In this document: positions 1 to 64,000 of the stretch, piece after piece
How the letters are laid out: each line of letters starts with the position of its first letter
Position numbering within the stretch: the first letter of the stretch is position 1
Assembly: GCF_000026545.1 (NCBI RefSeq)
Contig: NC_011601.1
Source of the DNA: Escherichia coli O127:H6 str. E2348/69
Lineage (GTDB): Bacteria; Pseudomonadota; Gammaproteobacteria; Enterobacterales; Enterobacteriaceae
Length of the DNA: 64,000 nucleotides
Direction: 5' to 3' (one strand)
Position numbers and translations under genes: made by a program
Notes under the pieces: generated by a model
Seen by the model: only the letters and a program-made list of their open reading frames with translations
Told to the model about the DNA's origin: nothing
The model's database searches: none

Positions 1-1300
1 ATTCAGCCTGGCCTGGCAGATTCTGTTTGCTATGGTGCTGGGCATTCTCCTGGGAAGCTACCTGCACTACCATAGCGACAGCCGCGACTGGCTGGTCGTC
101 AATTTGCTCTCTCCGGCGGGTGATATCTTCATCCATCTGATCAAAATGATTGTTGTGCCGATTGTGATCTCCACGCTGGTGGTGGGTATCGCGGGTGTTG
201 GTGATGCCAAACAGCTCGGGCGTATTGGTGCGAAAACCATTATCTACTTCGAGGTGATCACCACCGTCGCCATCATTTTGGGGATCACTCTGGCGAACGT
301 CTTCCAGCCTGGTGCCGGGGTGGATATGTCGCAGCTGGCGACCGTCGATATCTCGAAATATCAGAGCACTACGGAAGCGGTACAAAGCAGTTCCCACGGC
401 ATTATGGGCACGATTTTGTCGCTGGTGCCGACGAACATCGTGGCGTCGATGGCGAAAGGCGAAATGCTGCCGATCATCTTCTTCTCGGTGCTGTTTGGTC
501 TGGGGCTTTCATCCCTGCCCGCGACGCATCGTGAACCGCTGGTGACCGTTTTCCGCTCCATCTCTGAAACCATGTTTAAAGTGACTCACATGGTGATGCG
601 TTATGCGCCGGTGGGTGTGTTTGCGCTGATTGCGGTGACGGTGGCTAACTTTGGTTTCTCTTCTCTGTGGCCACTGGCGAAACTGGTGCTGTTGGTGCAT
701 TTCGCCATTCTGTTCTTCGCGCTGGTAGTGCTGGGAATTGTGGCGCGCCTGTGCGGGTTAAGTGTCTGGATCCTGATTCGTATTCTGAAAGATGAGCTGA
801 TTCTGGCGTACTCCACTGCCAGCTCTGAAAGCGTGCTGCCGCGAATTATTGAGAAGATGGAAGCCTACGGAGCACCGGCGTCGATCACCAGTTTCGTGGT
901 GCCGACCGGTTACTCTTTTAACCTTGATGGTTCGACGCTGTATCAAAGTATTGCCGCTATTTTCATCGCGCAGTTGTATGGCATTGACCTGTCCATCTGG
1001 CAGGAAATCATTCTGGTGCTGACGCTGATGGTGACCTCGAAAGGGATTGCTGGCGTGCCGGGCGTGTCGTTTGTGGTGTTGCTGGCAACGCTGGGCAGCG
1101 TAGGGATCCCGCTGGAAGGTCTGGCGTTTATTGCCGGTGTTGACCGTATCCTCGACATGGCGCGTACTGCGCTGAACGTGGTGGGTAATGCGCTGGCGGT
1201 GCTGGTGATTGCCAAGTGGGAACACAAATTTGACCGTAAGAAAGCGCTGGCTTATGAGCGTGAAGTGCTGGGCAAATTTGATAAAACTGCGGATCAGTAA
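1..1300 (+). CDS. gltP: glutamate/aspartate:proton symporter, 5' end truncated by window edge
   Basis: Reading frame open from position 2; translation matches the DAACS-family transporter GltP; track ORF 32..1300 is the internal part. Confidence 0.93.
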   Translation, partial: FSLAWQILFAMVLGILLGSYLHYHSDSRDWLVVNLLSPAGDIFIHLIKMIVVPIVISTLVVGIAGVGDAKQLGRIGAKTIIYFEVITTVAIILGITLANVFQPGAGVDMSQLATVDISKYQSTTEAVQSSSHGIMGTILSLVPTNIVASMAKGEMLPIIFFSVLFGLGLSSLPATHREPLVTVFRSISETMFKVTHMVMRYAPVGVFALIAVTVANFGFSSLWPLAKLVLLVHFAILFFALVVLGIVARLCGLSVWILIRILKDELILAYSTASSESVLPRIIEKMEAYGAPASITSFVVPTGYSFNLDGSTLYQSIAAIFIAQLYGIDLSIWQEIILVLTLMVTSKGIAGVPGVSFVVLLATLGSVGIPLEGLAFIAGVDRILDMARTALNVVGNALAVLVIAKWEHKFDRKKALAYEREVLGKFDKTADQ

Positions 1301-1309
1301 CTGAAGATT

Positions 1310-1328
1310 GCCGGGGTTATCCCCCGGC
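1310..1328 (+). terminator. GC-rich hairpin just after gltP stop (gccgggg-ttat-ccccggc), candidate terminator
   Basis: Inverted repeat read directly; the downstream T-tract is weak. Confidence 0.4.
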
Positions 1329-1337
1329 AATGTGTTG

Positions 1338-1376
1338 ATGCCTGATGCGACGCTTGCCGCGTTTTATCAGGCCTAC
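1338..1376. repeat. REP (repetitive extragenic palindrome) unit
   Basis: gcctgatgcgacgc...ttatcaggcctac motif typical of E. coli REP elements. Confidence 0.6.
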
Positions 1377-1377
1377 C

Positions 1378-2067
1378 TTAACCGTTAGTTAATTTTTCAA
1401 ACTCTTCACACCCGGTATCAAACCCTTCCATACAGCTCAGATTCAACCAGTGCAGCGCCTTTTGTTTGTTCTTCTCGATAAAACCCTCTTCACCGTTTAA
1501 GAACATCATTCCCGCCCAGTATTCGGAATAACCGGTTCGGGAAATCGCGGAGCTACGTTTGAAATACCAGGTTGCTTTGTCATCGTCGGCCTTAATGCCC
1601 ACGCCGTTGGCGTAAATCAAACCAAGCAGCATTTGGGCATCGACGGCAGAGTCGTTCTCCAGATCTTCCGAGGCGTTTTCTAACAGCGAAATCGCCTTTG
1701 GATAATCCGGTTTACCCGCTTGCGTATTTACCAGAATATGCGCCAGCGTTACTTCACCTTCTTTACTGCCCGCTTGCGCTGCTTTCTCGGCAAGCACTTT
1801 TGCTTGTGGATAGTCCAGACTGACCGGATTGGTGATTTTGATCTGCGCCAACAGCGCGCAGGCATCGGCATCACCGCTGTCGGCGGCTTTCTGTGCCCAA
1901 TATTCGGCTTTGCTCAAATCGCCGGAGCTAAACCAGCTGTCGGCAAGAAAATATTGTGCGCGTCGGTCTCCGGCCTCTGCTGCCTTTAAATACTGGCTGC
2001 CAGGCTCGGAGTCGTTCGCGTGGGCAAAGAATGTCAAAAATAACATCAAAGTGATAATTTTTTTCAT
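1378..2067 (-). CDS. yjcO: Sel1/TPR-like repeat protein with signal peptide
   Basis: Track ORF 1378..2121 begins at TTG; ATG at codon 19 (MKKIITLMLFLTFFAHA) gives a signal peptide followed by Sel1-like repeats. Confidence 0.85.
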   Translation of the reverse strand: MKKIITLMLFLTFFAHANDSEPGSQYLKAAEAGDRRAQYFLADSWFSSGDLSKAEYWAQKAADSGDADACALLAQIKITNPVSLDYPQAKVLAEKAAQAGSKEGEVTLAHILVNTQAGKPDYPKAISLLENASEDLENDSAVDAQMLLGLIYANGVGIKADDDKATWYFKRSSAISRTGYSEYWAGMMFLNGEEGFIEKNKQKALHWLNLSCMEGFDTGCEEFEKLTNG

Positions 2068-2177
2068 TTTGATAATGAAGTTTGGTAGGGGAGAGACAGT
2101 ATAAAGTGTTCGGGTGGACAAAAAAACAACTGTAAAAAGACCTGAAAGCAGAATGAATTAATGCAATGTCAGGTTTT

Positions 2178-2882
2178 TTAATCCATCCGATGTTCCCCCT
2201 TTTCCATGGCGTCGCGATCAAAAAATCGCTGAATTTTTCCCTCGGACATCAATGCCGCTCGATCAGACATATGCGCGATGACATCGGCATCGTGACTGAC
2301 CAGCAGATATGTCATTTGGTGTTCCAGCTTAAGTTGATTCAACAAATTAAGGATTTCCGCTTGTACCGACATATCCAACGCCGAGGTGGGTTCATCCAGC
2401 AGAAGAAGTTGTGGTCGTAACAACAGGGCGCGAGCAATAACCACACGTTGCCGTTGACCACCGGAAAGCTGGTGTGGGTAGCGACGAGCGGCGTCGAAAG
2501 GCAAGCCAACCTGTTCCAGTGCAGTCTGGACGCGTTTTTCTATTTCTCTTTCGCCACGAATTTTGAGTGGTTCAGCCAGCGTTCGCCACAGAGTATGATT
2601 GGGATGCAACGAGGCATAGGGATCCTGAAACACCATTTGCACATTGCGGCGGAGATCGCCCTGAAAACGCATTCCTGGTTTGATGGTGTGCCCAAACAGT
2701 GACACCTGACCGTGCCAGTCGCGCTGTAATCCAGCAATTACGCGCAAAATCGTGGATTTTCCGCAGCCTGATTCGCCAATTAAACTAAATGTCTCTCCGG
2801 CATTAACCGAAAAACTGGCGGCAGAAACTGCGGTTTTCTCAGCAAAAGTCACCTGTAAGTGATTAATTTCAACAATCGTCAT
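2178..2882 (-). CDS. ABC transporter ATP-binding protein (short NikE/DppF-like), last gene of accessory ABC operon
   Basis: Walker A GESGCGKST, signature LSGGQRQR, Walker B LLLLDEPTSALD; ATG start overlaps the upstream ATPase gene by 14 nt. Confidence 0.9.
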   Translation of the reverse strand: MTIVEINHLQVTFAEKTAVSAASFSVNAGETFSLIGESGCGKSTILRVIAGLQRDWHGQVSLFGHTIKPGMRFQGDLRRNVQMVFQDPYASLHPNHTLWRTLAEPLKIRGEREIEKRVQTALEQVGLPFDAARRYPHQLSGGQRQRVVIARALLLRPQLLLLDEPTSALDMSVQAEILNLLNQLKLEHQMTYLLVSHDADVIAHMSDRAALMSEGKIQRFFDRDAMEKGEHRMD

Positions 2883-3705
2883 GGTATTTCTCCGGCGTCA
2901 TTGCCGTCCTGTCCAGCGTCGGCAGCATCTGCCCGTAAGTTTGTGCATTTGGGCGGCAAGTCCACAGTGTGCGCGTGTAAGGATGCGTTGCTGTAGGTAG
3001 CGCAGCAGCGTGCATTTCATCCACCTTATTTCCCTGATACATCACCAGCACCCGATGGCAAAATTGGGCAACTAATGGCAGGTCGTGACTGATCAGCAAC
3101 ATTGCCATCTGACGTTGTTCACACTGGGTAACCAGCAGTTCCAGAATCTGATTACGCAGGCGCACATCCAGTGCTGATGTTGGCTCATCGGCAATCAATA
3201 CCCGGGGATCGTTGATGAGCGCAATTGCAATCATCACTCGCTGCCCCATGCCGCCAGAAAGTTCACGAGGATAGCTTTGCAGTACTCGCGTATTGAGGCC
3301 GACAGCCTGAATTGCGGTGTTTATTTTCTCTTCTTTCTCGCGGCGGTTCAGACGTTGATGGAGCGTAAGCGCCTCTTCCAGTTGCGCTTTTACTGTCTTT
3401 ACTGGATTAAGCGCGTAACGCGGATCTTGCAATACCATCGCGATATCGTTACCGCGCAACTGTTGCCATCCACGCGCGTTAAGGGTGAGTGCATCACGCC
3501 CCAGAATGTTAAGTGTGTCCGCGGTTACTACACCCGGTTTACGCACCAGCCCCATCAGGGCGCGGGCGGTCATGGACTTACCTGAACCCGACTCACCGAC
3601 CAGCGCCAGACGTTCATTGCCTAATGTAAAACTGACATTGTTGACGACCCGGGACTCCGGATAATCGACGCAGAGATTGTTGATACTAAGACGTGAGTCA
3701 GTCAT
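2869..3705 (-). CDS. ABC transporter ATP-binding protein (short NikD/DppD-like)
   Basis: Walker A GESGSGKS, signature LSGGMGQR, Walker B LIADEPTSALD; start taken at the internal ATG (MTDSRLSINNL), since the track's 20-codon upstream extension overlaps the permease gene. Confidence 0.85.
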   Translation of the reverse strand: MTDSRLSINNLCVDYPESRVVNNVSFTLGNERLALVGESGSGKSMTARALMGLVRKPGVVTADTLNILGRDALTLNARGWQQLRGNDIAMVLQDPRYALNPVKTVKAQLEEALTLHQRLNRREKEEKINTAIQAVGLNTRVLQSYPRELSGGMGQRVMIAIALINDPRVLIADEPTSALDVRLRNQILELLVTQCEQRQMAMLLISHDLPLVAQFCHRVLVMYQGNKVDEMHAAALPTATHPYTRTLWTCRPNAQTYGQMLPTLDRTAMTPEKYHDDC

Positions 3706-4531
3706 GTTGAGGCTCCAGAACATCGCGCAAGCCATCACCCAGCAGATTAAAGGCCAGACTGGCAATTAAGATAATTGCGCCGGGAGCGGCGGCAATCCAC
3801 CATTGATCAAAAATGACCTGCATACCGTCGGCGATCATGGCTCCCCATTCCGCCATTGGCGGGCGAGCACCAAGCCCAAGAAAACCCAGGCCAGCAGCCG
3901 CCAGAATGATACCCGCTAAATCCAGCGCCAGACGGACAATGGCAGATGGCAGGCACAATGGCAAAATATGACCAGCCAGCAGACGCCTGCCGCGGATGCC
4001 CATCATTTCTGCGGCGGCAAGATAATCACTGTGTCGCAGACGTTGGATCTCACTCCGTGCCTGACGCGCATAAGCAGGCCAGGTGGTTAATGCCAGCGCC
4101 AGTGCGCCGTTAACCAGCCCCGGCCCCAGCATGGCAACAAAAGCAAAAGCCAGAATTAAACGCGGCATTGACATTACTACGTCAGTAAAACGCATCAGCA
4201 CGCGTTCCAGCCAGCCGCCGTAGTACCCGGCTAAAATGCCAATCAGCAGACCGACCGGGAGTGTAATGATTGTCACCAATGCCACCAGCCCCAGTGCCGG
4301 GCGGCTGCCGTAGATTAAACGTGAAAGTAGGTCTCGCCCGTAACTGTCAGTGCCGAGCCAGTGCTGACGACTCGGTGCTTGTAACCGCGCCGCCGCATCC
4401 TGCCAGTTAGGATCGTGAGGTGCCAGCCACGGCGCGAAGAGCGCAATTAGCATCAATAACAGGATAATTATCAACCCGCAAAACGCGGCGGGTGAATGGC
4501 GTAAACGGCGTAAAAAGAGAAACATCGGCAT
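3698..4531 (-). CDS. ABC transporter permease (DppC/NikC-like)
   Basis: 277 aa hydrophobic multi-helix protein in operon position; ATG start. Confidence 0.88.
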   Translation of the reverse strand: MPMFLFLRRLRHSPAAFCGLIIILLLMLIALFAPWLAPHDPNWQDAAARLQAPSRQHWLGTDSYGRDLLSRLIYGSRPALGLVALVTIITLPVGLLIGILAGYYGGWLERVLMRFTDVVMSMPRLILAFAFVAMLGPGLVNGALALALTTWPAYARQARSEIQRLRHSDYLAAAEMMGIRGRRLLAGHILPLCLPSAIVRLALDLAGIILAAAGLGFLGLGARPPMAEWGAMIADGMQVIFDQWWIAAAPGAIILIASLAFNLLGDGLRDVLEPQHD

Positions 4532-5580
4532 CAGCGTAACCTCGGATCGGTCAGCCGGACCAGCAGGTCGGTTAAGTTATTTATCAACACAAAGCAGACG
4601 CCAATCAGCAGCGTTCCTCCCATGATTGCTGTGGTATCACCCGCGAAGAGCGCTGTAGTGAGGTAGCGCCCAATACCTGGCCATGAAAAGACGGTTTCTG
4701 TCAGTACCGCGCCTTCCAGCATTGATGTATAGGCGAGGGCGATAACGGTGAGTAAGGTGCCGCGAATGTTGGGTAAAACATGACGTAGCAAAATTGTCAT
4801 CTCGCTGGCCCCTTTGGCGCGCGCCAGCAGAATATATTCTTTATTCATTTCGCCAAGACAGACGGAACGAGTCAGGCGCGTAATACTGGCGAGCGAGAAG
4901 TACGCCAGTAATAAAACCGGAAGTATCAAATGGTTGATTGCATTGGTAAATGCCTCGCGATCGCCAGAAAGCCACGTATCAATCAGCGCAAATCCGCTGC
5001 GGGGTTCTATGGTGAATTGATAAATATCATCCAGCCTGCCCGGCCCGGCACTCCATTGCAGTCTGGCGTAGAACAGCGCCAGCATCAGCAGACCAAGCCA
5101 AAAAACAGGGACGGAATTTCCCAGTAGAGTTAATGTTCGCACGGTGAAATCCAGCGGAGAACCGACATAACGGGCGCAAAGTACACCCGCAATGACGCCG
5201 ACAACAGCACCGACAATAAGCGCCAACGTTGCCAGTTCAATGGTCGCCGGGAATGCTGATAGCAAGTCCTGGAGTACCGGTTGCCCGGTGGAGCTGGCGA
5301 TGCCCAGATCGCCGTGTGCCAGATTCATCAGGTAATGCCAGAACTGGACGGCTAACGGTTGATCCAATCCTAACTGGTGGCGTACCTGATCATAGGTGGA
5401 CTGGCTGGCGTGATCGCCAACGATTTGTAGTACGCGATCGACCGGTGAGAGAGCCGAAAGCGCAAAGGTAATCAGCAGCAGGCCGAGTAGCGTCAGAGCA
5501 ACGGTAAACAGCCCTTGCAACAGCGCGAGCAGAGGGCGTTTGCCTCGCCATCTCGCGCGAGTGGAAAAAACGACAGACAT
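4531..5580 (-). CDS. ABC transporter permease (DppB/NikB-like)
   Basis: Hydrophobic permease; start taken at ATG MSVVFSTRAR, as the track extends 31 codons upstream; stop overlaps the next gene's start. Confidence 0.85.
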   Translation of the reverse strand: MSVVFSTRARWRGKRPLLALLQGLFTVALTLLGLLLITFALSALSPVDRVLQIVGDHASQSTYDQVRHQLGLDQPLAVQFWHYLMNLAHGDLGIASSTGQPVLQDLLSAFPATIELATLALIVGAVVGVIAGVLCARYVGSPLDFTVRTLTLLGNSVPVFWLGLLMLALFYARLQWSAGPGRLDDIYQFTIEPRSGFALIDTWLSGDREAFTNAINHLILPVLLLAYFSLASITRLTRSVCLGEMNKEYILLARAKGASEMTILLRHVLPNIRGTLLTVIALAYTSMLEGAVLTETVFSWPGIGRYLTTALFAGDTTAIMGGTLLIGVCFVLINNLTDLLVRLTDPRLR

Positions 5581-5607
5581 GATCTTTCCATACAGTGATA
5601 AATCAGC

Positions 5608-5632
5608 GGCTGGCCTGCAATACAGGCCAGCC
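5608..5632 (-). other. Intercistronic stem-loop between binding-protein gene and first permease gene
   Basis: 10-bp inverted repeat ggctggcctg / caggccagcc with 5-nt loop, read directly. Confidence 0.5.
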
Positions 5633-5679
5633 CTGGTACCGCGCCCGGTAATATGGCTGGACGCGAGTTGCATACAGGG

Positions 5680-7248
5680 TTATTTGGTTACCTGATCAAA
5701 CCAGACCATATCGGCATTCAACCCTTGTTGATACCCCTGCACATTATCACGCATGACAATTTGCGTTTTGCCTTGATCAATAAAGACATACGGGGAACTA
5801 CGTTGTAGTTCTTGTTGCATTTTCTTATACAAATCAAGACGTTTAGCGCTATCAGGTTCAGCGATGGCCGCCAGCGTTTCTTTGTTCAGTTCCGGGATTT
5901 TCCAGCCGTTTAACCCGGCAACGGTGCTGGATTTGCCATCGTTATAGGCGAAAGAGCTGGCGTTGGAATGTGCGTCAAAATAATCAGGCAACCACATACG
6001 AATGGCCCCCTGATGCTGGTGGGCGCGAACGCGAGAGTAGACCTGACTCCCTGCGGCTGGCAGCAAATCAACTTTTACACCGCCCTGAGCAAAGCTGGCC
6101 TGAATTGACTGCGCGATGGTAATAAATGGCGGTTTATTTTCGACATCAAGCGTGAAGTGCGGGTCTTTGATTCCGGCTTTAGCGAGGATCTCTTTTGCTT
6201 TGGCTGGATTAAAGGTAAACGGTGTTTCTTCCAGTGCTCCAGGAAAGCCCACGGGCAGGAAACTTTGATGGGTAAAATATTGTCCTTTTAAGAGATTTTT
6301 GGTGATGCCGTCGTAATCGACCAACCAGCGAGCGGCCTCCCAGAACGCAGGATTACTCATCAGCGGGTTATCCTTGTTACCGGTATTGAAGGCCAGGTAG
6401 TTCTGTTCGGCGGAGGCAATGCTCATCACTTTTACGCCAGGTTTACCCTGTAATGCATCGATTTGATCGGCTCCCAGATCACGAGCCATATCAGCATCAC
6501 CTTGTTGGATCAGCAGGCGACGCGTTGCCGGATCGGGAACATTTTTGATGATGACGTTTTTCAGTTTCGGGGCGCCGGTTGGTGAGCTGGCGTTGGCTTC
6601 CATCACGATGGCCTGATGCGGTTGGTAAGTACGCATTTTAAACGCGCCGCTGCCAGCGGAATGCATCTTCAGCCATTCATTACCAAAGTCGTTATTTTTG
6701 GCGTTTGGCGCAACCAGCTTCTCGTCAACAATTGAGGCGATTGGTGTGGAGAGAATATTCAGTGCCAGCGCCGGGCTGACGTCGGCACTCCATTGCACCT
6801 GGACGGTATGGTCATCGATTTTCTTCAACTGGCTGGCGATATTTTCCGGCTGCCATCCCAGCACATTGAGAATAAACGCACCGGATTTATTCAGTGTGAC
6901 AGCCCGGACATAAGAGTAAATCACATCTTCCGGGCGTACCGGATTACCAGAGGCAAATTTCGCATCGCTTTTCAGTTTTATGGTTAGCGTTTTGGCTGCT
7001 GGGTCAGCCTGCCAACTTTCCGCCAGAATCGGAGTGATTTTCGTCGGATCATTACGGTCCGGTTGTACTACGCGTTGATACAGACTTGGTACAGTCTGAA
7101 TACTTGAGAGTTCATTAGCTTCTGCCGGGTCCAGACTCACAATATCATCCAGTCCCTGGGCTACAACCAACGTATTAGGCGGTGTAGCGGCAACGGTTGT
7201 GGCGGAAATTGTGCTTAAAACCAGTAAAGGTAATAGTTTTTTAATCAT
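5680..7248 (-). CDS. Periplasmic substrate-binding protein, family 5 (OppA/DppA/NikA-like)
   Basis: 522 aa with N-terminal signal peptide MIKKLLPLLVLSTISATTVAA; first gene of a five-gene ABC operon; ATG start. Confidence 0.9.
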   Translation of the reverse strand: MIKKLLPLLVLSTISATTVAATPPNTLVVAQGLDDIVSLDPAEANELSSIQTVPSLYQRVVQPDRNDPTKITPILAESWQADPAAKTLTIKLKSDAKFASGNPVRPEDVIYSYVRAVTLNKSGAFILNVLGWQPENIASQLKKIDDHTVQVQWSADVSPALALNILSTPIASIVDEKLVAPNAKNNDFGNEWLKMHSAGSGAFKMRTYQPHQAIVMEANASSPTGAPKLKNVIIKNVPDPATRRLLIQQGDADMARDLGADQIDALQGKPGVKVMSIASAEQNYLAFNTGNKDNPLMSNPAFWEAARWLVDYDGITKNLLKGQYFTHQSFLPVGFPGALEETPFTFNPAKAKEILAKAGIKDPHFTLDVENKPPFITIAQSIQASFAQGGVKVDLLPAAGSQVYSRVRAHQHQGAIRMWLPDYFDAHSNASSFAYNDGKSSTVAGLNGWKIPELNKETLAAIAEPDSAKRLDLYKKMQQELQRSSPYVFIDQGKTQIVMRDNVQGYQQGLNADMVWFDQVTK

Positions 7249-7422
7249 ATGCTTCCCAATCCCTAAAATTACTTTGAGGTTATTAATATGCTATCAGACG
7301 GGGGTTCGCTGCATTAATCGCGCCAGAATATCCCGTTAATAGAACGAGTTAAACGGTCGATGATTTCTCACCTTACCGAAATTTTGTTTATCAAATGTAA
7401 AGTATTATTACGTTAGGCCGCG

Positions 7423-7450
7423 ATGAGAATTGAGTAAAGATAATTCTCAT
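7423..7450. promoter_or_regulatory. Perfect 9-bp inverted repeat (atgagaatt N10 aattctcat) upstream of the ABC operon, candidate operator
   Basis: Palindrome read directly, about 175 bp upstream of the binding-protein start; no known regulator assigned. Confidence 0.3.
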
Positions 7451-7533
7451 TTGCAATCGTGACAGGAATAGAAGAACAACCGAGAAGACGTCGCTAATAA
7501 CCAGAATGGGCTGGTTTGACTGCGCAGGTATGT

Positions 7534-7570
7534 ATAAAAAAATCCGGAAACAGAGAGTCGTTTCCGGATT
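7534..7570 (-). terminator. Rho-independent terminator of fdhF
   Basis: Stem aatccggaaac / gtttccggatt followed by a T-run on the minus strand, ~50 nt after the fdhF stop. Confidence 0.8.
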
Positions 7571-7622
7571 GATACAAAGGCGTTGGGTAATATCGCCGCT
7601 TTTAACGTGAGTTTACGCGGTA

Positions 7623-9770
7623 TTACGCCAGTGCCGCTTCGCGCAGGCGAGTTTTCAACTTGTTGTACTCGTCAATCACGTACTGCTCGGCGGCGCGCTG
7701 ATCGGCGATCGGCTCGACGCGCACGGCGCAGTATTTGTATTCCGGCGTTTTCGTAATCGGGCTTAAGTTTTCGGTAACCAGCTCGTTACAGGCACCAATC
7801 CACCACTGGTAGGTCATGTAAATCGCCCCTTTGTTCGGACGATCGCTGACCTGCGCACGGGTGATAATTTTGCCTTTACGCGAGTGCACCCAAACCAATG
7901 CCTCATCTTCAATACCCAGACGTTTGGCGTCTTCGGTATTGATTTGTGCGTAGCCAGGTTCATCAGCCAGCGCCGCCAGTGCCGCACAGTTACCGGTCAT
8001 CGAACGGCAAGAGTAGTGACCAACTTCACGCACCGTTGACAGTACCATCGGGTACTCGTCGGTGAGTTTGTCGATTGGCGCGACCCAGTCGCAGGTGAAG
8101 AACTGCGCCAGACCGTTCGGGGTATCAAACTTCTCTTTAAACAGATAAGAAGTCCCCTGATCGGCATCTGAAGTATCCCGGCAAGGCCACTGAATGAAGC
8201 CCAGTTCGCCCATTTTTTCGTAAGTCGCACCGTAGAAATCCGGGCACAGATGACGCAACTCATCCCAGATCTCCTGGGTGTTGTTGTAGTGCATCGGATA
8301 ACCCATACGGGTGGCGATTTCACTGATAATCTGCCAGTCCGTTTTCAGATCCCATTTCGGTTCAACCGCTTTGAAGAAACGCTGGAAGCCACGGTCAGCC
8401 GCAGTAAACACGCCTTCATGCTCGCCCCACGACGTTGACGGTAAAATAACATCCGCCGCCGACGCGGTTTTGGTCATAAAGATGTCCTGAACGATGACCA
8501 GTTCCAGATCTTCAAAGGCTTTACGTACTGCCGACAGCTCCGCGTCAGTTTGCAGCGGATCTTCGCCCATAATGTACGCGGCACGCACTTCGCCATGCGC
8601 TGCGCGGTGCGGCAGCTCGCTGATGCGATAGCCGGTATGAGCAGGCAGGCTTTCCACGCCCCAGGCTTTGGCGAATTTCTCGCGGTTAGCCGGATCTTTC
8701 ACGTACTGGTATCCCGGATACGTATCCGGCAGCGCGCCCATATCGCAGGCACCCTGCACGTTGTTCTGACCACGAACCGGGTTTACACCCGCATGCGGCT
8801 TACCGAGGTTACCAGTCAGCATCGCGAGGCTGGTCAGAGAACGCACGGTTTCCACGCCCTGGTAGAACTGGGTTACACCCATGCCCCACAGGATGGCGGC
8901 GCTTTTCGCCTGGGCATACATCCGCGCCGCCTGACGAATCTCACTGGCGCTGACGCCGGTGATATCTTCAACCGACTCCGGCGTGTAGCCTTCAACGATT
9001 TTACGATACTCTTCAAAGCCTTCTGTACGGGAAGCGACGAAAGCTTTGTCGTACAGGTTTTCTTCAATAATGACATGGCCCATCGCATTCAACAGCGCGA
9101 TGTTCGAGCCGTTTTTCAGTGCAATGTGCATGTCAGCAATGCGCGCGGTTTCAATTTTGCGCGGATCGCAGACGATAATTTTCGCCCCGTTACGTTTAGC
9201 GTTAATTACGTGATTCGCCACGATTGGGTGGGAATCCGCCGGGTTGTACCCGAAAACGAACACTAAATCGGTATTATCAATTTCGTTAATAGCATTGCTC
9301 ATTGCGCCATTACCGACCGATTGGTGCAGACCTGCAACCGATGGGCCGTGTCAGACACGAGCGCAGCAGTCAACGTTATTGGTACCAATAACGGCGCGCG
9401 CAAATTTTTGCATTACATAGTTGGTTTCGTTACCCGTACCACGCGAGGAGCCGGTCGTCTGGATGGCATCCGGACCGTACTTCTCTTTGATGGCGCTCAG
9501 GCGCTCGGCAACGTAATTCAGTGCCTCATCCCAGGAAACAGGTTCGAGTTTGCCGCCACGCTGGCGACGGATCATGGGGGTTTTCAGGCGCGGGGTCAGG
9601 ATCTGGGTATCGTTAATGAAATCCCAGCCATAATAACCCTTCAGACACAGGGTACCCTGGTTGGTTTTCCCCTGCGCTGCCTCCGCCCGGACGATTTTGC
9701 CGTTATCGACGACCAGGTTGATTTTGCAACCTGATGCGCAATAGGGGCAAACCGTGACGACTTTTTTCAT
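7623..9770 (-). CDS. fdhF: Formate dehydrogenase H, selenocysteine-containing molybdoenzyme
   Basis: Track ORFs 9351..9770 and 7623..9302 are in the same frame across a single TGA; 716 codons total; N-terminal Cys cluster CPYCASGCK. Confidence 0.95.
9305..9353 (-). other. In-frame UGA selenocysteine codon (9351..9353) with downstream SECIS region
   Basis: TGA flanked by ...DCCARV and HGPSVAGLHQSVGNG...; bacterial SECIS elements lie immediately 3' of the UGA. Confidence 0.85.
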
Positions 9771-9810
9771 CGGTCTCGCTCCAGTTAATCAAATCACGCA
9801 TACGCGCTCT

Positions 9811-9827
9811 CGACTACAGTATGCATC
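9811..9827 (-). promoter_or_regulatory. Sigma-54 (-24/-12) promoter of fdhF
   Basis: Minus-strand TGGCAT-N5-ATGCA matches the TGGCAC-N5-TTGCA spacing, about 40-55 nt upstream of the fdhF start. Confidence 0.75.
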
Positions 9828-9899
9828 TTTTATGCCACATTTTATTTGGGGTCATTCCCTGATATTACGGGCACTATTTATTCAAAACTCTGACGAAAA

Positions 9900-9955
9900 A
9901 CAGGCTGTCGTCAGTTTTGACGTGACGAAACGAAATACCGCGTGACAGCCATCAC
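9900..9955 (-). promoter_or_regulatory. Putative enhancer (FhlA upstream activating sequence) for fdhF
   Basis: Inverted-repeat-rich segment (tgtcgtca / tgacgtgacg / cgtgacagcc) about 80-130 bp upstream of the sigma-54 element; assignment by position only. Confidence 0.4.
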
Positions 9956-9967
9956 GCGGCAGACATT

Positions 9968-11434
9968 TTATTTTTTCTCGACGACGGGAGCCGCCTGATA
10001 CCCGCCGCCCAGCGATTTCATCAACTGAATGCTTTGGATCACCCGGCGGCTGTCCAGCATCAGTAATGACATCTCTTCGGCAAGTACTGGCAACCGGGCT
10101 TCAGTGGCCTGTAAGCGGCTGGTTAAGCCGCGTTGATAGGCGGCCTCGGCAGCGCGCTGGGTGAAGCGCGTTGCTTCCACGCGTTCAGCCTGCATCTCTC
10201 GCTCGTCGTTGAGCGTTTGCAGACGCGTGCCGTTGACGGCAACGTCGCGCACCGCATTCAGCACTGACTGGTTGTAACGTTCAATCATCATGTTGCTGGC
10301 GGCGCGAATGCCTTCGAGATTGGCATTCAACCGTCCACCGTCAAACAGCGGCAATTTCAGACCCGGGATAAAGTTGAACTGGCGACTGGTTTTTTTGAAT
10401 AAGGTATCCAGGTGGATAGAATCCAGGCCGAAAAACGCTTTGATATCAAAGCTCGGGTAGAACAACGCCCGCGCGGAATCCACCTGATCTAATGACGCCT
10501 GAACATACCAGCGCATCGCTTGCAGATCCGGGCGTCTGGCGAGCAACTCATAAGAGAGTGTCGCCGGAATACCGGTCTGGACTCGTGGTAATGCCACCGG
10601 TTTGATCTCCGGCATATCGCTGGCTCCCGCGCCAATCAATGCGCGCAGAGATTCCCGCGTTTCAGTGATTTGCCCTTTGACGGCAGCAATTTGTTTATCG
10701 ACCGCCAGAATCTGTGCCCGCGCGCCGTGGAAAGGCACTTGCGCTTCCAGACCGTGCGCCACTTTACTCTGGTGCGCTTTCACCGCGTAATCAATCACAT
10801 CGCGAGTTTGTTCTAACAGATCGAGCATCTGATAGCTGGCCTGCATACTGTAATAAAGCTGCGCTACGCCCGTGGTCAGCGATAGCTCTACTGCTGCGGT
10901 TTCTGCCAGCGCGGCATTATGCGCGCCAATGGCGGCAGCAACCGCTGAGCGATGCACACCCCACAAATCGAGATCCAGTCCGGCAAACAAACCGACTGTG
11001 GCTTCCGTATAGTACGGCCCGTCCATCCCCAGTGCGGGCGCATCCATCGCATAAGGGCTTAAAAAGCCGTTCGCCGAGACACGTTGGCGGTTGAGCATCC
11101 CTAACGCTGCGACCTGTAATTGTGAACCGGCATCTAACAAATCGGCCTGCGACTGCGCTTTTTCTTCCCGCAGTTTCGCTTCGGCGAGGGTGTGTGAACC
11201 ACTTAGCGTCTGTTGGACCAGTGCATCCAACTGCGGGTCATTGAGTTGTTTCCACCACTGCGCCTGCGGCCAACCGGAGCTGGCAAGATGAATATCATCG
11301 GCCAGTTTGATTTGTTCCGGTTTGAGCTGTTGATGAGGCGCAGAATCCTTACGTACCAGGGCACAGCCGGAAATCAGCGTCGTGCTGCCGAGAATGCTGC
11401 ACAACAGCAGGCGTGAAAGTTGACGATTGATCAT
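9968..11434 (-). CDS. mdtP: Outer-membrane efflux channel (TolC/OprM family) of putative efflux pump
   Basis: 488 aa with lipoprotein-type signal (LISGCA); downstream of mdtO. Confidence 0.88.
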   Translation of the reverse strand: MINRQLSRLLLCSILGSTTLISGCALVRKDSAPHQQLKPEQIKLADDIHLASSGWPQAQWWKQLNDPQLDALVQQTLSGSHTLAEAKLREEKAQSQADLLDAGSQLQVAALGMLNRQRVSANGFLSPYAMDAPALGMDGPYYTEATVGLFAGLDLDLWGVHRSAVAAAIGAHNAALAETAAVELSLTTGVAQLYYSMQASYQMLDLLEQTRDVIDYAVKAHQSKVAHGLEAQVPFHGARAQILAVDKQIAAVKGQITETRESLRALIGAGASDMPEIKPVALPRVQTGIPATLSYELLARRPDLQAMRWYVQASLDQVDSARALFYPSFDIKAFFGLDSIHLDTLFKKTSRQFNFIPGLKLPLFDGGRLNANLEGIRAASNMMIERYNQSVLNAVRDVAVNGTRLQTLNDEREMQAERVEATRFTQRAAEAAYQRGLTSRLQATEARLPVLAEEMSLLMLDSRRVIQSIQLMKSLGGGYQAAPVVEKK

Positions 11435-13482
11435 TGCGTGGCTCCTTGTACCTGTTCCGTGGCGGGCGTTAATGCCGGGGCTGTCCAGTCTGGCAAGCGG
11501 GCGAAAAGCTGGCAGACGTGTTGCTCCTGTTTTAATAAGGTCGGCAGGATGGCCTGCGAGGCGGGTGTTTCTTCAAGCGTTATTTGAGGAGAACGGCTGA
11601 GTGCAGTTGCCAGACCGGCGGCGTATTTCTCCAGTGCGTCGGCAAACTGACCTGCTCTGTCCGGCTGTAGTGCGTTATCCAGAGCCTGCGCCGAGTTCCA
11701 GGTTGCATCCCAAGCGTGAAGAATATCGCGGCCCTGACGAATAACCGTTTGCGAACGTTCAATCAGTAAAGCGCGTTCTTCGCTGTCCAGTTGACGCTCC
11801 AGCGCCACGCGTTGGCACATCTCTTCACAGGCATTAAACGCCGCATGCAGACCTATGCGAATTTGCAGATAAGTGCGCAGAGCCGTGACTTCCTGCTGGC
11901 GTGGGATCCGCATTACTTTACTCAACATACCCAGCGCGCCAGCCAGTTTTTGCGGCAGCGTGCGCGCTTCACTTTCAGGCCAGACAAAGGTGTAAATCAC
12001 CGCGGACACCACGGTACCAATGATGATACCCAGGGCGCGATCGCGAATTTCCACCAGGTCGTACACCGGGCCAAAAACGTTTTCGAGCGTGGCGAGCGCG
12101 AAGGTGACCACCATCTGTGTGCCGATATAAGAAGAGCGTTCAGAGCTGGTGGCAATCCATGCGCCCAACAGGAAAATCGGTGCCAGCACAAACAGCAATT
12201 CGACAATATTGTCCAGCCAGGGCATGACCAGCAGCGTGAATAACAGCGCCAGAATTGCACCGCAGAAGGCACCGCCAAAACGCAGCGCCATTTTCTGATA
12301 CGACGAACCAACATTCGGGTTAGCGACGATCACGCAGGTCAGCATACAGGTGTGAATGCCTTCCCAGTCCACGCCGCTGTAGAAGGTGTAACAGATCAAA
12401 CAGGCGAGCAGCGTTTTTACCGCGTAGCGCATATAGTCTGGATTGGTAAAAGCGTCGGCGACCATTGATGGCGGTTTGGCGGCGGGCGTTGGCGGCGTAT
12501 TCGGGTCCATCTGACCCAGTTGCAATAACGTCTGGCAGATATTCTCCAGGTTACATTCCCGTGCCGCCATCGCTTCACTTTCACTGATCCGCCAGTCGCT
12601 TTGCCAGCACTGACCTTCGGTAATGGAATGCTGCAGCTTGTTGATTTCTGAAGCTAATTTTTGTCGGAATTCAATAATTGCCTGAGAATCAGCAAAAGAG
12701 GTGGGATCGTAGCGATTCAGCGTCGAGTAAATGTAGGTTACCGTTGTCACGCAGCTTTGCCACCATGCGCTCTGGGTTCGCCAGTTGGCATCGTCCGCGA
12801 GGCAAAAGACATTGAGTTTTTGCAGCGCCAGCGCCTCTCTTTCAATCCGCGTTTCGGGTAGCGGTGCGAGGCTGTCCGTCAGGTGGCTAATGGCATCATC
12901 AAGCCGATCATTAAGCGCCTGATGCATCTGCGTAATGGCACGACTGGGAAACCACAGCACGCCGATTAACGTCATCAGCAAGGTTGGATAGAGGCCAACA
13001 ACGATACACCAGAGCGTTAAGCGCACGACCACTTCCGGATAGTCGAGCATGGCGGGGAAGGTTTGCCCGTAAATAGCGACAATGGCGACGGCGAAAAAGA
13101 CCAGCCCCAACCGATGGGTGCGCATCAAAAACATACCGCCCATCAGGATCGGTCCGGCGATGATCAATCGGATCAACGGTTCGCCGTATGACCATTTGTA
13201 GATCAAAAACAGGCTGCCGATCTCCAGCATCGTGGCGACCACAAACAAGATCGCCACAAATTTGGTGTAAAACGCGTTGGACTGAATACCGTAAAACAGC
13301 ACTGCCAGCGATAACGCCACAAAAGGGATCTCAAAAGTCATCGAGATCAGAATCACCAGCAGGCAGCCTACCCAGAGTTGCATAGTCTGCGGCACGCGGC
13401 CTGGTCGCCGCTCGCTTAACTCTTCATGAAAGAACGCCAGCAGCCTGACCACCGGTAATGGCAGGGAGTTGAGCGCGCTCAT
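11431..13482 (-). CDS. mdtO: Inner-membrane efflux component (AaeB/fusaric-acid-resistance family)
   Basis: 683 aa polytopic membrane protein; 4-nt overlap with mdtP. Confidence 0.88.
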   Translation of the reverse strand: MSALNSLPLPVVRLLAFFHEELSERRPGRVPQTMQLWVGCLLVILISMTFEIPFVALSLAVLFYGIQSNAFYTKFVAILFVVATMLEIGSLFLIYKWSYGEPLIRLIIAGPILMGGMFLMRTHRLGLVFFAVAIVAIYGQTFPAMLDYPEVVVRLTLWCIVVGLYPTLLMTLIGVLWFPSRAITQMHQALNDRLDDAISHLTDSLAPLPETRIEREALALQKLNVFCLADDANWRTQSAWWQSCVTTVTYIYSTLNRYDPTSFADSQAIIEFRQKLASEINKLQHSITEGQCWQSDWRISESEAMAARECNLENICQTLLQLGQMDPNTPPTPAAKPPSMVADAFTNPDYMRYAVKTLLACLICYTFYSGVDWEGIHTCMLTCVIVANPNVGSSYQKMALRFGGAFCGAILALLFTLLVMPWLDNIVELLFVLAPIFLLGAWIATSSERSSYIGTQMVVTFALATLENVFGPVYDLVEIRDRALGIIIGTVVSAVIYTFVWPESEARTLPQKLAGALGMLSKVMRIPRQQEVTALRTYLQIRIGLHAAFNACEEMCQRVALERQLDSEERALLIERSQTVIRQGRDILHAWDATWNSAQALDNALQPDRAGQFADALEKYAAGLATALSRSPQITLEETPASQAILPTLLKQEQHVCQLFARLPDWTAPALTPATEQVQGATQ

Positions 13483-14513
13483 TATTGCGGCTCAAGATTA
13501 GCGACTGCCGAAGCGCCGATGCGGAACATTTCCGGGTCAGGTTTTTCAACCATGATTTTGACCGGAAAACGCTGGGCAACGCGGACCCAGTTAATAGAAC
13601 GAGACACTTTCGGCAGGCCGCCCAGCACCAGGCCGCCGTCATCCGGTAGCACGCCGTAGCCAATCGAATCCACTTTACCCTCGAAGGTTTTGCCGCTGTT
13701 GCTCATCAGGCGAATCGTTGCGGGTGTACCTGAGCGAATATTTTTCAGTTCGGTTTCGCGGAAGTTGGCAATCACGTACCAGTGACGAGTGTCGATTAGG
13801 GTGAAAATAGGGCGCATCGCAGATGCAAACTGCCCGACGGAGGTTTTGAGGGAAATGACCCGGCCATCAAACGGCGCGCGAACGGTCGCCATTTCCAGAT
13901 GCAGTTTGGTCAGGGCAATATCTGCTTCCACTGCCGCACGCTGGGCAACTAATGCATCCACGCCGCTAACGGCGCTGGCGGCTGACTGCGCTTGTAACAA
14001 TACGGCATTAAGGTCCGCTTCTGCCGCACGCTGTGCGGTTCTTGCACGGTCAACCTCTTCCGCAGAAACAAAACCTTCTCGCAGTAGCGGTTCGGTACGG
14101 CGTAACGTATCGCTGGCTTGTTTAGCGGCGGCACGGGCTTTTTCTACCGTGGCATTAACCGAGTCGGCACCAAACTGTTGTGCGTCAACGCTACGCTGGG
14201 TGAGCATAATTTGCTTATCCAGCGCTGCGAGGGAGGCTTCAGCTTTCGCCAGATTGGCTTCGTACGGGCGCGGATCAATGCGGAACAGCAAATCGCCCTG
14301 TTTCACCGCCTGGTTGTCGGTGACCGCCAGTTCTACAATGCGACCGCTGACTTCCGGCACCACATCAATGGTATCTGCTGACGCGTAAGCGTCATTAGTT
14401 GATGGCGCACTGTCTACGCGCCAGATAACGAAAACAAGGGCAACCAGCGCCAACGCAACCACTAACAGAGCAGGGAATTTACTGCGAGGAGCTTTTTTCG
14501 GCGTACTTTCCAT
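13482..14513 (-). CDS. mdtN: Membrane fusion (HlyD/EmrA-like) efflux component
   Basis: 343 aa with single N-terminal TM segment and coiled-coil region. Confidence 0.88.
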   Translation of the reverse strand: MESTPKKAPRSKFPALLVVALALVALVFVIWRVDSAPSTNDAYASADTIDVVPEVSGRIVELAVTDNQAVKQGDLLFRIDPRPYEANLAKAEASLAALDKQIMLTQRSVDAQQFGADSVNATVEKARAAAKQASDTLRRTEPLLREGFVSAEEVDRARTAQRAAEADLNAVLLQAQSAASAVSGVDALVAQRAAVEADIALTKLHLEMATVRAPFDGRVISLKTSVGQFASAMRPIFTLIDTRHWYVIANFRETELKNIRSGTPATIRLMSNSGKTFEGKVDSIGYGVLPDDGGLVLGGLPKVSRSINWVRVAQRFPVKIMVEKPDPEMFRIGASAVANLEPQ

Positions 14514-14531
14514 GAGCGCGTCTCAAATAGA

Positions 14532-14807
14532 TTAGAAAAATACCAGCCAGAACAGCATGGCGTAGAGAGCAAAAAGGGCGGTATAAATAATTCCGACAAA
14601 TGCCAGATTGATATTTGTCCGCTGAATAATTCGCCTCGTGATGAGCGTCAAAATAAGGCTGGCAATGGCGCAGAAAAACCAGCCGGGATAATAAGCGCCG
14701 ATCACCGGGATTGCCGGAGATAATGAGCATCCCGAAACCATGAAGACGGGAATTATCCAGGCTGTTTTTTTGAGTTGCATCGCCATGCGAGAGAGAACTG
14801 TTGGCAT
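14532..14807 (-). CDS. ytcA: Small lipoprotein upstream of mdtNOP
   Basis: Internal ATG MPTVLSRMAMQLKKTAWIIPVFMVSGC with lipobox; track ORF extends 16 codons upstream. Confidence 0.7.
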   Translation of the reverse strand: MPTVLSRMAMQLKKTAWIIPVFMVSGCSLSPAIPVIGAYYPGWFFCAIASLILTLITRRIIQRTNINLAFVGIIYTALFALYAMLFWLVFF

Positions 14808-14983
14808 ATTAAATACATCCTGTCTGCTGCGAACAATATCTGTAGTGAATATCAATATCCATTGAAGGCGTCAGTATGGCTATTTTCTCGATGAATAAAA
14901 ATAGCTTTATTCAGCCACCACATTCATAACTTATATATTTTATGTATTAATTTGCTGTATATATTTTTAAAATAAATGTTTTT

Positions 14984-15001
14984 GGGGGCTTCAGCGCCCC
15001 C
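14984..15001. terminator. GC hairpin (gggggc-ttcagc-gccccc) flanked by T/A runs, possible terminator after yjcS
   Basis: Read directly; U-tract geometry is imperfect. Confidence 0.35.
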
Positions 15002-15015
15002 AAAAGCGAGTGACA

Positions 15016-17001
15016 TTAATTTGGGGTTACGATATTCACCCACAAATCGAAATTATCCAGACAGGCGATAATTTCTTCCAGTTTCGCGCCATTGCCAATA
15101 ATTTTGGCTTTCTTCGCTTTCACCAGATCGGCCATTTTTGCCTGTCCGGTCAGCACGGCGTGCAGATCTTCACGGCTGATGTAGAAAGAGGCGTCAGCTT
15201 GCGGTTGCAGTGTTTTACGGTAGTTAAGCACGCTATTGTTGAGTGAGAGGTTCAGGTTATCGTTGTCAGAGAGATTGAAGTTCAGGCTGATGGATTTGCC
15301 CGCGGCTTTCTCACTGTCCAGACGAACAGCCATGTAATCAAACAGCATCTCGACAGTCATACTCTTGATAGTGTCAGGAGAGGCGGTGCTGGCGTGTTCG
15401 ATTTTCTTCACGCCCTCACGAAGTTCTTTCGCTCCCGTCAGGTAGAAGCCGCGCCAGGTCGCTGATTCGGCCTGATAACCCAGTTGTTCGAAGGTATCGG
15501 CCTGTAGGTTTTTCGCCACCTGGTCTCCCGGATTGGCAGCAATCACCTGTTTCAGCAGTTCAGAGGCCCAGCGGTAGTCGCCCTGGTTATAGGCTTCACG
15601 CGCCAGATTGATAGCATGTGCGGAACCTCCCAGCGCTTTGACATAACGTTTACCCATATCGACCTGGCCATACGGATTCAGGTTTGCTGGGTTACCGTCG
15701 TAGTAGCCGAGGTAAAAGTTATATACCGCGCGAGCGTTATGACTGACGGAGCCATAATAGCCATGGCTGGCCCAGTTTTTATCCAGCGTTTCCGGCAGAT
15801 GAATCATGTTGCCGATTTCATTCATGGTGTAACCCTGGTTCGCCAGGTGCAGGGTTTGGTCGTGAATATACCTGATGGTGTCGCGATATTTTCCAATATA
15901 ATCATTGATATGCTGATTACCCCAGACCGGCCAGGTGTGCGGCATAAACAGTACTTCTGCTTGTGATCCCCACTTATCCAGCGTTTCGTTTAGGTAATTG
16001 GTCCACTTCGCGGTATCGCGGGTTTTCGCGCCACGCAGGGTGTAGAAGTTATGCAGGGTATGGGTGCTGTTTTCCGCTGTGCACAGGGCTTTCAACGCCG
16101 GAATATAGAGGTGCATTTCAGACGGCGCTTCGCTGCCTGGAGCCATCAGGAATTCGAAATCCAGCCCGTCGATATTGAGTTTCTCACCTGTCTTGGTGAT
16201 AGATCGCGTCGGCGCGATAATTGTCGGGTCGCCGGTAGTAAGCGTAACACCCAGCCCGTTGCCGATATCTCCCTGTGCATTATGCGGGAGTAGCAGGCCG
16301 TAAGAGTAAAATGCACGGCGACTCATGATATTACCCGCCAGCACGTTTTCACTGATGGCTTCGTCCATAAAGCCTGCCGGGGCGATGATCTGCACTTTGC
16401 CTGCTTTTACATCGGCTTCTGAGATAATACCTTTTACGCCGCCATAGTGGTCAGTGTGGCTGTGGGTGTAGATAACGGCCACAATCGGTTTTTGTGGGCG
16501 GTGTTTGAAATAGAGATTAAGGCTGGCTTTTGCTGCATTTGGCGTCACCAGCGGGTCAATGACGATGATGCCCGTATCACCTTCAATGAAGGTGATGTTC
16601 GAGATATCCTGGCTGCGCACCTGATACATGCGGTCGGTGACTTTAAACAGACCGGAGATGCCGTTTATCTGCGACTGACGCCACAGGCTGGGGTTTACGG
16701 TTTCCGGCGCAGCGGCATTAATATCAAATTTGTAATCGTCCGCGCGGTAGTAAACTTTACCGTTCGCATCACGCAGAATACCTTCATCCAGCAGCGGAGC
16801 GATAAATCCACGCTGCGCATCGTCAAAATCCTGACGATCGCTAAACGGTAATGATTTGGCGTAATTCTGATTAACCTGTTGGGTATATTGAGTGGCGGCT
16901 TTCGCTTCATCTGTTGCGTAAGCGGTATTTATCATCATGCCGCTGGCGGCAGTGAACGCAATAACAATCCTGCTCAAACGGAATAACCGAGAGTTATTCA
17001 T
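15016..17001 (-). CDS. yjcS: Alkyl/aryl sulfatase-like metallo-beta-lactamase-fold protein
   Basis: Signal peptide plus HxHxDH motif ([11 protein letters not shown]); start chosen at MNNSRLF, 4 codons inside the track ORF. Confidence 0.85.
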
Positions 17002-17273
17002 ATAAATCTCCATTTATCATTTATGTCGTAAATATGTAATCCATGCAAAATACGTCATTTAAAGCTGGCGTTATCATAATTGGGAATTTGCGAATTTAAT
17101 AAGTGGAAGTGTGAGCGGAACGATCCATTTCATTAGGTATTTGTGCTGAAGAGGGAAAATTGCAGTAGAACTATCATTTCTGGGAATAATATGGGCTGTT
17201 TTATGTAACTATTATATATATTGTACCTGTCGTTGGCACCGCGAGACATTGCGCTACTGTGCCAACGCTTTAC

Positions 17274-18882
<1,609 letters not shown>

Positions 18883-18892
18883 GTTCAATTCC

Positions 18893-19873
18893 TTACTTAC
18901 TGATAAGACGGTCAAGGGCGACAGCCGCGATAATTAATCCGCCCATCACCACCAGTTGGTAATAGGTTTGTACCTGCAAAATATTCAGACCGTTGTTGAT
19001 GGTGCCGATGATCAACCCGCCAATCACCACAGAGAAAATGCGCCCCTTGCCGCCGAAGAAACTGGTGCCGCCAATGATGGCGCTGGCAATGGCATAGGTT
19101 TCAAAACCCATACCGGCAAGCGGTTCTGCGGCACCGAGTCGTGCAGTTGAGACGACGCCTGCCAGACCTGCACAAACACCGGAGATGATAAACACCACCA
19201 GAATGTGGAATTTCACGTCAATCCCGGAATAGAACGCCGAGTTTTTGTTGCCGCCCAGTGCGTAGATGTTGCGCCCGAGCCGCATACGCGTTGTCAGAAA
19301 CCAAAGGATGAGCGCGACAATTAGCGAGAAGATAACGGGGACAGGTATCCCAATTACGCTGGCGGCAAAGAAGTTCACGAAGTCAAATGAGAAGCCGTAT
19401 ACCGAGTTGGCATCGGAGATCACCAGCGTGATCCCACGGAAAATGGCGTTGGTACCAAGGGTGATAATAAATGGGTGTAGCCCCGTCCAGTTGACCAGGC
19501 AGCCGTTGATCGCCCCCAGTGCGCCGCCAACCAGTACACCGCCAATCAGCGCCGCGAGAAACGGGTCAACACCTGCCAACATCAGTTTGGCGGTCACCAT
19601 ACCGGAAAGCGCCAGAATCGCGCCAACCGAGAGGTCGATACCAGCGACCAGGATAGCGAAAAACTCGCCCATGCCGATCAATACCGTCACGGAGCTTTGC
19701 ACAAAAATCTGGGTAATATTATTGGTGGTCAGAAAATATTCTGGCGACAGCGAACCAAAAATGGCGACGATGATCGCCAGGATAAAAAAGGTGCCGTATT
19801 TATCCCAGAACAGCGCAAAGTTGAACGGTTTCTTCTCGCTCGCTTCGCTTTTTACTCGTGTGGTAAAGCCCAT
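18893..19873 (-). CDS. alsC: D-allose ABC transporter permease
   Basis: 326 aa ribose-type permease. Confidence 0.9.
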   Translation of the reverse strand: MGFTTRVKSEASEKKPFNFALFWDKYGTFFILAIIVAIFGSLSPEYFLTTNNITQIFVQSSVTVLIGMGEFFAILVAGIDLSVGAILALSGMVTAKLMLAGVDPFLAALIGGVLVGGALGAINGCLVNWTGLHPFIITLGTNAIFRGITLVISDANSVYGFSFDFVNFFAASVIGIPVPVIFSLIVALILWFLTTRMRLGRNIYALGGNKNSAFYSGIDVKFHILVVFIISGVCAGLAGVVSTARLGAAEPLAGMGFETYAIASAIIGGTSFFGGKGRIFSVVIGGLIIGTINNGLNILQVQTYYQLVVMGGLIIAAVALDRLISK

Positions 19874-21384
19874 GCCATAATCTCCTCTTCGCTCATGTCA
19901 TCGCGATTGGTCAGGATTTGCGTCAGTCGTCCTTCGCAGAACACGGCGATGCGGTCGCAGACGGTGATAATTTCAGGTAGTTCAGATGACACCATCAGGA
20001 TGACTTTTCCGTCGTCCGCCAGTTGGCGCATCACTTTGTAAATTTCGGCTTTCGCGCCAACGTCGATGCCACGGGTAGGTTCATCGAAAATGATCACTTC
20101 CGGGTGACAGCACAGCCATTTGGAGATCAGGACTTTCTGCTGATTCCCCCCGGAGAGTTCGGTGATATTCTGGTTTATCGAATGACATTTCAGCGCCAGC
20201 AGTTCGCGTTGATTTTCAGCGGTACGTTGCTCGTCAACTTCATGAAACAAGCCCATCGCGCCTTTATAGCCGCCGTCTTTCAGACTGCGGCTGATCGCCA
20301 TGTTCTGAGCGATGGAAAAGTTGGGGAAAAAACCGTTATCCCGGCGGCTTTCAGTGATGTAAGCCATCCCTTTTTTCACGGCATCCAGGGGTGAGCGTGG
20401 AGAGATATCTTTGTCATTAAGACGGATTTCTCCGCCAGCGCGTTTATCAACGCCAAACAGGCAGTTCATCAGTTCAGTACGTCCGGAACCGACCAGTCCG
20501 GCAAAGCCTAATATTTCTCCCCGGCAGACGCTAAATGAGATATCCCGGACCTTTTTTCTGTCACGGCTGGTGACGTTGCGCACCTCAAAAACCGTATCGT
20601 GCGCAAGGTTGCTGACATTCTCCTTCATCGCGTTAAAACGGTTTTGCAGTTCGCGGCCTACCATCAGACGGACGATATCGTCATTTGACACATCGCTCAC
20701 CATGCCGCTGCAAACGCTGCTGCCGTCTTTCATCACCGTATAGCGGTCGCAAATACGGCGAATTTCCGCCAACTTATGCGAGATATAGACGATGGCCGTA
20801 CCCTCTTTACGCAACTGATTCATGATCAGAAACAGATAGTCCACCTCTTTATTGGTGAGTGAGGAGGTGGGTTCATCCATGATGATGACTTTGGCGTCGA
20901 GCATCAGCGTTTTGGCAATTTCCAGCATCTGCTTGTGGCTGATAGATAAGTTCGCCACTTTCTCATCTAAATCAACTTTCAAGCCCACGCGTAATAACAT
21001 CATGGCGGCGCGGACACGCATTTCTCGCCAGTCGATAATATTGACGCCACAGATTTTTTTCGTCAGATGACGACCAATATATAAATTTTCCAGTACGGTT
21101 AATTCATCAATAACGCTGAGTTCCTGATAAATGATCCCGATACCGAGTTGTGTCGCTAATTTATGATCCAGCTTGTTATAGTTAATGTTATTAATGGTAA
21201 TGGTGCCTTTGGTTGGCTCATGTATTCCGGATAACACTTTCATTAGCGTGGATTTACCCGCGCCATTTTCTCCTAGTAATGCATGTATTTCACCAGGATA
21301 AACCGTTAAATTAACCGACTTTAATGCGTGAACCGGACCAAAGGACTTGCCGATCCCCGCCATCGATATATATGGCGTGGCCAT
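19852..21384 (-). CDS. alsA: D-allose ABC transporter ATPase (duplicated ATP-binding domains)
   Basis: 510 aa with two nucleotide-binding domains (GENGAGKST). Confidence 0.92.
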   Translation of the reverse strand: MATPYISMAGIGKSFGPVHALKSVNLTVYPGEIHALLGENGAGKSTLMKVLSGIHEPTKGTITINNINYNKLDHKLATQLGIGIIYQELSVIDELTVLENLYIGRHLTKKICGVNIIDWREMRVRAAMMLLRVGLKVDLDEKVANLSISHKQMLEIAKTLMLDAKVIIMDEPTSSLTNKEVDYLFLIMNQLRKEGTAIVYISHKLAEIRRICDRYTVMKDGSSVCSGMVSDVSNDDIVRLMVGRELQNRFNAMKENVSNLAHDTVFEVRNVTSRDRKKVRDISFSVCRGEILGFAGLVGSGRTELMNCLFGVDKRAGGEIRLNDKDISPRSPLDAVKKGMAYITESRRDNGFFPNFSIAQNMAISRSLKDGGYKGAMGLFHEVDEQRTAENQRELLALKCHSINQNITELSGGNQQKVLISKWLCCHPEVIIFDEPTRGIDVGAKAEIYKVMRQLADDGKVILMVSSELPEIITVCDRIAVFCEGRLTQILTNRDDMSEEEIMAWALPHE

Positions 21385-21511
21385 AAATAACCTCTCTGCA
21401 CGAAATATCGTATTATTGCCTGATGGGCTACACTTATCAGGTCTACGTTCAGGTTATTTTGTTGGCCGGATAAGACACTTCATTAGCATCACTATCCGGC
21501 ATCATTCAGTT

Positions 21512-22447
21512 TTATTGAGTGACCAGGATTGAATCGACCAGTTTAAATTCCGGTGCTTTATCCAGCGGGATAACCTTGCCGGATTTCTCAGCGTCAACCA
21601 TCAGCTTCAGACCCGTTGCACCGATATCCGCCGGGTTCTGGGCAACCGTCGCGGTCATTTGTCCGGCTTCCACCATTTTGCGGGCTTCCGGAATTCCATC
21701 TGTACCGACGACCAACACTTTGCCCGTTTTTCCAGCGTTTGCGACTGCCTGAGCAACACCCATTGCCATCGTGTCATTCGCGCAATAGATCGCTTTAATA
21801 TTCGGATTACGTTGCAACACGTTAGTGGCGACATCCAGTGCTTTAATGCGGTCCCAGTCGGCAGGCTGGCTGGCGACAAGCTTGATCTGGCTTGCTTTTT
21901 TGAAGGCTTCGGTGGCACCATTACGACGCGCTTCACCGGAGGCGTTACCGGCTTTACCCTCAATGATTGCGACTTCACCCCCTTCGGCACCCAGCTTGTC
22001 AATAATCAATGACGCGCCTTTCGCCCCGACGGCAACATTATCGGTGGTGACAAAACCTTCCACATTACCGCCTGCTTTTTTCAGATTATCCATGTCGATT
22101 TTTTCATCGAGATTGACCAGATAAATGCCTTTTTTCCATGCGCGGGCAACAGGCATGACCAGGTTCACTGAGGATAATGGTGCGAAGGCGATACCTTTGT
22201 AATTTTTATTACTGAGATCTTCAAATAACTGCAATTGAGATTGAAAATCGCCTTCTGAAGGAGAGGCAAAAATATCAACGCTGACGCCCAGCGTTTTTGC
22301 TTCATCTTCAATGCCTTTTTTCATATCTACCCAAAATGGATTGGAGAGTGTTTTCAATACGACGGCATATTCGGCGGCAGCAAAAGCGCTGGTTGACAAC
22401 ATTAAGCCCACGAGTGTGCCGCTGAAATATTTCAGATATTTATTCAT
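21512..22447 (-). CDS. alsB: D-allose periplasmic binding protein
   Basis: Signal peptide; ribose-binding-protein family; start at MNKYLKYF. Confidence 0.9.
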   Translation of the reverse strand: MNKYLKYFSGTLVGLMLSTSAFAAAEYAVVLKTLSNPFWVDMKKGIEDEAKTLGVSVDIFASPSEGDFQSQLQLFEDLSNKNYKGIAFAPLSSVNLVMPVARAWKKGIYLVNLDEKIDMDNLKKAGGNVEGFVTTDNVAVGAKGASLIIDKLGAEGGEVAIIEGKAGNASGEARRNGATEAFKKASQIKLVASQPADWDRIKALDVATNVLQRNPNIKAIYCANDTMAMGVAQAVANAGKTGKVLVVGTDGIPEARKMVEAGQMTATVAQNPADIGATGLKLMVDAEKSGKVIPLDKAPEFKLVDSILVTQ

Positions 22448-22505
22448 AATCATGTTCTCACGGTAAGGGGAGAGGTAACTCCGCGATGGCGGAATTACCT
22501 TTTTC

Positions 22506-23396
22506 TTATTTCAGCGCGCCTGGTGAGAAGAAATCAACAATTGCGCCGGTTTTTTGCATATTAATATTAGCTTGTTCAATGTTGAGCTGGGCGACAGAGA
22601 CAAAAAACGCGTCCAGCAAAGTCAGTTGTAATATTCTTGCCGAGGCATTACGACCTAATAACGGTGTTTCCGGGGCCGGTGAGCAAATAATATAATCGGC
22701 CAGCTTCGCTATTGGTGAATGATAGCTATGCGTTATACAAATAATCTTTGCCCCGTTCTTTTTTGCCAGTTCTACAGCCGCTTTTACATCACTGGTTCGC
22801 CCGGAATGGGTCACCACCAGCACCACATCTCCTTCCTGTAACAACGAAGCAGACATCATCATGATGTGAGCGTCCGGATAGGCCTGGCAGCGTACGCCAA
22901 TGCGCAAAAACTTGTGCTGTACATCAGCACAGATAGCATTTGATCCTCCGGCACCGTACAAATCCCGCTGTCTGGCCTGATAGAAAAAGCGGGCGGCACG
23001 GTGGATCTCATCAACGTTGACGATCGACTGACCTTCCATAATGGTGCGTAAAGTGATGTTAAATACCTTATTCACCACATCCTGCGGCGCTTCATCAAAA
23101 GCCAACTCGGAAGGCAATACTTGTTCTGACTGAGAAAAATAATCTTCCAGCGCACTGCGTAAGTTACGAAAGCCGCTAAACCCCAGCAGCTTTGATACCT
23201 TAACGATCATCGCTTCAGATACCGCCAGAGCTTCTGCGACATCTTTAATTGCGGGTGCACAACTCAGGTTACCGGGTTTGAGTAACCACTCCACGATGCG
23301 GCTTTCGTTTTCTGTCATTCCTTCCTGCTTCATTCGCAGGTAAGGCGCTAACCCGATACCGTTCGGAAGCGCTGAATCAAACTCTGACTGGCTCAT
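22506..23396 (-). CDS. rpiR: RpiR/AlsR transcriptional repressor (HTH plus SIS domain)
   Basis: Start at MSQSEFDSAL (track extends 11 codons); divergent from rpiB. Confidence 0.88.
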   Translation of the reverse strand: MSQSEFDSALPNGIGLAPYLRMKQEGMTENESRIVEWLLKPGNLSCAPAIKDVAEALAVSEAMIVKVSKLLGFSGFRNLRSALEDYFSQSEQVLPSELAFDEAPQDVVNKVFNITLRTIMEGQSIVNVDEIHRAARFFYQARQRDLYGAGGSNAICADVQHKFLRIGVRCQAYPDAHIMMMSASLLQEGDVVLVVTHSGRTSDVKAAVELAKKNGAKIICITHSYHSPIAKLADYIICSPAPETPLLGRNASARILQLTLLDAFFVSVAQLNIEQANINMQKTGAIVDFFSPGALK

Positions 23397-23749
23397 CACG
23401 TTCTCTTGTCCTTGAATTGAAGACGCCACTATATCACCACAGCAAGAACAGAAAAGATGCTGGCAACTTCACAAAAAAATAAAATTTATAAAGTTTGTTT
23501 TGTTGTGAATAATGGAGAGTGGCTTAAAATTTCATTTAATCACTTTAAAAACATGATGTTATTTGTTTTTCTGGTTTATTGGATGATAGATGTTGCTGGA
23601 TAGTGAGTGTCTTTAACGCTATTGCGCTGCCAGATGTAACTCTGTAAAACAGATCAGGAAGGCGGATTTCATCGATTTTGGGTGTTTTTAATTCATTTAC
23701 ATCACAAATGTTTTTTTATTGTGAAGTTTTGCGCGGGCGGGGAAGATGA

Positions 23750-24199
23750 ATGAAAAAGATTGCATTTGGCTGTGATCATGTCGGTTTCATTTTAAAACAT
23801 GAAATAGTGGCACATTTAGTTGAGCGTGGCGTTGAAGTGATTGATAAAGGAACCTGGTCGTCAGAGCGTACTGATTATCCGCATTACGCCAGTCAAGTCG
23901 CACTGGCCGTTGCTGGCGGAGAGGCTGATGGCGGGATTTTGATTTGTGGCACTGGCGTCGGTATTTCGATAGCGGCGAACAAGTTTGCCGGAATTCGCGC
24001 GGTCGTTTGTAGCGAACCTTATTCCGCGCAACTTTCGCGGCAGCATAACGACACCAACGTGCTGGCTTTTGGTTCAAGAGTGGTTGGCCTCGAACTGGCA
24101 AAAATGATTGTCGATGCGTGGCTGGGCGCACAGTACGAAGGCGGTCGTCATCAACAACGCGTGGAGGCGATTACGGCAATAGAGCAGCGGAGAAATTGA
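23750..24199 (+). CDS. rpiB: Ribose-5-phosphate isomerase B / allose-6-phosphate isomerase
   Basis: 149 aa RpiB/LacAB family. Confidence 0.92.
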   Translation: MKKIAFGCDHVGFILKHEIVAHLVERGVEVIDKGTWSSERTDYPHYASQVALAVAGGEADGGILICGTGVGISIAANKFAGIRAVVCSEPYSAQLSRQHNDTNVLAFGSRVVGLELAKMIVDAWLGAQYEGGRHQQRVEAITAIEQRRN

Positions 24200-24267
24200 G
24201 ATTCATCCACTACTTGCATGGATGAGTAATGACTAATGTGGATAGAGTTTCTTTTTGAGGTTGGCTA

Positions 24268-24597
24268 ATGAAACGCTTTCCGCTATTTCTTTTATTCACC
24301 CTGTTCACGCTGTCCACCGTTCCGGCCCAGGCCGATATTATCGATGACACCATTGGCAATATTCAGCAGGCGATTAACGACGCTTATAACCCTGACCGTG
24401 GGCGAGACTATGAAGATTCGCACGACGACGGCTGGCAGCGTGAAGTGAGCGACGATCGGCGCAGACAATATGACGACCGCCGCCGCCAGTTTGAAGATCG
24501 CCGCAGGCAGCTGGACGATCGCCAGCGCCAGCTGGATCAGGAGCGTCGGCAGCTAGAAGATGAAGAGCGGAGAATGGAAGATGAGTATGGGCGGTGA
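24268..24597 (+). CDS. yjdP: Small secreted, highly charged repeat protein
   Basis: Signal peptide MKRFPLFLLFTLFTLSTVPAQA followed by reiterated DDRRRQ-type repeats. Confidence 0.75.
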   Translation: MKRFPLFLLFTLFTLSTVPAQADIIDDTIGNIQQAINDAYNPDRGRDYEDSHDDGWQREVSDDRRRQYDDRRRQFEDRRRQLDDRQRQLDQERRQLEDEERRMEDEYGR

Positions 24598-24631
24598 TGT
24601 TGAGTTTAGAGCAGGCATCGCCCCTCACCCA

Positions 24632-25390
24632 TCACGCCACCCCAATCTCCATCCCATCAAACCCCGCCTCAAACCCCGACGGCAGTGCGTTTTCCATCAG
24701 CCACGCATCAAACTGGTGGTTGATATGGGTCAGAATCACCCGTGGCGAGCGGATAACCTGATTCAGCGCAAGCACGGTATTTAAATCACAGTGATTACGC
24801 GGTGCATCCTCGCGCGGCGGGTGGCTGCAATCAATCACCATTACCTGCGGCTGATTATTGCGTAAAAATTTCAGCGTTTTTTCCGGCAAGCCAGCGGTGT
24901 CAGACAGCCACGCCACCCGGCTGTGTGCCGTTTCCAGCAGATAACCGAAGGTCAGTTTTGAGTGGTTGAGCGGCAGGGGCGTGACCTGTAACCCCTGTAA
25001 ATCAAACACCACAAACGGTTCCATCGTGTGGCTGAAATCAAGCAGGCCCGGATGTTTAAACAGATCGTCGCAGCCCTGTTCATCCGGCGGGCCGTAGACC
25101 GGGATCTGATCGCCCACGCCCCAGCGCAGCGGAAACAGCCCCTGGACGTGATCCATATGATAATGCGTCAGCAAAAACTGCTGGAACGATCCGGGAGACC
25201 AGCGATCGGCGAGATCGTGCAGCCCGGCGTCGATCAGGGTGATCGCCCCGTTAAACTTCACTACGCCGCTGCACGGCTGGCGGCGATACTGCGGTGAGCG
25301 CAGCGCTCTGACGCAGGCTACGCACTCGCAGCCCCATGCCGGAACGCCCTGTGCGCCGCTGGTGCCGGTGAGCGTGAGGGTCAGGCTCAT
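24632..25390 (-). CDS. phnP: Phosphoribosyl 1,2-cyclic phosphate phosphodiesterase (metallo-beta-lactamase fold)
   Basis: Start at MSLTLTLTG (track extends 16 codons); HxHxDH motif (THYHMDH). Confidence 0.9.
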
Positions 25391-25391
25391 A

Positions 25392-25826
25392 TTACAGCGC
25401 CTTGGTGAAGCGGAAGTGGCTCTGCTCGTAGCCTTCACGCAGGTAAAAACGGTGCGCGTCGTGGCGCTTGACGTTGGTGGAAAGCTCGGTCATTTCGGCC
25501 CCAGCCTGGCGGGCTTCTTCTTCTGCCCATGCCAGTAATTTACTGCCGACGTTCAGACCGCGTGCCTGCGGCATCACCACCAGTTCCTGAATTTCGCCGA
25601 TCCAGTTGACATGATGCAGATGAAACTGCAAATGCAGGCCGATCATGCCGACAACCTCGCCATCCAACAGCGCCAGATGGTAGCGCATATTCGGGTCACG
25701 CAGGTTGGCGTTAAAGCCCACGCGAAACGCCTGGTGGTCAAACTCCGCTTGTTTTAGCTCACAAATCAGCGCGTAAACCGCGTCGGTGTCGTACTGCGTT
25801 GCCGGGCGAAGCTCACAAGCAGGCAT
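25392..25826 (-). CDS. phnO: Aminoalkylphosphonate N-acetyltransferase (GNAT)
   Basis: 144 aa GNAT fold in operon position. Confidence 0.9.
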
Positions 25827-26370
25827 GGTGTTTCTCCTTCTGATGAATCAGCGTCAGCAGCGTGTCGACCGACTGGCGCAGGCTGCCGTCATTATTGAGC
25901 GTAAGACAATCCTGAGGAGTATAGCGGGCAGCGCGCGCCAGCCGGGCGTTAATTTCACTGGCATTTTCACGACCACGGTTTTCCAGGCGCTGGCGCAGGA
26001 TCTCTGGCGAAACCTGTAAACAAACGGGCAGCAGCGCCGATTGATAGCGCGCCCGCGCCTGCGGCAGATGGGCGCGTGAGCCGTTGACCACCACGTCAAA
26101 TCCAGCGTGCAGCCAGAGGTCAATCTCGACGCCGACGCCATAATACAGACCGTTAGCGTGCCAGCTTAAGGCCAGAAGGTTCTGCCCCGCGCGGGTAAAA
26201 AACTCCTGCTCGCTCAGGGCGATATGGTTTTCACTTCCGGCGCTGGCGGCGCGCGTGATGTAGCGATGCGCTACCAGTAGCTGAGTTTGTTCCCGCTGGC
26301 GGAGTTCCGTCAACAGACTGTCTTTTCCGGAGCCAGAGGCCCCCATTAACCAAATCAGTTTTCCCGTCAT
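25813..26370 (-). CDS. phnN: Ribose 1,5-bisphosphate phosphokinase
   Basis: P-loop GASGSGKDS; 185 aa. Confidence 0.9.
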
Positions 26371-27506
26371 CAGAACACCCTTTTACCCTGACGCCAAACG
26401 TGGTCGATATGAATGTGGTTGCCCTTGCGATGCGCCAGCACCAGGTCGGCGCGTTTGCCCTCGCCAATCACCCCACGATCCTGGAGATTCAGTGCCTGGG
26501 CCGGGTTTTTGGTCACCAGCCTCACCGCCTGCGGCAGCGTAAAGCGGTTGCTCTGGTCATCGGCCACGCGAAACGCCGCATCCAGCAGGCTGGCGGGGTA
26601 GTAGTCGGAAGAGAGGATATCCAGCAGGCCAAGCTGCGCCAGTTCACTGGCCGCCACGTTGCCGGAGTGCGAACCGCCGCGCACGATATTCGGCGCGCCC
26701 ATCAGTACGTTCATGCCGTGCTTGCGCGAGGCTTCTGCCGCTTCGAATGTGGTAGGAAATTCGGCGATCACGCTGCCAAGCTGATGGGATTGGGCTACGT
26801 GGGCGTGCGTGGCGTCATCGTGGCTGGCGAGCGCAATGTGTCGCGCGCGGCACATTGCGGCGATGGATTCGCGATTCGGCTGTGACCAGCGTGCGGCGAG
26901 CGCCAGTTGCTCCTCTTCGTACTGTTGCATCTGCGCATCGGTGAGCGAGTATTTGCCCTGATAATATTCACGATATTTTTCGCGGTTGGCGAACTGGCGC
27001 TGGCCCGGTGAGTGATCCATCAGCGACACCAGCGTTACCGGTTCGCGCTGTACCAGTTTTTCAAACAGCGGCAGCGTGGTGTGATGCGGCAGTTCGCAGC
27101 GCAGGTGCAGACGGTGCTCGGCACGGTTGACGCCGCGTTTCTGCGTCTCTTCGATGGCGTTGATCATCTTCTCCAGATTCTCCAGCCGATCGCCGCCGTC
27201 GCGTACATCACCAATCGCCACGGCGTCCAGCACGGTGGTGATGCCGCTCGCCACCATCAGCGCGTCGTGGCTGCTCATCGCCGAGTGGGCAGGCCAGTCA
27301 ACTTTCGGGCGCGGGGTGAAGAATTTATCCAGATTATCGGTATGCAGCTCAATCAGCCCCGGTAGCAGCCAGCCGCCTTCGCCGTCCATTGCTTCTGACA
27401 GGTGACTCTGGCTTTCGGCAAAGGCGCGGATTTCGCCGTCCTGCATCTCCAGAGAACCGTGTACCACCTCGTTTTCCAGCACCAGTTTGACGTTATTGAT
27501 AATCAT
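26370..27506 (-). CDS. phnM: Amidohydrolase-family C-P lyase pathway enzyme
   Basis: 378 aa amidohydrolase-family protein. Confidence 0.9.
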
Positions 27507-28183
27507 GAAGAGACTCCCATTGGGTGCAGGCGGTCGGCGACTTGCTCGCGTACGGCTTCGTCATGGAAGATACCGACGATGGCCGCGCCGCGGGCTTTGG
27601 CTTTGCGGATCAGTTCCACTACGGCGGCGCTGTTTTTAGCGTCCAGCGAGGCGGTAGGTTCGTCGAGCAGCAGAATGGGGTAGTCGACGATAAAGCCGCG
27701 GGCGATGTTGACACGCTGTTGTTCGCCGCCGGAGAAGGTCGATGGTGCCAGGTGCCACAGACGTTCCGGCACGTTCAGGCGCGTGAGCAGACGCGCGGCT
27801 TTAGCGGCACAGGCTTCACGCGGTACGCCGGTATCGAGCAGCGGCTGCATCACCACTTCCAGTGCCGAAATACGCGGGATGACGCGCAGAAACTGGCTTA
27901 CCCAGCCGACAGTGGTTTTGCGGATCTCCACCACTTTGCGTGCTGGCGCGGTGACCAGGTCGACCCATTCATCACCGTGTTTGATCTGGATTTGCCCTTC
28001 GTCGGGTAGATAGTTGGCATACAGCGAGCGTAGCAAAGTTGATTTTCCACTGCCGGAATGGCCGTGGAGTACCACGCATTCGCCGGCGTTGACGGTGAGT
28101 GAGGCGCCTTGTAATACAGGCAGGCGCACGCCGTTTTGCTGGTGCAGGATAAAGGTTTTACTGACGTTTTGTACGTTAATCAT
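27503..28183 (-). CDS. phnL: C-P lyase system ATP-binding protein
   Basis: Start at MINVQNVSK (track extends 38 codons through the REP); Walker [10 protein letters not shown]. Confidence 0.88.
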
Positions 28184-28204
28184 TTTTCGCCTCGTGGTTC
28201 GGGT

Positions 28205-28289
28205 GTCGGATGCGACGCTGATGCGTCTTATCCGACCTACGGGGAGCGCATTTGTAGGCCGGATAAGGTGTTTACGCCGCATCCGGCAC
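28205..28289. repeat. Pair of REP units between phnL and phnK
   Basis: gtcggatgcgacgc...cttatccgacctac and gtaggccggataagg...gcatccggca motifs. Confidence 0.7.
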
Positions 28290-28293
28290 CGGC

Positions 28294-29052
28294 TCAATTC
28301 TGCAAAACCGATGACACCAGCAACTGGGTATACGGATGGTGTGGGTCGTCGAGCACGCGGTCAGTTAACCCACTCTCCACCACTTTCCCTTGCTTCATTA
28401 CCAGCAAACGGTCCGCCAGCAGACGGGCGACGCCTAAATCGTGGGTGACAATCACTACCGCCAGGTTAAGCTCCATCACCAGACCGCGGAGCAGGTCCAG
28501 CAGGCGCGCCTGTACCGACACATCCAGCCCGCCAGTGGGTTCATCCATAAACACCAGCTTCGGATGCGTCACCAGGTTGCGGGCAATCTGCAAACGTTGC
28601 TGCATGCCGCCGGAAAAGGTGGTCGGCAGGTCGTCGATACGGTTAGCGGGAATCTCCACCTCTTCCAGCCACTTCTGCGCGGTGGCGCGAATATCGCCGT
28701 AATGACGCGCTCCGGTTGCCATCAACCGTTCGCCGATATTGCCGCCTGCCGACACCTGGCGGCGCAGGCCGTCAAGCGGATGCTGATGTACCACACCCCA
28801 TTCGGTGCGCAGCAGGCGACGGCGGTCGGCCTCGCTCATCGCATACAGCGAACGGTTCTCGTAGCGAATTTCCCCTTGCTGTGGCGTCAGGCGGGCGGAA
28901 ATTGATTTCAGTAGCGTGGTCTTCCCGGAACCGGACTCCCCAACAATGCCCAGAACTTCTCCCGGCCATAAATCAAAAGAGACATCGCTGAAACCTTTGC
29001 CCGGGGCATAAAGGTGGGTCAGGTTATTGACCGAAAGTAACGGTTGATTCAT
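28294..29052 (-). CDS. phnK: C-P lyase system ATP-binding protein
   Basis: Start at [11 protein letters not shown]; Walker [10 protein letters not shown]. Confidence 0.9.
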
Positions 29053-29894
29053 TGGCTTTTGGCCTCGCTCTGTTGGCGGCAATAATCGGTATCGGAGCAG
29101 ACAAACATGCGGTTTCCGGCGTCATCCAGCACCACTTCATCAAGATAGCTGTGGGTCGATCCGCAGATGGCGCATGGTTCATCCCACTGCTGGACGGTGA
29201 ACGGATGATCATCGAAATCGAGGCTTTCCACGCGGGTAAACGGTGGCACGGCATAGATGCGCTTCTCGCGCCCCGCGCCAAACAGTTGCAGGGCGGGCAT
29301 CATGTCCATTTTCGGGTTATCGAATTTCGGGATCGGCGACGGGTCCATTACGTAGCGCCCGTTCACCTTCACCGGATAGGCGTAGGTGGTGGCGATATGA
29401 CCGAAGCGGGCGATATCTTCATACAGTTTCACCTGCATCACGCCGTACTCCTCCAGCGCGTGCATGGTGCGCGTTTCCGTCTCTCGCGGCTCAATAAAGC
29501 GCAGCGGTTCGGGGATCGGCACCTGGAAGATAACTATCTGATCTTCGGTCAGCGGCGTTTCGGGTATGCGGTGACGCGTCTGGATAAGTGTCGCATCGTC
29601 CGTGCGCTCGGTGGTGTTCACCCCGGTCACGCGCTTAAAGAAGTTACGAATCGACACGGCGTTGGTGGTGTCGTCTGCGCCCTGGTCAATCACCTTCAAC
29701 ACGTCGCTTTCGCCAATCACGCTGGCGGTGAGCTGAATGCCGCCGGTTCCCCAGCCGTAGGGCATCGGCATCTCGCGTCCGCCAAACGGCACCTGATAAC
29801 CGGGGATTGCCACCGCTTTTAAGATAGCGCGGCGGATCATGCGTTTGGTCTGCTCGTCGAGGTAAGCAAAGTTGTAGCCGCTCAGATTAGCCAT
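29049..29894 (-). CDS. phnJ: Radical-SAM C-P lyase catalytic subunit
   Basis: Start at MANLSGYNFAYLDEQTKRMIRR, 63 codons inside the track ORF; conserved C-terminal cysteine cluster. Confidence 0.9.
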   Translation of the reverse strand: MANLSGYNFAYLDEQTKRMIRRAILKAVAIPGYQVPFGGREMPMPYGWGTGGIQLTASVIGESDVLKVIDQGADDTTNAVSIRNFFKRVTGVNTTERTDDATLIQTRHRIPETPLTEDQIVIFQVPIPEPLRFIEPRETETRTMHALEEYGVMQVKLYEDIARFGHIATTYAYPVKVNGRYVMDPSPIPKFDNPKMDMMPALQLFGAGREKRIYAVPPFTRVESLDFDDHPFTVQQWDEPCAICGSTHSYLDEVVLDDAGNRMFVCSDTDYCRQQSEAKSQ

Positions 29895-30951
29895 GGTTCT
29901 GCTCCTGTTGCAGACGTTTGAGTAGCTCCAGTTCGGCCTGGAAATCGACGTAGTGCGGGAGTTTGAGATGCGAAACAAAGCCTGCGGCTTCGACGTTGTC
30001 GGCATGGGCCAGCACGAACTCTTCATCCTGTGCCGGACCTGTTGCGTACTCGCCGTATTCCGGTGCCTGCAACGCACGGTCAACCAGCGCCATCGCCATT
30101 GCTTTGCGCTCGCTCATGCCGAACACCAGCCCATAGCCGCGTGTAAAATGCGGTGGTTCATCCGGCGGGTCGATAAAACCGTTGACCATTTCACACTCGG
30201 TCATCAACAATTCGCCGACGTTCACCGCAAATCCCAGCTCTTCCGGCACAATAAATATATCGATATAGCCACTGCGAATTTCGCCTGCGAACGGGTGATT
30301 GCGCCCGTAACCGCGTTGGGTGGAGTAGGCCAGCGCCAACAAATAGCCTTCGTCACCGCGCATTAATTGTTGTAGACGGGAAGAACGCGAACAGGGATAA
30401 ACCGGCGGCGTGCGGGTGATGTCGTCCGGTTGTGCGCCGCTATCTTCTTCAAACTTCGCCAGCCCCTGACGCGCCAGCAGGCTGAAGACGTGTGGCGACG
30501 GTTGCTGTTCGCTGTCAGCGGTGGTCAGCGTTGGCGTTTCGCCGTTTGCCAGCAGGGTGAAATCGAGCAGGCGATGGGTGTAGTCGTAGGTGGGGCCAAG
30601 CAGTTGGCCGCCGGGAATGTCTTTATAAATTGCTGAAATACGCCGTTCTAGACGCATCCCGGTGGTGTCGAGCGGCTCACTGACCGCCAGCTTCGCCAGC
30701 GTGGTGCGGTAGGCGCGCAACAGGAAAATCGCTTCGACGTTATCGCCGCTGGCCTGTTTCAGCGCCAGCGCGGCCAGCTCGCGGTCGGCAATACCGCCTT
30801 CGGTCATCACGCGATCTACCGCGAGGTTAAGCTGCTGTTCAATCTGGGCGACGCTCAGTTCAGGCAAATCAGTATCGCCCCGGCGTCGGCTCTCTTGCAG
30901 GGCGTGGGCGGCGTCGATCGCCTTTTCGCCCCCTTTCACGGCAACGTACAT
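29887..30951 (-). CDS. phnI: C-P lyase core complex subunit
   Basis: Start at [10 protein letters not shown] (track begins at an upstream GTG); 8-nt overlap with phnJ. Confidence 0.9.
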   Translation of the reverse strand: MYVAVKGGEKAIDAAHALQESRRRGDTDLPELSVAQIEQQLNLAVDRVMTEGGIADRELAALALKQASGDNVEAIFLLRAYRTTLAKLAVSEPLDTTGMRLERRISAIYKDIPGGQLLGPTYDYTHRLLDFTLLANGETPTLTTADSEQQPSPHVFSLLARQGLAKFEEDSGAQPDDITRTPPVYPCSRSSRLQQLMRGDEGYLLALAYSTQRGYGRNHPFAGEIRSGYIDIFIVPEELGFAVNVGELLMTECEMVNGFIDPPDEPPHFTRGYGLVFGMSERKAMAMALVDRALQAPEYGEYATGPAQDEEFVLAHADNVEAAGFVSHLKLPHYVDFQAELELLKRLQQEQNHG

Positions 30952-31535
30952 CAGCACACCTCCACATGAGTGGTTCGCGGAATAGCCAGCAGGCGCTCGC
31001 CGCAGGTCAGGATCAGGTCGATGCCGAGCGGGAACGGGTGCGGGCGCTCGGTAAGTTCATGAAGAATGCACTTTGGCAGTTGCGGGGCGATCATCCGTTC
31101 TTCGGCAATACCTGCGCCGGTGAGGCGCAACATACGCCCACCGCTCAGGCTGGTGACCTGTAAAATCAGCGTTGCGCCCGCTTCTGGTGCAACGGCAGTG
31201 CCGGTGGAAAGGGCGTTGAGCTGCTCGCTGGAGATCGCCTCATCTGTTACCGCGAAGGTCGCCTGTTTCGGCTGATTAACCAGCGGCGCGTTGGTATGAA
31301 AACGCAGGCTCTGATTGACGATATCGTTGCTCAATGGTGCGGCAAGCCACACCGGCGTGTCGTTATCGGCCAGCGTCAGCAGCACGCTGGTGGTGGCGAT
31401 ATTCAGCGGCTGCCAGCCGCGCTTGAGCTGATGCAGGGCGACAATCACGCCCGGCTCGCTCATGGCCTTTAACAGGCGACGAAAACTGTGCTGGGCATCC
31501 TGCACGGGAAGCATAAAAGCGGTTTCCAGGGTCAT
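30951..31535 (-). CDS. phnH: C-P lyase core complex subunit
   Basis: 194 aa; overlaps phnI start and phnG stop. Confidence 0.9.
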
Positions 31536-31984
31536 GCGTTGTCTCCGCGAACCATCGTAAAGAAGTCGACCCGGCTGGCGTTCACTTCGGCCTGACGCGC
31601 GGCAATGCGTGCCATACGGTTAGCGTCCAGCGGGGCAATAAGGGTTTCTGATAAGTTTTGAAAATGGCGGGTTTGCTGCATCAGCGCGTCAATCAGCGCG
31701 CAGCGTTCGGCGTGCTGTTTGTCGCGCCCCAGTACCCAGCTATAGCCGAGTGTGCCGTCAGTCAGACGCACGGCGGCGCGGGTGAGCGTGGCGTCGCCAG
31801 CAAAAAAGCGTTCGCCGGTGCCGCCCATTCGCGCCTGAATCTGCACCAGGCCAGTTTCAGCGGCGCGGATCACCTCATAATCGGCGTTGATGTTCAGCGC
31901 CTTCAGGCGGGCTGCCAGTTCAGCCGGTTGGCTGTGCGCCAGCACGGACATCCAGTGCTGGCGGGTCGCGGTATCTGCGTGCAT
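31532..31984 (-). CDS. phnG: C-P lyase core complex subunit
   Basis: 150 aa; 4-nt start/stop overlap with phnH. Confidence 0.9.
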
Positions 31985-32710
31985 TCAGTGCTCCATAGTG
32001 AATTCAATCATGTCGGCGCGCGTCAGGCTGACGGAGTACTCCGCCGGGCTGCTTTCACCGTCACGGTGGTTAAGGGTGCGCACGCACAGCAGCGGCGACA
32101 GATTCGGGATTTCAAGACGCTGGCACTCTTTGGCCTGGGCGCGGCGGGCGCTGATCCGCGTCTGGCTGCGTCGTAGCGTAATCCCCGTTTGCTCGCGCAG
32201 AAAATCGTGCAGCGAACCGCTGTCGAAACGTTGCAGCGTCGGCCAGAGGGTGAGGTCCGCAAAGTAGTGGTCGATTAAACAGAGCGCGACGCCGTTGACC
32301 CGACGCAGGGTGCGCAGGTGGATGACGTTCTCCCCCTCGGTTATCCCCAGCGCGTCAGCGACGTGACCGGAGGCGGGGCGCAGCACTGATAGCAATTTTT
32401 CGCTGGTGGGATGGCTGCCCTGGTCCAGCAGGTTCTGGCTAAAACGCGCCTGGGCGTTGAGCGGGTAATCGAACGGGCGCATCAGCACCAGTACGCCGAC
32501 GCCCTGACGGCGCTGTACCCAGCCTTTTTCCACCAGTTGGTCGATGGCGCGGCGCAGGGTGTGGCGGTTCACCTCAAAGCGTGCCGCCAGTTGCTGCTCG
32601 GCGGGAAGATAGTCGCCGCAGCGGTAGTGTTGACGAAGCTCCTGCTCAAGTTTTGCGGCTATCTCCTGATAGCGTGTTGGGTAGCTGGTCGGATGTGTAG
32701 ACAAGTGCAT
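31985..32710 (-). CDS. phnF: GntR-family repressor of the phn operon
   Basis: HTH N-terminus and UTRA-like C-terminal domain; start at MHLSTHPTSY. Confidence 0.88.
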   Translation of the reverse strand: MHLSTHPTSYPTRYQEIAAKLEQELRQHYRCGDYLPAEQQLAARFEVNRHTLRRAIDQLVEKGWVQRRQGVGVLVLMRPFDYPLNAQARFSQNLLDQGSHPTSEKLLSVLRPASGHVADALGITEGENVIHLRTLRRVNGVALCLIDHYFADLTLWPTLQRFDSGSLHDFLREQTGITLRRSQTRISARRAQAKECQRLEIPNLSPLLCVRTLNHRDGESSPAEYSVSLTRADMIEFTMEH

Positions 32711-32730
32711 AGATATCAATGCCTCGCTTA

Positions 32731-33510
32731 TCAGATAAAGTGCTTACGCAACCGTTGAGAGAGGAAATCCAGCAGGCTGACCGTGACGATGATGAGCACC
32801 ATCAGGGCGCAGGTTTGCTGGAACTGGAAACCGCGAATCGCTTCCCACAGCGTGACGCCAATTCCGCCCGCACCAACCATACCGACGACGGTCGCCGAGC
32901 GGACGTTGGATTCGAAGCGATAGAGAGAGTAGGAGATCAGCAGCGGCATGACCTGCGGTAGTACGCCGTAAAGGATCTCTTCCAGCTTGTTGGCACCGGT
33001 GGCGCAAATGCCCTCCACCGGGCCGGGTTCAATCGCTTCTACCGCTTCGGAAAGCAGTTTGGAAAGTACGCCGGTGGTGTGGATAAACAGCGCCAGCACG
33101 CCAGCGAACGGGCCGAGGCCGACGGCGACCACGAACAGCATGGCGAAGACCATTTCGTTAATGGCGCGGCAGGCGTCCATCAGGCGGCGTACAGGTTGGT
33201 AGACCCACCACGGTACCAGGTTTTCAGCGCTCATCAGGCCGAAGGGGATGGAGAGAACCACCGCCAGCGCGGTGCCCCAGACGGCGATTTGCAGCGTGAC
33301 GGCCATTTCGGTGAGGTAATCCTGCCACTGGCTGAAATCGGGCGGGAAGAAGTCGGCGGCGAACGTCGCCATGTTGCCGCCATCTTTAATCAGCGTAAGC
33401 GGTGCCATTTCCGCGCCCTGCCACGAGACGACCAGCACGGCGATAACAACGGCCCAGCTCAGAAGCGAGAACCAGCTGCGCTTGGGTGGGGCGATGGTGA
33501 TGGTTTGCAT
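32731..33510 (-). CDS. phnE: Phosphonate ABC transporter permease, intact frame
   Basis: Uninterrupted ORF; start at [17 protein letters not shown]; the track's upstream extension ([13 protein letters not shown]) is REP-derived. Confidence 0.85.
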
Positions 33511-33526
33511 GTTTGGCTCCGGTCTG

Positions 33527-33614
33527 TAGGCCGGATAAGGTGCTTGCACCGCATCCGGCATCAACGTCTGCACATTGTCGGATGCGACGCCGGGGCGTCT
33601 TATCCGACCTACGA
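33527..33614. repeat. Pair of REP units between phnD and phnE
   Basis: gtaggccggataagg...gcatccggca and gtcggatgcgacgcc...ttatccgacctac. Confidence 0.7.
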
Positions 33615-33615
33615 T

Positions 33616-34632
33616 TTACTGCACCGCTTTACTCACCGAACTCATTGCGCTTAACGCGTTGTTCAGGCGGTCCAAATCATCCAGTTGCGCCTGAATGGCG
33701 GTGGTTTTTGCCAGCTTGTCCTGTTCGTTCAGCCCTTTGTTGTCCTTCACGCTTTGCATCTCTTTAAACAGTGCGAGCTGGCGAATCGGCACCAGTTGCA
33801 AGTCGCTGGAGGCGCGGAACGGCGCCCAGCCCAGGCGCTCCAGCACCGCTTTCTCTTCCGGCGTTTTGCCGTAATTCATAAAGAAGTCGTAGATCTTGTC
33901 TTTAGTGGTTTCGGACAGATTTTTGCGCCAGACGATCGGATCGCCTGGGATCAGCGGCGATTTCCAGATCACTTTCAGCTCTTTGAGCTTCTCCGGCGCG
34001 GAGGTTTTCAGCTTGTCGAGGTTTTCGGTGTTGTTGGTGGCGACATCCACTTGCTTGTTAGCGACGGCGAGGGCGTTGGTTTCATGCCCGGCGTTGACGG
34101 TGCGCTTAAAGTCGCTGGCGGAGATATTGTTTTTAGCGAAGACGTAGTAGCCGGGGACGAGGAAGCCGGAGGTAGAGTTAGGATCGCCATTGCCGAAGGT
34201 GAGATCTTTCCGCTTCGCCAGCAGATCGTTCAGGTTGTTGATCGGACTATCTTTGTTGACGATCAACACGCTCCAGTAACCCGGCGATCCATCCGCCGCG
34301 ACCGTCTGGGCGAAGACCTGGCCGTTGGCGCGATCCACCGCTTCCATCGCCGACAGGTTGCCGTACCAGGCGATATCCACTTTATTGAAGCGCATCCCCT
34401 GGATAATGCCCGCGTAGTCCGGGGCAAAGAAGGCGTTTACCTTTACGCCCAGCTTCTTCTCCATATCCTGTAAGAACGGCGTCCATTGCGGTTTCAGGTT
34501 TTGCTGTGATTCCGTTGAAATAATGCCGAAATTCAGCGCCTTTTCCTGCTCTTCGGCGTATGCCGGATTTAACAGGGTGCTGAGGCTGAACATGCTGGTG
34601 AAGGCCAGCGAGGCAATTATCTTAGCGTTCAT
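33616..34632 (-). CDS. phnD: Phosphonate periplasmic binding protein
   Basis: 338 aa with signal peptide. Confidence 0.92.
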   Translation of the reverse strand: MNAKIIASLAFTSMFSLSTLLNPAYAEEQEKALNFGIISTESQQNLKPQWTPFLQDMEKKLGVKVNAFFAPDYAGIIQGMRFNKVDIAWYGNLSAMEAVDRANGQVFAQTVAADGSPGYWSVLIVNKDSPINNLNDLLAKRKDLTFGNGDPNSTSGFLVPGYYVFAKNNISASDFKRTVNAGHETNALAVANKQVDVATNNTENLDKLKTSAPEKLKELKVIWKSPLIPGDPIVWRKNLSETTKDKIYDFFMNYGKTPEEKAVLERLGWAPFRASSDLQLVPIRQLALFKEMQSVKDNKGLNEQDKLAKTTAIQAQLDDLDRLNNALSAMSSVSKAVQ

Positions 34633-34656
34633 TCGTTTTCCTCAATGATGGGGATG

Positions 34657-35445
34657 TCAGGCAGCTTTCGCGTTCTCTTCGACGCGGTTAATGCTGCGGT
34701 AGAGATGGTCAAAACGTTCGTTATCAAACTGTTGGCTGCAGCCGTCGTAGAAGACGTGCCCCTGGCGCAGGGCGACGATGCGTTCGCAGTAGCGCAGGGC
34801 GTAATCCACCTGATGCAGCGTGACGACCACGGTAATGCCGTCGTTCTGGTTGATGTCGCGCAGGGTGTCCATCACGATGCGTGCCGATTCCGGGTCCAGC
34901 GAGGCGATGGGTTCGTCAGCGAGAATGACCTTCGCCTGCTGCATCAGCGCGCGGGCAATCGCCACACGCTGTTGCTGGCCGCCGGAGAGTGTGGAAACGC
35001 GTTGATGGGCAAAGTGCACCATGCCAACGCGGGTCAGCGCCTGTAACGCGCGCTGTTTCTGCTCGCGGGTGAAGTAGCTAAAACAGGTTCGCCAGAATGG
35101 CGTGCTGCCGAGCGCGCCAATCAGCACGTTCTCCAGTACGCTCAGGCGATTCACCAGGTTGAATTGTTGAAAGATGTAGCCGGTATGGGCGCGGCTTTTG
35201 CGGATATCGCGGGCCAGACGGCCTTCGCGCTGGACAGTGCGGCCCAGCAGCTCGATATGGCTACCGACAGATTTATCGCCGGTAATCAAACCGCTTAAGT
35301 GACGTAAAAGGGTGGATTTTCCGGAACCCGACGGCCCAAGCAGAGCCACCATTTCACCATGATGAATGTTCAGATCAACCGCGTGCAGCGCCTGATGCTG
35401 ATTGAAGGTTTTGGCGAGCTTCTCGACACGGATAATCGTTTGCAT
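34657..35445 (-). CDS. phnC: Phosphonate ABC transporter ATPase
   Basis: Walker [10 protein letters not shown], signature LSGGQQQR. Confidence 0.92.
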
Positions 35446-35577
35446 GATGCAGCCTCCCTAAAAAAGTGGCTCCATCGTGGCGGATTATTGTGACGATTTG
35501 GTTAATTAAAAGTGACTAACAGATGAAGAGTTAACGGGAATTCGATGACAGTGCGGGAGGGCGGGCCTCCCGGCGGG

Positions 35578-36021
35578 TTATTGCGTTGGCTGTTGTTTGA
35601 TGACATTAATCATCCACGGTACGCCAAATTTATCGGTGACTTTGCCAAAGCCATGCGCCCAGAACGTTCCCTGCCAGGCCATTTCGATTTTTCCGTTGGC
35701 GGCAAGGTTATCAAACCAGCGTTTTCCTTCTTCCACCTGTTGCGAATCGAGCACCAGCGTAAAGCCGGAGTAGCTGGCTTTTCCTGACGGCATGGCATCG
35801 CTCATCATGATGTCGCTTCCGGCAATGCGCACGTTGGCATGCGCGATGGCGGTATCGGGAAATTGCATTCCGGAAGGGCAGTTTTCGGCGCTGTCCTGCG
35901 CTGATTTCGGCATTTCGCCGAAGCTGATTTTATAGAGCAGTTCCGCGCCCAACGTACGTTGATAATAGGCAATCGCGTCGGAACAGTTACCGGCAAAAGA
36001 GAGGTAGGGACTTAACGGCAT
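35578..36021 (-). CDS. yjdN: VOC/glyoxalase-family protein (PhnB-like)
   Basis: 147 aa. Confidence 0.8.
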   Translation of the reverse strand: MPLSPYLSFAGNCSDAIAYYQRTLGAELLYKISFGEMPKSAQDSAENCPSGMQFPDTAIAHANVRIAGSDIMMSDAMPSGKASYSGFTLVLDSQQVEEGKRWFDNLAANGKIEMAWQGTFWAHGFGKVTDKFGVPWMINVIKQQPTQ

Positions 36022-36085
36022 GATGGTGACCTCAGTTAAGAGAAGCCCGTTAAGTGTAGTTCGAAATTTATACAGATGAGAGGGA

Positions 36086-36165
36086 AGCCTGATAAGACGC
36101 GGTCAGCGTCGCATCAGGCAGTCGCCACCGTTGCCGGATGCGGCGCGAGCGCCTTATCCGGCCTA
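36086..36165. repeat. Pair of REP units between yjdN and yjdM
   Basis: gcctgataagacgc...gcatcaggc and gccggatgcggcgc...ccttatccggcctac. Confidence 0.7.
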
Positions 36166-36180
36166 CCGATCACAATACAA

Positions 36181-36516
36181 TCAGTTCTTTTTCACAAACT
36201 CAGACTTCAGTTTCATCGGACCAAAACCGTCGATTTTGCAATCGATGTTATGGTCGCCTTCAACCAGGCGGATGTTTTTCACTTTGGTGCCAATTTTCAG
36301 CATCGAAGAGCTACCTTTCACTTTCAGATCTTTAATGATGGTCACGCTGTCGCCGTCAGCCAGCAGATTGCCGTTAGCATCTTTAACGATCAGCTCGTCG
36401 CTTTCCTGTGCAGGTTCTGCGTCGTTCCATTCGTAGGCACATTCCGGGCAGATGTACATGCCGTTATCTTCGTAGGTGTATTCGGAGTTGCATTTTGGGC
36501 AGTGTGGTAATGACAT
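36181..36516 (-). CDS. yjdM: Zinc-ribbon protein YjdM (PhnA-like)
   Basis: Start at [26 protein letters not shown] with CxxC...CxxC; track ORF extends 49 codons upstream into the REP. Confidence 0.88.
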
Positions 36517-36918
36517 GTGGATTTCCTCAAAAGTCAGCAGGGCAAAAGCGCCAAAAAACGGCAGATTGCCGAAAAAGGCCGCAATTATACACAAAATCCC
36601 TGAGTTTGTCGGGGGTACTGCTGATTTTAGACGACGATCGTTTTCATTTGAAAGGAAACGCAAAAAGAAAATAATCTTTTTGCCTCCATTTATTATTTAA
36701 GATAAGGTTAATGCTCTACATGTTCTTTTTTTAATTCAAATGATGTTTTTTATCTTTCTGACGTTTTAAACGTATCGGAAGACGTTATTTATTCTAATAA
36801 AAAACAACACTCTAAATATAAAATTATTTCTTGCAGTAATTATAAAAGCCGAAAACAGAACTCAAAAACAATCTGGCTAAATAAAAGTAATAAAATTTGC
36901 TTTAAGGAAAAATTTTCT

Positions 36919-39147
36919 ATGTACACACAGACCCTGTATGAGTTAAGTCAGGAGGCTGAACGCCTGTTACAGCTTTCTCGCCAACAGTTGCAGTTACTGG
37001 AAAAAATGCCTCTCTCTGTACCCGGAGACGATGCGCCACAACTGGCTTTACCCTGGAGTCAGCCTAATATCGCCGAACGTCACGCGATGCTGAATAATGA
37101 GTTGCGTAAAATTTCCCGACTGGAAATGGTGCTGGCGATTGTCGGTACTATGAAAGCAGGGAAATCAACCACCATTAATGCCATTGTTGGTACGGAGGTT
37201 CTGCCTAATCGCAATCGCCCAATGACTGCGCTGCCGACGCTTATTCGCCATACGCCCGGGCAAAAAGAACCGGTACTGCATTTTTCACATGTCGCGCCAA
37301 TCGATTGTTTAATTCAAAAATTACAACAGCGCCTGCGTGATTGCGATATTAAGCATCTGACCGATGTGCTGGAAATAGATAAAGATATGCGTGCGCTTAT
37401 GCAGCGGATCGAAAATGGCGTCGCTTTCGAAAAATATTATCTGGGTGCCCAGCCTATTTTTCATTGTCTGAAAAGTTTGAATGATTTGGTGCGACTGGCG
37501 AAGGCGCTGGACGTCGATTTTCCTTTTTCTGCTTACGCCGCCATTGAGCATATTCCCGTGATTGAAGTGGAGTTTGTCCATCTGGCGGGGCTGGAGAGTT
37601 ATCCCGGTCAATTGACGTTACTGGATACCCCCGGGCCAAATGAAGCCGGGCAACCGCATCTGCAAAAAATGCTTAACCAGCAGCTGGCACGCGCCTCGGC
37701 GGTACTGGCGGTGCTGGATTATACGCAACTGAAATCGATCTCCGATGAAGAGGTCCGTGAGGCGATTTTGGCGGTGGGGCAATCGGTGCCGCTGTATGTG
37801 CTGGTCAATAAGTTCGATCAACAGGATCGTAACAGTGACGACGCCGACCAGGTGCGGGCACTGATTTCCGGAACGCTGATGAAAGGCTGTATTACGCCAC
37901 AGCAGATATTTCCGGTGTCGTCGATGTGGGGCTACCTGGCGAATCGGGCGCGCCATGAGTTAGCCAACAACGGTAAGTTACCCGCGCCAGAGCAACAACG
38001 CTGGGTGGAAGATTTTGCCCATGCCGCGCTCGGCAGGCGCTGGCGTCATGCCGATCTGGCGGACCTCGAACATATTCGCCATGCTGCCGATCAGTTGTGG
38101 GAGGATTCGCTGTTCGCCCAGCCAATTCAGGCGTTGCTTCATGCCGCTTACGCTAACGCCTCGTTGTATGCTCTGCGATCTGCCGCGCATAAACTGTTGA
38201 ATTACGCGCAGCAGGCGCGGGAATACCTGGATTTTCGTGCGCACGGGTTAAACGTCGCTTGTGAACAATTGCAGCAAAATATCCATCAGGTCGAAGAAAT
38301 TTTGCAGCTATTGCAACTCAATCAGGCGCAGGTGAGCGGCGAGATTAAACATGAAATCGAGTTGGCCCTGACCTCCACCAACCACTTTCTGCGTCAACAG
38401 CAAGATGCGGTGAATGCGCAGTTAGCCGCGTTGTTTCAGGATGATTCGGAGTCGTTAAGTGAGATGCGTACCCGCTGTGAGACACTGTTACAGACGGCGC
38501 AGAACACCATCAGTCGCGACTTTACGCTGCGCTTTGCCGAGCTTGAGTCCACCCTTTGCCGGGTGTTAACCGATGTTATTCGCCCCATTGAGCAACAAGT
38601 CAAAATGGAATTGAGCGAGTCAGGGTTTCGTCCTGGGTTTCATTTTCCTGTTTTTCACGGCGTAGTTCCCCACTTCAACACTCGCCAGCTGTTCAGTGAA
38701 GTCATTTCGCGCCAGGAAGCAACGGACGAGCAGAGCACGCGTTTAGGCGTTGTGCGTGAGACTTTTTCGCGCTGGTTGAATCAGCCCGACTGGGGACGGG
38801 GAAATGAGAAATCCCCGACAGAGACGGTTGATTACAGTGTGTTGCAACGAGCATTAAGCGCAGAAGTCGATCTTTATTGCCAACAAATGGCTAAAGTTCT
38901 GGCAGAGCAGGTCGATGAATCTGTTACGGCAGGCATGAATACTTTTTTCGCTGAGTTCGCTTCATGTTTGACGGAATTACAGACGCGTTTACGCGAAAGT
39001 ATGGCTCTGCGTCAACAAAATGAATCGGTGGTCAGGCTGATGCAACAGCAATTGCAGCAGACTGTGATGACTCACGGCTGGATTTACACCGACGCTCAGC
39101 TGTTACGCGATGATATTCAAACACTTTTCACGGCAGAACGATATTGA
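36919..39147 (+). CDS. crfC: Dynamin-like GTPase (clamp-binding sister replication fork colocalization protein)
   Basis: 742 aa; P-loop GTMKAGKST near the N-terminus; long coiled-coil C-terminal region. Confidence 0.88.
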   Translation: MYTQTLYELSQEAERLLQLSRQQLQLLEKMPLSVPGDDAPQLALPWSQPNIAERHAMLNNELRKISRLEMVLAIVGTMKAGKSTTINAIVGTEVLPNRNRPMTALPTLIRHTPGQKEPVLHFSHVAPIDCLIQKLQQRLRDCDIKHLTDVLEIDKDMRALMQRIENGVAFEKYYLGAQPIFHCLKSLNDLVRLAKALDVDFPFSAYAAIEHIPVIEVEFVHLAGLESYPGQLTLLDTPGPNEAGQPHLQKMLNQQLARASAVLAVLDYTQLKSISDEEVREAILAVGQSVPLYVLVNKFDQQDRNSDDADQVRALISGTLMKGCITPQQIFPVSSMWGYLANRARHELANNGKLPAPEQQRWVEDFAHAALGRRWRHADLADLEHIRHAADQLWEDSLFAQPIQALLHAAYANASLYALRSAAHKLLNYAQQAREYLDFRAHGLNVACEQLQQNIHQVEEILQLLQLNQAQVSGEIKHEIELALTSTNHFLRQQQDAVNAQLAALFQDDSESLSEMRTRCETLLQTAQNTISRDFTLRFAELESTLCRVLTDVIRPIEQQVKMELSESGFRPGFHFPVFHGVVPHFNTRQLFSEVISRQEATDEQSTRLGVVRETFSRWLNQPDWGRGNEKSPTETVDYSVLQRALSAEVDLYCQQMAKVLAEQVDESVTAGMNTFFAEFASCLTELQTRLRESMALRQQNESVVRLMQQQLQQTVMTHGWIYTDAQLLRDDIQTLFTAERY

Positions 39148-40022
39148 CCAAGACGTTACTGGACGGCCCCGGTCGCGTGCTGGAGTCGGTTCATCCGCGC
39201 TTTTTAGTAGATCTGGCGCAGGGCGATGATGCCCGCCTTCCACAAGCCCATCAGCAGCAGTTTCGTGAACGACTGATGCAGGAACTTCTTGCGCGCGTGC
39301 AGCTTCAGACATGGACGAACGGCGGCATGTTAAATGCGCCGCTTAGTCTGCGTCTGACATTGGTGGAGAAACTGGCGTCGATGCTGGATCCCGGTCATCT
39401 GGCGCTGACGCAGATCGCGCAGCATCTGGCGCTGCTGCAAAAAATGGATCACCGCCAGCACTCTGCTTTCCCGGAGCTCCCCCAGCAAATTGTCGCCTTG
39501 TATGAGTGGTTTTCAGCCCGTTGTCGCTGGAAGGAAAAGGCGTTAACGCAACGAGGCCTATTGGTGCAGGCGGGTGAACAGAGCGAGCAAATTTTTACCC
39601 GCTGGCGTGCTGGGGCGTATAACGCCTGGTCGTTGCCTGGGCGCTGTTTTATCGTTCTGGAGGAGTTGCGCTGGGGTGCATTTGGCGATGCCTGCCGTCT
39701 GGGAAGCCCGCAAGCGGTGGCGTTGTTGCTGGGTGATTTGCGCGTGAAAGCGACACAACATTTGGCAGAGAGTATCAATGCGGCCCCGACCACGCGTCAC
39801 TATTACCATCAGTGGTTTGCCTCTTCGACCGTTTCGACGGGCGGGGATCATGCTGATTTTTTAAGTTGGCTGGGAAAGTGGTCTACGGCAGATAAACAAC
39901 CTGTTTGCTGGTCAGTGACCCAACGCTGGCGAACTGTCGCACTGGGGATGCCACGACTCTGTTCAGCGCAGCGTCTGGCGGGGGCAATGGTCGAGGAAAT
40001 CTTCTCTGTAAATTTGGTGTAA
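39144..40022 (+). CDS. yjcZ: Uncharacterized protein co-transcribed with crfC
   Basis: 292 aa ORF starting at TTG and overlapping the crfC stop by 4 nt. Confidence 0.75.
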   Translation: MTKTLLDGPGRVLESVHPRFLVDLAQGDDARLPQAHQQQFRERLMQELLARVQLQTWTNGGMLNAPLSLRLTLVEKLASMLDPGHLALTQIAQHLALLQKMDHRQHSAFPELPQQIVALYEWFSARCRWKEKALTQRGLLVQAGEQSEQIFTRWRAGAYNAWSLPGRCFIVLEELRWGAFGDACRLGSPQAVALLLGDLRVKATQHLAESINAAPTTRHYYHQWFASSTVSTGGDHADFLSWLGKWSTADKQPVCWSVTQRWRTVALGMPRLCSAQRLAGAMVEEIFSVNLV

Positions 40023-40061
40023 ATAATCAGTTACACTAATGAGTCCTAAACGAAATACATG

Positions 40062-40077
40062 TGTGAAGTTGATCACA
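40062..40077. promoter_or_regulatory. CRP binding site in proP promoter region
   Basis: TGTGA-N6-TCACA perfect core (tgtgaagttgatcaca), ~210 bp upstream of proP ATG. Confidence 0.7.
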
Positions 40078-40285
40078 AATTTAAACACTGGTAGGGTAAA
40101 AAGGTCATTAACTGCCCAATTCAGGCGTCAACTGGTTTGATTGTACATTCCTTAACCGGAGGGTGTAAGCAAACCCGCTACGCTTGTTACAGAGATTGCA
40201 TCCTGCAATTCCCGCTCCCCTTTTGCGGCCGTCGCGCTGATTTTTCTGGCGTTTGCGGAAATGGGCCAACTCTGCGAGGAAAGCT

Positions 40286-41788
40286 ATGCTGAAAAGGAAA
40301 AAAGTAAAACCGATTACCCTTCGTGATGTCACCATTATTGATGATGGTAAACTGCGTAAAGCCATTACCGCAGCATCACTGGGTAATGCAATGGAATGGT
40401 TCGATTTTGGTGTTTATGGTTTTGTTGCTTACGCATTAGGTAAAGTTTTTTTCCCGGGGGCTGACCCCAGCGTGCAGATGGTTGCTGCACTCGCCACTTT
40501 CTCCGTTCCCTTTCTGATTCGACCGCTTGGCGGGCTCTTCTTTGGTATGTTGGGCGATAAATATGGTCGCCAGAAGATCCTCGCTATCACTATTGTGATT
40601 ATGTCGATCAGTACGTTCTGTATTGGCTTAATACCGTCCTACGACACGATTGGTATTTGGGCACCGATTCTGCTGTTGATCTGTAAGATGGCACAAGGTT
40701 TCTCGGTCGGCGGTGAATATACCGGGGCGTCAATATTTGTTGCGGAATACTCCCCTGACCGTAAACGTGGCTTTATGGGCAGCTGGCTGGACTTTGGTTC
40801 TATTGCCGGGTTTGTGCTGGGTGCTGGCGTAGTGGTGTTAATTTCGACCATTGTCGGCGAAGCGAACTTCCTCGATTGGGGCTGGCGTATTCCGTTCTTT
40901 ATCGCTCTGCCGTTAGGGATTATCGGGCTTTACCTGCGCCATGCGCTGGAAGAGACTCCGGCGTTCCAGCAGCATGTCGATAAACTGGAACAGGGCGACC
41001 GCGAAGGTTTGCAGGATGGCCCGAAAGTCTCGTTTAAAGAGATTGCCACCAAACACTGGCGCAGCCTGTTGACATGTATTGGTCTGGTAATTGCCACCAA
41101 CGTGACTTACTACATGTTGCTGACCTATATGCCGAGTTATTTGTCGCATAACCTGCATTACTCCGAAGACCACGGGGTGCTGATTATTATCGCCATTATG
41201 ATCGGTATGCTGTTTGTTCAACCGGTGATGGGCTTGCTGAGTGACCGTTTTGGCCGTCGTCCGTTTGTGCTTCTTGGTAGTGTTGCACTGTTTGTGTTGG
41301 CGATCCCGGCGTTTATTCTGATTAACAGTAACGTCATCGGCCTGATTTTTGCCGGCTTATTGATGCTGGCGGTGATCCTTAACTGCTTTACGGGCGTTAT
41401 GGCTTCTACCTTGCCAGCGATGTTCCCGACGCATATCCGTTACAGCGCGCTGGCGGCGGCATTTAATATTTCGGTGCTGGTTGCCGGTCTGACGCCAACG
41501 CTGGCGGCCTGGCTGGTCGAAAGCTCGCAGAATCTGATGATGCCTGCCTATTACCTGATGGTAGTGGCGGTGGTTGGTTTAATCACCGGCGTAACCATGA
41601 AAGAGACGGCGAATCGACCGTTGAAAGGTGCGACACCAGCGGCGTCAGATATACAGGAAGCGAAGGAAATTCTCGTCGAGCATTACGATAATATCGAGCA
41701 GAAAATCGATGATATTGACCACGAGATTGCCGATTTGCAGGCGAAACGTACCCGCCTGGTGCAGCAACATCCGCGAATTGATGAATAA
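40286..41788 (+). CDS. proP: Proline/glycine-betaine:proton symporter (MFS osmosensor)
   Basis: Start at ATG MLKRKKVKPITLRDV (track begins at upstream TTG); C-terminal coiled-coil. Confidence 0.93.
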   Translation: MLKRKKVKPITLRDVTIIDDGKLRKAITAASLGNAMEWFDFGVYGFVAYALGKVFFPGADPSVQMVAALATFSVPFLIRPLGGLFFGMLGDKYGRQKILAITIVIMSISTFCIGLIPSYDTIGIWAPILLLICKMAQGFSVGGEYTGASIFVAEYSPDRKRGFMGSWLDFGSIAGFVLGAGVVVLISTIVGEANFLDWGWRIPFFIALPLGIIGLYLRHALEETPAFQQHVDKLEQGDREGLQDGPKVSFKEIATKHWRSLLTCIGLVIATNVTYYMLLTYMPSYLSHNLHYSEDHGVLIIIAIMIGMLFVQPVMGLLSDRFGRRPFVLLGSVALFVLAIPAFILINSNVIGLIFAGLLMLAVILNCFTGVMASTLPAMFPTHIRYSALAAAFNISVLVAGLTPTLAAWLVESSQNLMMPAYYLMVVAVVGLITGVTMKETANRPLKGATPAASDIQEAKEILVEHYDNIEQKIDDIDHEIADLQAKRTRLVQQHPRIDE

Positions 41789-41802
41789 GCTGAAACGGAT
41801 GG

Positions 41803-41828
41803 CCTGATGTGACGCTGTCTTATCAGGT
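41803..41828 (+). terminator. Hairpin after proP stop (cctgat...atcagg), possible terminator/REP-like
   Basis: Inverted repeat read directly. Confidence 0.35.
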
Positions 41829-41838
41829 CAATTGAACT

Positions 41839-41855
41839 CTTAAGGTTCACTTAAT
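41839..41855 (+). promoter_or_regulatory. PmrA (BasR) box upstream of pmrR
   Basis: CTTAAG-N5-CTTAAT direct repeat, ~45 bp upstream of pmrR ATG. Confidence 0.65.
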
Positions 41856-41899
41856 CTCTGACGCGCATACTCTCCTCCAGGTTAACGGAGGAGAGTGCA

Positions 41900-41989
41900 A
41901 TGAAAAACCGTGTTTATGAAAGTTTAACTACCGTGTTCAGCGTGCTGGTGGTCAGCAGCTTTCTTTATATCTGGTTTGCCACGTACTGA
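41900..41989 (+). CDS. pmrR: Small membrane peptide PmrR (29 aa)
   Basis: ATG preceded by GGAGGAG; MKNRVYESLTTVFSVLVVSSFLYIWFATY is a single TM helix; not in the ORF track (<60 aa). Confidence 0.75.
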   Translation: MKNRVYESLTTVFSVLVVSSFLYIWFATY

Positions 41990-43056
41990 TCTTTTTTCAG
42001 CCGTATACAGGCCCGCGTGCCGGAAGTCTCTTGCCGGTTTTGCAGGAAAAAATGCCCGTGATGCAACTGTGTAATGCGGCTGACAATACTTAACCCCAGA
42101 CCAATCCCGCCATAACGGCTGTCCATTCGTACAAACGCTTTACTCAACTCCCCGCATTTACTCTCATCAATACCCGGTCCTTCATCTTCAACGGCCATGA
42201 CCGCTCCGCCATCTTCTTGCAGCTTAATCATAATGTTGCTGCCTTGTGGGCTATAACGATGGGCGTTTTCTACCAGGTTTCGCAATAACATCCGCAGCAG
42301 GGTTGCATCACCCTGAACGGTGATGTCGGCGGCGCTCTCTGGCAATAGCAGGGTTTGCTGGCGCTGGTCGAGCATGGTACTAAGTTCGTCATACGAGGGG
42401 AGAATGACATCTTCCAGCAGTTTTACATGTTGATAATTACCGGAAGAAAATGACTGTCCGGCACGCGCCAGTTGCAGCAGCTGGGAGACGCTCTCCATCA
42501 TCTGATCAAGTCGTGCCACTAACGGTGCTACATCAATGTGATGCGTTTTCGCCAGCAGTTCCAGATGCAAACGCACCCCCGCCAGTGGCGTTCGCAGTTC
42601 GTGCGCGACGTCAGCGGTAAACAACCTTTCGTTATCCAGCGTGCTGGTCAGGCGACTGACCAGATCGTTTAACGCCGAAACCACCGCATCGATTTCGAGG
42701 GTGGCGCTATGAATGGCAATGGGCGTTAAGTTGTCGGCGGTGCGCGCTTCCAGCTCTTTTTGCAGCTCCGCCAGCGGTCGGGTGATGCGGCGTACCGCCT
42801 GATAGCAGATAAATAGCGTCAGGCTAACCATAAAGACGCCGGGGACAATCAGGCTGGCGACCGCCTCGCGGATCTCACGCATGATGTGGCGATCGTTGTT
42901 GCGATTGTCGCGTAACGCCTGCTCAAACAGCTGAATCTGCTCGGTACTTTCATGCCATAGCCAGAAGACGCTGATCAGCTCGAATACCAGCAGAATAGCC
43001 CCAATGGTCAATATCAGCCGTTGACGTAGTGATATTGGTTGGCGTAAAAAGCGCAT
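41965..43056 (-). CDS. basS: Sensor histidine kinase BasS/PmrB
   Basis: HAMP, HisKA (H-box AHELRTP) and ATPase domains; start taken 3 codons inside the track ORF. Confidence 0.9.
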   Translation of the reverse strand: MRFLRQPISLRQRLILTIGAILLVFELISVFWLWHESTEQIQLFEQALRDNRNNDRHIMREIREAVASLIVPGVFMVSLTLFICYQAVRRITRPLAELQKELEARTADNLTPIAIHSATLEIDAVVSALNDLVSRLTSTLDNERLFTADVAHELRTPLAGVRLHLELLAKTHHIDVAPLVARLDQMMESVSQLLQLARAGQSFSSGNYQHVKLLEDVILPSYDELSTMLDQRQQTLLLPESAADITVQGDATLLRMLLRNLVENAHRYSPQGSNIMIKLQEDGGAVMAVEDEGPGIDESKCGELSKAFVRMDSRYGGIGLGLSIVSRITQLHHGHFFLQNRQETSGTRACIRLKKDQYVANQI

Positions 43057-43065
43057 CAGATTCAA

Positions 43066-43734
43066 TTAGTTTTCCTCATTTGCGACCAGCATATAGCCAA
43101 ATCCGCGCACGGTGCGGATACGGGCTTTGCCCACTTTGTCGCGCAGGTTATGGATATGCACTTCCAGGGTGTTGGTCGAGGGCTCGTTGTCCCAGTTGTA
43201 GATATCGTTGTAGAGAATTTCCCGATGCACCGGGCTGCCTGCTTTAAGCATCAGGCGCGACAGCAGAGCATATTCTTTGGGCGTCAGAATCAGTTCTTCT
43301 CCGCTCATCCATACCTGGCGGCGACCCATATTCAGCGTCAGGTTGCCAACGTTCAGCTCACTTTCGCCCTGATTATTATGGCGTCGTAGCAGGGCGCGGA
43401 TACGGGCGTGCAACTCTTCCAGCGCAAAAGGCTTCACCAGATAATCGTCGGCCCCGACATCCAGCCCGGCGATTTTGTCGGTAAGGGTATCGCGGGCGGT
43501 GAGAATTAACACCGGCAGAGTGTATTTTTTCTGCCGGATACGGGCAAGAAAATGCAGCCCATCTTCATCGGGTAAGCCTAAATCCAGTACCACCAGGCTG
43601 TAATGACCGGCCTCAAGGCTTTGTTCCGCCATCCGCGCGGTGCTCACGCCATCGCACGCGTAGCCTTCGGTTTGCGCCGCCAGAATCAATCCCTGCAATA
43701 ACAGCGTATCGTCTTCAACAATCAGAATTTTCAT
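43066..43734 (-). CDS. basR: Response regulator BasR/PmrA (OmpR family)
   Basis: 222 aa receiver plus winged-helix domain. Confidence 0.93.
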
Positions 43735-45374
43735 TCACTCACTCTCCTGCAAGTTTGCAGAATATCATCCGCAGCCTGGTAATACTTCGTCTCAACGCCA
43801 GTCAGGCCCAATAAGGTTGAGAATAAATTGTCTTGTGAATAGTGTTGCGTTTGCGCCTGTTTTTGCAGGCAGTTCTGGTCAACCTGATACCGTTTTTGAT
43901 AATCCTCCGATAGCCACAGCAGCATCGGTACCTGTTTTTGGCTATCCGGGGCGATGGCATAAGGCAGACCGTGCAGATAGATGCCATTTTCACCTAACGA
44001 TTCACCGTGGTCAGAAAGATAAACCAGGCTGGTGGTAAATTTATCCTGATGTTCTTTCAGCAGATTAATCGCTTTATCAACAATATAGTCGACGTAAACC
44101 AGCGTGTTGTCGTAAGTGTTCACCAGTTGCTCTTGGGTACAGGTCTGGATCTCGTTAGTGTCGCAGGTTGGGGTAAATTTCCTGAACTGCGGCGGATAGC
44201 GGTTGTAATAGGTCGGGCCGTGGCTGCCGATGGTGTGTAAGACAATCACGCCATCACCCTGCAGGTTATTGATGTAATCTTCCAGCCCGTGGAACAGCAC
44301 TTCATCATAGCATTCGCCGTTGATGCACTGACCAGGCAGGTTCAGCGCGGTGACGTTCTGGTGAGGTACGCGATCGCAAACGCCTTTACAGCCGCCATCG
44401 TTGTCATTCCACAGCACGTTGATGCCCGCTCGCTGAATGATATCCAGCACGCCTTCCTGGTGCTGTGCCAGCTCTTCTTTGTAGTGCTCACGCGGCATAT
44501 CCGAGAACATGCACGGCACTGAGACGGCTGTTGCTGTGCCACAAGATGCGGTATTAGGGAAATAGACCACGTTATCTTTTGCCAGGCGAGGATTGGTTTC
44601 GCGTGGATAACCATTCAGCGAGAAATTCTCTGCGCGCGACGTTTCTCCGACGATCAAAATGGTCAGGTTTTTGCGTTTCCCATTTTGCATTAATGGGTTG
44701 CGGTGAGCATCTTCACCAATGCGTATCAGTGGCAGGTTGGCTGACCGCTGGTGAGAGTACCACGACCAGCTAGCAACAATGCTGTTGGACGGGCTTAAGG
44801 ATTTCACCAGTTCTTTGTTGTTGCGAAACAGCGAGGCATAGTCTTTGTAGAACAGTGCGGCAACCAGCAGAATCAGCAGTACAGAAATCAGGATGTTGGC
44901 CCCGCGGAAAAGAACGCTGCGCAGGCGTGAGGTGGTGGATTTGATTTTGATCCAGCAGGCAATAATCGCGGCCAACACGCCACTTAACCCCAGCGTTAAT
45001 AACATTCGTGGCGTCATCAACGCATAACTTTCCGCCGGCGTAGTATCAATGATATTGGTGATCATTGAACGGTCGATGACGATGCCATAGGTCATGATGA
45101 AATATTGTGCAGCCGCACCGACCAGAATAAACAGGCAGGCGAGTGGACGATTAAGCCATAAGAAAGAGCCTAGTGTCAGGACAATATTAATCACGCTGAA
45201 TGCGACGACCGGCATCGACAAGAAAACCAGCACGTTATGCAGTGAATCCAGCGGTAACACCTGTAGCACCTGTTTAAAAAAGGCGATATTCAGGCAGACT
45301 GAGATATAAAAAGTAGCAAGTAATAACCAGGAGAATAAATTTAAAGAGGGTCTTTTTAGTAGGCGCTTCAACAT
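43731..45374 (-). CDS. eptA: Lipid A phosphoethanolamine transferase
   Basis: Start at [10 protein letters not shown] (track extends 15 codons); N-terminal TM helices plus sulfatase-like domain. Confidence 0.9.
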
Positions 45375-45420
45375 CACGGTGTTTCCATCGAACAAAGTGC
45401 GCATATGCTCGCAAAGCAAA

Positions 45421-45437
45421 ATTAAGCCAACCTTAAG
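45421..45437 (-). promoter_or_regulatory. PmrA (BasR) box of the eptA-basRS promoter
   Basis: Minus-strand CTTAAGGTTGGCTTAAT, ~47 nt upstream of the chosen eptA ATG. Confidence 0.7.
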
Positions 45438-45477
45438 TTCTTAAGGTTGGCTTTTATGTTTGCTTGATTAAGGGGAA

Positions 45478-46815
45478 TTAATCTTTGCTTATTGGTGCAT
45501 CTAAGGGATACGGGTTTTTATGCAGCCGGTTGTAATTCAGCGCATACATGGCGGTGATTACCATCAGAGTGACAAATGACCACATAACCTCTTTCGCGCC
45601 GGACCCTACTACGGCCCAGATGCAGTAGAGGAAGGCAATGGTAGTAACTGCCAGGTATGCCGGGCGTGCTTTACCAAAGTGACCGTGGCCGAGCAGCAGT
45701 AACGCCGCACAGGTGTAAAGATATGGCACCAGTGTAAAGATGACCGACACGGAAGAAACCAGACCGAATTCTTTGGTCGCGTTTGGCGAAATGCTACTGA
45801 GCTGGAAGATGGTCATCAAAATACCGACGATAATCAGCCCCGCCACTGGCGTGCCCGCTTTATTTACACGGGCAAAAATCGGTGGGAACAGTCCGTCATC
45901 GGCAGCGGCTTTCGCCGTTTGACCCGCCAGCAACGTCCAGCCGCCCAGTGAACCTAAGCAACCCGCAGCTGCGCAGAAGGAAACAATGGCCCCGGCGGTG
46001 TCACCCAACGCCATCCGTGCGGCATCACCGAATGGCGAAGCAGAAACGCGCAGTGCGGCATTAGGGATCATCCCCATAATCGCGGTGGTAGAAAGTACAT
46101 AGCAAACGGCAGCAATCAATACCCCGCCAATGGTGGCGATAGGGACGTTGCGTTTCGGGTTTTTCACCACACCTGCGGCAACGGAGGCACTTTCCACACC
46201 GATGAACGACCACAGCGTAACGTTAAGGGTACTTTGAATCGCACCGAAGGTGCCCAGACCGCTGACGTTCCATGCCGCCATATAGGTTTCACCACGGAAC
46301 CAGAACCAGCCAAATACGGCAATCCCGACGATGGGGATCAGCGCCAGCACGGTAGCAACGGCCTGTACGCGGGTGATCATTTTCGGACCGACAATGTTCA
46401 GCAGGACGAAGATCCACAGCACCACGACGCAGGTGATGGTTAATACCAATGGGTCTTTCAGAATCGGGAAGAAGTAACTTAAATATCCTACGCCAATGAC
46501 CACCATGGCGATATTGCCGATCCAGCAGGCCAGCCAGTAGAGGACGTTGGTTTGATAACCGAGAAACGGGCCAAAGCAGCGGCAGGCGTAAGCGTAAGAA
46601 CCACCAGGACTTGGGTCGAGGAACGACATTTTGGCGTATACCATCGAGAGCCCCAGCGCACCGATAATCGTCACCAACCATCCATAAATGGCAATCCCGC
46701 CAGTGGAGGCCAGGTTTGCAGGTAACAGAAAAACACCTGACCCCATAATATTCCCCGACACCATCAGGGTGACGGGGATTAAGCCCACTTTGTGAGCATC
46801 AGCATCCGAAGACAT
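45478..46815 (-). CDS. adiC: Arginine:agmatine antiporter
   Basis: 445 aa APC-family transporter. Confidence 0.93.
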
Positions 46816-46951
46816 AATTAAACTCCTGCGAAGGCGAGCTTCGTGACAATAAATTACGTCGTATCATACGCCTGCATTCGATAGTTGAATTATTATCGGC
46901 CGGGTTATCGCTGATGCCGTTATTAATATAGCTCTTCGTTAAGGTTAAAAA

Positions 46952-47713
46952 TCAGGCGACAGTGCGTTCTCTGTGCTGACTAACATAATGCAGCGGCGTC
47001 ATACCGTAGAAGTCTTTAAAGACAGAAATAAAGTACGACGTACTGTTGTAGCCGCAGGACTGTGATACCTGAGAGATATTTTTACCGTCCATCATTAATT
47101 CATTTACGGCATAACGCATGCGGCAGGTGGTGATTATTTGGCTATAACTGGTGTTTTCGCTTTTCAGCTTTTTCTTTAACAGACTTGGGCTAAGACATAA
47201 ACAACTGGCTACCATACTAAGATTCCAGTCTTTGTGGATATCGCTTTCAATAATTTGATAAACGCTGTCACTTACACAATTACGTAACATATACATCATT
47301 AGTGAAAGGAATTTTTTACTGTCGAGAAAACGGGATAGCACAGTGAATAATAATGCACGTGTTCGTTCCTTTTCTGACTCAGTTTCAGCGGGCATCATGC
47401 TATGTTGCGCGGCAACGCGAAAGACGTCTGGCGTCAGGCATGGCAGGGTGAGGATGGGCGTAGCGCTACGTTGCCATACTGGTATTTGCGAGAGATCTTT
47501 ATTCAGAAACCGGAGGTAATCTTTGATGATGTCGTGACTAATATGAGCAACCAAAGTGTTATTAAGAGAGGAGACGTCGATAATATTATTTTCACAATTT
47601 AATAACGCCATGTGGTTAGCTTTAAGGCTAATAGGTTCTTTCCCATTCACCCTTATCCAGACATCTTTTTCAGTCAATAAAACAATACAAGGTTGGTCGC
47701 TGCAAATCCTCAT
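46952..47713 (-). CDS. adiY: AraC-family regulator of the adi system
   Basis: 253 aa with C-terminal AraC-type HTH. Confidence 0.9.
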   Translation of the reverse strand: MRICSDQPCIVLLTEKDVWIRVNGKEPISLKANHMALLNCENNIIDVSSLNNTLVAHISHDIIKDYLRFLNKDLSQIPVWQRSATPILTLPCLTPDVFRVAAQHSMMPAETESEKERTRALLFTVLSRFLDSKKFLSLMMYMLRNCVSDSVYQIIESDIHKDWNLSMVASCLCLSPSLLKKKLKSENTSYSQIITTCRMRYAVNELMMDGKNISQVSQSCGYNSTSYFISVFKDFYGMTPLHYVSQHRERTVA

Positions 47714-48036
47714 ACATGTACTCCTGAGTGCGAATAAAAGACCAGTTCTCGCTAAAGCAAAGCGATACCGGGAAATGGTTATATAATTGTATGATGAATA
47801 TAAACATGCATAAAAATAACGAGTTTTACTAATATTACAAATTTTTATAGTAATTTCTCATGTACATATTTTTTTACAGGGTAAATAACAGGCAAAAAAA
47901 GCGCGGGGTGGGACCGCGCAAAAAGCATGACATTTTTTGTTTGCAGCAATTTTTATGAAAACGTTGCCATACTTAAAAGGCCTCAAGCCATGCGGCGTAA
48001 TGTTATTTAACAATTACGCCTTCAGCGGAATAGTGG

Positions 48037-50307
48037 TTACGCTTTCACACACATAACGTGGTAAATACCGTCAATAATTTCTGTCCCTTCTGTTTCGTGT
48101 TCAAATCCAGGGAAATGATGGTCCCAGGATTGCAGCGAGCGTAAATAACTTACTTGCGGACTGTTTTTATCGCCGAAGTTTTCACCAGACAGCAGCATCG
48201 GGATTCCTGGCGGATACGGGATAACTGAGTTTGCCGCGATACGTCCTGGCAGATTTTCAATGGATACCAGTTCGACATTGTTGTCGACAATCGCGTTGTA
48301 CGCTTCACGCGGGGTGATTTCCGCCACCGGCAGGCCGGAATAGGCTTCATTCAACCGTGCGCCAGGGTTGTTTTCTTTCAGCCAGGCAAACATGGTGTCA
48401 CCCAGATCGTGAATCCCCATGTTCGCGTAAGTGTCAGGATATTGTTCAACAAGTTCCGGCATCACCTGCGCCAGCGGTGTGTTGGCATCATAGTGGCGTT
48501 TGAAGGAGCAAAGGGTGTTAACCAGAGTTCCCCATTTCCCACGGGTCACGCCCATAGAGAACAGGAACATAATCTGGAAGTCAGTGGTACGGGTAGGCAC
48601 AATGCCGTGGCGACCAAGCCAGGCTGTGACCAGCGCCGCCGGAACACCGGTTTCTTCCAGTTCACCATCTTCACCCATTCCCGGAGCAAGGATGCTGACT
48701 TTAATCGGGTCGAGCATACTCCAGTTATCCGGAATATCTTTGAAGCCGTGCCAGCTTTCGCCCGGATGCATGACCCAGCAGTCCTGAACGGTGGTCAGCA
48801 GTTTGGTTGGTGCGTCAGCAAAGTCATAGGTTTTGCCGGTTTGTGGGTCGGTGACGACTTCTTTGTTCCACGGTTTGAAGAACCAGCTACCGTCAGCGGT
48901 GAACTCTTTATACAGCCGCGCCATCGCCTGACGGAAATCAACCGCTTCGTCGATCACTTCCTGAGTCAGTGACAGGCCGCTGTTGCCGTCCATCATCGAC
49001 ACCGCCACGTCGTTGGATGCGCAGATGGCATACAGCGGGGAGGTGGTGGCATGCATCATGTAGGCCTGGTTGAAGCGGGAGAAGTTAATCGCCCCACGAC
49101 CTTCACGTACATGAATATAAGAGGCCTGTGACAGCGCATTCAGCAGTTTGTGGGTGGAGTGGGTGGCGAAAACGGTAGGGCCGTTGTGATCGCCAGGTTC
49201 GCCGCGCATGGCATAGTGATCGGCATAGATCGGGTTGAAACGTGCATAGCCGTACCAGGCTTCGTCAAAGTGCAGACGATCGGAGGTTTTTTCCAGCAGA
49301 TCCTGCGCTTCTTTAGCGTTATAACACACGCCGTCATAGGTGCAGTTGGTCACCACGCAGTAAGACGGTTTTTGCCCGGCTTTGTCTTTAGTCAGCGGGC
49401 TTTCATTGATTTTCTTCTGCAAGGTTTCAGGTTGCATTTCCTGCGGATAGATTGGCCCGATAATGCCGTAGCGGTTGCGGCTTGGCACCATGTAGACCGG
49501 TTTCGCGCCGGTCAGCATCAAGCCTTGTTCGATGGATTTATGGCAGTTACGGTCAACGACCACGACATCGTTATCGGTCATGCAAGCCTGCATGATGGTG
49601 CGGTTAGAGCCGGAAGTACCGACGACTACCGACCAGGAGCGATCGGCACCAAATACGCGTGCGGCATATTTTTCGCTTTCGCCAAATGCGCCAGTATGGT
49701 CAAGCAAAGAACCGAGGGAAGTGCGTTCGATGCCCATGTCGGTGCGGAACAGATTTTCACCATAATAGTCATGGTAGAAACGTCCGGCGGGTGTTTTGGT
49801 AAAACCAACGCCGCCCTGGTGGCCTGGCGCTGCCCAGGAATATTCATGGATGTCGCTATATTTCATCAGCGCGCTGAACAGTGGCGGCAACAGCTGCTGG
49901 CGGTAGCGGGTCATCGCGGCAACGGCGCGTCCGGCGATAAAGTCGGCGGTATCTTCCAGAATCCAGGCGAATTCATCGACAAGCTCCAGCAGATCCCGGT
50001 CCATTGCGGCGAGGGCTTTTTCCCGATCGCCCAACAGGAAGACCGGCACGTTTTGTTGGCGCTCATGAAGCTTACCGATCAATTGTCTGACGTTTTGATG
50101 TTCGTCCGGATGTTCCATTTGATAGCTGAACATCAGGCAGTCAATGGCTTCGTTTGAAGAGAGAATGGCAAAACCATCATCAAAGGAGGTGGATTTAATC
50201 ACGGTAACATTTTGCTGGCTTAAAGCATCTGCCAGACGCTCAACGGCGTTACCGACCCAGGTGTCTTGATGGAGAAACTCGCTTTCAACAATTAATACTT
50301 TCATCAT
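48037..50307 (-). CDS. adiA: Biodegradative (acid-inducible) arginine decarboxylase
   Basis: PLP-dependent Orn/Lys/Arg decarboxylase; track start MMKV, true start may be the second Met (50304). Confidence 0.93.
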   Translation of the reverse strand: MMKVLIVESEFLHQDTWVGNAVERLADALSQQNVTVIKSTSFDDGFAILSSNEAIDCLMFSYQMEHPDEHQNVRQLIGKLHERQQNVPVFLLGDREKALAAMDRDLLELVDEFAWILEDTADFIAGRAVAAMTRYRQQLLPPLFSALMKYSDIHEYSWAAPGHQGGVGFTKTPAGRFYHDYYGENLFRTDMGIERTSLGSLLDHTGAFGESEKYAARVFGADRSWSVVVGTSGSNRTIMQACMTDNDVVVVDRNCHKSIEQGLMLTGAKPVYMVPSRNRYGIIGPIYPQEMQPETLQKKINESPLTKDKAGQKPSYCVVTNCTYDGVCYNAKEAQDLLEKTSDRLHFDEAWYGYARFNPIYADHYAMRGEPGDHNGPTVFATHSTHKLLNALSQASYIHVREGRGAINFSRFNQAYMMHATTSPLYAICASNDVAVSMMDGNSGLSLTQEVIDEAVDFRQAMARLYKEFTADGSWFFKPWNKEVVTDPQTGKTYDFADAPTKLLTTVQDCWVMHPGESWHGFKDIPDNWSMLDPIKVSILAPGMGEDGELEETGVPAALVTAWLGRHGIVPTRTTDFQIMFLFSMGVTRGKWGTLVNTLCSFKRHYDANTPLAQVMPELVEQYPDTYANMGIHDLGDTMFAWLKENNPGARLNEAYSGLPVAEITPREAYNAIVDNNVELVSIENLPGRIAANSVIPYPPGIPMLLSGENFGDKNSPQVSYLRSLQSWDHHFPGFEHETEGTEIIDGIYHVMCVKA

Positions 50308-50502
50308 TGCTTACCCGGTTATGAAGGAATCTTCGTTGCGGGCAAGTATCTTCCGGCCTTTTCGGGCTGTAAAGGGCGTGAAAAACAAACATTTTTTGGA
50401 TATTTATTTTTATAAACAATACGTTATGTGATTATTTTAAATTATTTTCACTGCTTATTATCGACGGCTAAACTATTTTTTTGGCTGATACTGATATCGT
50501 CT

Positions 50503-51411
50503 TTAGCCGGGAAACGTCTGGCGGCGCTGTTGGCTAAGTTTGCGGTATTGTTGCGGCGACATGCCGACATATTTGCCGAACGTGCTGTAAAAACGGCTAC
50601 TCGAACGAAAGCCTGCCGTCAGGGCAATATCGAGAATACTTTTATCGGTATCGCTCAGTAACGCGCGAACGTGGTTGATGCGCATCGCGGTAATGTACTG
50701 TTTCATCGTCAATTGCATGACCCGCTGGAATATCCCCATTGCATAGTTGGCGTTAAGTTTGACGTGCTCAGCCACATCGTTGATGGTCAGCGCCTGATCA
50801 TAGTTTTCGGCAATAAAGCCCAGCATCTGGCTGACATAAAATTGCGCATGGCGCGAGACGCTGTTTTTGTGTGTGCGCGAGGTTTTGTTGACCAGAATCG
50901 GTTCCCAGCCAGAGAGGCTAAATCGCTTGAGCATCAGGCCAATTTCATCAATGGCGAGCTGGCGAATTTGCTCGTTCGGACTGTTTAATTCCTGCTGCCA
51001 GCGGCGCACTTCAAACGGGCTAAGTTGCTGTGTCGCCAGTGATTTGATCACCATGCCGTGAGTGACGTGGTTAATCAGGTCTTTATCCAGCGGCCAGGAG
51101 AGAAACAGATGCATCGGCAGATTAAAAATCGCCATGCTCTGACAGGTTCCGGTATCTGTTAGTTGGTGCGGTGTACAGGCCCAGAACAGCGTGATATGAC
51201 CCTGATTGATATTCACTTTTTCATTGTTGATCAGGTATTCCACATCGCCATCGAAAGGCACATTCACTTCGACCTGACCATGCCAGTGGCTGGTGGGCAT
51301 GATATGCGGTGCGCGAAACTCAATTTCCATCCGCTGGTATTCTGAATACAGCGACAGTGGGCTACGGGTCTGCTTTTCGTCGCTGCTGCACATAAACGTA
51401 TCTGTATTCAT
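50503..51411 (-). CDS. melR: Melibiose operon activator (AraC family)
   Basis: 302 aa; divergent from melA. Confidence 0.92.
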   Translation of the reverse strand: MNTDTFMCSSDEKQTRSPLSLYSEYQRMEIEFRAPHIMPTSHWHGQVEVNVPFDGDVEYLINNEKVNINQGHITLFWACTPHQLTDTGTCQSMAIFNLPMHLFLSWPLDKDLINHVTHGMVIKSLATQQLSPFEVRRWQQELNSPNEQIRQLAIDEIGLMLKRFSLSGWEPILVNKTSRTHKNSVSRHAQFYVSQMLGFIAENYDQALTINDVAEHVKLNANYAMGIFQRVMQLTMKQYITAMRINHVRALLSDTDKSILDIALTAGFRSSSRFYSTFGKYVGMSPQQYRKLSQQRRQTFPG

Positions 51412-51561
51412 GGATGACTCTCTTTCCTGGAATATCAGAATTATGGCAGGAGTGAGGGAGGATGACTGCGAGTGGGAACACGCTTTTCACCCTCTTCCCA
51501 CAGCGGAGAGGGGAGCGTCCGAGCATCATGAGGCCGAAAACTCTGCTTTTCAGGTAACTTA

Positions 51562-51615
51562 TTCCCATAAACTCAGATTTACTGCTGCTTCACGCAGGAT
51601 CTGAGTTTATGGGAA
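51562..51615. promoter_or_regulatory. Inverted pair of MelR-type operator sites in the melR/melA divergent promoter
   Basis: ttcccataaactcagat ... atctgagtttatgggaa, inverted copies with centers ~37 bp apart; assignment to MelR by position and known architecture. Confidence 0.55.
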
Positions 51616-51693
51616 TGCTCAACCTGGAAGCCGGAGGTTTTCTGCAGATTCGCCTGCCATGATGAAGTTATTCAAGCAAGCCAGGAGATCTGC

Positions 51694-53049
51694 ATGATGT
51701 CTGCACCCAAAATTACATTTATCGGCGCTGGTTCGACGATTTTCGTTAAAAATATTCTTGGTGATGTGTTCCATCGTGAGGCGCTGAAAACGGCGCATAT
51801 TGCCCTGATGGATATCGATCCCACCCGCCTGGAAGAGTCGCACATTGTGGTGCGTAAGCTGATGGATTCAGCAGGGGCCAGCGGCAAAATCACCTGCCAC
51901 ACCCAACAGAAAGAAGCCTTACAGGATGCCGATTTTGTGGTGGTGGCATTTCAGATTGGCGGTTATGAACCTTGCACGGTGACTGATTTCAAGGTCTGTA
52001 AGCGGCATGGTCTGGAACAAACCATTGCCGATACGCTGGGGCCGGGCGGCATTATGCGTGCGCTACGTACCATTCCGCACCTGTGGCAGATTTGCGAGGA
52101 CATGACGGAAGTCTGCCCCGATGCCACCATGCTCAACTATGTTAACCCAATGGCGATGAATACCTGGGCGATGTATGCACGCTATCCGCATATCAAGCAG
52201 GTAGGGCTGTGCCATTCGGTGCAGGGAACGGCGGAAGAGCTGGCGCGTGACCTCAATATCGATCCGGCTACGCTGCGTTACCGTTGCGCAGGTATCAACC
52301 ATATGGCGTTTTACCTGGAACTGGAGCGTAAAACCGCAGACGGTAGCTACGTGAATCTCTATCCTGAATTGCTGGCGGCTTATGAAGCAGGGCAGGCACC
52401 GAAGCCAAATATTCATGGTAATACTCGCTGCCAGAATATTGTGCGTTACGAAATGTTCAAAAAGCTGGGCTACTTCGTCACAGAATCGTCAGAACATTTT
52501 GCTGAGTACACACCGTGGTTTATTAAGCCAGGTCGTGAGGATTTGATTGAGCGTTATAAAGTACCGCTGGATGAGTACCCGAAACGCTGCGTCGAGCAGC
52601 TGGCGAACTGGCATAAAGAGCTGGAGGAGTATAAAAACGCCTCCCGGATTGATATTAAACCGTCACGGGAATATGCCAGCACAATCATGAACGCTATCTG
52701 GACTGGCGAGCCGAGTGTGATTTATGGCAATGTCCGTAACGATGGCTTGATTGATAACCTGCCACAAGGATGTTGCGTGGAAGTGGCCTGTCTGGTTGAT
52801 GCTAATGGCATTCAGCCGACCAAAGCCGGTACGCTACCTTCGCATCTGGCCGCCCTGATGCAAACCAACATCAACGTACAGACGCTGCTGACAGAAGCTA
52901 TTCTTACGGAAAATCGCGACCGTGTTTACCACGCCGCGATGATGGACCCGCATACTGCCGCCGTGCTGGGCATTGACGAAATATATGCTCTTGTTGACGA
53001 CCTGATTGCCGCCCACGGCGACTGGCTGCCAGGCTGGTTGCACCGTTAA
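51694..53049 (+). CDS. melA: Alpha-galactosidase (GH4, NAD/Mn-dependent)
   Basis: 451 aa; N-terminal Rossmann motif KITFIGAGS. Confidence 0.93.
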   Translation: MMSAPKITFIGAGSTIFVKNILGDVFHREALKTAHIALMDIDPTRLEESHIVVRKLMDSAGASGKITCHTQQKEALQDADFVVVAFQIGGYEPCTVTDFKVCKRHGLEQTIADTLGPGGIMRALRTIPHLWQICEDMTEVCPDATMLNYVNPMAMNTWAMYARYPHIKQVGLCHSVQGTAEELARDLNIDPATLRYRCAGINHMAFYLELERKTADGSYVNLYPELLAAYEAGQAPKPNIHGNTRCQNIVRYEMFKKLGYFVTESSEHFAEYTPWFIKPGREDLIERYKVPLDEYPKRCVEQLANWHKELEEYKNASRIDIKPSREYASTIMNAIWTGEPSVIYGNVRNDGLIDNLPQGCCVEVACLVDANGIQPTKAGTLPSHLAALMQTNINVQTLLTEAILTENRDRVYHAAMMDPHTAAVLGIDEIYALVDDLIAAHGDWLPGWLHR

Positions 53050-53696
53050 GGGGTAATCGCTTCCGGCGCTCTGGTGATTAAGCCAAAGCGCCGTAGCTGG
53101 CGGCAATGAAAGCGGGCGAGGAATATCACCGTCGTTAATGCGCCCAGTAGTGCGCAGAACATATCGGATTGCGTATCCCACGGGTCGCCTTGAGTACCGA
53201 GAAAATCATCTGCGCCCTGGCCCATTGCCAGCGCTGCCCACCACTCGATTAACTCATACATCGCGCTTATCGCCAGCGCGACACAACAGACCAAAAACGC
53301 CACCATTTTACGCCCGCGAACGTACATCCCGCGTACAAGGATCTCTCGTGCCACCAGTGCAGGCACCAGCCCCTGGAAAAAATGCCCCAGTTTGTCATAC
53401 GGATTACGGCTCAACCCCAGCCATTCCTGTACCTCAAAACCAACGGGGACTTTCGCGTAGGTGTATTGCCCGCCGACCATCAGGATGATGGCGTGAAAGA
53501 AAATGAGCGTATAGAGCAGCGGCGTTAACGGATAACGTTTAGCGGTGGCAAGCAGTAGCGGCACGACAATAATCACCGGTGTCACTTCCATCAGCCAGGT
53601 GAGTTTGTCATGGGCCGAAATGCCGGTATAAATCAGGATTAACGTTAGCGCCAGTGCGCCGGTGTTAAGAATTAACGGCTTGAGTGTGCGGGTCAT
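53046..53696 (-). CDS. yjdF: Inner membrane protein YjdF
   Basis: 216 aa polytopic membrane protein; stop codon overlaps the melA stop convergently; C-terminal tail may be junction-derived. Confidence 0.8.
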   Translation of the reverse strand: MTRTLKPLILNTGALALTLILIYTGISAHDKLTWLMEVTPVIIVVPLLLATAKRYPLTPLLYTLIFFHAIILMVGGQYTYAKVPVGFEVQEWLGLSRNPYDKLGHFFQGLVPALVAREILVRGMYVRGRKMVAFLVCCVALAISAMYELIEWWAALAMGQGADDFLGTQGDPWDTQSDMFCALLGALTTVIFLARFHCRQLRRFGLITRAPEAITP

Positions 53697-53818
53697 GGTG
53701 AGTTCGCAAGTCAGGGAAAATACTGACTATTGACCAGTAAGCGTGAAATTACAATCGCAAAAGAGGTGGCCCAGGGGGATCACCTGGCAGCATGCTGCCA
53801 GGCGCTGGGCCGAAGAGG

Positions 53819-55465
53819 TTACTTAGTGCAGTTCGCGCACTGTTTGTTGACGATCTGCTGGAAGAAGTCGTTACCTTTGTCATCGACCAGGATAAACGCC
53901 GGGAAATCTTCTACTTCGATTTTCCAGATAGCTTCCATACCCAGCTCCGGATAAGCGACGCATTCCAGATGCTTGATGCTCTGCTGCGCCAGTACCGCCG
54001 CCGGACCGCCGATACTACCGAGGTAGAAGCCGCCGTGTTTATGGCACGCGTCGGTAACCTGCTGACTGCGATTACCTTTCGCCAGCATGATCATGCTGCC
54101 GCCGTGGGATTGCAGCAGATCCACGTAGGAGTCCATACGACCTGCGGTGGTTGGGCCAAGTGAACCTGATGGATAACCGGCAGGCGTTTTCGCCGGACCC
54201 GCGTAGTAGATCGGGTGATCTTTGATGTACTGCGGCAGTTCTTTACCGGCGTCAATCAGCTCTTTCAGCTTGGCGTGTGCAATATCGCGACCCACGATAA
54301 TGGTGCCGGTGAGCGACAAGCGGGTGGATACCGGGTATTGCGAAAGCTGGGCAAGGATCTCTTTCATCGGGCGGTTAAGGTCGACTTTCACTGCTTCGCC
54401 TTCACCTGCCTGACGCAGTTCTTCTGGAATGTACTGGCCTGGATTGTGTTCCAGTTTTTCGATCCAGATACCTTCGCGGTTGATTTTCGCTTTAATGTTA
54501 CGGTCAGCGGAGCAGGAGACTCCCATGCCTACCGGGCAGGATGCGCCGTGACGTGGCAGACGGATAACGCGGATGTCGTGCGCGAAGTATTTACCGCCAA
54601 ACTGCGCGCCAAGACCGAGTTTCTGGGCCTCTTCCAGCAGTTCCTGTTCCAGCTGGATATCGCGGAACGCCTGACCATGTTCGTTCCCTTCCGTCGGCAG
54701 TTCATCGTAATAGTGAGCGCTTGCTAACTTGACGGTTTTCAGGTTGGTTTCCGCAGACGTACCGCCAATCACAAACGCGATATGGTACGGCGGGCAGGCT
54801 GCAGTACCGAGGGTACGCATTTTCTCGACGAGGAAGTTTTTCAGTTTGCCGGGCGTCAGCAGGGCTTTGGTTTCCTGGTAGAGATACGTTTTGTTGGCAG
54901 AGCCGCCGCCTTTAGCGACACAGAGGAATTTGTACTCATCGCCATCTACCGCGTACAGGTCGATTTGCGCAGGCAGGTTCGTGCCGGTGTTGACCTCTTT
55001 ATACATGTCCAGCGGCGCGTTCTGTGAATAGCGCAGGTTATCTTCGATATAGGTGTTATAGACGCCTTTCGACAGCGCTTCTTCATCACCGCCCCCGGTC
55101 CACACGCGCTGACCTTTTTTACCGACGATGATCGCGGTGCCGGTATCCTGGCAGGTCGGCAGCACGCCTTTGGCGGCGATTTCGGAGTTTCTTAAGAATT
55201 GCAGCGCCACGTACTTGTCGTTTTCGCTGGCTTCTGGATCGTGAAGAATAGCCGCAACCTGTTTCTGGTGTGCCGGGCGGAGCATGAAAGAAGCGTCGTG
55301 AAAGGCTTGCTGCGCCAGCAGGGTCAGGGCTTCTGGTTCCACTTTCAGGACGGTTTCGCCGTCGAAGTCGGCAACGCTAACGTAATCGGAAGTGAGTAGA
55401 TAGTATTCGGTATTGTCTTTCCCCATCGGGAAAGGTGCCTGGTAGATAAAGGGTTTGTTTGACAT
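53819..55465 (-). CDS. fumB: Class I (Fe-S) fumarate hydratase, anaerobic
   Basis: 548 aa. Confidence 0.95.
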
Positions 55466-55542
55466 AGCTTCCAGCCTGTAACTCTGTATTTGTTATTTGA
55501 AAATGGCGTGCCGCGTAGTTACGGGCGGCACGCAAAGTGCAT

Positions 55543-56883
55543 TTATAAGAATCCGTACATCGCGGCGAAGATCCAGCCGAAGACGCACGATACGCTCACA
55601 CCAATCAACCCCGGCAGAATAAAGCTGTGGTTGATGACGAAGCGACCGATGTGGGTGGTGCCGGAACGGTCAAACTGAATCGCTGCCAGATCGCTCGGAT
55701 AAGTCGGCAGGATGTAATAACCGTAGCAAGCCGGTGCTGAAGCCACGATGTATGCCGGATCAACGCCGATCGCCAGCGCGACCGGAACAATCGCCGCCAG
55801 CGCTGCAGCCTGAGAGTTTACAAACTTTGAAACCAGCAGCAGAACAATGGCATAGGCCCACGGATACTCTTTCACCATTTCACCCAGCACGCCCTGAATT
55901 TCAGACATATGCGCACCGAACATGGTTTCAGCCATCCATGCGATACCGTACACCGCCACGATGGCGATCATACCGGAACGGAAAACTTCGTTTTTTGAGA
56001 TAGACGCGGGATTGGTTTTGGTCAGGATAATAATCAGCGCCCCGGTCAGCAGCATAAACATCTGAATAACCAGTACCATCGACAGCGGTTTGCCGCCGAA
56101 GGATGGACGCAGGTCCGAATCAGCACCAAGAAGGGCGACTACAGCGATTGCCCCGAGGAAGATCCACATTGCCAGCCAGTTGCTTTTCGGCAGTTTTTTA
56201 TCGAGCAGCGTCGCGGTATCACCGTAAACATACTCACGGTTTTCCGGTACGGAGATGAATTTCTGGAACTCTTCGTCTTTATCCAGATCTTTACCGCGGA
56301 ACCAGCTGAAGATACCGATCGCCAGGATACCGATTAACGTCGATGGAATGGTGATTGCCAGCAGGTCGAGGAACTCAAGATGGCGACCATCAAAGGTGAC
56401 ATTACCCAGCATCGCAACCAAAGATACGACCGCAACCGACACCGGACTGGCGATAATCCCCATCTGTGCACCAATAGAACTTGCCGCCATCGGACGTTCC
56501 GGACGGATGTTGTTCTTAATAGCAACGTCGTAGATGATCGGCAGAATGGTGTAAACCACATGACCCGTACCGCAAAGAATGGTCAGCGTACAGGTCACAA
56601 ACGGCGCGACAATTGAGACATATTTCGGGTTGCGGCGCAGCAGCTTCTCGGCAATTTGCAGCATGACATCAAGACCGCCCGAAGCTTGCAAGGTCGCCGA
56701 TGCTGCCACCACCGCAATGATAACCAGCATGACATCAACCGGTGGTTTACCTGGCTGAAGGTGGAAGACGAAGACCAGAATGACCAGACCGATACCGCCT
56801 AATAAACCCAGCGCGATACCCCCCTTTCTGGCACCATAAAACAGACATATCAGTATTATGATAAGTTGGATAGTAAATAACAT
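55543..56883 (-). CDS. dcuB: Anaerobic C4-dicarboxylate antiporter
   Basis: 446 aa polytopic transporter. Confidence 0.95.
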
Positions 56884-57453
56884 GTGTGAACCCTCGCGAT
56901 AATCCTATTTAAATTTTTGCTGAATAGATCACAGTCACGTTCTGTTTTGTATGAACTGTTTTCAGAGCCTGACTAAATATCCGTTTGGTCGTTACCGGCT
57001 TGAGCAAATACCTCACAGTGAATATTGGCTGATTAAAGCAGCGGCAAATTTATGCACTGTGATAAGCGGCTTTTTCAGAGAGAAAGACTCTCTGGCGATG
57101 GGTTTATAGTTTGTACAGCGCAGATGTTAATGTTTTGTTTGCTGTTATCTTATTGATATTTATCGGTCTGTTTTTTGTTCTCAGGGCAGGTATCATTAGG
57201 TTTATAGATTAATCTGATCTACCCATTTGTGGGTAAAAATACACATAATGTGGGTGACATAATAGTTAATTAACTTTTGTTAGCGTTTTGAAATTAAAAA
57301 CACCGTTCATCTGAAGAGGTATTAATTTTTAGCGATGATGGAGGGATAATTATATTTGATCTGGCACAAGTTTTACTGATGAACGATGTAACTTGTGCCA
57401 GGGGTATTTTGCATTACGGTAATAATTATTACTTACAGATAACCAGCGATCCG

Positions 57454-58173
57454 TTATTGGCAATATTGTTTCAGTAGTGAGTAGTGTTCTGCCTGAATAC
57501 GGTAACGGTAAACCGGACGCCCCGTGACGCCATAATGGATACTGGTGAACAAGATGTGGCAGTTGACTAGCCAGATAAGGTATTTACGGCAGGAAACACG
57601 CGAGATGTTAACCTCGTTAGCCAGCTCGTCGGTTGAAAACTCATAGTCCTGATGCGCGTCAATCCACTGGCACAGCGTGCGTAACGTCTGCGGCGTTAAG
57701 CCTTTTGGCAAGCGACGAGGATCCTGCTCGTTGGAGCTGCTGCCGTGGATTAGCTGATCAAGCTCGGCCTGGTCATAATACTGATGTTTTTCCAGCGCCA
57801 TTTTCTTTTGCCGCCAGCCGGTGAGCGCCTCTTCAAAGCGGGAAGCCTGGAAGGGTTTGATCAGGTAATCCACAACACCGTAATGCAGCGAATCTTTGAT
57901 GGTTGCTGCATCGGCAGCGGAGGAGATGACAATCACATCACTTTTGCAACGCGCGTTATGCAGGACAGGCAGTAAATCGAGCCCGTTCTCTTTTTGCATA
58001 TAGATATCTAGCAATATCAGGTCGATAGGCGTATCGCTATTGAAGATAATCTCTTTGGCTTTCTCCAGCGTCGAAGCCGTTCCACAGCATTGAAAGCCCG
58101 GGATTTGTGCCACGTATCGGCGATTCAGCTCCGCGACCATTGCGTCGTCATCGATAATTAATACATTGATCAT
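57454..58173 (-). CDS. dcuR: C4-dicarboxylate response regulator
   Basis: 239 aa receiver plus HTH; 4-nt overlap with dcuS. Confidence 0.93.
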   Translation of the reverse strand: MINVLIIDDDAMVAELNRRYVAQIPGFQCCGTASTLEKAKEIIFNSDTPIDLILLDIYMQKENGLDLLPVLHNARCKSDVIVISSAADAATIKDSLHYGVVDYLIKPFQASRFEEALTGWRQKKMALEKHQYYDQAELDQLIHGSSSNEQDPRRLPKGLTPQTLRTLCQWIDAHQDYEFSTDELANEVNISRVSCRKYLIWLVNCHILFTSIHYGVTGRPVYRYRIQAEHYSLLKQYCQ

Positions 58174-59801
58174 CTGTTCGACCTCTCCCCGTCCCAGGGT
58201 ATCTGGACAAAAAATTGTGTGAAAATCCCGGGTTCCGATTCCACGGCGATGCTGCCGCCGAGATTTTCTACCTGTTGTTTGACAAGTGCTAAACCGACGC
58301 CTCGCTCGCTTCCTTTTGTCGAGACACCTTTGTCAAAAATGTGATCGATTTTGTCGGGTGCGATCCCCGGTCCATCATCGTTAACTTCGCAGTGCAGCCA
58401 GCCGTGACGGTAGTGCAATGTTACGCTAATTTCGCCACCGGGTTCCGGTCCTAATGCCTCCAGCGCGTTTTCTATCAGATTTCCCAACGTGGTAATCAGC
58501 GTCGCGACCTGATCCTCACTACCGCTGTCTGGCAGCTGGCTTTCACTGTTTAAAATTAGCGTATGGCCTAAATCGGTCGCGCGGTTAATCTTGCTGATTA
58601 AAAAACCAGCGATAACCGGAGATTTGATCTTACCCAGCAGAGAGCCAATCTCTTCCTGATAGTTATTGGCTGTTTTGAGAATGTAATCTTCCAACTGCTT
58701 ATAACTCTTCAGATGCAATAATCCGAGAATCACATGCAATTTATTCATAAATTCGTGGGATCGTTCACGAAGTGCGTCAGCATAGTTGACCAGACCGTCG
58801 AGTCGCTGCATCAGTTTACGTACTTCAGTTTTGTCCCTGAAGGTTGAAATGGCACCGATGATAACGCCATTACTGCGCACCGGAACGGTGTTGATCAGTA
58901 ATAGTCGGTCCTTAATCGTAATCTCTTCGTCGCGGCGTGGGGTTCCGTCGCGTAACACTTCCGAGACATCTACCACCTGTGACCACGAGTGGCTTAGCGT
59001 CGACAGTTTCTCATCGTCCTGCGACTTACGGTAATTCAGCAATTCTTGTGCGGCATCGTTGATCAGCGTGACCTCGCCGCGATCGTCCACGGCAACGACG
59101 CCTTCTTTGATGGACTGCAACATGGCCTGGCGTTGCTCAAACAGTGTGGAGATTTCGTAGGGTTCCAGGCCGAAAAGGATTTTTTTCAGTACGTTAACCA
59201 GAATGCAGGTGCCGATCAGTCCGACCAGCATGCCAAATAGTACCGACCAGATAATGCTCCAGCGACTGTCATTGATCTGTTGGGTCACGCGGCTTAACTC
59301 AAGGCCGATCGCCACCACGCCAATTTGTTTATGATTTTCATCGTAGATGGGGGTAAATACGCGTAAAGCCTGCGCCAGAAAACCGCGATTGATAGCGACA
59401 TTTTCTTCGCCATTCAGCGCTTTAAGGATGTCATCACCTTTAAATGGCTGACCAATACGCTGGGCTTCAGGATGCGAGTAGCGAAGACTGTGCATATCGG
59501 TAACGACAATAAACAGCAGATCGCTGCGTTTGCGCACGGCTTCCGCGATGGCCTGGATTCCACTCTCCTGCGGTTTTTTCTGCAAGCCCTGACGGATTTC
59601 TGGCGAGTCGGCGAGGGTACGCGCTACTGCCAGAGCCTTGTTAGCTAGCCCGTCTCGCGTCATGTCACTGATTTGCGAGAAGTAAATCAGATGCACCACC
59701 AATAGTACCGAGAACAGTACCGCGCTGACCATTAAGATCACAGTGGTACTCAATTTCATCGGACGTTTGCGTAACATACGGTAGGGCAATGAATGTCTCA
59801 T
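58170..59801 (-). CDS. dcuS: C4-dicarboxylate sensor histidine kinase
   Basis: 543 aa with periplasmic PAS, cytoplasmic PAS and kinase domains. Confidence 0.93.
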   Translation of the reverse strand: MRHSLPYRMLRKRPMKLSTTVILMVSAVLFSVLLVVHLIYFSQISDMTRDGLANKALAVARTLADSPEIRQGLQKKPQESGIQAIAEAVRKRSDLLFIVVTDMHSLRYSHPEAQRIGQPFKGDDILKALNGEENVAINRGFLAQALRVFTPIYDENHKQIGVVAIGLELSRVTQQINDSRWSIIWSVLFGMLVGLIGTCILVNVLKKILFGLEPYEISTLFEQRQAMLQSIKEGVVAVDDRGEVTLINDAAQELLNYRKSQDDEKLSTLSHSWSQVVDVSEVLRDGTPRRDEEITIKDRLLLINTVPVRSNGVIIGAISTFRDKTEVRKLMQRLDGLVNYADALRERSHEFMNKLHVILGLLHLKSYKQLEDYILKTANNYQEEIGSLLGKIKSPVIAGFLISKINRATDLGHTLILNSESQLPDSGSEDQVATLITTLGNLIENALEALGPEPGGEISVTLHYRHGWLHCEVNDDGPGIAPDKIDHIFDKGVSTKGSERGVGLALVKQQVENLGGSIAVESEPGIFTQFFVQIPWDGERSNR

Positions 59802-59981
59802 CAGCTTCCTTGTGTGACAAATTTCTTAAGCATTATCTCTGATGAGGCGGGTAATTCAAAGGGAGTAAGAATGATTGGCTATATAGGGGAGGAGACTCTG
59901 GCAACGGAAACTGCCAGTGCTGTATGAAGATTCCGGGGCTATGCTTATAGTGAAAACCATACTGATGAGAGAGGGAAGGTC

Positions 59982-60212
59982 ATGGATCAGGCGCTACTGG
60001 ACGGGGGTTATCGCTGTTATACCGGCGAAAAGATCGATGTCTATTTCAACACTGCGATATGTCAGCATTCTGGCAATTGCGTACGTGGCAACGGCAAGTT
60101 ATTTAATCTCAAACGAAAGCCGTGGATCATGCCGGATGAAGTCGACGTCGCCACTGTGGTTAAAGTGATTAATACGTGCCCGAGCGTCGCGCTGAAATAC
60201 CGTCATAAATAA
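59982..60212 (+). CDS. yjdI: Small cysteine-rich protein
   Basis: 76 aa, four Cys. Confidence 0.8.
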
Positions 60213-60223
60213 GCGAGGGTAAA

Positions 60224-60496
60224 ATGGAAATACGCGAAGGCCACAATAAATTTTACATTAATGACGAACAGGGCAAGCAAATCGCTGAAATTGTCTTTGT
60301 GCCGACCGGAGAGAATTTAGCGATTATCGAACATACCGATGTCGATGAAAGCCTGAAAGGGCAGGGGATTGGTAAACAGCTGGTTGCGAAAGTCGTGGAA
60401 AAAATGCGTCGGGAAAAACGAAAAATTATCCCACTATGCCCATTTGCGAAACACGAATTTGATAAAACACGGGAGTATGATGATATTCGCAGTTGA
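60224..60496 (+). CDS. yjdJ: Small GNAT-like acetyltransferase-fold protein
   Basis: 90 aa. Confidence 0.8.
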
Positions 60497-60723
60497 TGGG
60501 AGAGTACAGAGTCGCGATATTTTTCATGCTCTCCGCGGTGTGATGCAGGAGAGCATCTGAAGGGTAGGGGATGCACAAAGAATGGTCAGAGAGAGCGTTT
60601 TTTTGTCCCAAGTCATCCCCTTTACTGAGCAAAAAAAAAAGAATATCTCCTATATGAGAATCATCATTCGGGGTTAATAAGTTTTGCGTCCCCAGAGCGT
60701 TCAATATTGATAGGAGTCATATT

Positions 60724-61020
60724 ATGGAAGGTAAAAACAAGTTCAATACTTATGTTGTTTCTTTTGATTATCCATCATCTTATTCCTCAGTGTTCTTAAG
60801 GTTAAGATCATTGATGTATGATATGAATTTCTCCTCTATCGTGGCTGATGAATATGGGATACCACGACAATTGAATGAAAACTCCTTCGCAATAACGACA
60901 TCGTTAGCCGCAAGTGAAATCGAAGATTTAATCAGGCTTAAATGCTTAGACTTACCGGATATTGACTTTGACCTCAACATTATGACCGTTGATGACTATT
61001 TCCGTCAGTTTTACAAGTAG
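60724..61020 (+). CDS. ghoS: Type V antitoxin, RNA endonuclease GhoS
   Basis: 98 aa ORF immediately upstream of the ghoT small ORF. Confidence 0.85.
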   Translation: MEGKNKFNTYVVSFDYPSSYSSVFLRLRSLMYDMNFSSIVADEYGIPRQLNENSFAITTSLAASEIEDLIRLKCLDLPDIDFDLNIMTVDDYFRQFYK

Positions 61021-61047
61021 CCAGGAAGGATAAGAAGAACATAAAAA

Positions 61048-61221
61048 ATGGCACTATTCTCTAAAATATTAATTTTTTATGTGATTGGTGTGAACATATC
61101 CTTTGTCATTATCTGGTTTATCTCACATGAGAAAACACATATTCGTTTACTTAGTGCATTCCTGGTCGGAATAACCTGGCCAATGAGTTTACCTGTGGCA
61201 TTACTTTTTTCTCTCTTTTAG
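61048..61221 (+). CDS. ghoT: Small membrane toxin GhoT (57 aa)
   Basis: Hand-translated ORF MALFSKILIFYVIGVNISFVIIWFISHEKTHIRLLSAFLVGITWPMSLPVALLFSLF; two predicted TM helices; below the track's size cutoff. Confidence 0.8.
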   Translation: MALFSKILIFYVIGVNISFVIIWFISHEKTHIRLLSAFLVGITWPMSLPVALLFSLF

Positions 61222-61296
61222 GAGTTGTAGTTGAGTGGACCCGCTGGTTATCGTGAAACGAAGCGTCTCTCCTCAAAACTGGATTTGCGGAACGAC

Positions 61297-61326
61297 GAAC
61301 GAAGCAGCCGCCTGACTGCTTCGTTC
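61297..61326. terminator. 11-bp stem hairpin between convergent ghoT and lysU, candidate bidirectional terminator
   Basis: gaacgaagcag ... ctgcttcgttc, followed by a moderately U-rich tract on the plus strand. Confidence 0.5.
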
Positions 61327-61339
61327 ATTTAAGTGAAAT

Positions 61340-62857
61340 TTATTTCTGTGGGCGCATCGCCGGGAAGAGAATAACGTCGCGAATAGTATGGCTGTTAGTA
61401 AACAGCATAATCATTCGGTCGATACCAATACCCAGACCAGCGGTTGGCGGCAGACCATATTCCAGCGCAGTCACGTAATCTTCGTCATAGAACATGGCTT
61501 CGTCGTCACCTGCAGCTTTAGCGTTAACCTGTTCCTGGAAACGTTCAGCCTGATCTTCTGCATCGTTTAATTCGCTAAAACCATTACCGATTTCACGACC
61601 ACCGATGAAGAATTCAAAACGGTCGGTGATTTCCGGGTTAACATCATTACGGCGCGCCAGCGGGGACACTTCTGCTGGATATTCCGTAATAAAGGTTGGC
61701 TGAATCAGATGTGCTTCTGCCACTTCATCAAAGATCTCCGTGACAATACGTCCCAGCCCCCAGCTTTTCTCTACCATAATACCAATAGATTCAGCTAATG
61801 CTTTAGCGGCATCAAAATTATCCAGATCCGCCATATCGGTTTCTGGACGATATTTTTTGATTGCTTCGCGCATGGTGAGTTTTTCAAACGGTTTGCCGAA
61901 ATCAAACACATGCTCGCCATAAGTGACTTTAGTGGTACCAAGAACCTCTTGTGCCAGGGTGCGGAACAGGGACTCCGTCAGTTCAATCAAATCGTGGTAA
62001 TCCGCATACGCCATGTAGAGTTCCATCATTGTGAACTCAGGATTATGGCGAACAGAAATACCTTCATTACGGAAGTTACGGTTGATTTCGAATACCCGTT
62101 CAAAACCGCCTACAACCAGACGTTTCAGATACAGCTCCGGCGCGATACGCAGGTACATATCTAAATCCAGAGCGTTATGATGGGTTATAAACGGGCGAGC
62201 AGATGCCCCACCTGGAATTACCTGCATCATCGGGGTTTCTACTTCCATAAAGCCGCGCGCGACCATGAACTGGCGGATAGCGGCCAGAATTTTTGAACGG
62301 ACAACAAACGTTTGACGGGATTTATCGTTAGCGATGAGGTCCAGATAACGTTGACGATAACGGACTTCCTGATCCTGCAGACCATGGAATTTATCTGGTA
62401 AAGGACGTAGTGCTTTAGTCAGCAGGCGCAGCTCAGTACAGTGAATGGAAAGCGCACCCGTTTGCGTCTTAAACAGCGTACCGCGGGCACCGATAATGTC
62501 ACCCAGATCCCATTTTTTAAACTGATCGTTATAAACACCTTCTGGCAGGCTATCTCTTGCAACGTACAGTTGAATACGGCCACCGACATCCTGCAACGTT
62601 ACAAAGGAGGCTTTCCCCATAATACGACGGGTCATCATTCGGCCAGCAACCGAGACTTCAATGTTTAAGGATTCCAGTTCCTGGTTATCCTTCGCATCAA
62701 ACTCTTCGTGCAACTGGTCAGAGGTATGGTCGCGGCGAAAATCATTGGGAAACGCCACACCTTGCTGACGTAGTGCCGCCAGTTTTTCGCGGCGATTTCT
62801 CAGTTCATCGTTAAAATCAATAGCCTCATTGGCTCCCCGTGTTTCTCGTTCAGACAT
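61340..62857 (-). CDS. lysU: Lysyl-tRNA synthetase, inducible isoform
   Basis: Start at [13 protein letters not shown] (track extends 9 codons); class II aaRS. Confidence 0.93.
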
Positions 62858-63093
62858 TTTGGTTCCTCTAAATCCAGCTTTCAATTTAGCGTAGATAAAG
62901 AGACAGATCGGTACACTGTATTATCTGCCTCGACTATTAATAACTCAGTTTATCTTATCGAAACTAACGCTTACCTCAAGTTGATATCACTAATAAATAA
63001 CCATCAAAATGGTTTAAATGACTTATTAATCTCGATTTACTAGTGTGATAAACTGAAAGTTAATTTATTCATAACCAATTGTTTTTAAGACAG

Positions 63094-64000
63094 TTAATCG
63101 TTGCTCTCCTGTATCATATTCGTCGGCGTGCTAAACAGAAAACGGGTAGCAAAGGCCAATACCACGATGATCGCGACACAAGCCAACGTCCACTCTCCCA
63201 TCTGAGAAAAGAATCGCTGGTAAGCGGCAATTGCCATACCGCTAATTTGCGACTCTGTCGTCTGCTGTGCCACGACGCCTGCCAGCCAGTTGGCGACCGC
63301 GCCTGTTGCCAGCATATAAATACCGGTTAATACGCCAGACATTTTCAGACGCGTGATTTGCGCAATCGCCACCGGGTCAATAAAGAGTTCAGCAAAGCCC
63401 ATTAGCGCCAGCCCGGATATCATCACGCCCATTGACGCTTGACCGCCAGCCGCTGCATGTCGGGCATCAAATGCCAGCAACATAAAGCCACAAGCCATCA
63501 GCAGTAAGCCAAAGGCAAACTTCAGCCAGACGCGCAATGCTGAATTGCCGCGGCTTTCTGGCGACGCCAGCCAGGCCAGAACAACCCCAGCGAGCATCAC
63601 CGCAATGGCATTCACCGACTGGAATAGTGCTGTAGGTACTTCAATATTGAATGCCTGACGATTCACAAAGCGATCGATAAACAAGCTGATGGTACTGCCG
63701 CCCTGTTGTGCCAGTACCCAGAACAACGTCCCGACAAACATCAACAATACAATTTGCCAAAGAGCACGGCGGTGTTCGGGGAATTTGATCATCATGCGGG
63801 CAATGATTTGTGCGGCAATGAGGCAAACGATCGCCAGCAAATATCCGGACCAGTCGTTCTCCAGCAGCAGGGTAAAAAATACTGGGGCTAAACAGAGCAT
63901 CACCACTAACCAGCTCCATACTGGTAAGGCAAATTTGACGCTTGTGAGCGCTTTTTTATCCATACTACGCGTGGACTGGAAATGACGATGACCACTTAAG
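63094..64000 (-). CDS. dtpC: Dipeptide/tripeptide:proton symporter (POT family), 5' end beyond window edge
   Basis: Reading frame open to the window end; the track ORF starts at an internal Met. Confidence 0.88.
   Translation of the reverse strand, partial: LSGHRHFQSTRSMDKKALTSVKFALPVWSWLVVMLCLAPVFFTLLLENDWSGYLLAIVCLIAAQIIARMMIKFPEHRRALWQIVLLMFVGTLFWVLAQQGGSTISLFIDRFVNRQAFNIEVPTALFQSVNAIAVMLAGVVLAWLASPESRGNSALRVWLKFAFGLLLMACGFMLLAFDARHAAAGGQASMGVMISGLALMGFAELFIDPVAIAQITRLKMSGVLTGIYMLATGAVANWLAGVVAQQTTESQISGMAIAAYQRFFSQMGEWTLACVAIIVVLAFATRFLFSTPTNMIQESND

Follow-up and report, generated by a model that had tools for sequence, protein, structure and literature searches.

YtcA, the predicted lipoprotein encoded ahead of mdtNOP in Escherichia coli, is by sequence comparison a remote homologue of AaeX and YdhI

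The closest described systems are the aaeXAB and ydhIJK operons of Escherichia coli. AaeX and YdhI are small two-helix proteins whose genes, like ytcA, head operons that also encode a membrane-fusion adaptor and a FUSC-type transporter. Genes of their family, DUF1656, have mutant fitness phenotypes in common with the neighbouring membrane-fusion and FUSC genes in several bacteria (Price et al., bioRxiv 10.1101/072470). In contrast to ytcA-mdtNOP, neither of these E. coli operons includes an outer-membrane channel gene, and AaeX and YdhI have, unlike YtcA, neither a signal peptide nor an N-terminal cysteine. AcrZ, a very small inner-membrane protein, modulates the tripartite efflux pump AcrAB-TolC without driving it. 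Its likeness to YtcA is a functional analogy only, both proteins being tiny and pump-linked, whereas AcrZ is a single-helix, non-lipoprotein partner of an RND pump, encoded apart from acrAB and not homologous to YtcA. A likeness of architecture only is found in CyoA, subunit II of cytochrome bo3 oxidase, which likewise combines a lipidated N-terminal cysteine with two transmembrane helices in the E. coli inner membrane, and which has been named as a lipoprotein containing TM helices (PMC7139219). CyoA is however far larger, belongs to a respiratory enzyme and has no sequence relationship to YtcA. The earlier note on this DNA described the role of the accessory lipoprotein as poorly defined, in agreement with the searchable literature on YtcA, MdtNOP, AaeX, YdhI and DUF1656, where we found no functional study of YtcA or of the role of AaeX and YdhI, nor any experimental report on YtcA lipidation, expression or binding to MdtN or MdtO.

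The locus lies in a window of 64,000 nucleotides, the whole stretch of DNA analysed, from E. coli O127:H6 str. E2348/69. The region is 100% identical to E. coli E2348/69 NZ_CP059840.2 and is found in 5402 of the 5426 complete E. coli genomes. Its genes and flanking hairpins are as follows.

14980-15005, minus strand: terminator-like hairpin at the end of the upstream gene yjcS; 10-bp stem, 6 G-C pairs, T-rich tail
14532-14807, minus strand: ytcA coding sequence, RefSeq 'YtcA family lipoprotein'; 276 nt, 91 codons plus stop; PF17090
13482-14513, minus strand: mdtN, periplasmic adaptor (membrane fusion protein), RefSeq; NF007785, 529 bits against a cut-off of 376
11431-13482, minus strand: mdtO, FUSC-family inner-membrane transporter, RefSeq; NF008510, 1363 bits against 821; Pfam FUSC
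9968-11434, minus strand: mdtP, outer-membrane channel lipoprotein, RefSeq; NF007390, 1022 bits against 597
9936-9961, minus strand: terminator-like hairpin 7 nt past the mdtP stop; 11-bp stem, 6 G-C pairs, T-rich tail

Adaptor, inner-membrane transporter and outer-membrane channel, the three components of a tripartite efflux pump, are encoded on the same strand by near-abutting or overlapping genes. The gap from the ytcA stop to the mdtN start is 18 nt, the mdtN stop and mdtO start overlap by 1 nt (TAATG), and mdtO and mdtP overlap by 4 nt. The earlier proposal that a 91-aa lipoprotein gene precedes these three components and heads their operon is borne out by the RefSeq annotation, by profile scores above the cut-offs for all three Mdt proteins, and by the gene spacing. 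The 18-nt gap, the bracketing hairpins and the conserved gene order support a unit of four genes, ytcA-mdtN-mdtO-mdtP, which ytcA leads and for which co-transcription is predicted. The hairpin at 14980-15005 would mark ytcA as the first gene of its own transcription unit. In the alignment, other genera have a counterpart at the same place with another sequence, so that the stem is maintained through changes on both sides. The hairpin at 9936-9961 is the likely operon end. The G+C content of the operon is 51-60%, with A+T-richness in the intergenic region only, and base composition gives no sign of a foreign origin.

ytcA is a real and already annotated E. coli gene, ordinary rather than new: the gene, its family name, the lipoprotein prediction and the place before mdtNOP are all in the RefSeq and K-12 annotations. 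The K-12 protein (b4622) is 96% identical, shares family and position before mdtNOP, and is distinguished from that of E2348/69 by only four substitutions, G42S, I62V, T65A and V89A (E2348/69 residue first). The 91-aa protein matches PF17090 (Ytca) with 61.2 bits (cut-off 28.8) over profile positions 1-62 of 62, and the longest ytcA reading frame, of 107 aa, matches with 60.5 bits (E=2e-16). Against ten enterobacterial orthologues the mature part has a dN/dS of 0.13-0.25, i.e. it is under purifying selection, which together with the family match places ytcA far from a chance reading frame. The YtcA family comprises 563 clusters at 50% identity; two long, high-scoring matches of the family search (P0241 and P0242) were discarded as spurious, being translated tandem repeats.

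By sequence, YtcA is a remote homologue of AaeX and YdhI. BLASTP aligns YtcA and AaeX with 38% identity over 64 residues (E=2e-6), S28 facing S2 and Cys27 facing the AaeX initiator Met1, and the homology extends over both helices and the N-terminal tail. Comparison of YtcA with DUF1656 by hhalign gives E-values of 4e-5 to 9e-5, with a probability of 70% at E=4e-5. The DUF1656 model PF07869 matches 40 of the 82 YtcA-family members at E<=0.01, the best at 3e-8. E. coli YtcA itself scores 21.1-22.0 bits with PF07869, under the cut-off of 26.5, and 17.8 bits (E=0.003) with the NCBIfam AaeX equivalog model, whose cut-off is 82; because these scores fall below the DUF1656 and AaeX cut-offs, YtcA is not filed as a DUF1656 member.

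The part of YtcA that precedes the region shared with AaeX has the features of a lipoprotein signal peptide.

14730-14807, minus strand: signal peptide, residues 1-26; n-region MPTVLSRMAMQLKK with 3 positive charges, h-region TAWIIPVFMV
14727-14738, minus strand: lipobox V24-S25-G26-C27, Cys27 being the predicted site of lipidation and of cleavage by signal peptidase II

Lipoproteins can be recognized by a PROSITE PS51257-type rule, applied here by hand, which combines the pattern [LVI][ASTVI][GAS]C with an uncharged h-region, a cysteine at 15-35 and a lysine or arginine near the N-terminus. YtcA conforms to it, with V24-S25-G26-C27, uncharged residues 15-24 and positive charges at R7, K13 and K14; the lipoprotein status proposed earlier is predicted here as well, from this lipobox behind a signal peptide. 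Alignment A1 shows no variation at G26 or C27. Over the family, the cysteine is found in 132 of 136 representatives, in a lipobox-like context in 129 of the 136, with leucine at -3 in 93 and glycine at -1 in 116. It stands 10 residues ahead of the GAYFP motif in 117 of the 132, as in YtcA (C27 and G37-A-Y-Y-P-G-W43). The signal peptide has a dN/dS of 0.1-0.6, relaxed relative to the mature part.

Could the N-terminal hydrophobic stretch instead stay uncleaved, YtcA being an unlipidated three-helix membrane protein with an incidental cysteine? The h-region hydropathy of 2.07 and the helix that AlphaFold2 (AF2) places at residues 5-25 would fit this arrangement, but the h-region counts only 10 residues, too few to span a membrane, and the pLDDT there is 53-58. 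The fixed spacing between cysteine and GAYFP and the preferences at -1 and -3 also speak against it. Moreover, residues before the cysteine are poorly conserved, conservation setting in sharply at the cysteine itself, and AaeX starts exactly at this position. An uncleaved YtcA is therefore judged very unlikely, and a cleaved, lipidated protein is the reading retained.

The mature protein is a predicted hairpin of two helices with 65 residues, described by three segments.

14685-14714, minus strand: conserved periplasmic segment AIPVIGAYYP, residues 32-41; predicted short beta-hairpin, AF2 strands 32-35 and 38-41
14616-14684, minus strand: transmembrane helix 1, residues 42-64; AF2 helix with pLDDT 84-91, hydropathy 2.07 over 42-57
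14538-14597, minus strand: transmembrane helix 2, residues 71-90, with the C-terminus periplasmic; AF2 helix, hydropathy 2.06

Nowhere is the family better conserved than at residues 32-41 (PS-I-x-V-x-GAYFP-x-W), and G37, P41 and W43 are invariant. Every charge of mature YtcA lies in the loop that connects the helices, which is positively charged (R58, R59 and R63) and predicted to be cytoplasmic. Overall confidence in the AF2 model is moderate (mean pLDDT 74, pTM 0.50), the helices 42-64 and 71-90 having a pLDDT of 82-91. A structure search with this model gave no fold match, and no solved structure was found by sequence for YtcA or MdtO.

The final location of such a lipoprotein depends on its sorting. 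Serine at +2, rather than aspartate, could be taken to send YtcA through the Lol pathway to the outer membrane, with the MdtP channel as its partner; aspartate is found at this position in only 4 of the 132 family members, and a molecular-dynamics survey of E. coli lipoproteins handled YtcA as an ordinary membrane-binding lipoprotein (PMC7139219). However, extraction by LolCDE is unlikely for a protein with two long hydrophobic helices and an arginine-rich loop, CyoA offers the precedent of a lipoprotein held in the inner membrane by transmembrane helices (PMC7139219), and AaeX and YdhI, relatives that carry no lipid, have to reside in the inner membrane. Sorting to the outer membrane thus looks extremely improbable, and the inner membrane is the preferred location of YtcA.

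Upstream of ytcA, genome alignment delineates a conserved non-coding region, which also bears on the choice of the start codon.

14811-14934, minus strand: conserved non-coding region, five blocks A-E at fixed spacing
14932-14917, minus strand: block A, AAGTTATGAATGTGGT
14908-14898, minus strand: block B, AAAGCTATTTT
14886-14872, minus strand: block C, AAAATAGCCATACTG, in which CATACT is a possible -10 element
14852-14828, minus strand: block D, ATATTCAC-N4-GATATTGTTCGCA
14823-14811, minus strand: block E, ACAGGATGTATTT
14818-14821, minus strand: Shine-Dalgarno sequence AGGA, 10 nt upstream of ATG 14807

With no more than 2-3 mismatches, the blocks recur in genomes of Escherichia, Salmonella, Citrobacter, Kluyvera, K. 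grimontii, Superficieibacter and Pluralibacter, at a distance to the ATG that is constant within 1-2 nt; at one locus (L016), an 11-nt deletion alters this distance. Scanning 16 loci retrieved blocks A and D in all 16, E in 14 and C in 11. The motif scan found the blocks absent from paralogous and distant ytcA operons, and the window contains no other sites of these motifs beyond chance. The leader gave no match of weight in Rfam, and RNAalifold on its alignment found only 4 invariant pairs, with no covariation and no conserved RNA structure. A small upstream ORF within block A (ATGAATGTGGTGGCTGAATAA in E. coli) was dismissed after inspection of the alignment by eye: it is not conserved, Salmonella having ATA, and its length differs in Kluyvera and Citrobacter. 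A sigma-70 consensus scan yielded no promoter on the ytcA strand. By eye, the best candidate promoter of ytcA combines CATACT (14878-14873) with a T-rich -35, other hexamer pairs being unsuitable. The five conserved blocks point to a regulator of ytcA-mdtNOP, with a putative promoter or operator role.

The earlier note had regarded the ytcA start as ambiguous. This holds for the list of open reading frames, which offers four in-frame starts (TTG 14855, ATG 14807, ATG 14786 and ATG 14780), but genome comparison settles for the annotated ATG 14807. The interval 13482-14855 given in that note corresponds to mdtN plus the longest ytcA frame, the 107 aa from TTG 14855, which was rejected here: this frame crosses the conserved non-coding blocks D and E and is broken by 1-nt indels between genera. 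Also rejected was an ATG four codons upstream (MYFI-M..., within the Shine-Dalgarno sequence), in frame in Salmonella, Citrobacter, Kluyvera and E. albertii, because Kluyvera genomosp. 3 has a mutated form of it and, in E. coli and E. fergusonii, it lies in another reading frame. ATG 14807 is the only start conserved in all 19 enterobacterial genomes compared; the cysteine is at codon 27 and (A/G)GGAT is kept at the Shine-Dalgarno position in 19/19. Indels of 1 nt occur directly 5' of this ATG, and none between it and Cys27.

A start at ATG 14780 (Met10) or ATG 14786 (Met8) would give an 82- or 84-aa precursor (MQLKKTAW...), the first nine annotated codons being a 5' leader. MQLKK-TAWIIPVFMVSGC alone makes a textbook lipoprotein signal peptide, several gene callers picked Met10, giving 82-aa entries (e.g. 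P0032, P0058 and P0073), and most genomes have GTG9 or ATG10. Codons 2-9 evolve almost neutrally, with a dN/dS of 0.35-1.3, near 1 against several genera, so that protein-level constraint cannot tell a Met1 from a Met10 start. On the other hand, neither Met8 nor Met10 is preceded by a purine-rich Shine-Dalgarno sequence, and neither is conserved across the 19 genomes: codon 10 reads ATA in E. albertii and in C. youngae, ACG takes its place in E. fergusonii, and E. coli has GCG as its ninth codon. Before codon 15, the equivalent of ATG 14807 is the only start in E. fergusonii and K. sichuanensis. Set against the conservation of ATG 14807 with its AGGA in 19/19 genomes and the absence of indels up to Cys27, an internal start is unlikely, and ATG 14807 (91 codons) is the best supported one in this comparison. 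The choice leaves mature YtcA unchanged, the same mature protein being predicted from a Met10 start.

Gene linkage bears on the role of YtcA. In 77 of 80 loci from Enterobacteriaceae, Burkholderiaceae and Pseudomonas, the ytcA homologue is directly followed, within 400 nt, by an MdtN-like ORF. An MdtO-like FUSC gene is present in 72 of the 74 loci with sufficient downstream sequence, and an MdtP-like gene in 66 of 73. Such near-obligate linkage across proteobacteria makes a subunit role a sensible hypothesis. YtcA, a relative of DUF1656 predicted to be made as a 91-aa protein from ATG 14807, probably serves a FUSC-type tripartite pump as an accessory subunit, lipidated and located in the inner membrane. 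Translation from this codon would give a 91-aa prolipoprotein; the Sec and lipoprotein pathways would lipidate Cys27, and signal peptidase II would cut off residues 1-26. The 65-aa mature protein would fold as a helical hairpin and stay in the inner membrane, exposing its lipidated N-terminus, the short conserved beta-hairpin and its C-terminus on the periplasmic face and the R58/R59/R63 loop in the cytoplasm. Because Cys27 takes the position of the AaeX initiator methionine, the cleavable signal peptide would serve to place the N-terminal tail in the periplasm. As the strict linkage suggests, YtcA may sit next to the MdtO membrane domain and/or the MdtN membrane anchor, where it would stabilise or tune the pump without carrying the substrate itself.

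Published deletions indicate how far the pump may depend on YtcA. An 8855-bp deletion from alsR through ytcA and mdtN confers mdtOP-dependent resistance to pyrrolomycin and armeniaspirol on a tolC mutant, as reported in PMC8672772. This suggests that YtcA is dispensable for the action of MdtO and MdtP, at any rate when these are overexpressed. One might then ask whether the main task of ytcA is to regulate mdtN, translation of the upstream frame setting mdtN expression through coupling or a leader function, and the protein made playing no part in the pump. This would accord with the function of mdtOP in that deletion strain and with the position of ytcA just 18 nt 5' of mdtN, whose Shine-Dalgarno sequence is weak (GAGA). 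But the mature peptide is under purifying selection, Enterobacteriaceae, Burkholderia and Pseudomonas still share its motifs at 30-40% identity, and a leader frame would not retain a lipobox and a two-helix fold over 563 clusters. A purely regulatory ytcA is accordingly most improbable, and an accessory pump subunit remains the favoured interpretation.

A wider and rather doubtful proposal joins two separate ideas. Every FUSC-type (aromatic-acid-exporter) envelope pump might require YtcA or a DUF1656 protein as a fourth subunit, whose conserved periplasmic N-terminal tail, held by a lipid anchor in YtcA, would dock the adaptor onto the transporter; separately, the upstream blocks might be the sites of a dedicated regulator, explaining the laboratory silence of mdtNOP. 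The conserved upstream region offers a practical starting point in the search for a regulator of the MdtNOP pump. Seen as the AaeX/YdhI small subunit with a lipid anchor added, YtcA would fix the likely topology of this group, with the N-terminus out, and its kinship with AaeX and YdhI would unite the three E. coli operons for FUSC-type pumps in one four-part design.

Over the 1.8 kb around ytcA, the sequence matches E. coli E2348/69 (NZ_CP059840.2) with 100% identity. Of 5426 complete E. coli genomes, 5402 contain this region, each as a single copy. The annotated genes (RefSeq) and the two terminator-like hairpins that flank the ytcA-mdtNOP unit are as follows:

minus strand: yjcS
14980-15005, minus strand: terminator-like hairpin after yjcS
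14532-14807, minus strand: ytcA, 'YtcA family lipoprotein', 91 aa
13482-14513, minus strand: mdtN
11431-13482, minus strand: mdtO
9968-11434, minus strand: mdtP
9936-9961, minus strand: terminator-like hairpin after mdtP
7623-9770, minus strand: fdhF

The layout is identical in K-12, where the product is named 'putative lipoprotein YtcA' (b4622) and is 96% identical to YtcA of E2348/69. An earlier note had placed ytcA in front of the adaptor, inner-membrane and outer-membrane genes. This order is confirmed by RefSeq and by NCBIfam equivalog matches far over their cut-offs: 529 bits for MdtN (cut-off 376), 1363 for MdtO (cut-off 821) and 1022 for MdtP (cut-off 597), MdtO being assigned to the FUSC family by Pfam. 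The finding is thus correct, and it was already known. Elsewhere in the window, a SECIS_2 element lies within fdhF (Rfam, 87 bits, 9304-9358, minus strand), the frame of which is divided in the ORF list at an in-frame TGA selenocysteine codon, as is known for formate dehydrogenase H. Rfam matches over the gathering score were also obtained for the STnc630 sRNA (182 bits, 41831-41996, plus strand) and for naRNA4/CssrE, a nucleoid-associated RNA derived from REP, in two copies (33529-33609, plus strand; 36086-36163, minus strand).

The position of ytcA as operon head looks well supported at the sequence level, because of the gene packing (18 nt between ytcA and mdtN, then overlaps of 1 nt and 4 nt at the next two junctions), the flanking terminator-like hairpins and the conserved gene order. 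The latter was measured in a linkage scan of one genome per species, which gave 80 loci (Enterobacteriaceae, Burkholderiaceae, Pseudomonas, Cupriavidus and others). In 77 of them, the next 400 nt downstream include the start of an MdtN-like gene in the same orientation (median gap about 29 nt), an MdtO-like gene comes next in 72 of the 74 loci with enough sequence, and an MdtP-like gene follows the MdtO-like one in 66 of 73. Independent look-ups retrieved the same order of ytcA, adaptor, FUSC and OEP in Salmonella, Citrobacter and K. aerogenes. Some genomes hold two ytcA operons: K. grimontii 06D021 carries two ytcA-adaptor-FUSC-channel operons at different sites (loci L014 and L036), an orthologue and a paralogue, respectively 65% and 39% identical to E. 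coli YtcA.

Several loci depart from the common plan. Citrobacter sp. wls619 has two ytcA loci (L016 and L022), the first of which keeps ytcA and its upstream blocks, with an 11-nt deletion, next to mere fragments of mdtN and without mdtO or mdtP. In four Pseudomonas loci (L047, L049, L058 and L076), the gene that follows the ytcA homologue and an MdtN-like adaptor matches only a 160-180-residue part of MdtO, and an MdtP-like gene is absent; the transporter partner may therefore be a different or a split one. Other genera retain the hairpin that follows yjcS despite quite different stems, by changes on both stem sides (GGGGGC/GCCCCC in E. coli, TTCCAGAGAT/ATCTCTGGAA in Citrobacter, CCGGGGG/CCCCCGG in E. 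fergusonii).

The start of ytcA had been described as ambiguous, which holds insofar as E. coli offers four in-frame candidates (TTG 14855, ATG 14807, ATG 14786 and ATG 14780); the ambiguity is nevertheless settled for ATG 14807 by aligning the upstream region and first codons of 19 genomes (Escherichia, Salmonella, Citrobacter, Kluyvera, Klebsiella grimontii, Superficieibacter and one further enterobacterium). All 19 share this ATG at a constant distance of 26 codons upstream of the Cys, and a conserved (A/G)GGAT lies 10-11 nt 5' of it. The in-frame Met8 and Met10 are not conserved in this alignment: E. albertii, C. youngae and E. fergusonii have ATA or ACG as codon 10, and no alternative start exists upstream of codon 15 in E. 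fergusonii and K. sichuanensis. Single-base indels occur directly 5' of ATG 14807, which shifts the TTG-extended frame and an upstream ATG of other genera out of register in some of the genomes, and no indel separates ATG 14807 from the Cys. The 91-codon annotation is thus the best supported, given the conservation in 19 genomes, the Shine-Dalgarno-like (A/G)GGAT and the indel pattern. The coordinates of the earlier note correspond to mdtN plus the longest mechanical ytcA frame, 107 aa from TTG 14855; this longer frame, broken by indels across genera, is an artefact of the ORF rule. Since codons 2-9 evolve near-neutrally, minor initiation at Met10 is conceivable, though less likely. Mature YtcA is identical from either precursor, as both would be cleaved at the same site.

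Judged from its sequence, ytcA is a real gene. Its product covers the whole Pfam PF17090 model (E=2e-16), and a profile search of 1.84 billion representatives retrieved 563 clusters at E<=0.001. Two top matches of that search, P0241 (1953 aa) and P0242 (1321 aa), each with 10-13 matched stretches, were set aside: their summed scores are spurious because these proteins are translations of tandemly repeated DNA. Against ten enterobacterial orthologues, dN/dS is 0.13-0.25 for the mature part and relaxed to 0.1-0.6 in the signal peptide. The following anatomy also draws on an AlphaFold2 model based on 82 family members:

residues 1-26: predicted lipoprotein signal peptide, with 3 positive charges in residues 1-14 and an uncharged 10-residue hydrophobic core; low-confidence helix in the model
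end of the signal peptide: lipobox V-S-G-C27
residues 32-41: short beta-hairpin (model)
residues 42-64 and 71-90: two helices (model, pLDDT 82-91)

Conservation in the family starts sharply at the Cys, the top stretch being C-x-x-x-P-S-I-x-V-x-G-A-Y-F-P-x-W-x-F-C. The close family shows no variation at G26 and C27; among 136 diverse representatives, a lipobox-like context is seen in 129 and the Cys in 132, in 117 of which it lies exactly 10 residues N-terminal to the GAYFP motif. The 65 mature residues include two strongly hydrophobic segments, and their only charges, R58, R59 and R63, all sit in the connecting loop. By the positive-inside rule, this loop would be cytoplasmic and both ends periplasmic, a predicted topology that would agree with lipidation of Cys27 on the periplasmic side. 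Transmembrane helices are unusual in a lipoprotein but not unprecedented: PMC7139219 names CyoA and YiaM as examples and has YtcA only as a consistent membrane binder. The +2 residue is Ser, Asp being found there in only 4 of 132 relatives, and inner-membrane retention would depend on the helices rather than on the +2 rule.

The two other FUSC-type pump operons of E. coli, aaeXAB and ydhIJK, each begin with a small DUF1656 protein. YtcA scores 21-22 bits against the DUF1656 model, under the cut-off of 26.5. Kinship is indicated by BLASTP with AaeX (38% identity over 64 residues), by profile-profile comparison (E=4e-5) and by the 40 of 82 YtcA-family members that match the model at E<=0.01 (best 3e-8). 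YtcA lies outside PF07869 by that family's cut-off, yet it is a homologue in an equal genetic role. In the pairwise alignment, AaeX Ser2 pairs with YtcA Ser28, so that AaeX has its initiator Met where YtcA has the predicted lipidated Cys. We read YtcA as a DUF1656-type hairpin that would have gained or kept a lipoprotein signal peptide.

Five conserved blocks lie in the 125 nt 5' of ytcA (14811-14934, minus strand), with near-fixed spacing in at least seven enterobacterial genera:

block A, at -125: AAGTTATGAATGCGGT
block B: AAAGCTATTTT
block C, at -79: AAAATAGCCATACTG
block D, at -33: ATATTCAC-N4-GATATTGTTCGCA
block E: contains the Shine-Dalgarno

Their conservation exceeds that of the signal-peptide codons, and some are fully invariant in a six-genus alignment. 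Allowing up to 2-3 mismatches, a scan of 16 loci recovered A and D in every one, E in 14 and C in 11. The blocks showed no conserved RNA structure and no Rfam match, do not recur elsewhere within the window, and are missing from ytcA operons that are paralogous or distant. Probably they comprise a promoter with putative regulator binding sites. CATACT in block C is a plausible candidate -10 element; block A would then fall near -60, with D and E inside the leader.

ytcA can thus be described from sequence as a real gene with its start, lipobox, two-helix hairpin, AaeX/YdhI homology and near-obligate linkage to adaptor and FUSC genes. Its product would be lipidated, located in the inner membrane, and a small accessory subunit in physical association with MdtO and/or MdtN. 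AcrZ has a modulating or stabilising role for AcrB. Transposon fitness data from several bacteria revealed common phenotypes for DUF1656 genes and their adaptor and FUSC neighbours (bioRxiv 10.1101/072470). A deletion spanning alsR-ytcA-mdtN in a tolC mutant gave mdtOP-dependent resistance to pyrrolomycin and armeniaspirol (PMC8672772). MdtO and MdtP are therefore able to act without YtcA under a foreign promoter, which counts against an essential role. Since DUF1656 phenotypes are shared and mdtOP is active without YtcA, a modulating or stabilising role, like that of AcrZ, would fit both facts best. In an armeniaspirol-resistant tolC mutant of the same study (PMC8672772), MdtO residues 2-9 carry the substitutions S2K, A3T, L4I, N5G, S6T, L7E and L9C; falling at the 1-nt overlap of the mdtN stop and mdtO start (about 13482), they look like a small junction rearrangement rather than independent point mutations.

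What is added here to the known operon is a settled start codon, the kinship with AaeX and YdhI together with a statement of topology, linkage figures for the whole family, and an upstream region whose conservation makes it worth a regulator hunt.

Follow-up and report, generated by a model that had tools for sequence, protein, structure and literature searches.

YjdP of Escherichia coli E2348/69: a small repeat protein with a predicted salt-bridged helix and a candidate RcsB box upstream of its gene

Introduction

The 64,000-nucleotide stretch of the E. coli O127:H6 strain E2348/69 genome analysed here, referred to below as the window, carries a short open reading frame whose product is largely composed of DDRRRQ-type repeats. 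The locus raises the question of what kind of protein such a sequence encodes, whether its repeat number varies between strains and under which circumstances the gene might be used. The open reading frame at 24268-24597 is the already annotated yjdP and represents no new kind of object. The reading that we favour, and to which we give a probability of roughly 0.5, is that YjdP is an exported protein built around a salt-bridged helix, made from its own RcsB-activated promoter and acting as a periplasmic part of the Rcs response.

Results

The open reading frame is 100% identical to yjdP of E2348/69, whose annotation places the gene between rpiB and phnP, with the end of the phn operon convergent with it, its orthologous position in E. 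coli genomes. The product matches the NCBIfam equivalog model NF041443 ('DDRRRQL repeat protein YjdP') with an E value of 2e-43 and 146.8 bits against a cutoff of 90, in a full-length alignment of residues 1-103 to model positions 1-101 of 101, and the Pfam family PF28054 (YjdP) is precomputed on all close homologues. The score above the equivalog cutoff and the orthologous position together assign the protein to this family (NF041443 / PF28054). The initial annotation had named the open reading frame YjdP and quoted its sequence exactly, and both the model match and the annotation of E2348/69 bear the name out. K-12 YjdP is 98% identical, the E2348/69 allele differing at L13F and R52H only. 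Of 5,426 complete E. coli genomes, 5,404 carry the gene, which also has orthologues in Shigella, E. albertii, E. fergusonii, Citrobacter, Klebsiella sp., Buttiauxella, Entomohabitans and Cronobacter.

Measured against Citrobacter, the mature protein has a dN/dS of 0.03-0.06 with synonymous sites saturated and, judging by these substitution rates, yjdP is under strong purifying selection. It is dispensable in the laboratory, since it lies inside a 68.5-kb deletion in the reduced strain DGF-298, is interrupted by IS1 in strain FLI21 and gives no megablast match in 22 complete E. coli genomes. Such dispensability would suit the view that the open reading frame is fortuitous and its repeats a DNA element (REP-like or regulatory), or else that yjdP encodes an Arg-rich binder of nucleic acids located in the cytoplasm, and some names given to relatives ('RNase H-like nuclease', 'Skp family chaperone', 'membrane protein involved in colicin uptake') could be read in the same direction. 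This view is already largely refuted and we regard it as very improbable indeed: besides the strong purifying selection at saturated synonymous change, all genera keep the ATG, the Shine-Dalgarno sequence and the signal peptide, Rfam gives no match, and every Arg is charge-paired in a protein that is net acidic. The automatic names contradict one another and are based on charged coiled-coil composition, while the best Pfam and PDB matches are weak and fall below threshold.

Among the candidates set aside were Pfam DUF7900 (E 0.029), which is sub-threshold, and two sets of compositional matches rejected as homology, namely the NCBIfam secondary matches FlbB, RNase Y and MutS2 and the PDB matches to tropomyosin, GCN4 and designed coiled coils (E >= 0.03). 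A 3-nt deletion that alignment spans had implied for O157:H7 yjdP was also rejected, the annotated gene there being 330 nt long. PADLOC returned 0 matches, and the Rfam search covered 22000-27000 at E <= 1. The 34-nt gap between yjdP and phnP contains no significant hairpin (z -1.7), and two terminator-like matches inside the repeats, on the minus strand, occur at the chance rate. The features discussed below are collected in Table 1.

Table 1 Features of the yjdP locus, in positions of the window
Feature	Position	Strand	Basis
Candidate RcsB box TGAGATTCATCCAC	24197..24210	+	Cross-genus conservation; consensus fit
-10-like hexamer TAATGT	24234..24239	+	T, A and final T invariant in 11-locus alignment; 23 nt after box
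Shine-Dalgarno GAGG	24257..24260	+	7 nt 5' of ATG, read from sequence
yjdP coding sequence	24268..24597	+	Open reading frame list; ATG start, 109 codons + stop
Signal peptide, residues 1-22 (MKRFPLFLLFTLFTLSTVPAQA)	24268..24333	+	n/h/c regions, A-x-A; predicted cleavage before Asp23
9-nt repeat (TTCACCCTG TTCACGCTG TCCACC; Leu-Phe-Thr units) in signal-peptide hydrophobic core	24295..24318	+	Tandem Repeats Finder, period 9, 2.7 copies
Putative amphipathic helix, residues 23-40 (DIIDDTIGNIQQAINDAY)	24334..24387	+	Conservation, hydrophobic moment, AlphaFold2
Acidic linker, residues 41-61 (NPDRGRDYEDSHDDGWQREVS), net charge -4	24388..24450	+	AlphaFold2 coil at 41-53, low pLDDT
Predicted heptad-repeat helix, residues 62-109 (DDRRRQ-hydrophobic, 6.9 units)	24451..24594	+	Tandem Repeats Finder, 21-nt period; AlphaFold2

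Read directly from the sequence rather than with a dedicated predictor, the N terminus has the features of a Sec signal peptide for signal peptidase I: MKR is followed by a 15-residue hydrophobic core (FPLFLLFTLFTLSTV) and by P-A-Q-A, then D. Ala22 and Asp23 are invariant across genera (22 sequences), and the dN/dS of the signal peptide is 0.3-0.75 as against 0.03-0.06 for the mature part, so that the residues at the cleavage site are fixed while the rest drifts. YjdP contains no Cys and hence no lipobox. Sec-dependent export with cleavage after Ala22 is thus probable, and the clear signal peptide noted in the initial annotation is upheld by the conserved n, h and c regions and the invariant A22/D23.

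The hydrophobic core of this signal peptide also contains the only unstable repeat in yjdP, a 9-nt unit that the initial annotation did not mention. At least three perfect TTCACGCTG units are present in 532 complete E. coli genomes (~10%), with alleles of 3, 4, 5, 6 and 7 units in up to 61, 41, 296, 108 and 18-19 genomes, respectively. These perfect tandem units with several copy-number alleles constitute a variable-number tandem repeat (VNTR). Many of the multi-copy alleles belong to ST131, and the number of units differs among records labelled ST131; examples of the longer products have 112, 118 and 121 aa (loci L004, L003 and L023). Because both repeat units of the gene (9 and 21 nt) are divisible by three, changes in their number remain in frame, and all alleles read do so, which is not the behaviour of an on/off, phase-variable contingency locus.

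The mature protein comprises 87 residues, 54% of them charged, with a net charge of -9, and falls into three parts. Its N-terminal segment is among the most conserved, with D23, I24, I25, D26, I29, G30, N31, I32, Q33, A35, D38 and A39 invariant across genera, and its hydrophobic residues recur at i, i+4, i+7 and i+11 (hydrophobic moment 0.52); AlphaFold2 predicts it as helical at a pLDDT of only 60-70. The acidic linker that follows differs between genera in both length and sequence.

The third and largest part, at residues 62-109, consists of the heptads DDRRRQY, DDRRRQF, EDRRRQL, DDRQRQL, DQERRQL, EDEERRM and the terminal EDEYGR. The dominance of Asp/Glu- and Arg/Gln-rich repeats in the mature protein, as first described for this locus, is clear from this series, and the direct repeats reported in the DNA at about 24440..24560 are recovered by Tandem Repeats Finder as a 21-nt period (24451-24536, 4.1 copies, 75% matches) and by a repeat search as 42-nt units spaced 21 nt apart with 71% mutual identity. 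AlphaFold2 predicts residues 54-108 of the monomer as a single helix, with a pLDDT of 87-98 over 61-109, in keeping with the extended charged helix suggested in the initial annotation; this one-chain model has a pTM of 0.37, and its pLDDT is 55-70 in the N-terminal part. Over residues 62-109, opposite charges are paired at i/i+3 or i/i+4 in 36 instances and like charges in only 2. None of 5000 shuffled sequences reached 36 (mean 21.5 +/- 3.4), and the charge and heptad pattern of YjdP exceeds chance.

Superimposed on the charge pattern is a narrow hydrophobic seam. Six of the eight hydrophobic residues in the last 52 share one heptad register, and all 14 of the diverse family members examined, ranging from Escherichia to Cronobacter, have this register in common. 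The seam reads Y-F-L-L-L-M in E2348/69 and Y-F/L-L-L-L-M/L with a preceding Q in the family, and the hydrophobic residue and its preceding Gln are the most invariant repeat residues across genera. The heptad region has a dN/dS of 0.035-0.04, the lowest in yjdP. With the seam placed at d, the a positions are occupied by R, R, R, Q, R and E, so the heptad periodicity of a canonical coiled coil is present while hydrophobic residues at both a and d are not. The Arg and Gln at a disfavour a canonical homodimer.

These features also bring into consideration a monomeric single α-helix (SAH) of the ER/K-like type, which would serve only as a stiff, charged periplasmic spacer or ruler that keeps the conserved N-terminal helix at a set distance, and would form no oligomers. 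A long predicted helix in which opposite charges at i/i+3 and i/i+4 are very dense, and like-charge pairs nearly absent, is what such a domain would show, and AlphaFold2 gives this helix as uninterrupted and unpacked against any partner, at very high confidence; the Arg and Gln at a would in addition make a poor coiled-coil core. However, a classical SAH is without a seam, and the conserved seam with its preceding Gln is hard to explain in these terms. Nor would a spacer be expected to need a constant number of units, whereas 99.6% of E. coli have the same number. We regard the monomeric spacer as a possible but minority explanation.

The constancy in unit number is at odds with the expectation, raised when the repeats were first noted, that they would be prone to repeat-number variation. 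The heptad region is colinear with the window in 5,380 of the 5,404 complete E. coli genomes that carry yjdP (99.6%), and a junction-specific search found a clean 21-nt deletion, leaving one unit fewer and a product of 102 aa, in 16 complete genomes. Within E. coli the heptad repeats do not behave as a VNTR and their number is essentially fixed. Slippage is not favoured because the units are only ~71% identical in DNA. The number does differ between species, one E. albertii sequence having two extra heptads (123 aa). It can be argued from the constraint on heptad number that the length of the helix matters. The 102-aa allele was not found in a systematic genome sample; it is frequent in a wider contig collection, though rare in complete genomes.

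Conservation extends upstream of the gene. The genes that precede yjdP vary (rpiB, genes for a hybrid kinase, a nitroreductase or a transporter, or one that is divergent and 334 nt distant), and despite this the similarity between loci starts at a candidate RcsB box, the first three bases of which are the rpiB stop codon in the window. The pattern TG[AG]GA-N4-TC[CT]NC is present 70-73 nt 5' of the ATG at 12 of 12 loci from at least seven genera, whichever gene lies upstream. In an 11-locus alignment the only invariant upstream positions are those of the box region (TTG-GA-T--TC--CT) and of a TAnnnT hexamer. The RcsB box consensus is TN(G/A)GAN4TC(T/C)NA (PMC7913699). The candidate box fits it at 7 of 8 specified positions, the last base being an invariant C rather than A, and varies between genera only at the degenerate positions. 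Allowing up to one mismatch, the RcsB pattern occurs 18 times in the 64-kb window, fewer than in shuffled sequences; since a motif match is weak on its own for this reason, the argument rests on conservation and position.

Transcription of yjdP is predicted to start near 24246 and, assuming this start, the box would lie at about -49..-36. A sigma-70 consensus scan found no promoter upstream of yjdP, as would be expected if the promoter had a poor -35 element and relied on an activator. GAGG, GAGA or GGAG is found at the place of the Shine-Dalgarno sequence in other genera. The rprA site, ATTGAGACGAATCTGA, lies at -53..-33, and the box of Salmonella osmC is TGAGATTTATCCTA (PMC7913699). Taken together, this cross-genus footprint suggests that yjdP is a direct RcsB target.

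Published expression data are consistent with such a role. Treatment with a LolCDE inhibitor raises yjdP 9.5- and 10.6-fold, along with rcsA, wca, osmB and ivy (PMC5105897). In imipenem, yjdP rises from 478 to 672 (only 1.4-fold, a point against strong Rcs control) as the upstream rpiB falls from 96 to 61, and the Rcs gene ivy is up 1.36-fold (PMC6286996 Table S2). An acid-resistance study places yjdP in a table of genes bound and repressed by a regulator (PMC5217608). The gene is absent from the supplementary tables of further expression studies, and the searchable literature yielded no report of it as a member of the Rcs regulon or of rcsB dependence or binding, nor any demonstration that the protein is exported and cleaved. 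The initial annotation was prepared to be abandoned if the repeats were fixed and expression undetectable; because published RNA-seq does detect yjdP, that combination does not arise.

The same data leave room for the upstream block to serve a different regulator, or to be a promoter UP or -35-proximal element, rather than to bind an RcsB homodimer. Candidates would be heterodimers of RcsB with RcsA, GadE, BglJ or MatA, another LuxR/FixJ-type protein, or, for the response to Lol inhibition, Cpx, sigma-E or sigma-S. At the end of the right half-site an invariant C precedes a T, a departure from the homodimer consensus, and the LolCDE inhibitor also induces cpxP, degP, spy-type and sigma-S genes, with Cpx and other responses among those raised (PMC5105897); the entry of yjdP in the binding table of an acid-resistance regulator points the same way. 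On the other hand, the left half, ATTGAGA, is identical to that of the rprA site that has been crystallised, the distance from the box to the -10-like hexamer would, given the predicted start, reproduce the -49..-36 geometry of rprA, and, by eye, no CpxR (GTAAA-N5-GTAAA) or sigma-E (GGAACTT-N16-TCTGA) element is conserved in the alignment. We consider a different regulator or element somewhat unlikely, and RcsB remains the activator in the reading we prefer.

Expression and composition together might also suggest a protectant of the hydrophilin/LEA-like or polyampholyte kind. It would have little order in dilute solution and would be made under desiccation or osmotic stress as a non-specific shield of envelope components, or else it would change state when its Asp and Glu residues are protonated at low pH. 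More than half of the mature residues are charged (the 54% given above), yjdP is co-induced with colanic-acid and osmotic/desiccation genes, and its place in the acid-resistance regulator list would fit as well, in that acidification of the periplasm would be expected to break Asp-Arg bridges. Conservation, however, is residue-specific, with a dN/dS of ~0.04 in the repeats and each heptad keeping its own hydrophobic residue, and the helix is predicted with high confidence. Hydrophilins were reportedly defined, by Garay-Arroyo et al. in 2000, by a glycine content >6% and very high hydrophilicity; glycine makes up 4 of the 87 mature residues of YjdP (4.6%), below that value. A protectant of this kind is in our view quite unlikely.

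Discussion

We tentatively propose the following account of how YjdP might act. Encoded by a genuine, stand-alone gene, the small protein would be exported by the Sec machinery and cleaved after Ala22, leaving a mature form with an amphipathic N-terminal helix, a flexible acidic linker and a C-terminal helix of ~55 residues (~80 A). In each heptad Asp/Glu and Arg are spaced by three or four residues, so that salt bridges within the helix would make it stiffer. The one invariant Tyr, Phe, Leu or Met per heptad, placed after Gln, would form a single narrow seam that may serve as a docking surface, either for self-association or for a partner protein; in the former case a leucine-zipper-like register could apply, with Leu at d, an acidic residue at e and Arg at g. 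Expression would be driven from the gene's own promoter, and its putative activator would be RcsB, occupying roughly -49 to -36 in the manner of rprA. Envelope damage, for instance stress on lipoprotein trafficking or on peptidoglycan, would then lead to synthesis of YjdP, which would play its part in the Rcs response from the periplasm. The steps that we infer are the export and cleavage of YjdP, the dependence of its gene on RcsB, its oligomerisation or docking, and whatever protective role it may have.

A more speculative extension, which we think improbable, would make YjdP a dedicated Rcs effector with an Asp-Arg 'charge-zipper' switch that responds to pH or ionic conditions, a Gln-Leu seam for docking on an envelope partner and, in some strains, a long signal-peptide core that anchors the protein in the inner membrane. 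If this were true, a helix or oligomer would become an unfolded polycation as periplasmic pH or ionic strength changes, and lengthening of the core from 15 to 24-30 residues (in ~10% of E. coli, many of them ST131) would turn a soluble periplasmic protein into an uncleaved, inner-membrane-anchored one. Lengthening of the signal core would then amount to a heritable and rapidly changing relocation of a stress protein.

The finding is largely ordinary, in that NCBIfam and Pfam already have names for both gene and repeat. What is added here is modest but testable, and none of it overturns current understanding. The putative RcsB footprint would give an orphan 'y-gene' a regulatory context, that of envelope damage, and with it a short list of phenotypes. 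In a major clinical lineage the signal-peptide core is lengthened by the in-frame 9-nt VNTR, which could provide a typing marker and could also represent a natural experiment relating h-region length to export.

YjdP displays individual features of several known systems. ER/K-type SAH domains occur in myosin VI/X and caldesmon. YjdP shares with them a long isolated helix, dense i/i+3 and i/i+4 pairs and the lack of a globular core, but uses Asp, Arg and Gln rather than Glu and Lys, carries a hydrophobic seam, and is bacterial and predicted to be periplasmic. The seven-residue period is common to the leucine zippers (GCN4 and tropomyosin, PDB matches at E 0.03-0.55) and to Lpp. If Leu is placed at d, the first four heptads of YjdP have an acidic residue at e and Arg at g, an arrangement that would give attractive g-e' pairs in parallel dimers. 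It differs from both in having Arg and Gln at a and in lacking sequence homology, and it is not a lipoprotein, having no Cys. TolA domain II and Skp/OmpH resemble YjdP in their charged, helix-prone, periplasmic composition; neither gives a significant family match, and the names carried by relatives of YjdP derive from composition only.

The candidate yjdP box has in common with the rprA site the left half ATTGAGA and the N4 spacing, and with the predicted start it would also have the -49..-36 placement; it is identical to the Salmonella osmC box at 12 of 14 bases. It differs from both of these RcsB boxes in its last base, which is C in every genus.

Identity and conservation of yjdP

The initial annotation had recognised YjdP at this locus, and translation of the ORF gives exactly the 109-residue protein that it quoted. 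Bases 24150-24700 are 100% identical to E. coli E2348/69, the RefSeq annotation of the ORF is yjdP, and the curated NCBIfam equivalog NF041443 ('DDRRRQL repeat protein YjdP') is matched over the entire model (E 2e-43, 146.8 bits, cutoff 90), with Pfam PF28054 ('YjdP') recorded on relatives. The product counts as a full YjdP family member, already named and without an assigned function; the original finding is correct but already known.

A megablast match to yjdP is present in 5,404 of 5,426 complete E. coli genomes, and orthologues occur in Shigella, E. albertii, E. fergusonii, several Citrobacter species, a Klebsiella sp., Buttiauxella, Entomohabitans and Cronobacter dublinensis. When 1.84 billion representatives were searched exhaustively with a profile, only 57 clusters passed E <= 0.001, many of them fragments and the weakest being unrelated long coiled-coil proteins, which indicates a family that is narrow and patchy within Enterobacteriaceae. 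Searches for an Rfam match, a PDB relative and a defence-system model gave none. The close relatives P0003, P0037, P0177 and P0179 bear automatic names from one source ('RNase H-like nuclease', 'Skp family chaperone', 'membrane protein involved in colicin uptake') that contradict one another and appear to be artefacts of charged coiled-coil composition.

Comparison of E. coli with Citrobacter shows saturation at synonymous sites (dS at least 1.3) and a dN/dS of 0.03-0.06 for mature YjdP, 0.035-0.04 for the heptad repeat and 0.3-0.75 for the signal peptide, fast drift being the usual behaviour of signal peptides. Conservation is residue-specific, with each heptad keeping its hydrophobic residue (Y, F/L, L, L, L, M/L) and the preceding Gln. 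yjdP is a real gene, and the alternative of a non-functional ORF is effectively excluded. The signal peptide first proposed for YjdP has standard regions (n, MKR; h, FPLFLLFTLFTLSTV; c, PAQA|D), with Ala22 and Asp23 invariant across genera, and we place the probability that YjdP is both real and, as predicted, exported at roughly 0.9. The gene is dispensable in the laboratory, since the 68.5-kb deletion of the reduced strain DGF-298 includes it, an IS1X2 element interrupts it in E. coli FLI21 (L024:574-1679), and 22 complete E. coli genomes have no megablast match to the query.

Four matches in the E. coli search lie on records classed as plasmids. Between E. coli and E. fergusonii (24268-24597 versus L014:4001-4330), 39 of 52 synonymous sites in yjdP differ, a saturated divergence as large as that between E. 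coli and Citrobacter, which may point to an ancient allele or to the locus having been replaced horizontally.

Repeat-number variation

The direct repeats reported at the DNA level are recovered by Tandem Repeats Finder as a 21-nt period of 4.1 copies at 24451-24536, and a repeat search finds 42-nt units spaced 21 nt that are ~71% identical to each other. The accompanying expectation, that these acidic/basic repeats are prone to repeat-number variation, proved largely wrong when the proposed comparison across strains was run on E. coli genomes. Using short diagnostic queries and E-value limits strict enough to pass only one colinear alignment, we found the window's 130-nt heptad region to be colinear in 5,380 genomes. 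Another 16 have cleanly lost one 21-nt unit (102 aa; L009-L011), and of those left over one has yjdP interrupted by IS1. Within E. coli, then, the number of heptads is all but fixed. Heptad number does change between species: a 42-nt duplication brings one E. albertii sequence to 123 aa, and variants of 97 to 108 aa are rare in the wider collection.

The unstable repeat of yjdP is not the heptad but a 9-nt unit in the signal peptide. In the window the array reads TTCACCCTG-TTCACGCTG-TCCACC (period 9, 2.7 copies), with only two units, which are imperfect. Perfect TTCACGCTG arrays of at least three units are present in 532 of 5,426 complete E. coli genomes (9.8%), as at L003:446-490, L004:446-472 and L023:365-418. 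Alleles of three (112 aa), four (115 aa), five (118 aa), six (121 aa) and seven units (124 aa) occur in 36-61, 41, 296, 108 and 18-19 genomes respectively, those of four and seven units having been found with synthetic queries and their lengths computed from unit number. Records labelled O25b:H4-ST131 include 3, 4, 6 and 7 units, so that copy number seems to shift inside one sequence type. As all alleles are in frame, the array is not an on/off switch. Expansion lengthens the hydrophobic core from 15 to up to 30 residues, and very long h-regions can impair signal-peptide cleavage and act as membrane anchors.

Rearrangements around the locus

In the window, rpiB lies 68 nt upstream of yjdP and the convergent phnP 34 nt away (24598-24631), versus 146 nt in K-12 (L001:1949-2094) and most other strains, the longer gap holding an extra ~112 bp (match spans 663 versus 551). 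In a published survey the K-12 gap contains a G-quadruplex/hairpin repeat element (PMC5100583), and we found no significant hairpin or terminator in the 34-nt gap. The short stretch that separates yjdP from the phn operon is a hot spot for insertions. In EHEC/O157, the OI167 island replaces the als-rpiB region (PMC10128022); similarity breaks inside yjdP at about codon 9 (L005:1365-1520, L025; compare L016:3881-4033), and the promoter region and first residues (MKRHSTLF...) differ from those of K-12. The gene immediately upstream in C. europaeus is also a hybrid kinase. Judged from these sequences, OI167 apparently carried in a yjdP 5' end of its own and recombined inside the gene.

Positions of features at yjdP loci (window coordinates unless a comparison locus is named)
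Feature	Position	Strand	Description
yjdP ORF	24268-24597	+	109 residues
9-nt in-frame repeat	24295-24318	+	TTCACGCTG (Leu-Phe-Thr), hydrophobic core of signal peptide; Tandem Repeats Finder
TGA stop within box	24197-24199		rpiB stop; box 24197-24210
TGA stop within box	L005:1414-1416		EHEC/O157
TGA stop within box	L016:3929-3931		C. europaeus
TGA stop within box	L014:3931-3933		E. fergusonii
TGA stop within box	L021:2928-2930		Klebsiella sp.
yjdP-phn insertion	L012:4327-4862		C. farmeri, ParE/Phd pair
yjdP-phn insertion	L016:4487-5157		C. europaeus, HigB/HTH pair
yjdP-phn insertion	L006:1818-2156		E. coli R32_14_1F, low-molecular-weight tyrosine phosphatase, with phn decay
yjdP-phn insertion	L021:3315-4189		Klebsiella sp., two CBRB-domain genes

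A candidate Rcs-controlled promoter

Depending on the locus, yjdP is preceded by rpiB, a hybrid histidine kinase, a nitroreductase, a transporter or a divergent gene 334 nt away, and followed by phnP, toxin-antitoxin pairs, phnH or yjdN. Despite these differing neighbours, similarity between loci starts at one point, a box TG[AG]GA-N4-TC[CT]NC located 70-73 nt before the ATG in 12 of 12 loci examined. Across an 11-locus alignment, the only invariant upstream positions fall in the box region and in a TAnnnT hexamer 23 nt past it. Whenever the gene directly upstream is rpiB or the hybrid kinase, the first three box bases are that gene's TGA stop codon; with any other upstream gene the box lies free between genes. 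The overlapping stop codons indicate that rearrangements reached the edge of the box but not its inside.

The box fits 7 of 8 specified positions of the RcsB box TN(G/A)GAN4TC(T/C)NA, structurally defined in Salmonella (PMC7913699); differences between genera fall at degenerate positions, and the last base is C in every genus, off consensus. Its left half and flank, ATTGAGA, are identical to the crystallised rprA site ATTGAGACGAATCTGA (-53 to -33), and the box agrees with the Salmonella osmC box TGAGATTTATCCTA at 12 of 14 bases. If the conserved hexamer, TAATGT in the window (24234-24239), is the -10 element, the box would lie at about -49 to -36, the same geometry as in rprA. The promoter looks like those of rprA and osmC, making yjdP a candidate member of the Rcs regulon. 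With one mismatch allowed the pattern is a common one, with 18 matches in the 64-kb window, fewer than in shuffles, and a sigma-70 scan returned no promoter.

Published transcriptomes fit Rcs control. After 30 min of LolCDE inhibition yjdP rises 9.5- and 10.6-fold, in a table that also holds rcsA, wca genes, yjbEG and osmC, and the authors report induction of Rcs-associated genes (PMC5105897). Imipenem raises yjdP from 478 to 672 normalised counts and the Rcs gene ivy 1.36-fold, while rpiB falls from 96 to 61 (PMC6286996 Table S2), which argues against simple read-through from rpiB. A regulator other than RcsB might act at the box, as Cpx and sigma-S genes, too, respond to the Lol inhibitor (PMC5105897); we consider RcsB somewhat the better-favoured candidate. 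Separately, a ChIP/expression study of acid resistance lists yjdP among one regulator's top repressed genes, with a 'genic' binding position (PMC5217608).

Predicted structure and relation to known helices

Charged residues make up 54% of the 87 in mature YjdP, whose net charge is -9; one alternative reading is a hydrophilin-like or pH-responsive polyampholyte. The first 18 mature residues, DIIDDTIGNIQQAINDAY, are amphipathic and a/d-patterned and rank with the best-conserved stretches of the family. Residues 62-109 run DDRRRQY / DDRRRQF / EDRRRQL / DDRQRQL / DQERRQL / EDEERRM / EDEYGR and contain 36 opposite-charge and only 2 like-charge i/i+3 and i/i+4 pairs, versus 21.5 +/- 3.4 opposite-charge pairs in shuffles of the same residues (0 of 5000 reach 36), so the pattern is not chance. 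The extended charged helix anticipated by the initial annotation reappears in an AlphaFold2 model built with a 22-sequence alignment, which places the signal peptide and residues 23-40 in helix, 41-53 in coil and 54-108 in an unbroken helix (pLDDT 87-98 over residues 61-109; overall pTM 0.37), and the tail is very probably a long helix.

Almost every hydrophobic residue in the tail occupies a single heptad register, giving a seam at d with Gln at c, Asp/Glu at e, Arg/Gln at a, and Arg at g in the first four heptads. We envisage a helix of ~80 A, stiffened by salt bridges, whose Gln-Leu seam might serve as a docking surface for YjdP itself or a partner, although such docking is tentative. We propose that envelope damage would activate RcsB, that yjdP would be transcribed from its own promoter and its product exported by Sec to the periplasm, and that the N-terminal helix and long charged helix could there engage YjdP itself or an envelope partner; our confidence in any particular protective role is low. 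The RcsB-like box offers a new lead on regulation, and together with the signal-peptide array is a side result of modest interest that is easy to test.

The tail thereby combines features of two known helix classes. YjdP shares with single alpha-helices (SAHs) their hallmark of dense intrahelical salt bridges, yet the rival reading of the repeat as a pure SAH spacer meets a conserved hydrophobic seam that excludes a textbook SAH. Leu at d and the e/g charge complementarity are hallmarks of the leucine zipper, but the a positions, being charged, rule out a textbook coiled coil. YjdP is partly SAH-like and partly leucine-zipper-like, and fails one defining feature of each.

Follow-up and report, generated by a model that had tools for sequence, protein, structure and literature searches.

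The closest described system is the phn operon of Escherichia coli K-12 and B, which under P starvation is transcribed as a single 14-gene phnC-P message whose levels decrease along it (PMC3734233). Two other kinds of system bear on how such an operon may be expressed. Coupled E. coli gene pairs such as hyfHI and astDB (Huber et al. 2019, 2023) have junction distances of −4, −1 or −8 nt, carry the Shine-Dalgarno sequence (SD) in the upstream ORF, lie on one polycistronic mRNA and encode products that are partly subunits of heteromeric complexes, all of which the phn genes share. Intercistronic REP/BIME elements of the type described for malE-malF and hisJ-hisQ (Higgins 1982/1988, cited by PMC12306157) create differences in expression between genes of one operon; in phn, REP pairs directly follow phnD, the gene for the binding protein, and phnK.

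We analysed a window of 64,000 nucleotides from E. coli O127:H6 str. E2348/69, onto which the RefSeq annotation was placed (L001 coordinate + 18631). The region of interest runs from phnG to phnP on the minus strand, within the 14-gene C-P lyase operon phnCDEFGHIJKLMNOP. All 14 genes, phnC to phnP, are annotated in order on one strand with 100% DNA identity to E2348/69, and all 14 CDSs are intact, each reading without interruption from an ATG to its one stop. The locus shares with the K-12/B operon its 14 genes, their order, the CDS lengths, the F→P junction distances (identical in K-12 MG1655) and a 110-nt spacer between phnK and phnL. The E2348/69 and K-12 alleles are 92-95% identical inside the operon, as against 97-99% in the flanking genes, and phnE is intact in E2348/69, with two copies of an 8-bp unit where K-12 has three. 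PhnJ and PhnL are near-identical to chains of PDB entries 4xb6, 7z15 and 7z16 (PhnJ against 7z15_D/4xb6_D, E = 8e-194; PhnL against 7z15_K, E = 2e-142).

Junction geometry

Distances between the minus-strand genes were taken straight from the sequence, with negative values for overlaps, and they resolve into two tight runs of cistrons, phnF-G-H-I-J-K and phnL-M-N-O-P. The first opens with the gene for the GntR-type regulator PhnF (31985..32710), whose TGA abuts the ATG of phnG (31532..31984, core subunit of 150 aa; distance 0, TGAATG); the SD of phnG, GGAG, lies 7 nt upstream, within phnF. The start of phnH (30951..31535, core subunit of 194 aa) shares 4 nt with the phnG stop (−4, ATGA), phnI (29887..30951, core subunit of 354 aa) has 1 nt in common with the phnH stop (−1, TGATG), and phnJ (29049..29894, the radical-SAM C-P lyase subunit of 281 aa) shares 8 nt with the end of phnI (−8, ATGGCTAA). 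The run ends with phnK (28294..29052), which encodes a 252-aa ABC ATPase bound to PhnJ and overlaps phnJ by 4 nt (−4, ATGA). The sole break between phnG and phnP follows, at +110 nt. The second run begins with phnL (27503..28183, a second ABC ATPase of 226 aa), which has its own SD, GAGG, 6 nt upstream. It continues through phnM (26370..27506, 378 aa; −4, ATGA), phnN (25813..26370, 185 aa; −1, TGATG) and phnO (25392..25826, 144 aa), which overlaps phnN by 14 nt (−14) and has the SD AAGGAG 7 nt upstream, to phnP (24632..25390, 252 aa), which starts 1 nt after the phnO stop (+1, TAATATG) and has a weak SD. An earlier note on this DNA had described nearly every junction from phnG to phnP as an overlap or a gap of 1 nt or less. 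This holds for eight of the nine, and both quoted examples, ATGA at phnG/phnH and 8 nt at phnI/phnJ, are exact; the phnK/phnL exception had gone unnamed.

The F/G junction and seven of the nine G→P junctions lie between −8 and +6 nt, the two outside being N/O (−14) and K/L (+110). Genome-wide, 707 of 2,987 co-directional E. coli pairs (24%) fall within this range (PMC10666635). At that background, at least seven of nine such junctions would arise by chance with a binomial P of 9e-4, and with P = 0.025 at an assumed operon-internal rate of 40%. The run of phn junctions is denser than average, yet not extraordinary for a long operon: the stop-to-start packing of the phn genes is a real, ordinary and already known operon layout.

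REP pairs and mRNA levels

The 110-nt phnK–phnL spacer (28184..28293, minus strand), as judged from its sequence, REP cores and fold, contains a BIME, a pair of REP palindromes in inverted orientation that together form a single long hairpin, the first of them beginning ~6 nt past the phnK stop. A second pair occupies the 105-nt phnD–phnE spacer (33511..33615, minus strand), beyond the region that the earlier note covered, and starts 3 nt past the phnD stop. We took as REP/BIME elements GC-rich imperfect palindromes of ~35 nt that match the E. coli REP consensus and exist in many extragenic copies, as these do. The REP core GTAGGYCGGATAAG occurs six times in the window, where 0.06 are expected, always outside CDSs, with two inverted copies apiece in the K/L and D/E spacers (at 28227-28240 and 28254-28267 in K/L). 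Predicted folds are far more stable than those of shuffled sequences, at −52.8 kcal/mol (z −5.8) for K/L and −50.9 kcal/mol (z −5.2) for D/E. The D/E pair matches the Rfam family naRNA4 on the plus strand at 68.7 bits, reaching the gathering score, and the K/L pair falls below it. The K/L spacer is also polymorphic: ~89% of E. coli genomes carry the REP pair, and ~10% an unrelated 176-nt repeat.

Both spacers coincide with steps in K-12 RNA-seq data (PMC10294691 Table S1). mRNA drops 8.2-fold from phnK to phnL and 9.3-fold from phnD to phnF, each at a REP gap; these are correlations, and polarity from the frameshifted phnE of K-12 may contribute to the D→F step. By contrast, per-kb mRNA of phnG, H, I and J stays within 1.8-fold. 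The phn pairs resemble the malE-malF and hisJ-hisQ type, as PMC12306157 relays it, in their stable hairpins and in an upstream gene that tops its segment in mRNA, beyond which levels are 8-9-fold lower; they differ from it in that the phn effect on mRNA stability is correlative and comes from K-12. The same source cites Liang et al. 2015 for reduced translation of the upstream gene when no more than 16 nt separate a REP from the stop codon. The phn REPs lie within that distance, and the effect so described would oppose any benefit of the REP to upstream protein output.

Coupling, stoichiometry and the alternatives

We consider it probable that the Pho-induced phn mRNA carries two translationally coupled runs, interrupted at the REP pairs, where its abundance steps down. 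The region is the catabolic part of the minus-strand operon, which is read as one Pho-induced mRNA. On this mRNA a ribosome ending one cistron would sit at the next start and either re-initiate or keep the start region open so that another 30S subunit can bind, and ribosome flux would be handed down each run. On an evenly abundant mRNA, this would favour similar synthesis rates of PhnG, H, I and J, which form the complex G2H2I2J2, and coupling would keep the long mRNA covered by ribosomes. Because every gene has a usable SD, partial coupling is more likely than strict coupling. None would be expected across the stable 105-110 nt hairpins at phnK/L and phnD/E, the only places where the runs are broken. 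With coupling barred at the REP gaps and mRNA stepping 8-9-fold, expression between three tiers (CD, (E)F–K and L–P) would be set at the mRNA level rather than by coupling.

Termination-reinitiation coupling has been reported for four of five native E. coli −4 pairs, short stop-start distances are enriched 4.5-fold among subunits of heteromeric complexes, and in generic E. coli experiments a spacer of ~20 nt nearly abolishes coupling (PMC6728339, PMC10666635). The phn overlaps of −4, −1 and −8, with the SD inside the upstream gene, belong to the class with documented coupling, a likeness to hyfHI and astDB that is one of geometry; N/O, at −14, falls outside the −8 to +6 nt range of documented efficient re-initiation. 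A literature search, with the classical phn papers outside its coverage, found no experiment on phn translational coupling. Translational coupling in phn is plausible, given also the junction conservation described below. The earlier claim that overlap implies coupling is too strong, since one of the five tested native pairs was uncoupled, and the further step from coupling to fixed stoichiometry does not follow, since downstream products stand several-fold above upstream ones in some coupled operons.

Fixed stoichiometry of the core complex in particular has partial support only. The geometry class, the conserved tightness of G-K and the even mRNA of phnG, H, I and J speak for it, and the last makes near-equimolar synthesis plausible. 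Against it, overlaps are equally dense between proteins outside the complex, namely from the PhnF regulator to PhnG and at L/M, M/N, N/O and O/P. Purified Phn(GHIJ)2 has been found with one PhnK and also with two, although phnK joins phnJ through ATGA, and PhnK and PhnL, 1:1 in Phn(GHIJKL)2, nevertheless flank the only broken junction, with mRNAs ~8-fold apart.

Overlaps between genes for separate enzymes, and from the regulator gene into phnG, would also be expected if coupling mainly guarded the 11-kb mRNA against Rho-dependent termination and RNase when P starvation makes ribosomes scarce, with stoichiometry secondary. That mRNA still declines along the operon, and that a phnO::kan deletion is polar, points the same way. 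This explanation leaves the ~100-nt structured spacers around phnD and at K/L unaccounted for, and short distances are enriched genome-wide for complex subunits. We find it somewhat doubtful as the main account, and it is not mutually exclusive with coupled runs between REP pairs.

A different possibility is that operon compaction, together with the ease with which ATGA or TGATG arises, produced the overlaps under weak selection or none, that the cistrons initiate independently, each at its own SD, and that the layout is silent on stoichiometry. Each tight-run start does have its own SD, ~6-10 nt upstream and embedded in the 3' end of the preceding gene. Ribosome-binding sites at tight junctions are no more occluded than elsewhere (mean computed opening energies of 10.2 kcal/mol at tight and 9.6 at loose junctions, and 13.3 ± 3.7 at random operon positions), so the mRNA fold does not force dependence on upstream translation. 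The native −4 pair bioBF showed no coupling, and the abundance of −4 spacing has been ascribed in part to ease of evolution in a review (PMC12548453). At O/P, phnO::TnphoA'-9 interrupts phnO translation and leaves phnP function intact (doubling time 160 vs 180 min; PMC3463581), so this junction at least is not strictly coupled. Overlaps between enzymes outside the complex being just as frequent also fits, as does the horizontal spread of a cluster that is often plasmid-borne (215 plasmid records, including an archaeal one), which would favour compactness.

Conservation nevertheless makes compaction alone unlikely. In 11 lineages, 43 of the 44 G/H, H/I, I/J and J/K junctions come to +4 nt or less (the set comprises E. 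coli, Citrobacter, Sinorhizobium, Variovorax, Mesobacillus, Thermus, the archaeon Halorientalis, a Dysgonomonadaceae plasmid, Arthrobacter, a Proteus plasmid and Paracoccus), and the overlap lengths vary by lineage from −1 to −20, which indicates that proximity has been maintained, and re-created, rather than one sequence inherited. The −14 overlap at phnN/phnO also occurs in Citrobacter. In the same loci, phnD-adjacent junctions are typically +22 to +155, so spacing is not uniformly minimised. Between the K-12 and E2348/69 alleles, 6 of the 300 nt that make up the junction windows (−24 to +6) are different, as against 6.0% over phnG-P (P = 7e-4), making junctions three times more conserved than gene bodies.

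Extending the coupled-run reading, we tentatively suggest an operon built as these three tiers, phnCD, phn(E)FGHIJK and phnLMNOP. Overlaps may equalise translation within each, and mobile REP hairpins may break coupling and set mRNA steps of 3-9-fold between them.

Start sites and consequences for C-P lyase

All these distances depend on the chosen starts. For 14 of 14 phn genes, ranking the in-frame candidates by SD puts the annotated start first, with best anti-SD duplexes of −3.2 to −10.6 kcal/mol, stronger than at any alternative start; the strongest is GGAGGTG of phnI, at −10.6 kcal/mol. The starts given earlier for PhnJ (MANLSGY), PhnI (MYVAVKG) and PhnL (MINVQNV) prove correct on SD strength, homologue N-termini and PDB chains alike. 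Compared over ten other lineages, all PhnJ homologues begin at the position of MANLSGY, leaving the 63-aa extension of the mechanical ORF unmatched (alignment A1), the 38-aa extension of PhnL likewise has no counterpart (A2), and PhnI N-termini agree, with Tyr2 invariant (A3). Chains 4xb6_D and 7z15_D begin at M1 of MANLSGY and 7z15_K at MINVQNV, in complexes expressed off the native operon, and the N-terminal amine of PhnI is resolved as a Zn ligand (PMC9947105).

Longer frames are open from a TTG at 30083 for phnJ (344 aa), a GTG at 30957 for phnI (356 aa) and a TTG at 28297 for phnL (264 aa), the last overlapping the phnK TGA (TTGA) in a frame that no stop interrupts across the REP of E2348/69, K-12 or Citrobacter; were they real, the junction geometry would differ. 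Their SDs are absent or negligible (0 to −2.4 kcal/mol, where the annotated starts have −5.9 to −10.6), and 10 of 10 other lineages lack counterparts of the extensions. The phnL extension is REP-encoded, and in ~10% of E. coli the unrelated repeat takes its place, with an in-frame stop 16 codons upstream, as in the EC19 allele. In Citrobacter the extension has another length and another sequence. In view also of the structures and the functional PhnI N-terminus, the longer ORFs are artefacts, that of phnL reading through a REP element, and their use as starts is highly improbable and already close to refuted.

The earlier warning that start assignment is sensitive to small errors was apt, as two real annotation discrepancies illustrate: the start calls of Citrobacter phnJ and K-12 phnE are probably wrong or inconsistent. 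The RefSeq starts of phnI, phnJ and phnL can be trusted. For heterologous expression of C-P lyase, whether for glyphosate/phosphonate degradation or structural work, the native G-H-I-J-K block is best kept whole; expression levels change at the K/L and D/E spacers, which makes them the obvious sites at which to split the operon or adjust its expression. The practical value of the junctions themselves is small, and the most informative part is the repeat-filled gap with its roughly eight-fold mRNA drop. Since the K/L spacer is polymorphic, natural E. coli alleles may have different PhnK:PhnL ratios and, as a result, different C-P lyase activity.

Junction geometry of the phn operon

The 7,353-bp interval from phnP (24632-25390, minus strand) to phnG (31532-31984, minus strand) matches E. 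coli O127:H6 E2348/69 at 100% identity and was found in 5,413 of 5,426 complete E. coli genomes. RefSeq annotation, mapped by adding 18631 to coordinates of the annotated record of the locus, places the entire operon, phnCDEFGHIJKLMNOP, on the minus strand at 24632-35445, and all 14 annotated phn CDSs translate with an ATG start and a single terminal stop. Read from the sequence as stop-to-start distances (negative for overlaps), the junctions, all on the minus strand, are +24 nt (C/D), +105 nt (D/E), +20 nt (E/F), 0 nt (F/G), −4 nt (G/H, ATGA), −1 nt (H/I, TGATG), −8 nt (I/J, ATGGCTAA), −4 nt (J/K, ATGA), +110 nt (K/L), −4 nt (L/M, ATGA), −1 nt (M/N, TGATG), −14 nt (N/O) and +1 nt (O/P). The earlier note described near-universal overlap, or gaps of at most 1 nt, from phnG to phnP, and this is borne out at eight of nine junctions (≤ +1 nt), the exception being K/L; its examples, ATGA at phnG/phnH and 8 nt at phnI/phnJ, are both exact. 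The geometry from phnF to phnP in K-12 MG1655 is identical.

Among E. coli co-directional gene pairs, 707 of 2,987 (24%) lie at −8 to +6 nt (PMC10666635). Finding at least seven of nine junctions in this range has P ≈ 9e-4 at the 24% background, and P ≈ 0.025 if 40% is assumed for operon-internal pairs. The phn run is denser than average, yet unexceptional among long operons; for contrast, junctions in the als operon next door are +127, −22 and +10. At each junction, residue 2 of the downstream protein limits which overlap is possible. PhnI has Tyr2 in all 11 aligned lineages, and since an ATGA overlap cannot accommodate TAY as second codon, the 1-nt TGATG at 30949-30953 is the tightest possible phnH/phnI junction.

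For other lineages, distances were read from phn loci annotated on plasmids and chromids, using annotation tables with alignment and sequence checks and no uniform script. In the order G/H, H/I, I/J, J/K and K/L, they are −4, −1, −8, −4 and +110 in E. coli E2348/69; −4, −1, −11 (annotated +46, start corrected), −4 and +89 in Citrobacter; −1, +4, −4, −4 and +33 in Sinorhizobium; −4, +1, −4, −4 and −4 in Variovorax; −4, −13, −20, −8 and +11 in Thermus; −4, −1, −8, −4 and −1 in the archaeon Halorientalis; −4, −17, −8, −8 and +8 on a Dysgonomonadaceae plasmid; −4, +2, −4, −4 and −4 in Arthrobacter; +4, −1, −4, −8 and −1 on a Proteus plasmid; and −4, −1, −4, −4 and +3 in Paracoccus. Mesobacillus has +14, −1, −1 and −1, with a different gene order at K/L. 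Thus 43 of 44 junctions linking phnG, H, I, J and K are ≤ +4 nt across 11 lineages including E. coli, and because overlap lengths vary among them, what is kept is proximity, as opposed to a single ancestral sequence. The K/L distance varies between −4 and +110, and junctions adjacent to phnD are usually +22 to +155.

Between K-12 and E2348/69, only 6 of 300 positions differ at −24 to +6 around ten downstream starts, versus 6.0% divergence over phnG-P (P = 7e-4). From phnD to phnO (within 24632-35445, compared with the K-12 locus) the two strains are 92-95% identical, with differences mostly at third codon positions; the flanking alsB, alsR, rpiB, yjdP, yjdN and yjdM are 97-99% identical. Against the E2348/69 allele, most E. 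coli genomes are in a 90-95% identity band. These patterns suggest that the phn haplotype may be an old divergent or recombined one. The phn locus of the chromosome also turns up in two plasmid-collection matches labelled as E. coli plasmids, CP054241.1 and NZ_CP134663.1, with lengths of 834 kb and 4.9 Mb, which are probably chromosome fragments or entire chromosomes mislabelled as plasmids.

Translation starts

All candidate starts of each phn gene (ATG, GTG or TTG, in frame and as far back as the upstream stop) were scored for pairing with the 16S 3' end. In every gene the best Shine-Dalgarno (SD) sequence is that of the annotated start (−3.2 to −11.6 kcal/mol), and the longer-ORF starts, phnJ TTG 30083, phnI GTG 30957, phnL TTG 28297 and ATG 28282, phnK TTG 29082 and phnP GTG 25438, score 0 to −4.0 kcal/mol. 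When the longest mechanically called ORFs of PhnJ, PhnL and PhnI were aligned with homologues from ten other lineages, homologue N-termini matched MANLSGY, MINVQNV and MYVAVKG, respectively, and no counterpart of the 63- (PhnJ), 38- (PhnL) or 2-residue (PhnI) extension was found. PDB chains of PhnJ (4xb6, 7z15-19) and PhnL (7z15, 7z16) start at the same residues, in complexes expressed from plasmids carrying native phnGHIJK or phnGHIJKLMNOP DNA, and the PhnI N-terminal amine is resolved as a Zn2+ ligand (PMC9947105). Given the SD ranking, the alignments, the PhnJ and PhnL chains, and the PhnI amine and Tyr2, the three starts chosen in the earlier note are correct, and proteomic support for the longer upstream starts is very unlikely.

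The 264-aa mechanical phnL ORF is a read-through of the K/L repeated palindrome (REP) element. A TTGA overlap with phnK in this frame might relay ribosomes through the REP; we judge this unlikely, as the overlap has no SD, the extension is unconserved, the frame is closed in an alternative allele, and the purified complex contains the 226-aa form of PhnL.

Annotated starts elsewhere deserve comment. In Citrobacter freundii NZ_CP151862.1 (7992-8049 of the extracted locus), PGAP places the phnJ start 19 codons past the conserved N-terminus, which puts it at +46 relative to phnI. With a start at GTG 7992, preceded at 6-nt spacing by AGGAGG, phnJ would regain MTTNLSGY and overlap phnI by 11 nt, so the PGAP start is probably mis-called. 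The phnE start (window 32731-33573; K-12 locus 11444-12282) is also annotated inconsistently: PGAP uses ATG 33510 (259 aa, SD GGAG), and the ATG chosen in the K-12 record is 17 codons farther upstream, within the REP element and without an SD. The 8-bp unit GCTGGCGT occurs twice in E2348/69 phnE, which is therefore intact, versus three times in K-12, where it causes a frameshift. Long ORFs antisense to phn genes (plus strand, 29052-29822, 28136-28702 and others, ≤ 256 aa) come from a mechanical list, and their status as genes is unsupported.

Probable coupling and subunit stoichiometry

Four of five native E. coli pairs at −4 nt were found to be coupled, a spacer of ~20 nt nearly abolishes coupling, and subunits of heteromeric complexes are 4.5-fold enriched at short distances (PMC6728339, PMC10666635). 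Because the phn geometry belongs to the class with demonstrated termination-reinitiation, coupling within phnF-K and within phnL-P is the most likely reading. A literature search combining “translational coupling” with phn terms returned no paper treating phn coupling and no phn-specific test. The earlier note took the overlaps to imply translational coupling and fixed stoichiometry of the C-P lyase core; this is a fair interpretation of the G-H-I-J(-K) block but too strong as an implication.

Moving from coupling to a fixed stoichiometry of the core complex is the weaker step, for several reasons. Junctions outside the complex (F/G, L/M, M/N, N/O and O/P) are equally overlap-dense, and coupled operons may still yield several-fold unequal outputs. 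Purified Phn(GHIJ)2 carries either one or two copies of PhnK (PMC9947105), and the uncoupled K/L junction separates two subunits, PhnK and PhnL, present at a 1:1 ratio in Phn(GHIJKL)2. A transposon insertion interrupting phnO leaves phnP function unimpaired (PMC3463581). Every phn gene has its own SD, and the ribosome binding sites are not unusually structured: the opening energy of −18 to +10 around each start (in a −70 to +50 context) is 10.2 kcal/mol at tight junctions, 9.6 at loose ones and 13.3 ± 3.7 at random operon positions. As tight and loose sites are similar and both lie below random, this measure does not discriminate unfolding-type coupling from free initiation.

REP-containing spacers and transcript levels

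Two REP palindromes in inverted orientation, GCCGGATGCGGCGTAAACACCTTATCCGGCCTAC and GTAGGTCGGATAAGACGCATCAGCGTCGCATCCGAC, make up the 110-nt K/L spacer (28184-28293, minus strand). Across the window the expected number of REP cores is 0.06 and the observed number is six, of which four occupy the K/L and D/E spacers and the others lie at 21461 and 36153. The predicted hairpins of the K/L and D/E pairs have energies between −51 and −53 kcal/mol (z ≈ −5.5). Matches to naRNA4 (RF02564), the Rfam family of REP-derived nucleoid-associated RNA, occur in the phnD/E spacer (33529-33609, plus strand, antisense to phn mRNA; 68.7 bits) and between yjdN and yjdM (36086-36163, minus strand; 88.9 bits). A same-length K/L spacer with the REP pair is present in ~89% of E. 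coli genomes. In ~10% (e.g. EC19, 398-579 of the extracted allele) the junction holds an unrelated 176-nt GC-rich palindromic repeat, with the final ~22 nt (SD and ATG of phnL) identical to the REP allele and the phnL frame closed by a stop 16 codons ahead of its ATG. The Citrobacter spacer is 89 nt with one REP, and its phnL-frame extension is open but of other length and sequence.

Under P starvation, the phn operon is one transcript with coverage declining along it (PMC3734233). In K-12 at 0.2 mM phosphate, DESeq2-normalised wild-type counts per kb (PMC10294691 Table S1) are 41,000 for phnC, 140,000 for phnD, 15,100 for phnF, 15,700 for phnG, 11,200 for phnH, 14,800 for phnI, 20,300 for phnJ, 29,600 for phnK, 3,600 for phnL, 7,000 for phnM, 9,900 for phnN, 5,800 for phnO and 2,200 for phnP. 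Levels of phnG, H, I and J lie within 1.8-fold, and phnD and phnK are the most abundant in their respective segments. The largest changes between adjacent genes are D→F (9.3-fold, to which the K-12 phnE frameshift may contribute polarity) and K→L (8.2-fold), and both coincide with REP-filled spacers (33511-33615 and 28184-28293). The mal and his operons offer precedent for intercistronic REP barriers. Classically, such elements act as barriers and stabilise the segment of mRNA that lies upstream (Higgins 1982/1988, as cited in PMC12306157), a role that the K-12 steps would fit by correlation. The REPs start ~6 nt past the phnK stop and 3 nt past the phnD stop, and for REPs ≤ 16 nt from a stop, reduced translation of the preceding gene is reported (Liang et al. 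2015, as cited in PMC12306157).

A promoter and terminator consensus scan of 24300-35800 gave counts equal to the shuffled expectation, with none within the K/L spacer. Deletion of phoB in K-12 leaves 87-230 normalised counts for phnN, phnO and phnP and 4-27 for phnC-phnM, which suggests a weak PhoB-independent internal promoter, predicted near the phnM 3' end (25813-27506 region).

The phn operon and its gene layout are already known, the overlaps are real and were correctly described, and the links of stop/start overlap to coupling and complex subunits are textbook matter surveyed genome-wide. One addition alone is of mild interest: polymorphic REP-type putative insulators divide the operon into tiers that match the mRNA steps, a new instance of a known mechanism.

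Follow-up and report, generated by a model that had tools for sequence, protein, structure and literature searches.

Among the closest described relatives of the elements considered here is the REP stabilizer of the malE-malF junction (with those of hisJ-hisQ and pstS), which lies 3′ of a binding-protein gene and 5′ of a permease gene, and which raises the amount of binding-protein mRNA because it blocks 3′ exonucleases (PMC5927463; references in PMC3333891). In the ABC-importer operons of E. coli the stabilized gene is invariably the one for the substrate-binding subunit, malE being guarded by an intergenic 3′ structure (Dar and Sorek 2018, PMC5927463). Another close system is REP325/naRNA4 of K-12, an array of six units (12 hairpins) between yjdM and yjdN, and among the sites treated below it is only there, in K-12 and with six units, that a barrier has been demonstrated experimentally (bioRxiv 10.64898/2026.03.23.713779). 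REP325 stabilizes the yjdM mRNA and attenuates yjdN; when it is deleted, the yjdM/yjdN mRNA ratio falls from ~35 to ~1, with yjdM going down and yjdN rising ~10-fold. Fragments with two to four hairpins are insensitive to bicyclomycin, Rho dependence appearing only with the full 12-hairpin array, and neither deletion nor overexpression changes the nucleoid volume or the Hi-C contacts, and the authors reject a chromosome-structuring role. At the genomic level the same work finds a raised upstream/downstream expression ratio in tandem gene pairs that contain REPs, whereas mRNA upstream of REPs is not longer-lived as a general rule, and the effects depend strongly on context (bioRxiv 10.64898/2026.03.23.713779).

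The window analyzed, a stretch of 64,000 nt from E. coli O127:H6 str. E2348/69, carries the phnC-P operon on the minus strand, and its genes match the annotated E2348/69 chromosome at 100% identity, so that the gene assignments are correct. An earlier note on this DNA had placed pairs of REPs at the phnL/phnK, phnE/phnD and yjdN/yjdM junctions, and a pattern scan together with an alignment of the units bears this out: the pattern GATGCG-N6-24-YTTATCMGNCCTAC has six matches in the window, where 100 shuffles give an expectation of 0.00, five of the six matches falling within the three gaps, and the alignment of six REP units contains 17 invariant columns, the arms within a unit being complementary at 79–87%. 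These are imperfect palindromes of ~30–37 nt with the GATGCG...CTTATC core and the GTAG/CTAC foot that define the REP or palindromic unit (PU); all of them lie between annotated CDSs, in the 3′-proximal extragenic position, starting 3–14 nt past the stop codon. They also belong to a dispersed family, as other REPs are present in the window at 1340–1376, 21433–21474 and 41802–41828 and REP-containing queries find a median of 2–5 matching places per genome, the published totals for MG1655 being 355 elements and 697 PUs. All three belong to the ordinary REP doublets of E. coli, of the BIME/REPIN type, composed of y and z2-type palindromic units, and they lie on the minus-strand messages of phnC-P or yjdMN. 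Three of the six REP loci of the 64-kb window are found within 8 kb (binomial P ~0.03), a post-hoc enrichment that is marginal.

The phnK-phnL gap (28184..28293, minus strand, 110 nt) is bounded by the phnK stop codon at 28294–28296 and by the GAGG Shine-Dalgarno and ATG (28181–28183) of phnL, and it holds a tail-to-tail doublet whose RNA fold reaches −52.8 kcal/mol (z = −5.8). Its y-type REP (GCCGGATGCGGCGTAAACACCTTATCCGGCCTAC; 28254..28289, minus strand) forms the first hairpin of the mRNA, with the stem 6 nt past the phnK stop, and a z2-like variant (28205..28240, plus strand), with the compensated foot GTCGG...CCGAC followed by CTAC, forms the second. In the phnD-phnE gap (33511..33615, minus strand, 105 nt), between the phnD stop at 33616–33618 and the GGAG Shine-Dalgarno and ATG (33508–33510) of phnE, the doublet is head-to-head (RNA fold −50.6 kcal/mol, z = −5.8); there the first hairpin of the mRNA is a z2-like variant (GTCGGATGCGACGCCGGGGCGTCTTATCCGACCTAC; 33577..33612, plus strand), its GTAG foot 3 nt past the phnD stop, and the y-type REP (GCCGGATGCGGTGCAAGCACCTTATCCGGCCTAC; 33526..33559, minus strand) ends 5 nt before the Shine-Dalgarno of phnE. 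The yjdM-yjdN gap (36022–36180, 159 nt) contains a single y + z2 BIME-2 unit (36086..36163, minus strand; RNA fold −54.6 kcal/mol, z = −4.3), made up of a y-type REP (36133..36166, plus strand), whose GTAG foot lies on the mRNA 14 nt past the yjdM stop (36181–36183), and of a z2-type REP (GCCTGATGCGACGCTGACCGCGTCTTATCAGGC; 36083..36119, minus strand) with a degenerate foot, CTTCC in place of CCTAC; in the count of pattern matches this unit is delimited as 36087–36119. Each doublet can be folded either as two adjacent hairpins or as a single long one, at about −50 kcal/mol. The last element is located outside the phnC-P operon, and on this point the earlier reading fails; the description of the other phn junctions as tight holds from F/G to O/P (−14 to +1 nt), not at C/D (+24) or E/F (+20).

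With respect to the named families (Gilson, Bachellier, Hofnung), the doublets resemble BIME-2 and the atypical BIMEs in the alternation of y and z2, the short linkers and the GTAG/CTAC foot. Only the yjdM/yjdN element has both the alternating y + z2 unit and the strain-variable tandem copy number of BIME-2, whose arrays are known to vary in copy number between strains (PMC3333891). The phnK/phnL and phnD/phnE doublets are best called atypical BIMEs, because each occurs as one doublet only and has a variant of the z unit, whose foot is GTCGG...CCGAC instead of the canonical GCCTG...CAGGC. None of the three is a BIME-1, the z units being of z2 length (stem-loops of 32–33 nt) and the linkers of 13–17 nt, and inspection of the three linkers gave no match to the IHF consensus WATCAANNNNTTR. 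The Rfam model RF02564 (naRNA4) scores 88.9 bits at 36086–36163 on the minus strand, against a gathering threshold of 59.5; 68.7 bits at 33529–33609, on the plus strand only, that is, antisense to phn; and at phnK/phnL 39.3 bits, under the 59.5-bit threshold. The yjdM/yjdN element is orthologous to REP325, sharing its flanking genes and its y + z2 unit, although with one 100-bp unit (2 hairpins) in place of six. As regards intrinsic terminators, there is no terminator-like call at the three sites and no U-tract after the hairpins, and scans for promoter and terminator consensus sequences found nothing there and overall no excess over shuffles. The copy of the NC_000913.3 feature table used here carries no curated REP features, and the REPs of K-12 were called by pattern scan, which gives 12 REPs, or six 100-bp units, between yjdM and yjdN.

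The idea that the REPs create spurious N-terminal extensions of reading frames proved correct: phnL is listed with 264 aa against 226 annotated, and phnE with 280 against 259. In strains that carry the alternative palindrome described below, an in-frame TAA occurs 15 nt before the phnE ATG, which rules out the extension of phnE. Gene callers, and even the K-12 reference, can place the start of phnE or phnL inside a REP.

Comparison across strains, suggested as a check on these REPs, reveals that they are polymorphic, with a different palindrome replacing them at the two phn sites and the copy number varying at yjdM/yjdN. Across 5,426 E. coli genomes, phnK/phnL holds the REP pair in 89% and the unrelated BoxC palindrome in 10%, one or the other being present in 99.3%, and no empty allele was seen among the sampled rows. 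At phnD/phnE the shares, taken from evenly spaced rows, are ~71% for REP and ~28–31%, most of the remainder, for BoxC; a reciprocal BLAST count of the BoxC allele at 80% coverage is uninformative here, since the REP allele covers 81% of the query. At both sites the two cassettes segregate with identical boundaries. The alternative alleles, like the yjdP-phnP gap of K-12, match the motif CCCTCNCCC-N3-6-GGGNGAGGG-N3-GGGNGAGGG of the BoxC/PIT/TMECO triplex-motif repeats, and they are hot-spots of intergenic variation as the TMECO loci are (PMC4666352), this family being represented in the window itself only by a remnant at 24616–24630. The main stem of the BoxC alleles begins ~13–16 nt past the stop codon, and all REP and BoxC alleles fold strongly (−23.5 to −95 kcal/mol). 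A variant with an internal deletion of 16 nt is also present. The yjdM/yjdN array has 1, 2, 4, 5 or 6 units according to the strain, with the single-unit form in ~60% of the sampled E. coli genomes. The functional equivalence of REP and BoxC is an assumption, given that BoxC (PIT) elements had neither terminator nor promoter activity in earlier assays (PMC4666352).

In other genera the two phn sites part company. Taking −12 kcal/mol or stronger as a hairpin, one follows phnD, at phnD/phnE, in 41 of 42 species, while the corresponding counts are 3 of 47 for phnC/phnD, 7 of 79 for phnJ/phnK and 14 of 78 for phnK/phnL; in 32 of the 41 its start is no more than 15 nt past the stop codon, many of these hairpins are unique, non-repeat sequence, and a U-run follows in at least 7 of the 41, a lower bound only, as the U-tail score is crude and its 45-nt fold window may take in extra bases. 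Citrobacter sp. FP75, Leclercia and others have an empty phnK/phnL site, with the stop codon adjoining the Shine-Dalgarno, so that a hairpin there is dispensable; the outgroups were Pseudocitrobacter, Citrobacter, Kluyvera, Leclercia and Enterobacter, and the contig scan found no other Escherichia species among the PhnK matches listed. These counts suggest that a hairpin slot of the malE-malF type is conserved at phnD/phnE, and that the phnK/phnL element is a lineage-specific insertion. It may further be, and we propose this tentatively, as somewhat less than an even chance, that the phnD/phnE slot is selected, a strong stem-loop after the binding-protein gene being required across Proteobacteria while the sequence that forms it changes again and again with the palindromic repeats that the lineage possesses; the slot was seen to be occupied by REP, by BoxC, by Pseudomonas REPs and by unique hairpins that resemble terminators.

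We hold with moderate confidence that the doublets most likely act as hairpin barriers at the 3′ side of a message, giving more of the upstream than of the downstream product. Endonucleolytic cleavage would occur further downstream, the 3′-to-5′ exonucleases would then stall at the REP hairpin, and the upstream segment (phnCD, phnC-K or yjdM) would outlast the downstream one; attenuation of read-through at the doublets would be modest at most, and the net outcome would be an excess of the upstream product. Under phosphate starvation, phn coverage falls along the operon (PMC3734233). The barrier reading appears strongest at phnD/phnE, owing to the conservation across Proteobacteria of a hairpin in this position after the binding-protein gene, where the order of binding protein and then permease is that of malE-malF; the differences are that phnD is second in its operon, behind the ATPase gene phnC, and that in ~28–31% of E. 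coli strains a BoxC palindrome replaces the REP. It is weakest at phnK/phnL, a lineage-specific insertion between stop codon and Shine-Dalgarno in a place that is empty in related genera. The earlier note had suggested decay barriers or attenuators, and REPs are well established as such and were shown to be so at yjdM/yjdN in K-12, although for these doublets attenuation is the weaker of the two proposals, on account of the lack of Rho dependence in fragments of two to four hairpins. The suggested partition of transport from catalytic genes does not correspond in detail to the positions, as the phnD/phnE REP falls among the transporter genes, between phnCD and phnE, and that of phnK/phnL among the catalytic ones, between phnG-K and phnL-P.

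An alternative explanation for the doublets, doubtful in our view although the least improbable of those weighed against the barrier, is that they are neutral passengers, selfish or RAYT-mobilized palindromes that gather at non-overlapping junctions with no selected effect on phn, phnD/phnE and phnK/phnL being merely the sole junctions with room. The polymorphism between strains, the replacement of alleles, the yjdM/yjdN copy number of 1 to 6 units and the deletion variant are what such passengers would leave, as are the empty phnK/phnL sites of related genera, the sporadic insertions there and the known role of BoxC loci as hot-spots for intergenic change (PMC4666352); however, the near-constant phnD/phnE hairpin, often non-repeat and at times with U-runs, fits this poorly, the similar-sized phnC/phnD gap is nearly always hairpin-free, almost every E. 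coli genome retains a palindrome at phnK/phnL, and deletion of REP325 has a large local effect on expression. It is rather less probable, and on the whole unlikely, that the doublets damp the translation of the gene upstream, the hairpin blocking the terminating ribosome and calling for tmRNA rescue, with lower PhnD, PhnK and YjdM as the result. The 15-nt rule, as relayed in PMC12306157, states that a REP up to 15 nt past the stop lowers the upstream protein (Liang, Rudd, Deutscher 2015), an effect that would oppose a gain in PhnD under the barrier reading. The distances of 3 nt (phnD), 6 nt (phnK) and 14 nt (yjdM) all fall inside this rule, and so do the 32 cross-species hairpins mentioned above; but such closeness is just as usual for plain terminators or for hairpins that protect the mRNA and is therefore non-discriminating, the BoxC main stems stand at the very edge of the rule, and less binding protein would run contrary to the usual stoichiometry of importers.

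A mainly transcriptional attenuation, in which partial termination, Rho-dependent or induced by the hairpin, would let less RNA polymerase into phnE-P and phnL-P, seems more unlikely still, even if BIMEs have been reported to attenuate transcription (Espeli 2001, cited in PMC3333891), REP325 limits the read-through into yjdN ~10-fold, and the phnD/phnE hairpins that are followed elsewhere by a U-run resemble a leaky intrinsic terminator. The E. coli doublets themselves are neither followed by a U-tract nor called as terminators, the two- and four-hairpin fragments of REP325 are insensitive to bicyclomycin, Rho needing the 12-hairpin array, and a single assembled transcript spans all 14 genes under phosphate starvation. 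The boundary at phnK/phnL drawn from the phnG-K and phnL-P sub-transcripts (Li et al. 2013) was set aside, because with uniquely mapped reads and low coverage gaps arise at REPs by themselves; similarly, steps of RNA-seq coverage at REPs are a confounded test, since REP reads map to multiple places in the genome. Finally, a role at the level of the DNA, as sites for gyrase, HU or Pol I or as topological insulators easing the supercoiling of a long and strongly induced operon, is highly improbable: gyrase targets BIME-2 and REPs have been proposed as topological insulators (references in PMC3333891), and the yjdM/yjdN element, with its y + z2 unit, belongs to BIME-2, but the nucleoid volume and Hi-C contacts are indifferent to REP325, the three linkers lack the IHF consensus by inspection, and the REPs are replaced by BoxC alleles without known gyrase binding.

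In summary, the presence of REPs in the phn region of E. coli is long known and ordinary, and their likely roles are textbook matter. The phn sequence papers of 1990–91 are said to have already noted these REPs; in the open full-text literature we found no discussion of those at phnD/phnE or phnK/phnL. The significance of the REP finding as stated is small, and the new context consists of the shares of REP and BoxC alleles, the range of units at yjdM/yjdN, and the comparison of phnD/phnE with phnK/phnL hairpins across genera. The conserved hairpin after phnD, with the turnover of the elements that form it, offers a clean natural example of mobile palindromes becoming, or replacing, regulatory hairpins. 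The balance of expression between PhnD and PhnE, and between the PhnG-K core and PhnL-P, may differ between strains with REP and with BoxC alleles. If the reading of phnD/phnE as a selected slot were true, mobile palindromes would be interchangeable regulatory modules, exapted by the operons that carry them, and the natural pairs of REP and BoxC alleles would provide a ready-made test of whether they tune operon stoichiometry differently.

The region 24000-37000 of the window matches the E. coli E2348/69 chromosome NZ_CP059840.2 at 100% identity; in the annotation of that chromosome, phnC-P lie on the minus strand (phnC, 34657-35445; phnD, 33616-34632; phnE, 32731-33510; phnK, 28294-29052; phnL, 27503-28183; phnP, 24632-25390), with yjdN (35578-36021) and yjdM (36181-36516), also on the minus strand, upstream of them. 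Measured from the annotated genes, the gaps that carry REP elements are of 110 nt between phnK and phnL (28184-28293), 105 nt between phnD and phnE (33511-33615) and 159 nt between yjdM and yjdN (36022-36180). The tight overlap that an earlier note attributed to the other phn junctions is found at those of -14 to +1 nt, but not at phnC/phnD (24 nt) or phnE/phnF (20 nt). The phnE gene of E2348/69 is intact, with 259 codons, and that of K-12 is a frameshifted pseudogene with an 8-bp repeat insertion.

Each of the three gaps contains, by reading of the sequence and by inverted-repeat search, two palindromic units in opposite orientation. Shuffled sequence gives an expectation of 0.00 matches to the REP pattern GATGCG-N6-24-YTTATCMGNCCTAC; the 64-kb window has six, five of them inside the three gaps, where a looser scan picks up a sixth unit with a degenerate foot (36087-36119). 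Once aligned, these units fall into two groups, the y-type (GCCGGATGCGG...CCTTATCCGGCCTAC) and the z2-type, the latter in its canonical form (GCCTGATGCGACGC...GCGTCTTATCAGGC) at yjdM/yjdN and as a foot-compensated variant, GTCGG...CCGAC, at phnK/phnL and phnD/phnE. What the earlier note described is correct but for the small phnC/phnD and phnE/phnF gaps. In the mRNA, the phnK/phnL gap runs from UGA through 6 nt, a y hairpin, a 13-nt linker and a z hairpin to 'ACCCGAACCAC GAGG CGAAAA AUG', as a tail-to-tail doublet; the phnD/phnE gap from UAA through 3 nt, a z hairpin with its GTAG foot, a 17-nt linker and a y hairpin to 'AGACC GGAG CCAAAC AUG', as a head-to-head doublet; and the yjdM/yjdN gap has UGA, 14 nt, a y hairpin, a 13-nt linker and a z2 hairpin. 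The RNA folds reach -52.8, -50.6 and -54.6 kcal/mol, respectively, which against dinucleotide shuffles corresponds to z-scores of -5.8, -5.8 and -4.3, and a consensus scan found neither a sigma-70 promoter nor a terminator (hairpin plus U-run) at any of the three elements. Elsewhere in the window there are a single z2-type unit at 1340-1376(+), a doublet whose feet each have one mismatch at 21433-21474 and a short, degenerate unit at 41802-41828(+), which makes six REP loci altogether.

The Rfam model naRNA4 (RF02564) scores 88.9 bits on 36086-36163(-), with a gathering score of 59.5. For the phnD/phnE element (33529-33609) that score is exceeded on the + strand, antisense to phn (68.7 bits), but not in the phn sense (51.8 bits); therefore the model effectively detects any head-to-head y-z REP pair, and not a specific sRNA gene. 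The phnK/phnL element remains under the threshold. The three elements are ordinary REP doublets, and the question of their identity is closed. In K-12, the yjdM/yjdN gap holds 12 REPs in six 100-bp y + z2 units, which is REP325, the source of naRNA4 and already a studied model, in contrast to the one unit of the orthologous gap of E2348/69. The element is found in 5,367 of 5,426 complete E. coli genomes, in spans of 1, 2, 4, 5 or 6 units, the single-unit form of E2348/69 making up roughly 60% of evenly sampled rows; such variation in copy number between strains is a known property of BIME-2 (PMC3333891).

Within E. coli, the phnK/phnL REP allele was matched in 4,840 of 5,426 genomes at a query coverage of 80% or more, and a further 546 carry a different intergenic region of 176 nt (locus L004), so that the two alleles together account for 99.3%. 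The phnD/phnE REP allele was matched in 3,876 of these genomes, and in evenly spaced sampling a remainder of about 28-31% has instead 60, 61, 73 or 125 nt (loci L005-L007 and L089). The alternative alleles are made of CCCTCTCCC...GGGAGAGGG and CCCTCACCC...GGGTGAGGG palindromes, that is, the BoxC/PIT/TMECO motif, which marks variable intergenic regions and for which terminator activity is reported to be absent (PMC4666352); their RNA folds range from -23.5 to -95 kcal/mol. The boundaries of the exchange are the same at both junctions, from the stop codon to some 10-20 nt before the next start, and the Shine-Dalgarno is retained. REP is combined with REP in E2348/69 and K-12, REP at phnK/phnL with BoxC at phnD/phnE in GB089, and BoxC with BoxC in EC19; among the sampled E. 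coli rows, no empty allele was found at either junction. In E. coli LR-27 the phnD/phnE REP allele is of 89 nt, having lost the top of the z hairpin through a 16-nt internal deletion (GTCGGATG|TATCCGAC), which shows that this doublet can decay in place. The yjdP-phnP gap, at the 3′ end of the operon, is a third BoxC-polymorphic site of the region, with 146 nt and an inverted BoxC/TMECO palindrome pair in K-12 (1199-1344 of the K-12 locus, L003) and only 35 nt, with the remnant GCCCCTCACCC, in E2348/69 (24598-24632).

The spurious N-terminal extensions that the earlier note expected from the REPs are borne out, since the mechanical ORFs of phnL (264 aa, annotated 226) and phnE (280 aa, annotated 259) reach into them. 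The curated start of the K-12 phnE1 pseudogene (L003 9444-10282; NC_000913.3 4322443-4323281), 51 nt upstream of the PGAP ATG, likewise lies within a y-type REP (L003 10251-10280). In the BoxC allele a TAA stands in frame 15 nt before the phnE ATG, which shows that the extension does not belong to the gene, and the extended K-12 start is therefore probably a REP artefact.

A scan seeded with PhnK gave at least 80 loci, which belong to Enterobacterales, Vibrionales, Pseudomonadales, Rhodobacterales, Hyphomicrobiales and others, with no other Escherichia species among the matches listed; junction lengths in these loci were tabulated after mapping of the E. coli Phn proteins. Among these matches, the phnD/phnE gap seldom falls below about 50 nt, and folding in 45-nt windows finds a hairpin of -12 kcal/mol or stronger there in 41 of 42 loci, which begins no more than 15 nt from the phnD stop in 32 of the 41; the same criterion finds one at 3/47 phnC/phnD, 7/79 phnJ/phnK, 14/78 phnK/phnL and 7/65 phnM/phnN junctions. 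The sequences of the phnD/phnE hairpins are mutually unrelated across genera: they derive from BoxC elements in Pseudocitrobacter, Kluyvera, Leclercia and Enterobacter, from enterobacterial REPs in Citrobacter and Cedecea, and from GTAGGAGCGAGC- and CTGTGGGAGCGGGC-type REPs in Pseudomonas, and are unique and GC, several with a U-run behind, in Vibrionaceae, Rhodobacteraceae and Rhizobiales. A strong hairpin also stands 3′ of phnE in 12 of 33 species among the matches listed (L017, L018, L038-L075), which in these taxa may be where a separate phnCDE unit ends; the phnE/phnF gap is of 99-118 nt in Cedecea and, in E. coli, of 20 nt and unstructured. At phnK/phnL, the comparison points to a short gap without structure as the basal state, with the phnL Shine-Dalgarno adjoining the phnK stop in Citrobacter sp. 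FP75 and Leclercia (TAA GAGGCCAAC ATG), and palindromic repeats inserted, among the matches listed, only sporadically (in E. coli, C. werkmanii, Kluyvera, E. cloacae, E. asburiae, Cedecea and several Pseudomonas). The term "insertion" is therefore apt for phnK/phnL, whose site is empty in relatives, but phnD/phnE is better described as the occupancy of a conserved hairpin position. In Pseudocitrobacter faecalis (L009) both gaps are long, 251 nt at phnD/phnE and 298 nt at phnK/phnL, with about four BoxC units in each, and PhnK is 98% identical to that of E. coli (94% in Citrobacter/Enterobacter), which suggests that its phn cluster may come from a recent exchange with an Escherichia-like lineage.

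As to function, the division of transport from catalytic genes proposed in the earlier note does not fit the map, as the phnD/phnE doublet sits within the transporter block, the phnK/phnL doublet within the catalytic block, and the yjdM/yjdN doublet outside phnC-P. The best-supported reading is that a REP doublet would act as a 3′ hairpin barrier, favoring the upstream over the downstream segment. Such an effect has been shown for the orthologous yjdM/yjdN element in K-12: according to a preprint of 2026 by the Xiao and Adhya groups (bioRxiv 10.64898/2026.03.23.713779), REP325 does not compact the nucleoid, stabilizes yjdM mRNA and restricts transcription into yjdN, its deletion taking the yjdM/yjdN ratio from 35 to about 1 and raising yjdN about 10-fold; genome-wide, the upstream/downstream expression ratio is higher in tandem gene pairs with an intervening REP. 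For phnD/phnE we infer such a barrier because a binding-protein gene is followed by a permease gene, the hairpin is nearly universal, and the stabilized gene of E. coli ABC-importer operons is that of the substrate-binding protein (PMC5927463). Attenuation by two-hairpin elements would be a weaker component, given the lack of a terminator consensus at the three sites and a Rho dependence that is partial and seen only with the full 12-hairpin REP325, not with 2- or 4-hairpin fragments (bioRxiv 10.64898/2026.03.23.713779). It is also possible that ribosomes stall at the stop-proximal REPs of phnD and phnK, with an effect opposite in direction to that of a barrier.

At phnK/phnL, the border between the phnGHIJK core-complex genes and phnLMNOP, the evidence for a barrier is mixed: related genera do without the hairpin, and yet almost every E. 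coli genome has one of two unrelated palindromes. Purely neutral elements would agree well with this pattern, as with the variation in copy number, but are at odds with the conservation of the phnD/phnE hairpin. RNA-seq under phosphate starvation gave a single 14-gene transcript with coverage falling along the operon (PMC3734233); the sub-transcripts breaking at phnK/phnL that were also assembled there were set aside as evidence of a boundary, because low-coverage, uniquely mapped reads by themselves make gaps at REPs.

In summary, REP doublets at these junctions are already known, the yjdM/yjdN element being a published model REP, and the REP feature itself remains ordinary. What may be new are two by-products of moderate interest, which leave that verdict intact: the REP/BoxC allelism of E. 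coli, in which the two kinds of allele share their boundaries, and the hairpin 3′ of phnD, conserved in position and unrelated in sequence, both of them an example of turnover in the element that supplies a regulatory hairpin.

Follow-up and report, generated by a model that had tools for sequence, protein, structure and literature searches.

The phnE gene of enteropathogenic Escherichia coli O127:H6 str. E2348/69 forms one uninterrupted reading frame of 259 codons without internal stops, and we consider it probable that it is an ordinary in-frame ('ON') allele within a standard 14-gene phnCDEFGHIJKLMNOP C-P lyase operon that is expressed when cells are starved. The gene is located in a 64,000-nucleotide stretch of the chromosome (RefSeq assembly GCF_000026545.1, contig NC_011601.1), which is referred to as the window. 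In an operon of this type, PhnCDE would import phosphonates (and phosphate), PhnG-M together with PhnP and PhnN would run the C-P lyase pathway, and a Pho-regulated promoter upstream of phnC would drive expression. Judging from the open frames, a phosphonate-positive phenotype of E2348/69 is likely; it is likely rather than certain because PhnE, PhnP, and PhnL carry missense changes at conserved sites. The literature searched yielded no data on phosphonate growth or uptake for E2348/69. Neither the allele nor the operon nor the contrast to K-12 goes beyond textbook knowledge, and the annotation of the genes as intact is already public.

The phnE gene of the window was aligned with that of K-12 MG1655. 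A single gap of 8 nt was observed in a region that was otherwise 97% identical. In MG1655, the aligned repeat consists of three units, GCTGGCGT-GCTGGCGT-GCTGGCGC; where K-12 has three tandem copies of GCTGGCG(T/C), the window has two, at 33090-33105. Thus, phnE is in frame in E2348/69 because it contains two 8-bp copies and not the three of K-12, in which the third copy shifts the frame. When translated as annotated, the phnE pseudogene of K-12 stops downstream of the repeat. Removal of one 8-bp copy from the K-12 sequence restored a protein of 259 aa, from which the product of the window differs only by L23I and R169C, and the same length was found for PhnE of BL21 and CFT073. The sequence-only reading of the window had proposed that phnE is a single frame and that the additional 8 bp of K-12 are absent. 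Both proposals were borne out by the alignment with K-12, which gave two units versus three, and a search for a frameshift or premature stop in phnE on this realignment revealed none. PhnE scored 308.4 bits against the NCBIfam equivalog model TIGR01097 (cut-off 216.7), with residues 16-258 covered, and was also matched by the Pfam model BPD_transp_1. RefSeq places phnE of E2348/69 at 32731-33510 (ATG start, 259 aa) and does not flag it as a pseudogene. The integrity of phnE rests on sequence identity and not on chance.

The complete phn operon is located on the minus strand and extends from phnC at 35445 down to phnP at 24632, within the gene order adiC-eptA-basRS-proP-crfC-yjdMN-phn-yjdP-rpiB-als (Table 1). 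The genes phnC, phnD, and phnE adjoin on one strand. On the reverse strand, positions 20700-45640 of the window are identical to a 24,941-base locus of the E2348/69 chromosome NZ_CP059840.2, which also matched a 941-base query from around phnE at 100%. The claim that all of phnC-P are intact was upheld: each of the 14 genes matches its K-12 counterpart in length, starts and ends at proper codons, and is free of internal stops; RefSeq treats none of the 14 as a pseudogene in E2348/69; and 12 of the proteins scored well above the curated NCBIfam equivalog cut-offs, while PhnI and PhnJ scored above those of the Pfam models. The phn proteins are 96-99% identical to those of K-12, and PhnJ differs from its K-12 counterpart only by V103L, I121V, and N280S. 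In PhnP, residues C21, C23, C26, H76, H78, D80, H143, D164, H200, and H222 are kept, all of which are invariant or near-invariant across 84 orthologue clusters; these positions are reportedly metal-binding or catalytic in the PhnP structure. The region upstream of phnC reportedly holds a PhoB-dependent promoter. Since only one of 155 bases in this region differs from K-12, the Pho-regulated promoter is presumably unchanged. The phoBR genes are located outside the window. Two intergenic gaps near the operon differ in size from those in other strains: the gap between yjdN and yjdM (36022-36180) comprises about 160 bp, compared with about 657 bp for K-12 and about 557 bp for BL21, and that between phnP and yjdP (24598-24631) comprises 34 bp versus 146 bp in K-12.

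Table 1. Features of the phn locus in the E2348/69 window (positions are those of the window).
Feature	Position	Strand	Observation
phnC upstream region	35446-35600	minus	1/155 bases differs from K-12
phnC, ABC transporter ATPase, 262 aa	34657-35445	minus	intact
phnD, periplasmic binding protein, 338 aa	33616-34632	minus	intact
Inverted REP pair, phnD-phnE spacer	33526-33612	minus	holds ATG 33561 and GTG 33573
phnE, phosphonate ABC transporter permease	32731-33510	minus	259 aa from ATG to TGA, uninterrupted
Two tandem 8-bp units in phnE	GCTGGCGT 33105-33098, GCTGGCGC 33097-33090	minus	read from the sequence and the MG1655 alignment
phnE codon 169, private change R169C	33004-33006	minus	TGC (Cys); CGC (Arg) in K-12, BL21, CFT073, and other compared strains
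phnF, GntR-type regulator, 241 aa	31985-32710	minus	intact
phnG, C-P lyase core	31532-31984	minus	intact
PhnG private changes			N28K, S105T, D122N
phnH, C-P lyase core	30951-31535	minus	intact
phnI, C-P lyase core	29887-30951	minus	intact
PhnI private change			H302Y
phnJ, C-P lyase core	29049-29894	minus	intact
phnK, ATP-binding subunit	28294-29052	minus	intact
phnL, ATP-binding subunit	27503-28183	minus	intact
PhnL private change	27602-27604	minus	E194K
phnM	26370-27506	minus	intact
PhnM private change			K329R
phnN	25813-26370	minus	intact
phnO	25392-25826	minus	intact
phnP	24632-25390	minus	intact
PhnP private changes	G11S 25358-25360; R30L 25301-25303	minus	G11S, A24V, A27V, R30L, D48G

The operon was compared with two known E. 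coli versions. The phn(EcoB)/phnE+ operon of E. coli B (BL21) and most natural E. coli has the same order of 14 genes, the same two 8-bp copies, and the same gene lengths, and PhnE of the window is 99.2% identical to the 259-aa protein of BL21. Compared to phn(EcoB), the window has R169C in PhnE and further lineage-specific changes in PhnG, PhnI, PhnL, PhnM, and PhnP. In one study, the phnE allele of BL21 was used as the phnE+ donor (PMC6469041). The cryptic phn(EcoK) operon of K-12, which contains the phnE pseudogene b4583, lies at the same locus with the same neighbouring genes and shares the REP pair of the spacer and the region upstream of phnC; it differs by the third GCTGGCGT copy, which shifts the frame of phnE.

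The distribution of the repeat states was surveyed among complete E. coli genomes, 5385 of 5426 of which contain the phn operon at a coverage of at least 80%. An 80-nt query with the repeat at its centre, searched in sensitive mode, gave matches in 5394 E. coli records. The two-copy in-frame state, scored as at least 90% identity, was assigned to 4383 of these, and every sampled match in this class spanned the length of the query. The three-copy state with the additional 8 bp, scored as the band of 80-90% identity, was assigned to the other 1011 (about 19%; 998 by megablast), and 11 of the 12 matches listed for this class extended over 87 nt against 79 bases of the query. The three-copy group includes many laboratory derivatives of K-12, and also isolates from bovine mastitis, pigeon, and pork as well as NCTC9100, and the phnE OFF allele is therefore not confined to laboratory K-12. 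Hence, phnE is usually intact in E. coli, namely in roughly four out of five sequenced strains, and the K-12 frameshift is the exception. Because 4383 of 5394 records carry two copies, an intact phnE in a strain other than K-12 is the default and no discovery. The contrast to K-12 that had been drawn from the sequence thus reflects a real sequence difference but, given these numbers, not a noteworthy one.

The start codon of phnE differs between annotations. The mechanical list of open reading frames gives phnE as 32731-33573 with a GTG start and 280 aa. The stop codon of phnD (33616-33618) shares the reading frame of phnE, and position 33614, which the sequence-only reading had used as the upper limit of the gene, results from the stop-to-stop frame of phnE opening directly after this codon. 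Position 33614 was accordingly rejected as the start of phnE, as it is merely the edge of an open frame. The K-12 annotation of phnE (839 nt including the 8-bp insertion) begins at the ATG equivalent to 33561, which is located 51 nt upstream of 33510 and within the REP element. As RNA, the REP pair is predicted to form an 87-nt hairpin (-50.6 kcal/mol, z = -5.5 versus shuffles), which encloses this ATG. PhnE orthologues of other genera start at the position of M1 or bear unrelated N-terminal extensions, and a REP-encoded peptide was never found among them. A GGAG ribosome-binding site is located 9-12 nt upstream of ATG 33510. In strain E24377A, a different palindromic element fills the spacer between phnD and phnE, and the homology extends back only 13 nt before ATG 33510. 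GTG 33573 and ATG 33561 were ruled out as starts by the orthologue N-termini, the hairpin, and the E24377A spacer. The orthologue starts, the GGAG motif, and the extent of homology in E24377A agree with the earlier suggestion that the longer N-terminus encoded across the REP element is probably untranslated, and place the true start of phnE at ATG 33510. The spacer itself (33511-33615) is polymorphic in E. coli: E2348/69 and K-12 carry the REP pair, whereas E24377A, like the many E. coli records that matched the 941-base query only from base 120 onwards, carries an unrelated G/C-rich palindromic element. Further REP copies are located in the gap between phnK and phnL (28254-28287) and in that between yjdN and yjdM (36133-36166).

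The substitution R169C affects the EAA coupling loop of PhnE (E166-G-I-C-A-T-G-A173 ... L184-P185) and is the sole difference between PhnE of the window and that of CFT073. A sequence search returned no structure of PhnE. Residues 125-254 align with residues 80-210 of the type I ABC importer MetI (PDB entries 3DHW and 4YMS are listed for MetI and ArtQ), and the PhnE motif EGIxATGA aligns with EASRAMGA of MetI and EAARSLGM of ArtQ. The fourth position of this motif is Arg in MetI, ArtQ, and most PhnE proteins, whereas PhnE of the window has the atypical Cys; E166, G172, and P185, which are invariant or nearly so in homologues, are kept. A 71-mer containing the TGC codon was found as an exact match in 3 of 5426 complete genomes, all of which are E2348/69 stocks. 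The exact PhnE protein of E2348/69 occurs on 80 contigs in 167 indexed blocks of a public collection, and R169C was therefore rejected as a sequencing error or a mutation of a laboratory stock and is regarded as an allele of the lineage. Residue 169 is Arg or Lys in all 23 orthologues with at least 73% identity, and these close orthologues suggested an invariant, essential residue. This assumption was abandoned: among 57 species with linked C-P lyase operons, Arg or Lys occurs in 47 and Gly, Ala, Ser, or Thr in the other 10, but never Cys. Among single-domain representatives, 27 of 32 have Arg or Lys, and the position varies freely in fused two-domain PhnE. This pattern indicates that Arg at position 169 is strongly preferred, yet not obligatory, small residues being tolerated in some orthologues.

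Across the phn proteins of the window, 12 private amino-acid changes were identified (Table 1), private meaning absent from the six strains K-12, BL21(DE3), CFT073, and three complete genomes from among the closest. Of the PhnP changes, A24V is common to E. coli C and MS20657. Position 11 of PhnP is Gly in all 84 orthologue clusters and never Ser; across 59 species, Gly was found in 56 and Ala in 3. At position 30, 78 of 84 clusters and 39 of 59 species have Arg, and 3 species have Leu. In PhnL, position 194 is Glu or Gln in 73 of 76 species, and E194K reverses the charge. All private changes other than PhnE R169C, PhnP G11S and R30L, and PhnL E194K occur at variable sites. The exact PhnP protein of E2348/69 was found on 107 contigs and the exact PhnL on 55. 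The 5' end of phnP (25200-25390) represents a divergent allele that is 90-95% identical to most E. coli; its start is closest to that of MS20657 (98.0%), followed by E. coli C and ATCC 8739 (97.4%).

These substitutions allow a reading in which the operon is open throughout but is impaired in the EPEC1 (E2348/69) lineage by PhnE R169C, PhnP G11S and R30L, and PhnL E194K. R169C would weaken the coupling to PhnC and phosphonate use would be reduced or abolished, an early gene decay that is invisible to frame inspection. We regard such an impairment as unlikely. It is favoured by the distribution of the private changes, 4 of 12 of which occur at conserved sites (defined as sites where at least 60% of 57-76 species retain the ancestral residue) versus 2 of 24 for the six other strains of E. 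coli. In addition, Cys at PhnE 169 and Ser at PhnP 11 never occurred in the sampled orthologues, and within the first 196 nt of phnP all four differences from the nearest allele, that of MS20657, are nonsynonymous (G11S, A27V, R30L, E48G). However, the excess at conserved sites was not significant (Fisher two-sided, p = 0.15) and is confounded by the longer branch of the window compared to the controls; the nearest operon outside E2348/69 is 98.8% identical, and the number of private changes is inflated because of this branch length. The surplus at conserved sites is therefore suggestive only. The ratio of private nonsynonymous to synonymous changes over the operon (12/36 = 0.33) is not above that of other B2 strains; as it falls within the range of the six other strains (0.07-0.58), relaxed selection on the operon in the E2348/69 lineage was rejected as a general signal. 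Furthermore, 10 of 57 species tolerate Gly, Ala, Ser, or Thr at PhnE 169 and fused PhnE proteins many other residues, Ala is tolerated at PhnP 11, and Leu is found at PhnP 30 in three species. Neither frameshift nor stop has accumulated, although the alleles are present on 55-107 contigs each.

Alternatively, the in-frame phnE might be one phase of a reversible switch with a two-copy ON state and a three- or one-copy OFF state, in which case the state found on sequencing would depend on the culture used and would not be a fixed property of the strain. The 8-bp copies that remain, which are perfect in all but one position, persist in tandem and would provide a substrate for slipped-strand mispairing, by which phnE could still switch off. 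For K-12, slippage of this repeat has been documented (Makino 1991 and Iqbal 2004, both cited by PMC6469041), and the 1011 complete-genome records with the three-copy state include natural isolates. On the other hand, the two-copy state was found in all three independent assemblies of E2348/69, and the exact in-frame protein occurs on 80 contigs, so that we consider a sequenced state set by culture highly improbable. Such a switch complements an ordinary in-frame allele in a standard operon, which remains the best explanation, and does not replace it.

Little is at stake in the intact phnE as such, which is usual in E. coli and which the public annotation of the E2348/69 genome already shows as intact. 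In practice, the analysis serves as a check: the gene calls of the window are sound, and phnE starts at ATG 33510 and not within the REP element. It is reasonable to expect that E2348/69 uses phosphonates and takes up phosphate via PhnCDE. The point of interest is the changes at conserved sites, PhnE R169C, PhnP G11S and R30L, and PhnL E194K, which may weaken the pathway. If the operon were indeed impaired, the strain would be phosphonate-negative or leaky and would exemplify a second route to crypticity besides the 8-bp slip of K-12. A pathway weakened in this way would caution against inferring function purely from open frames.
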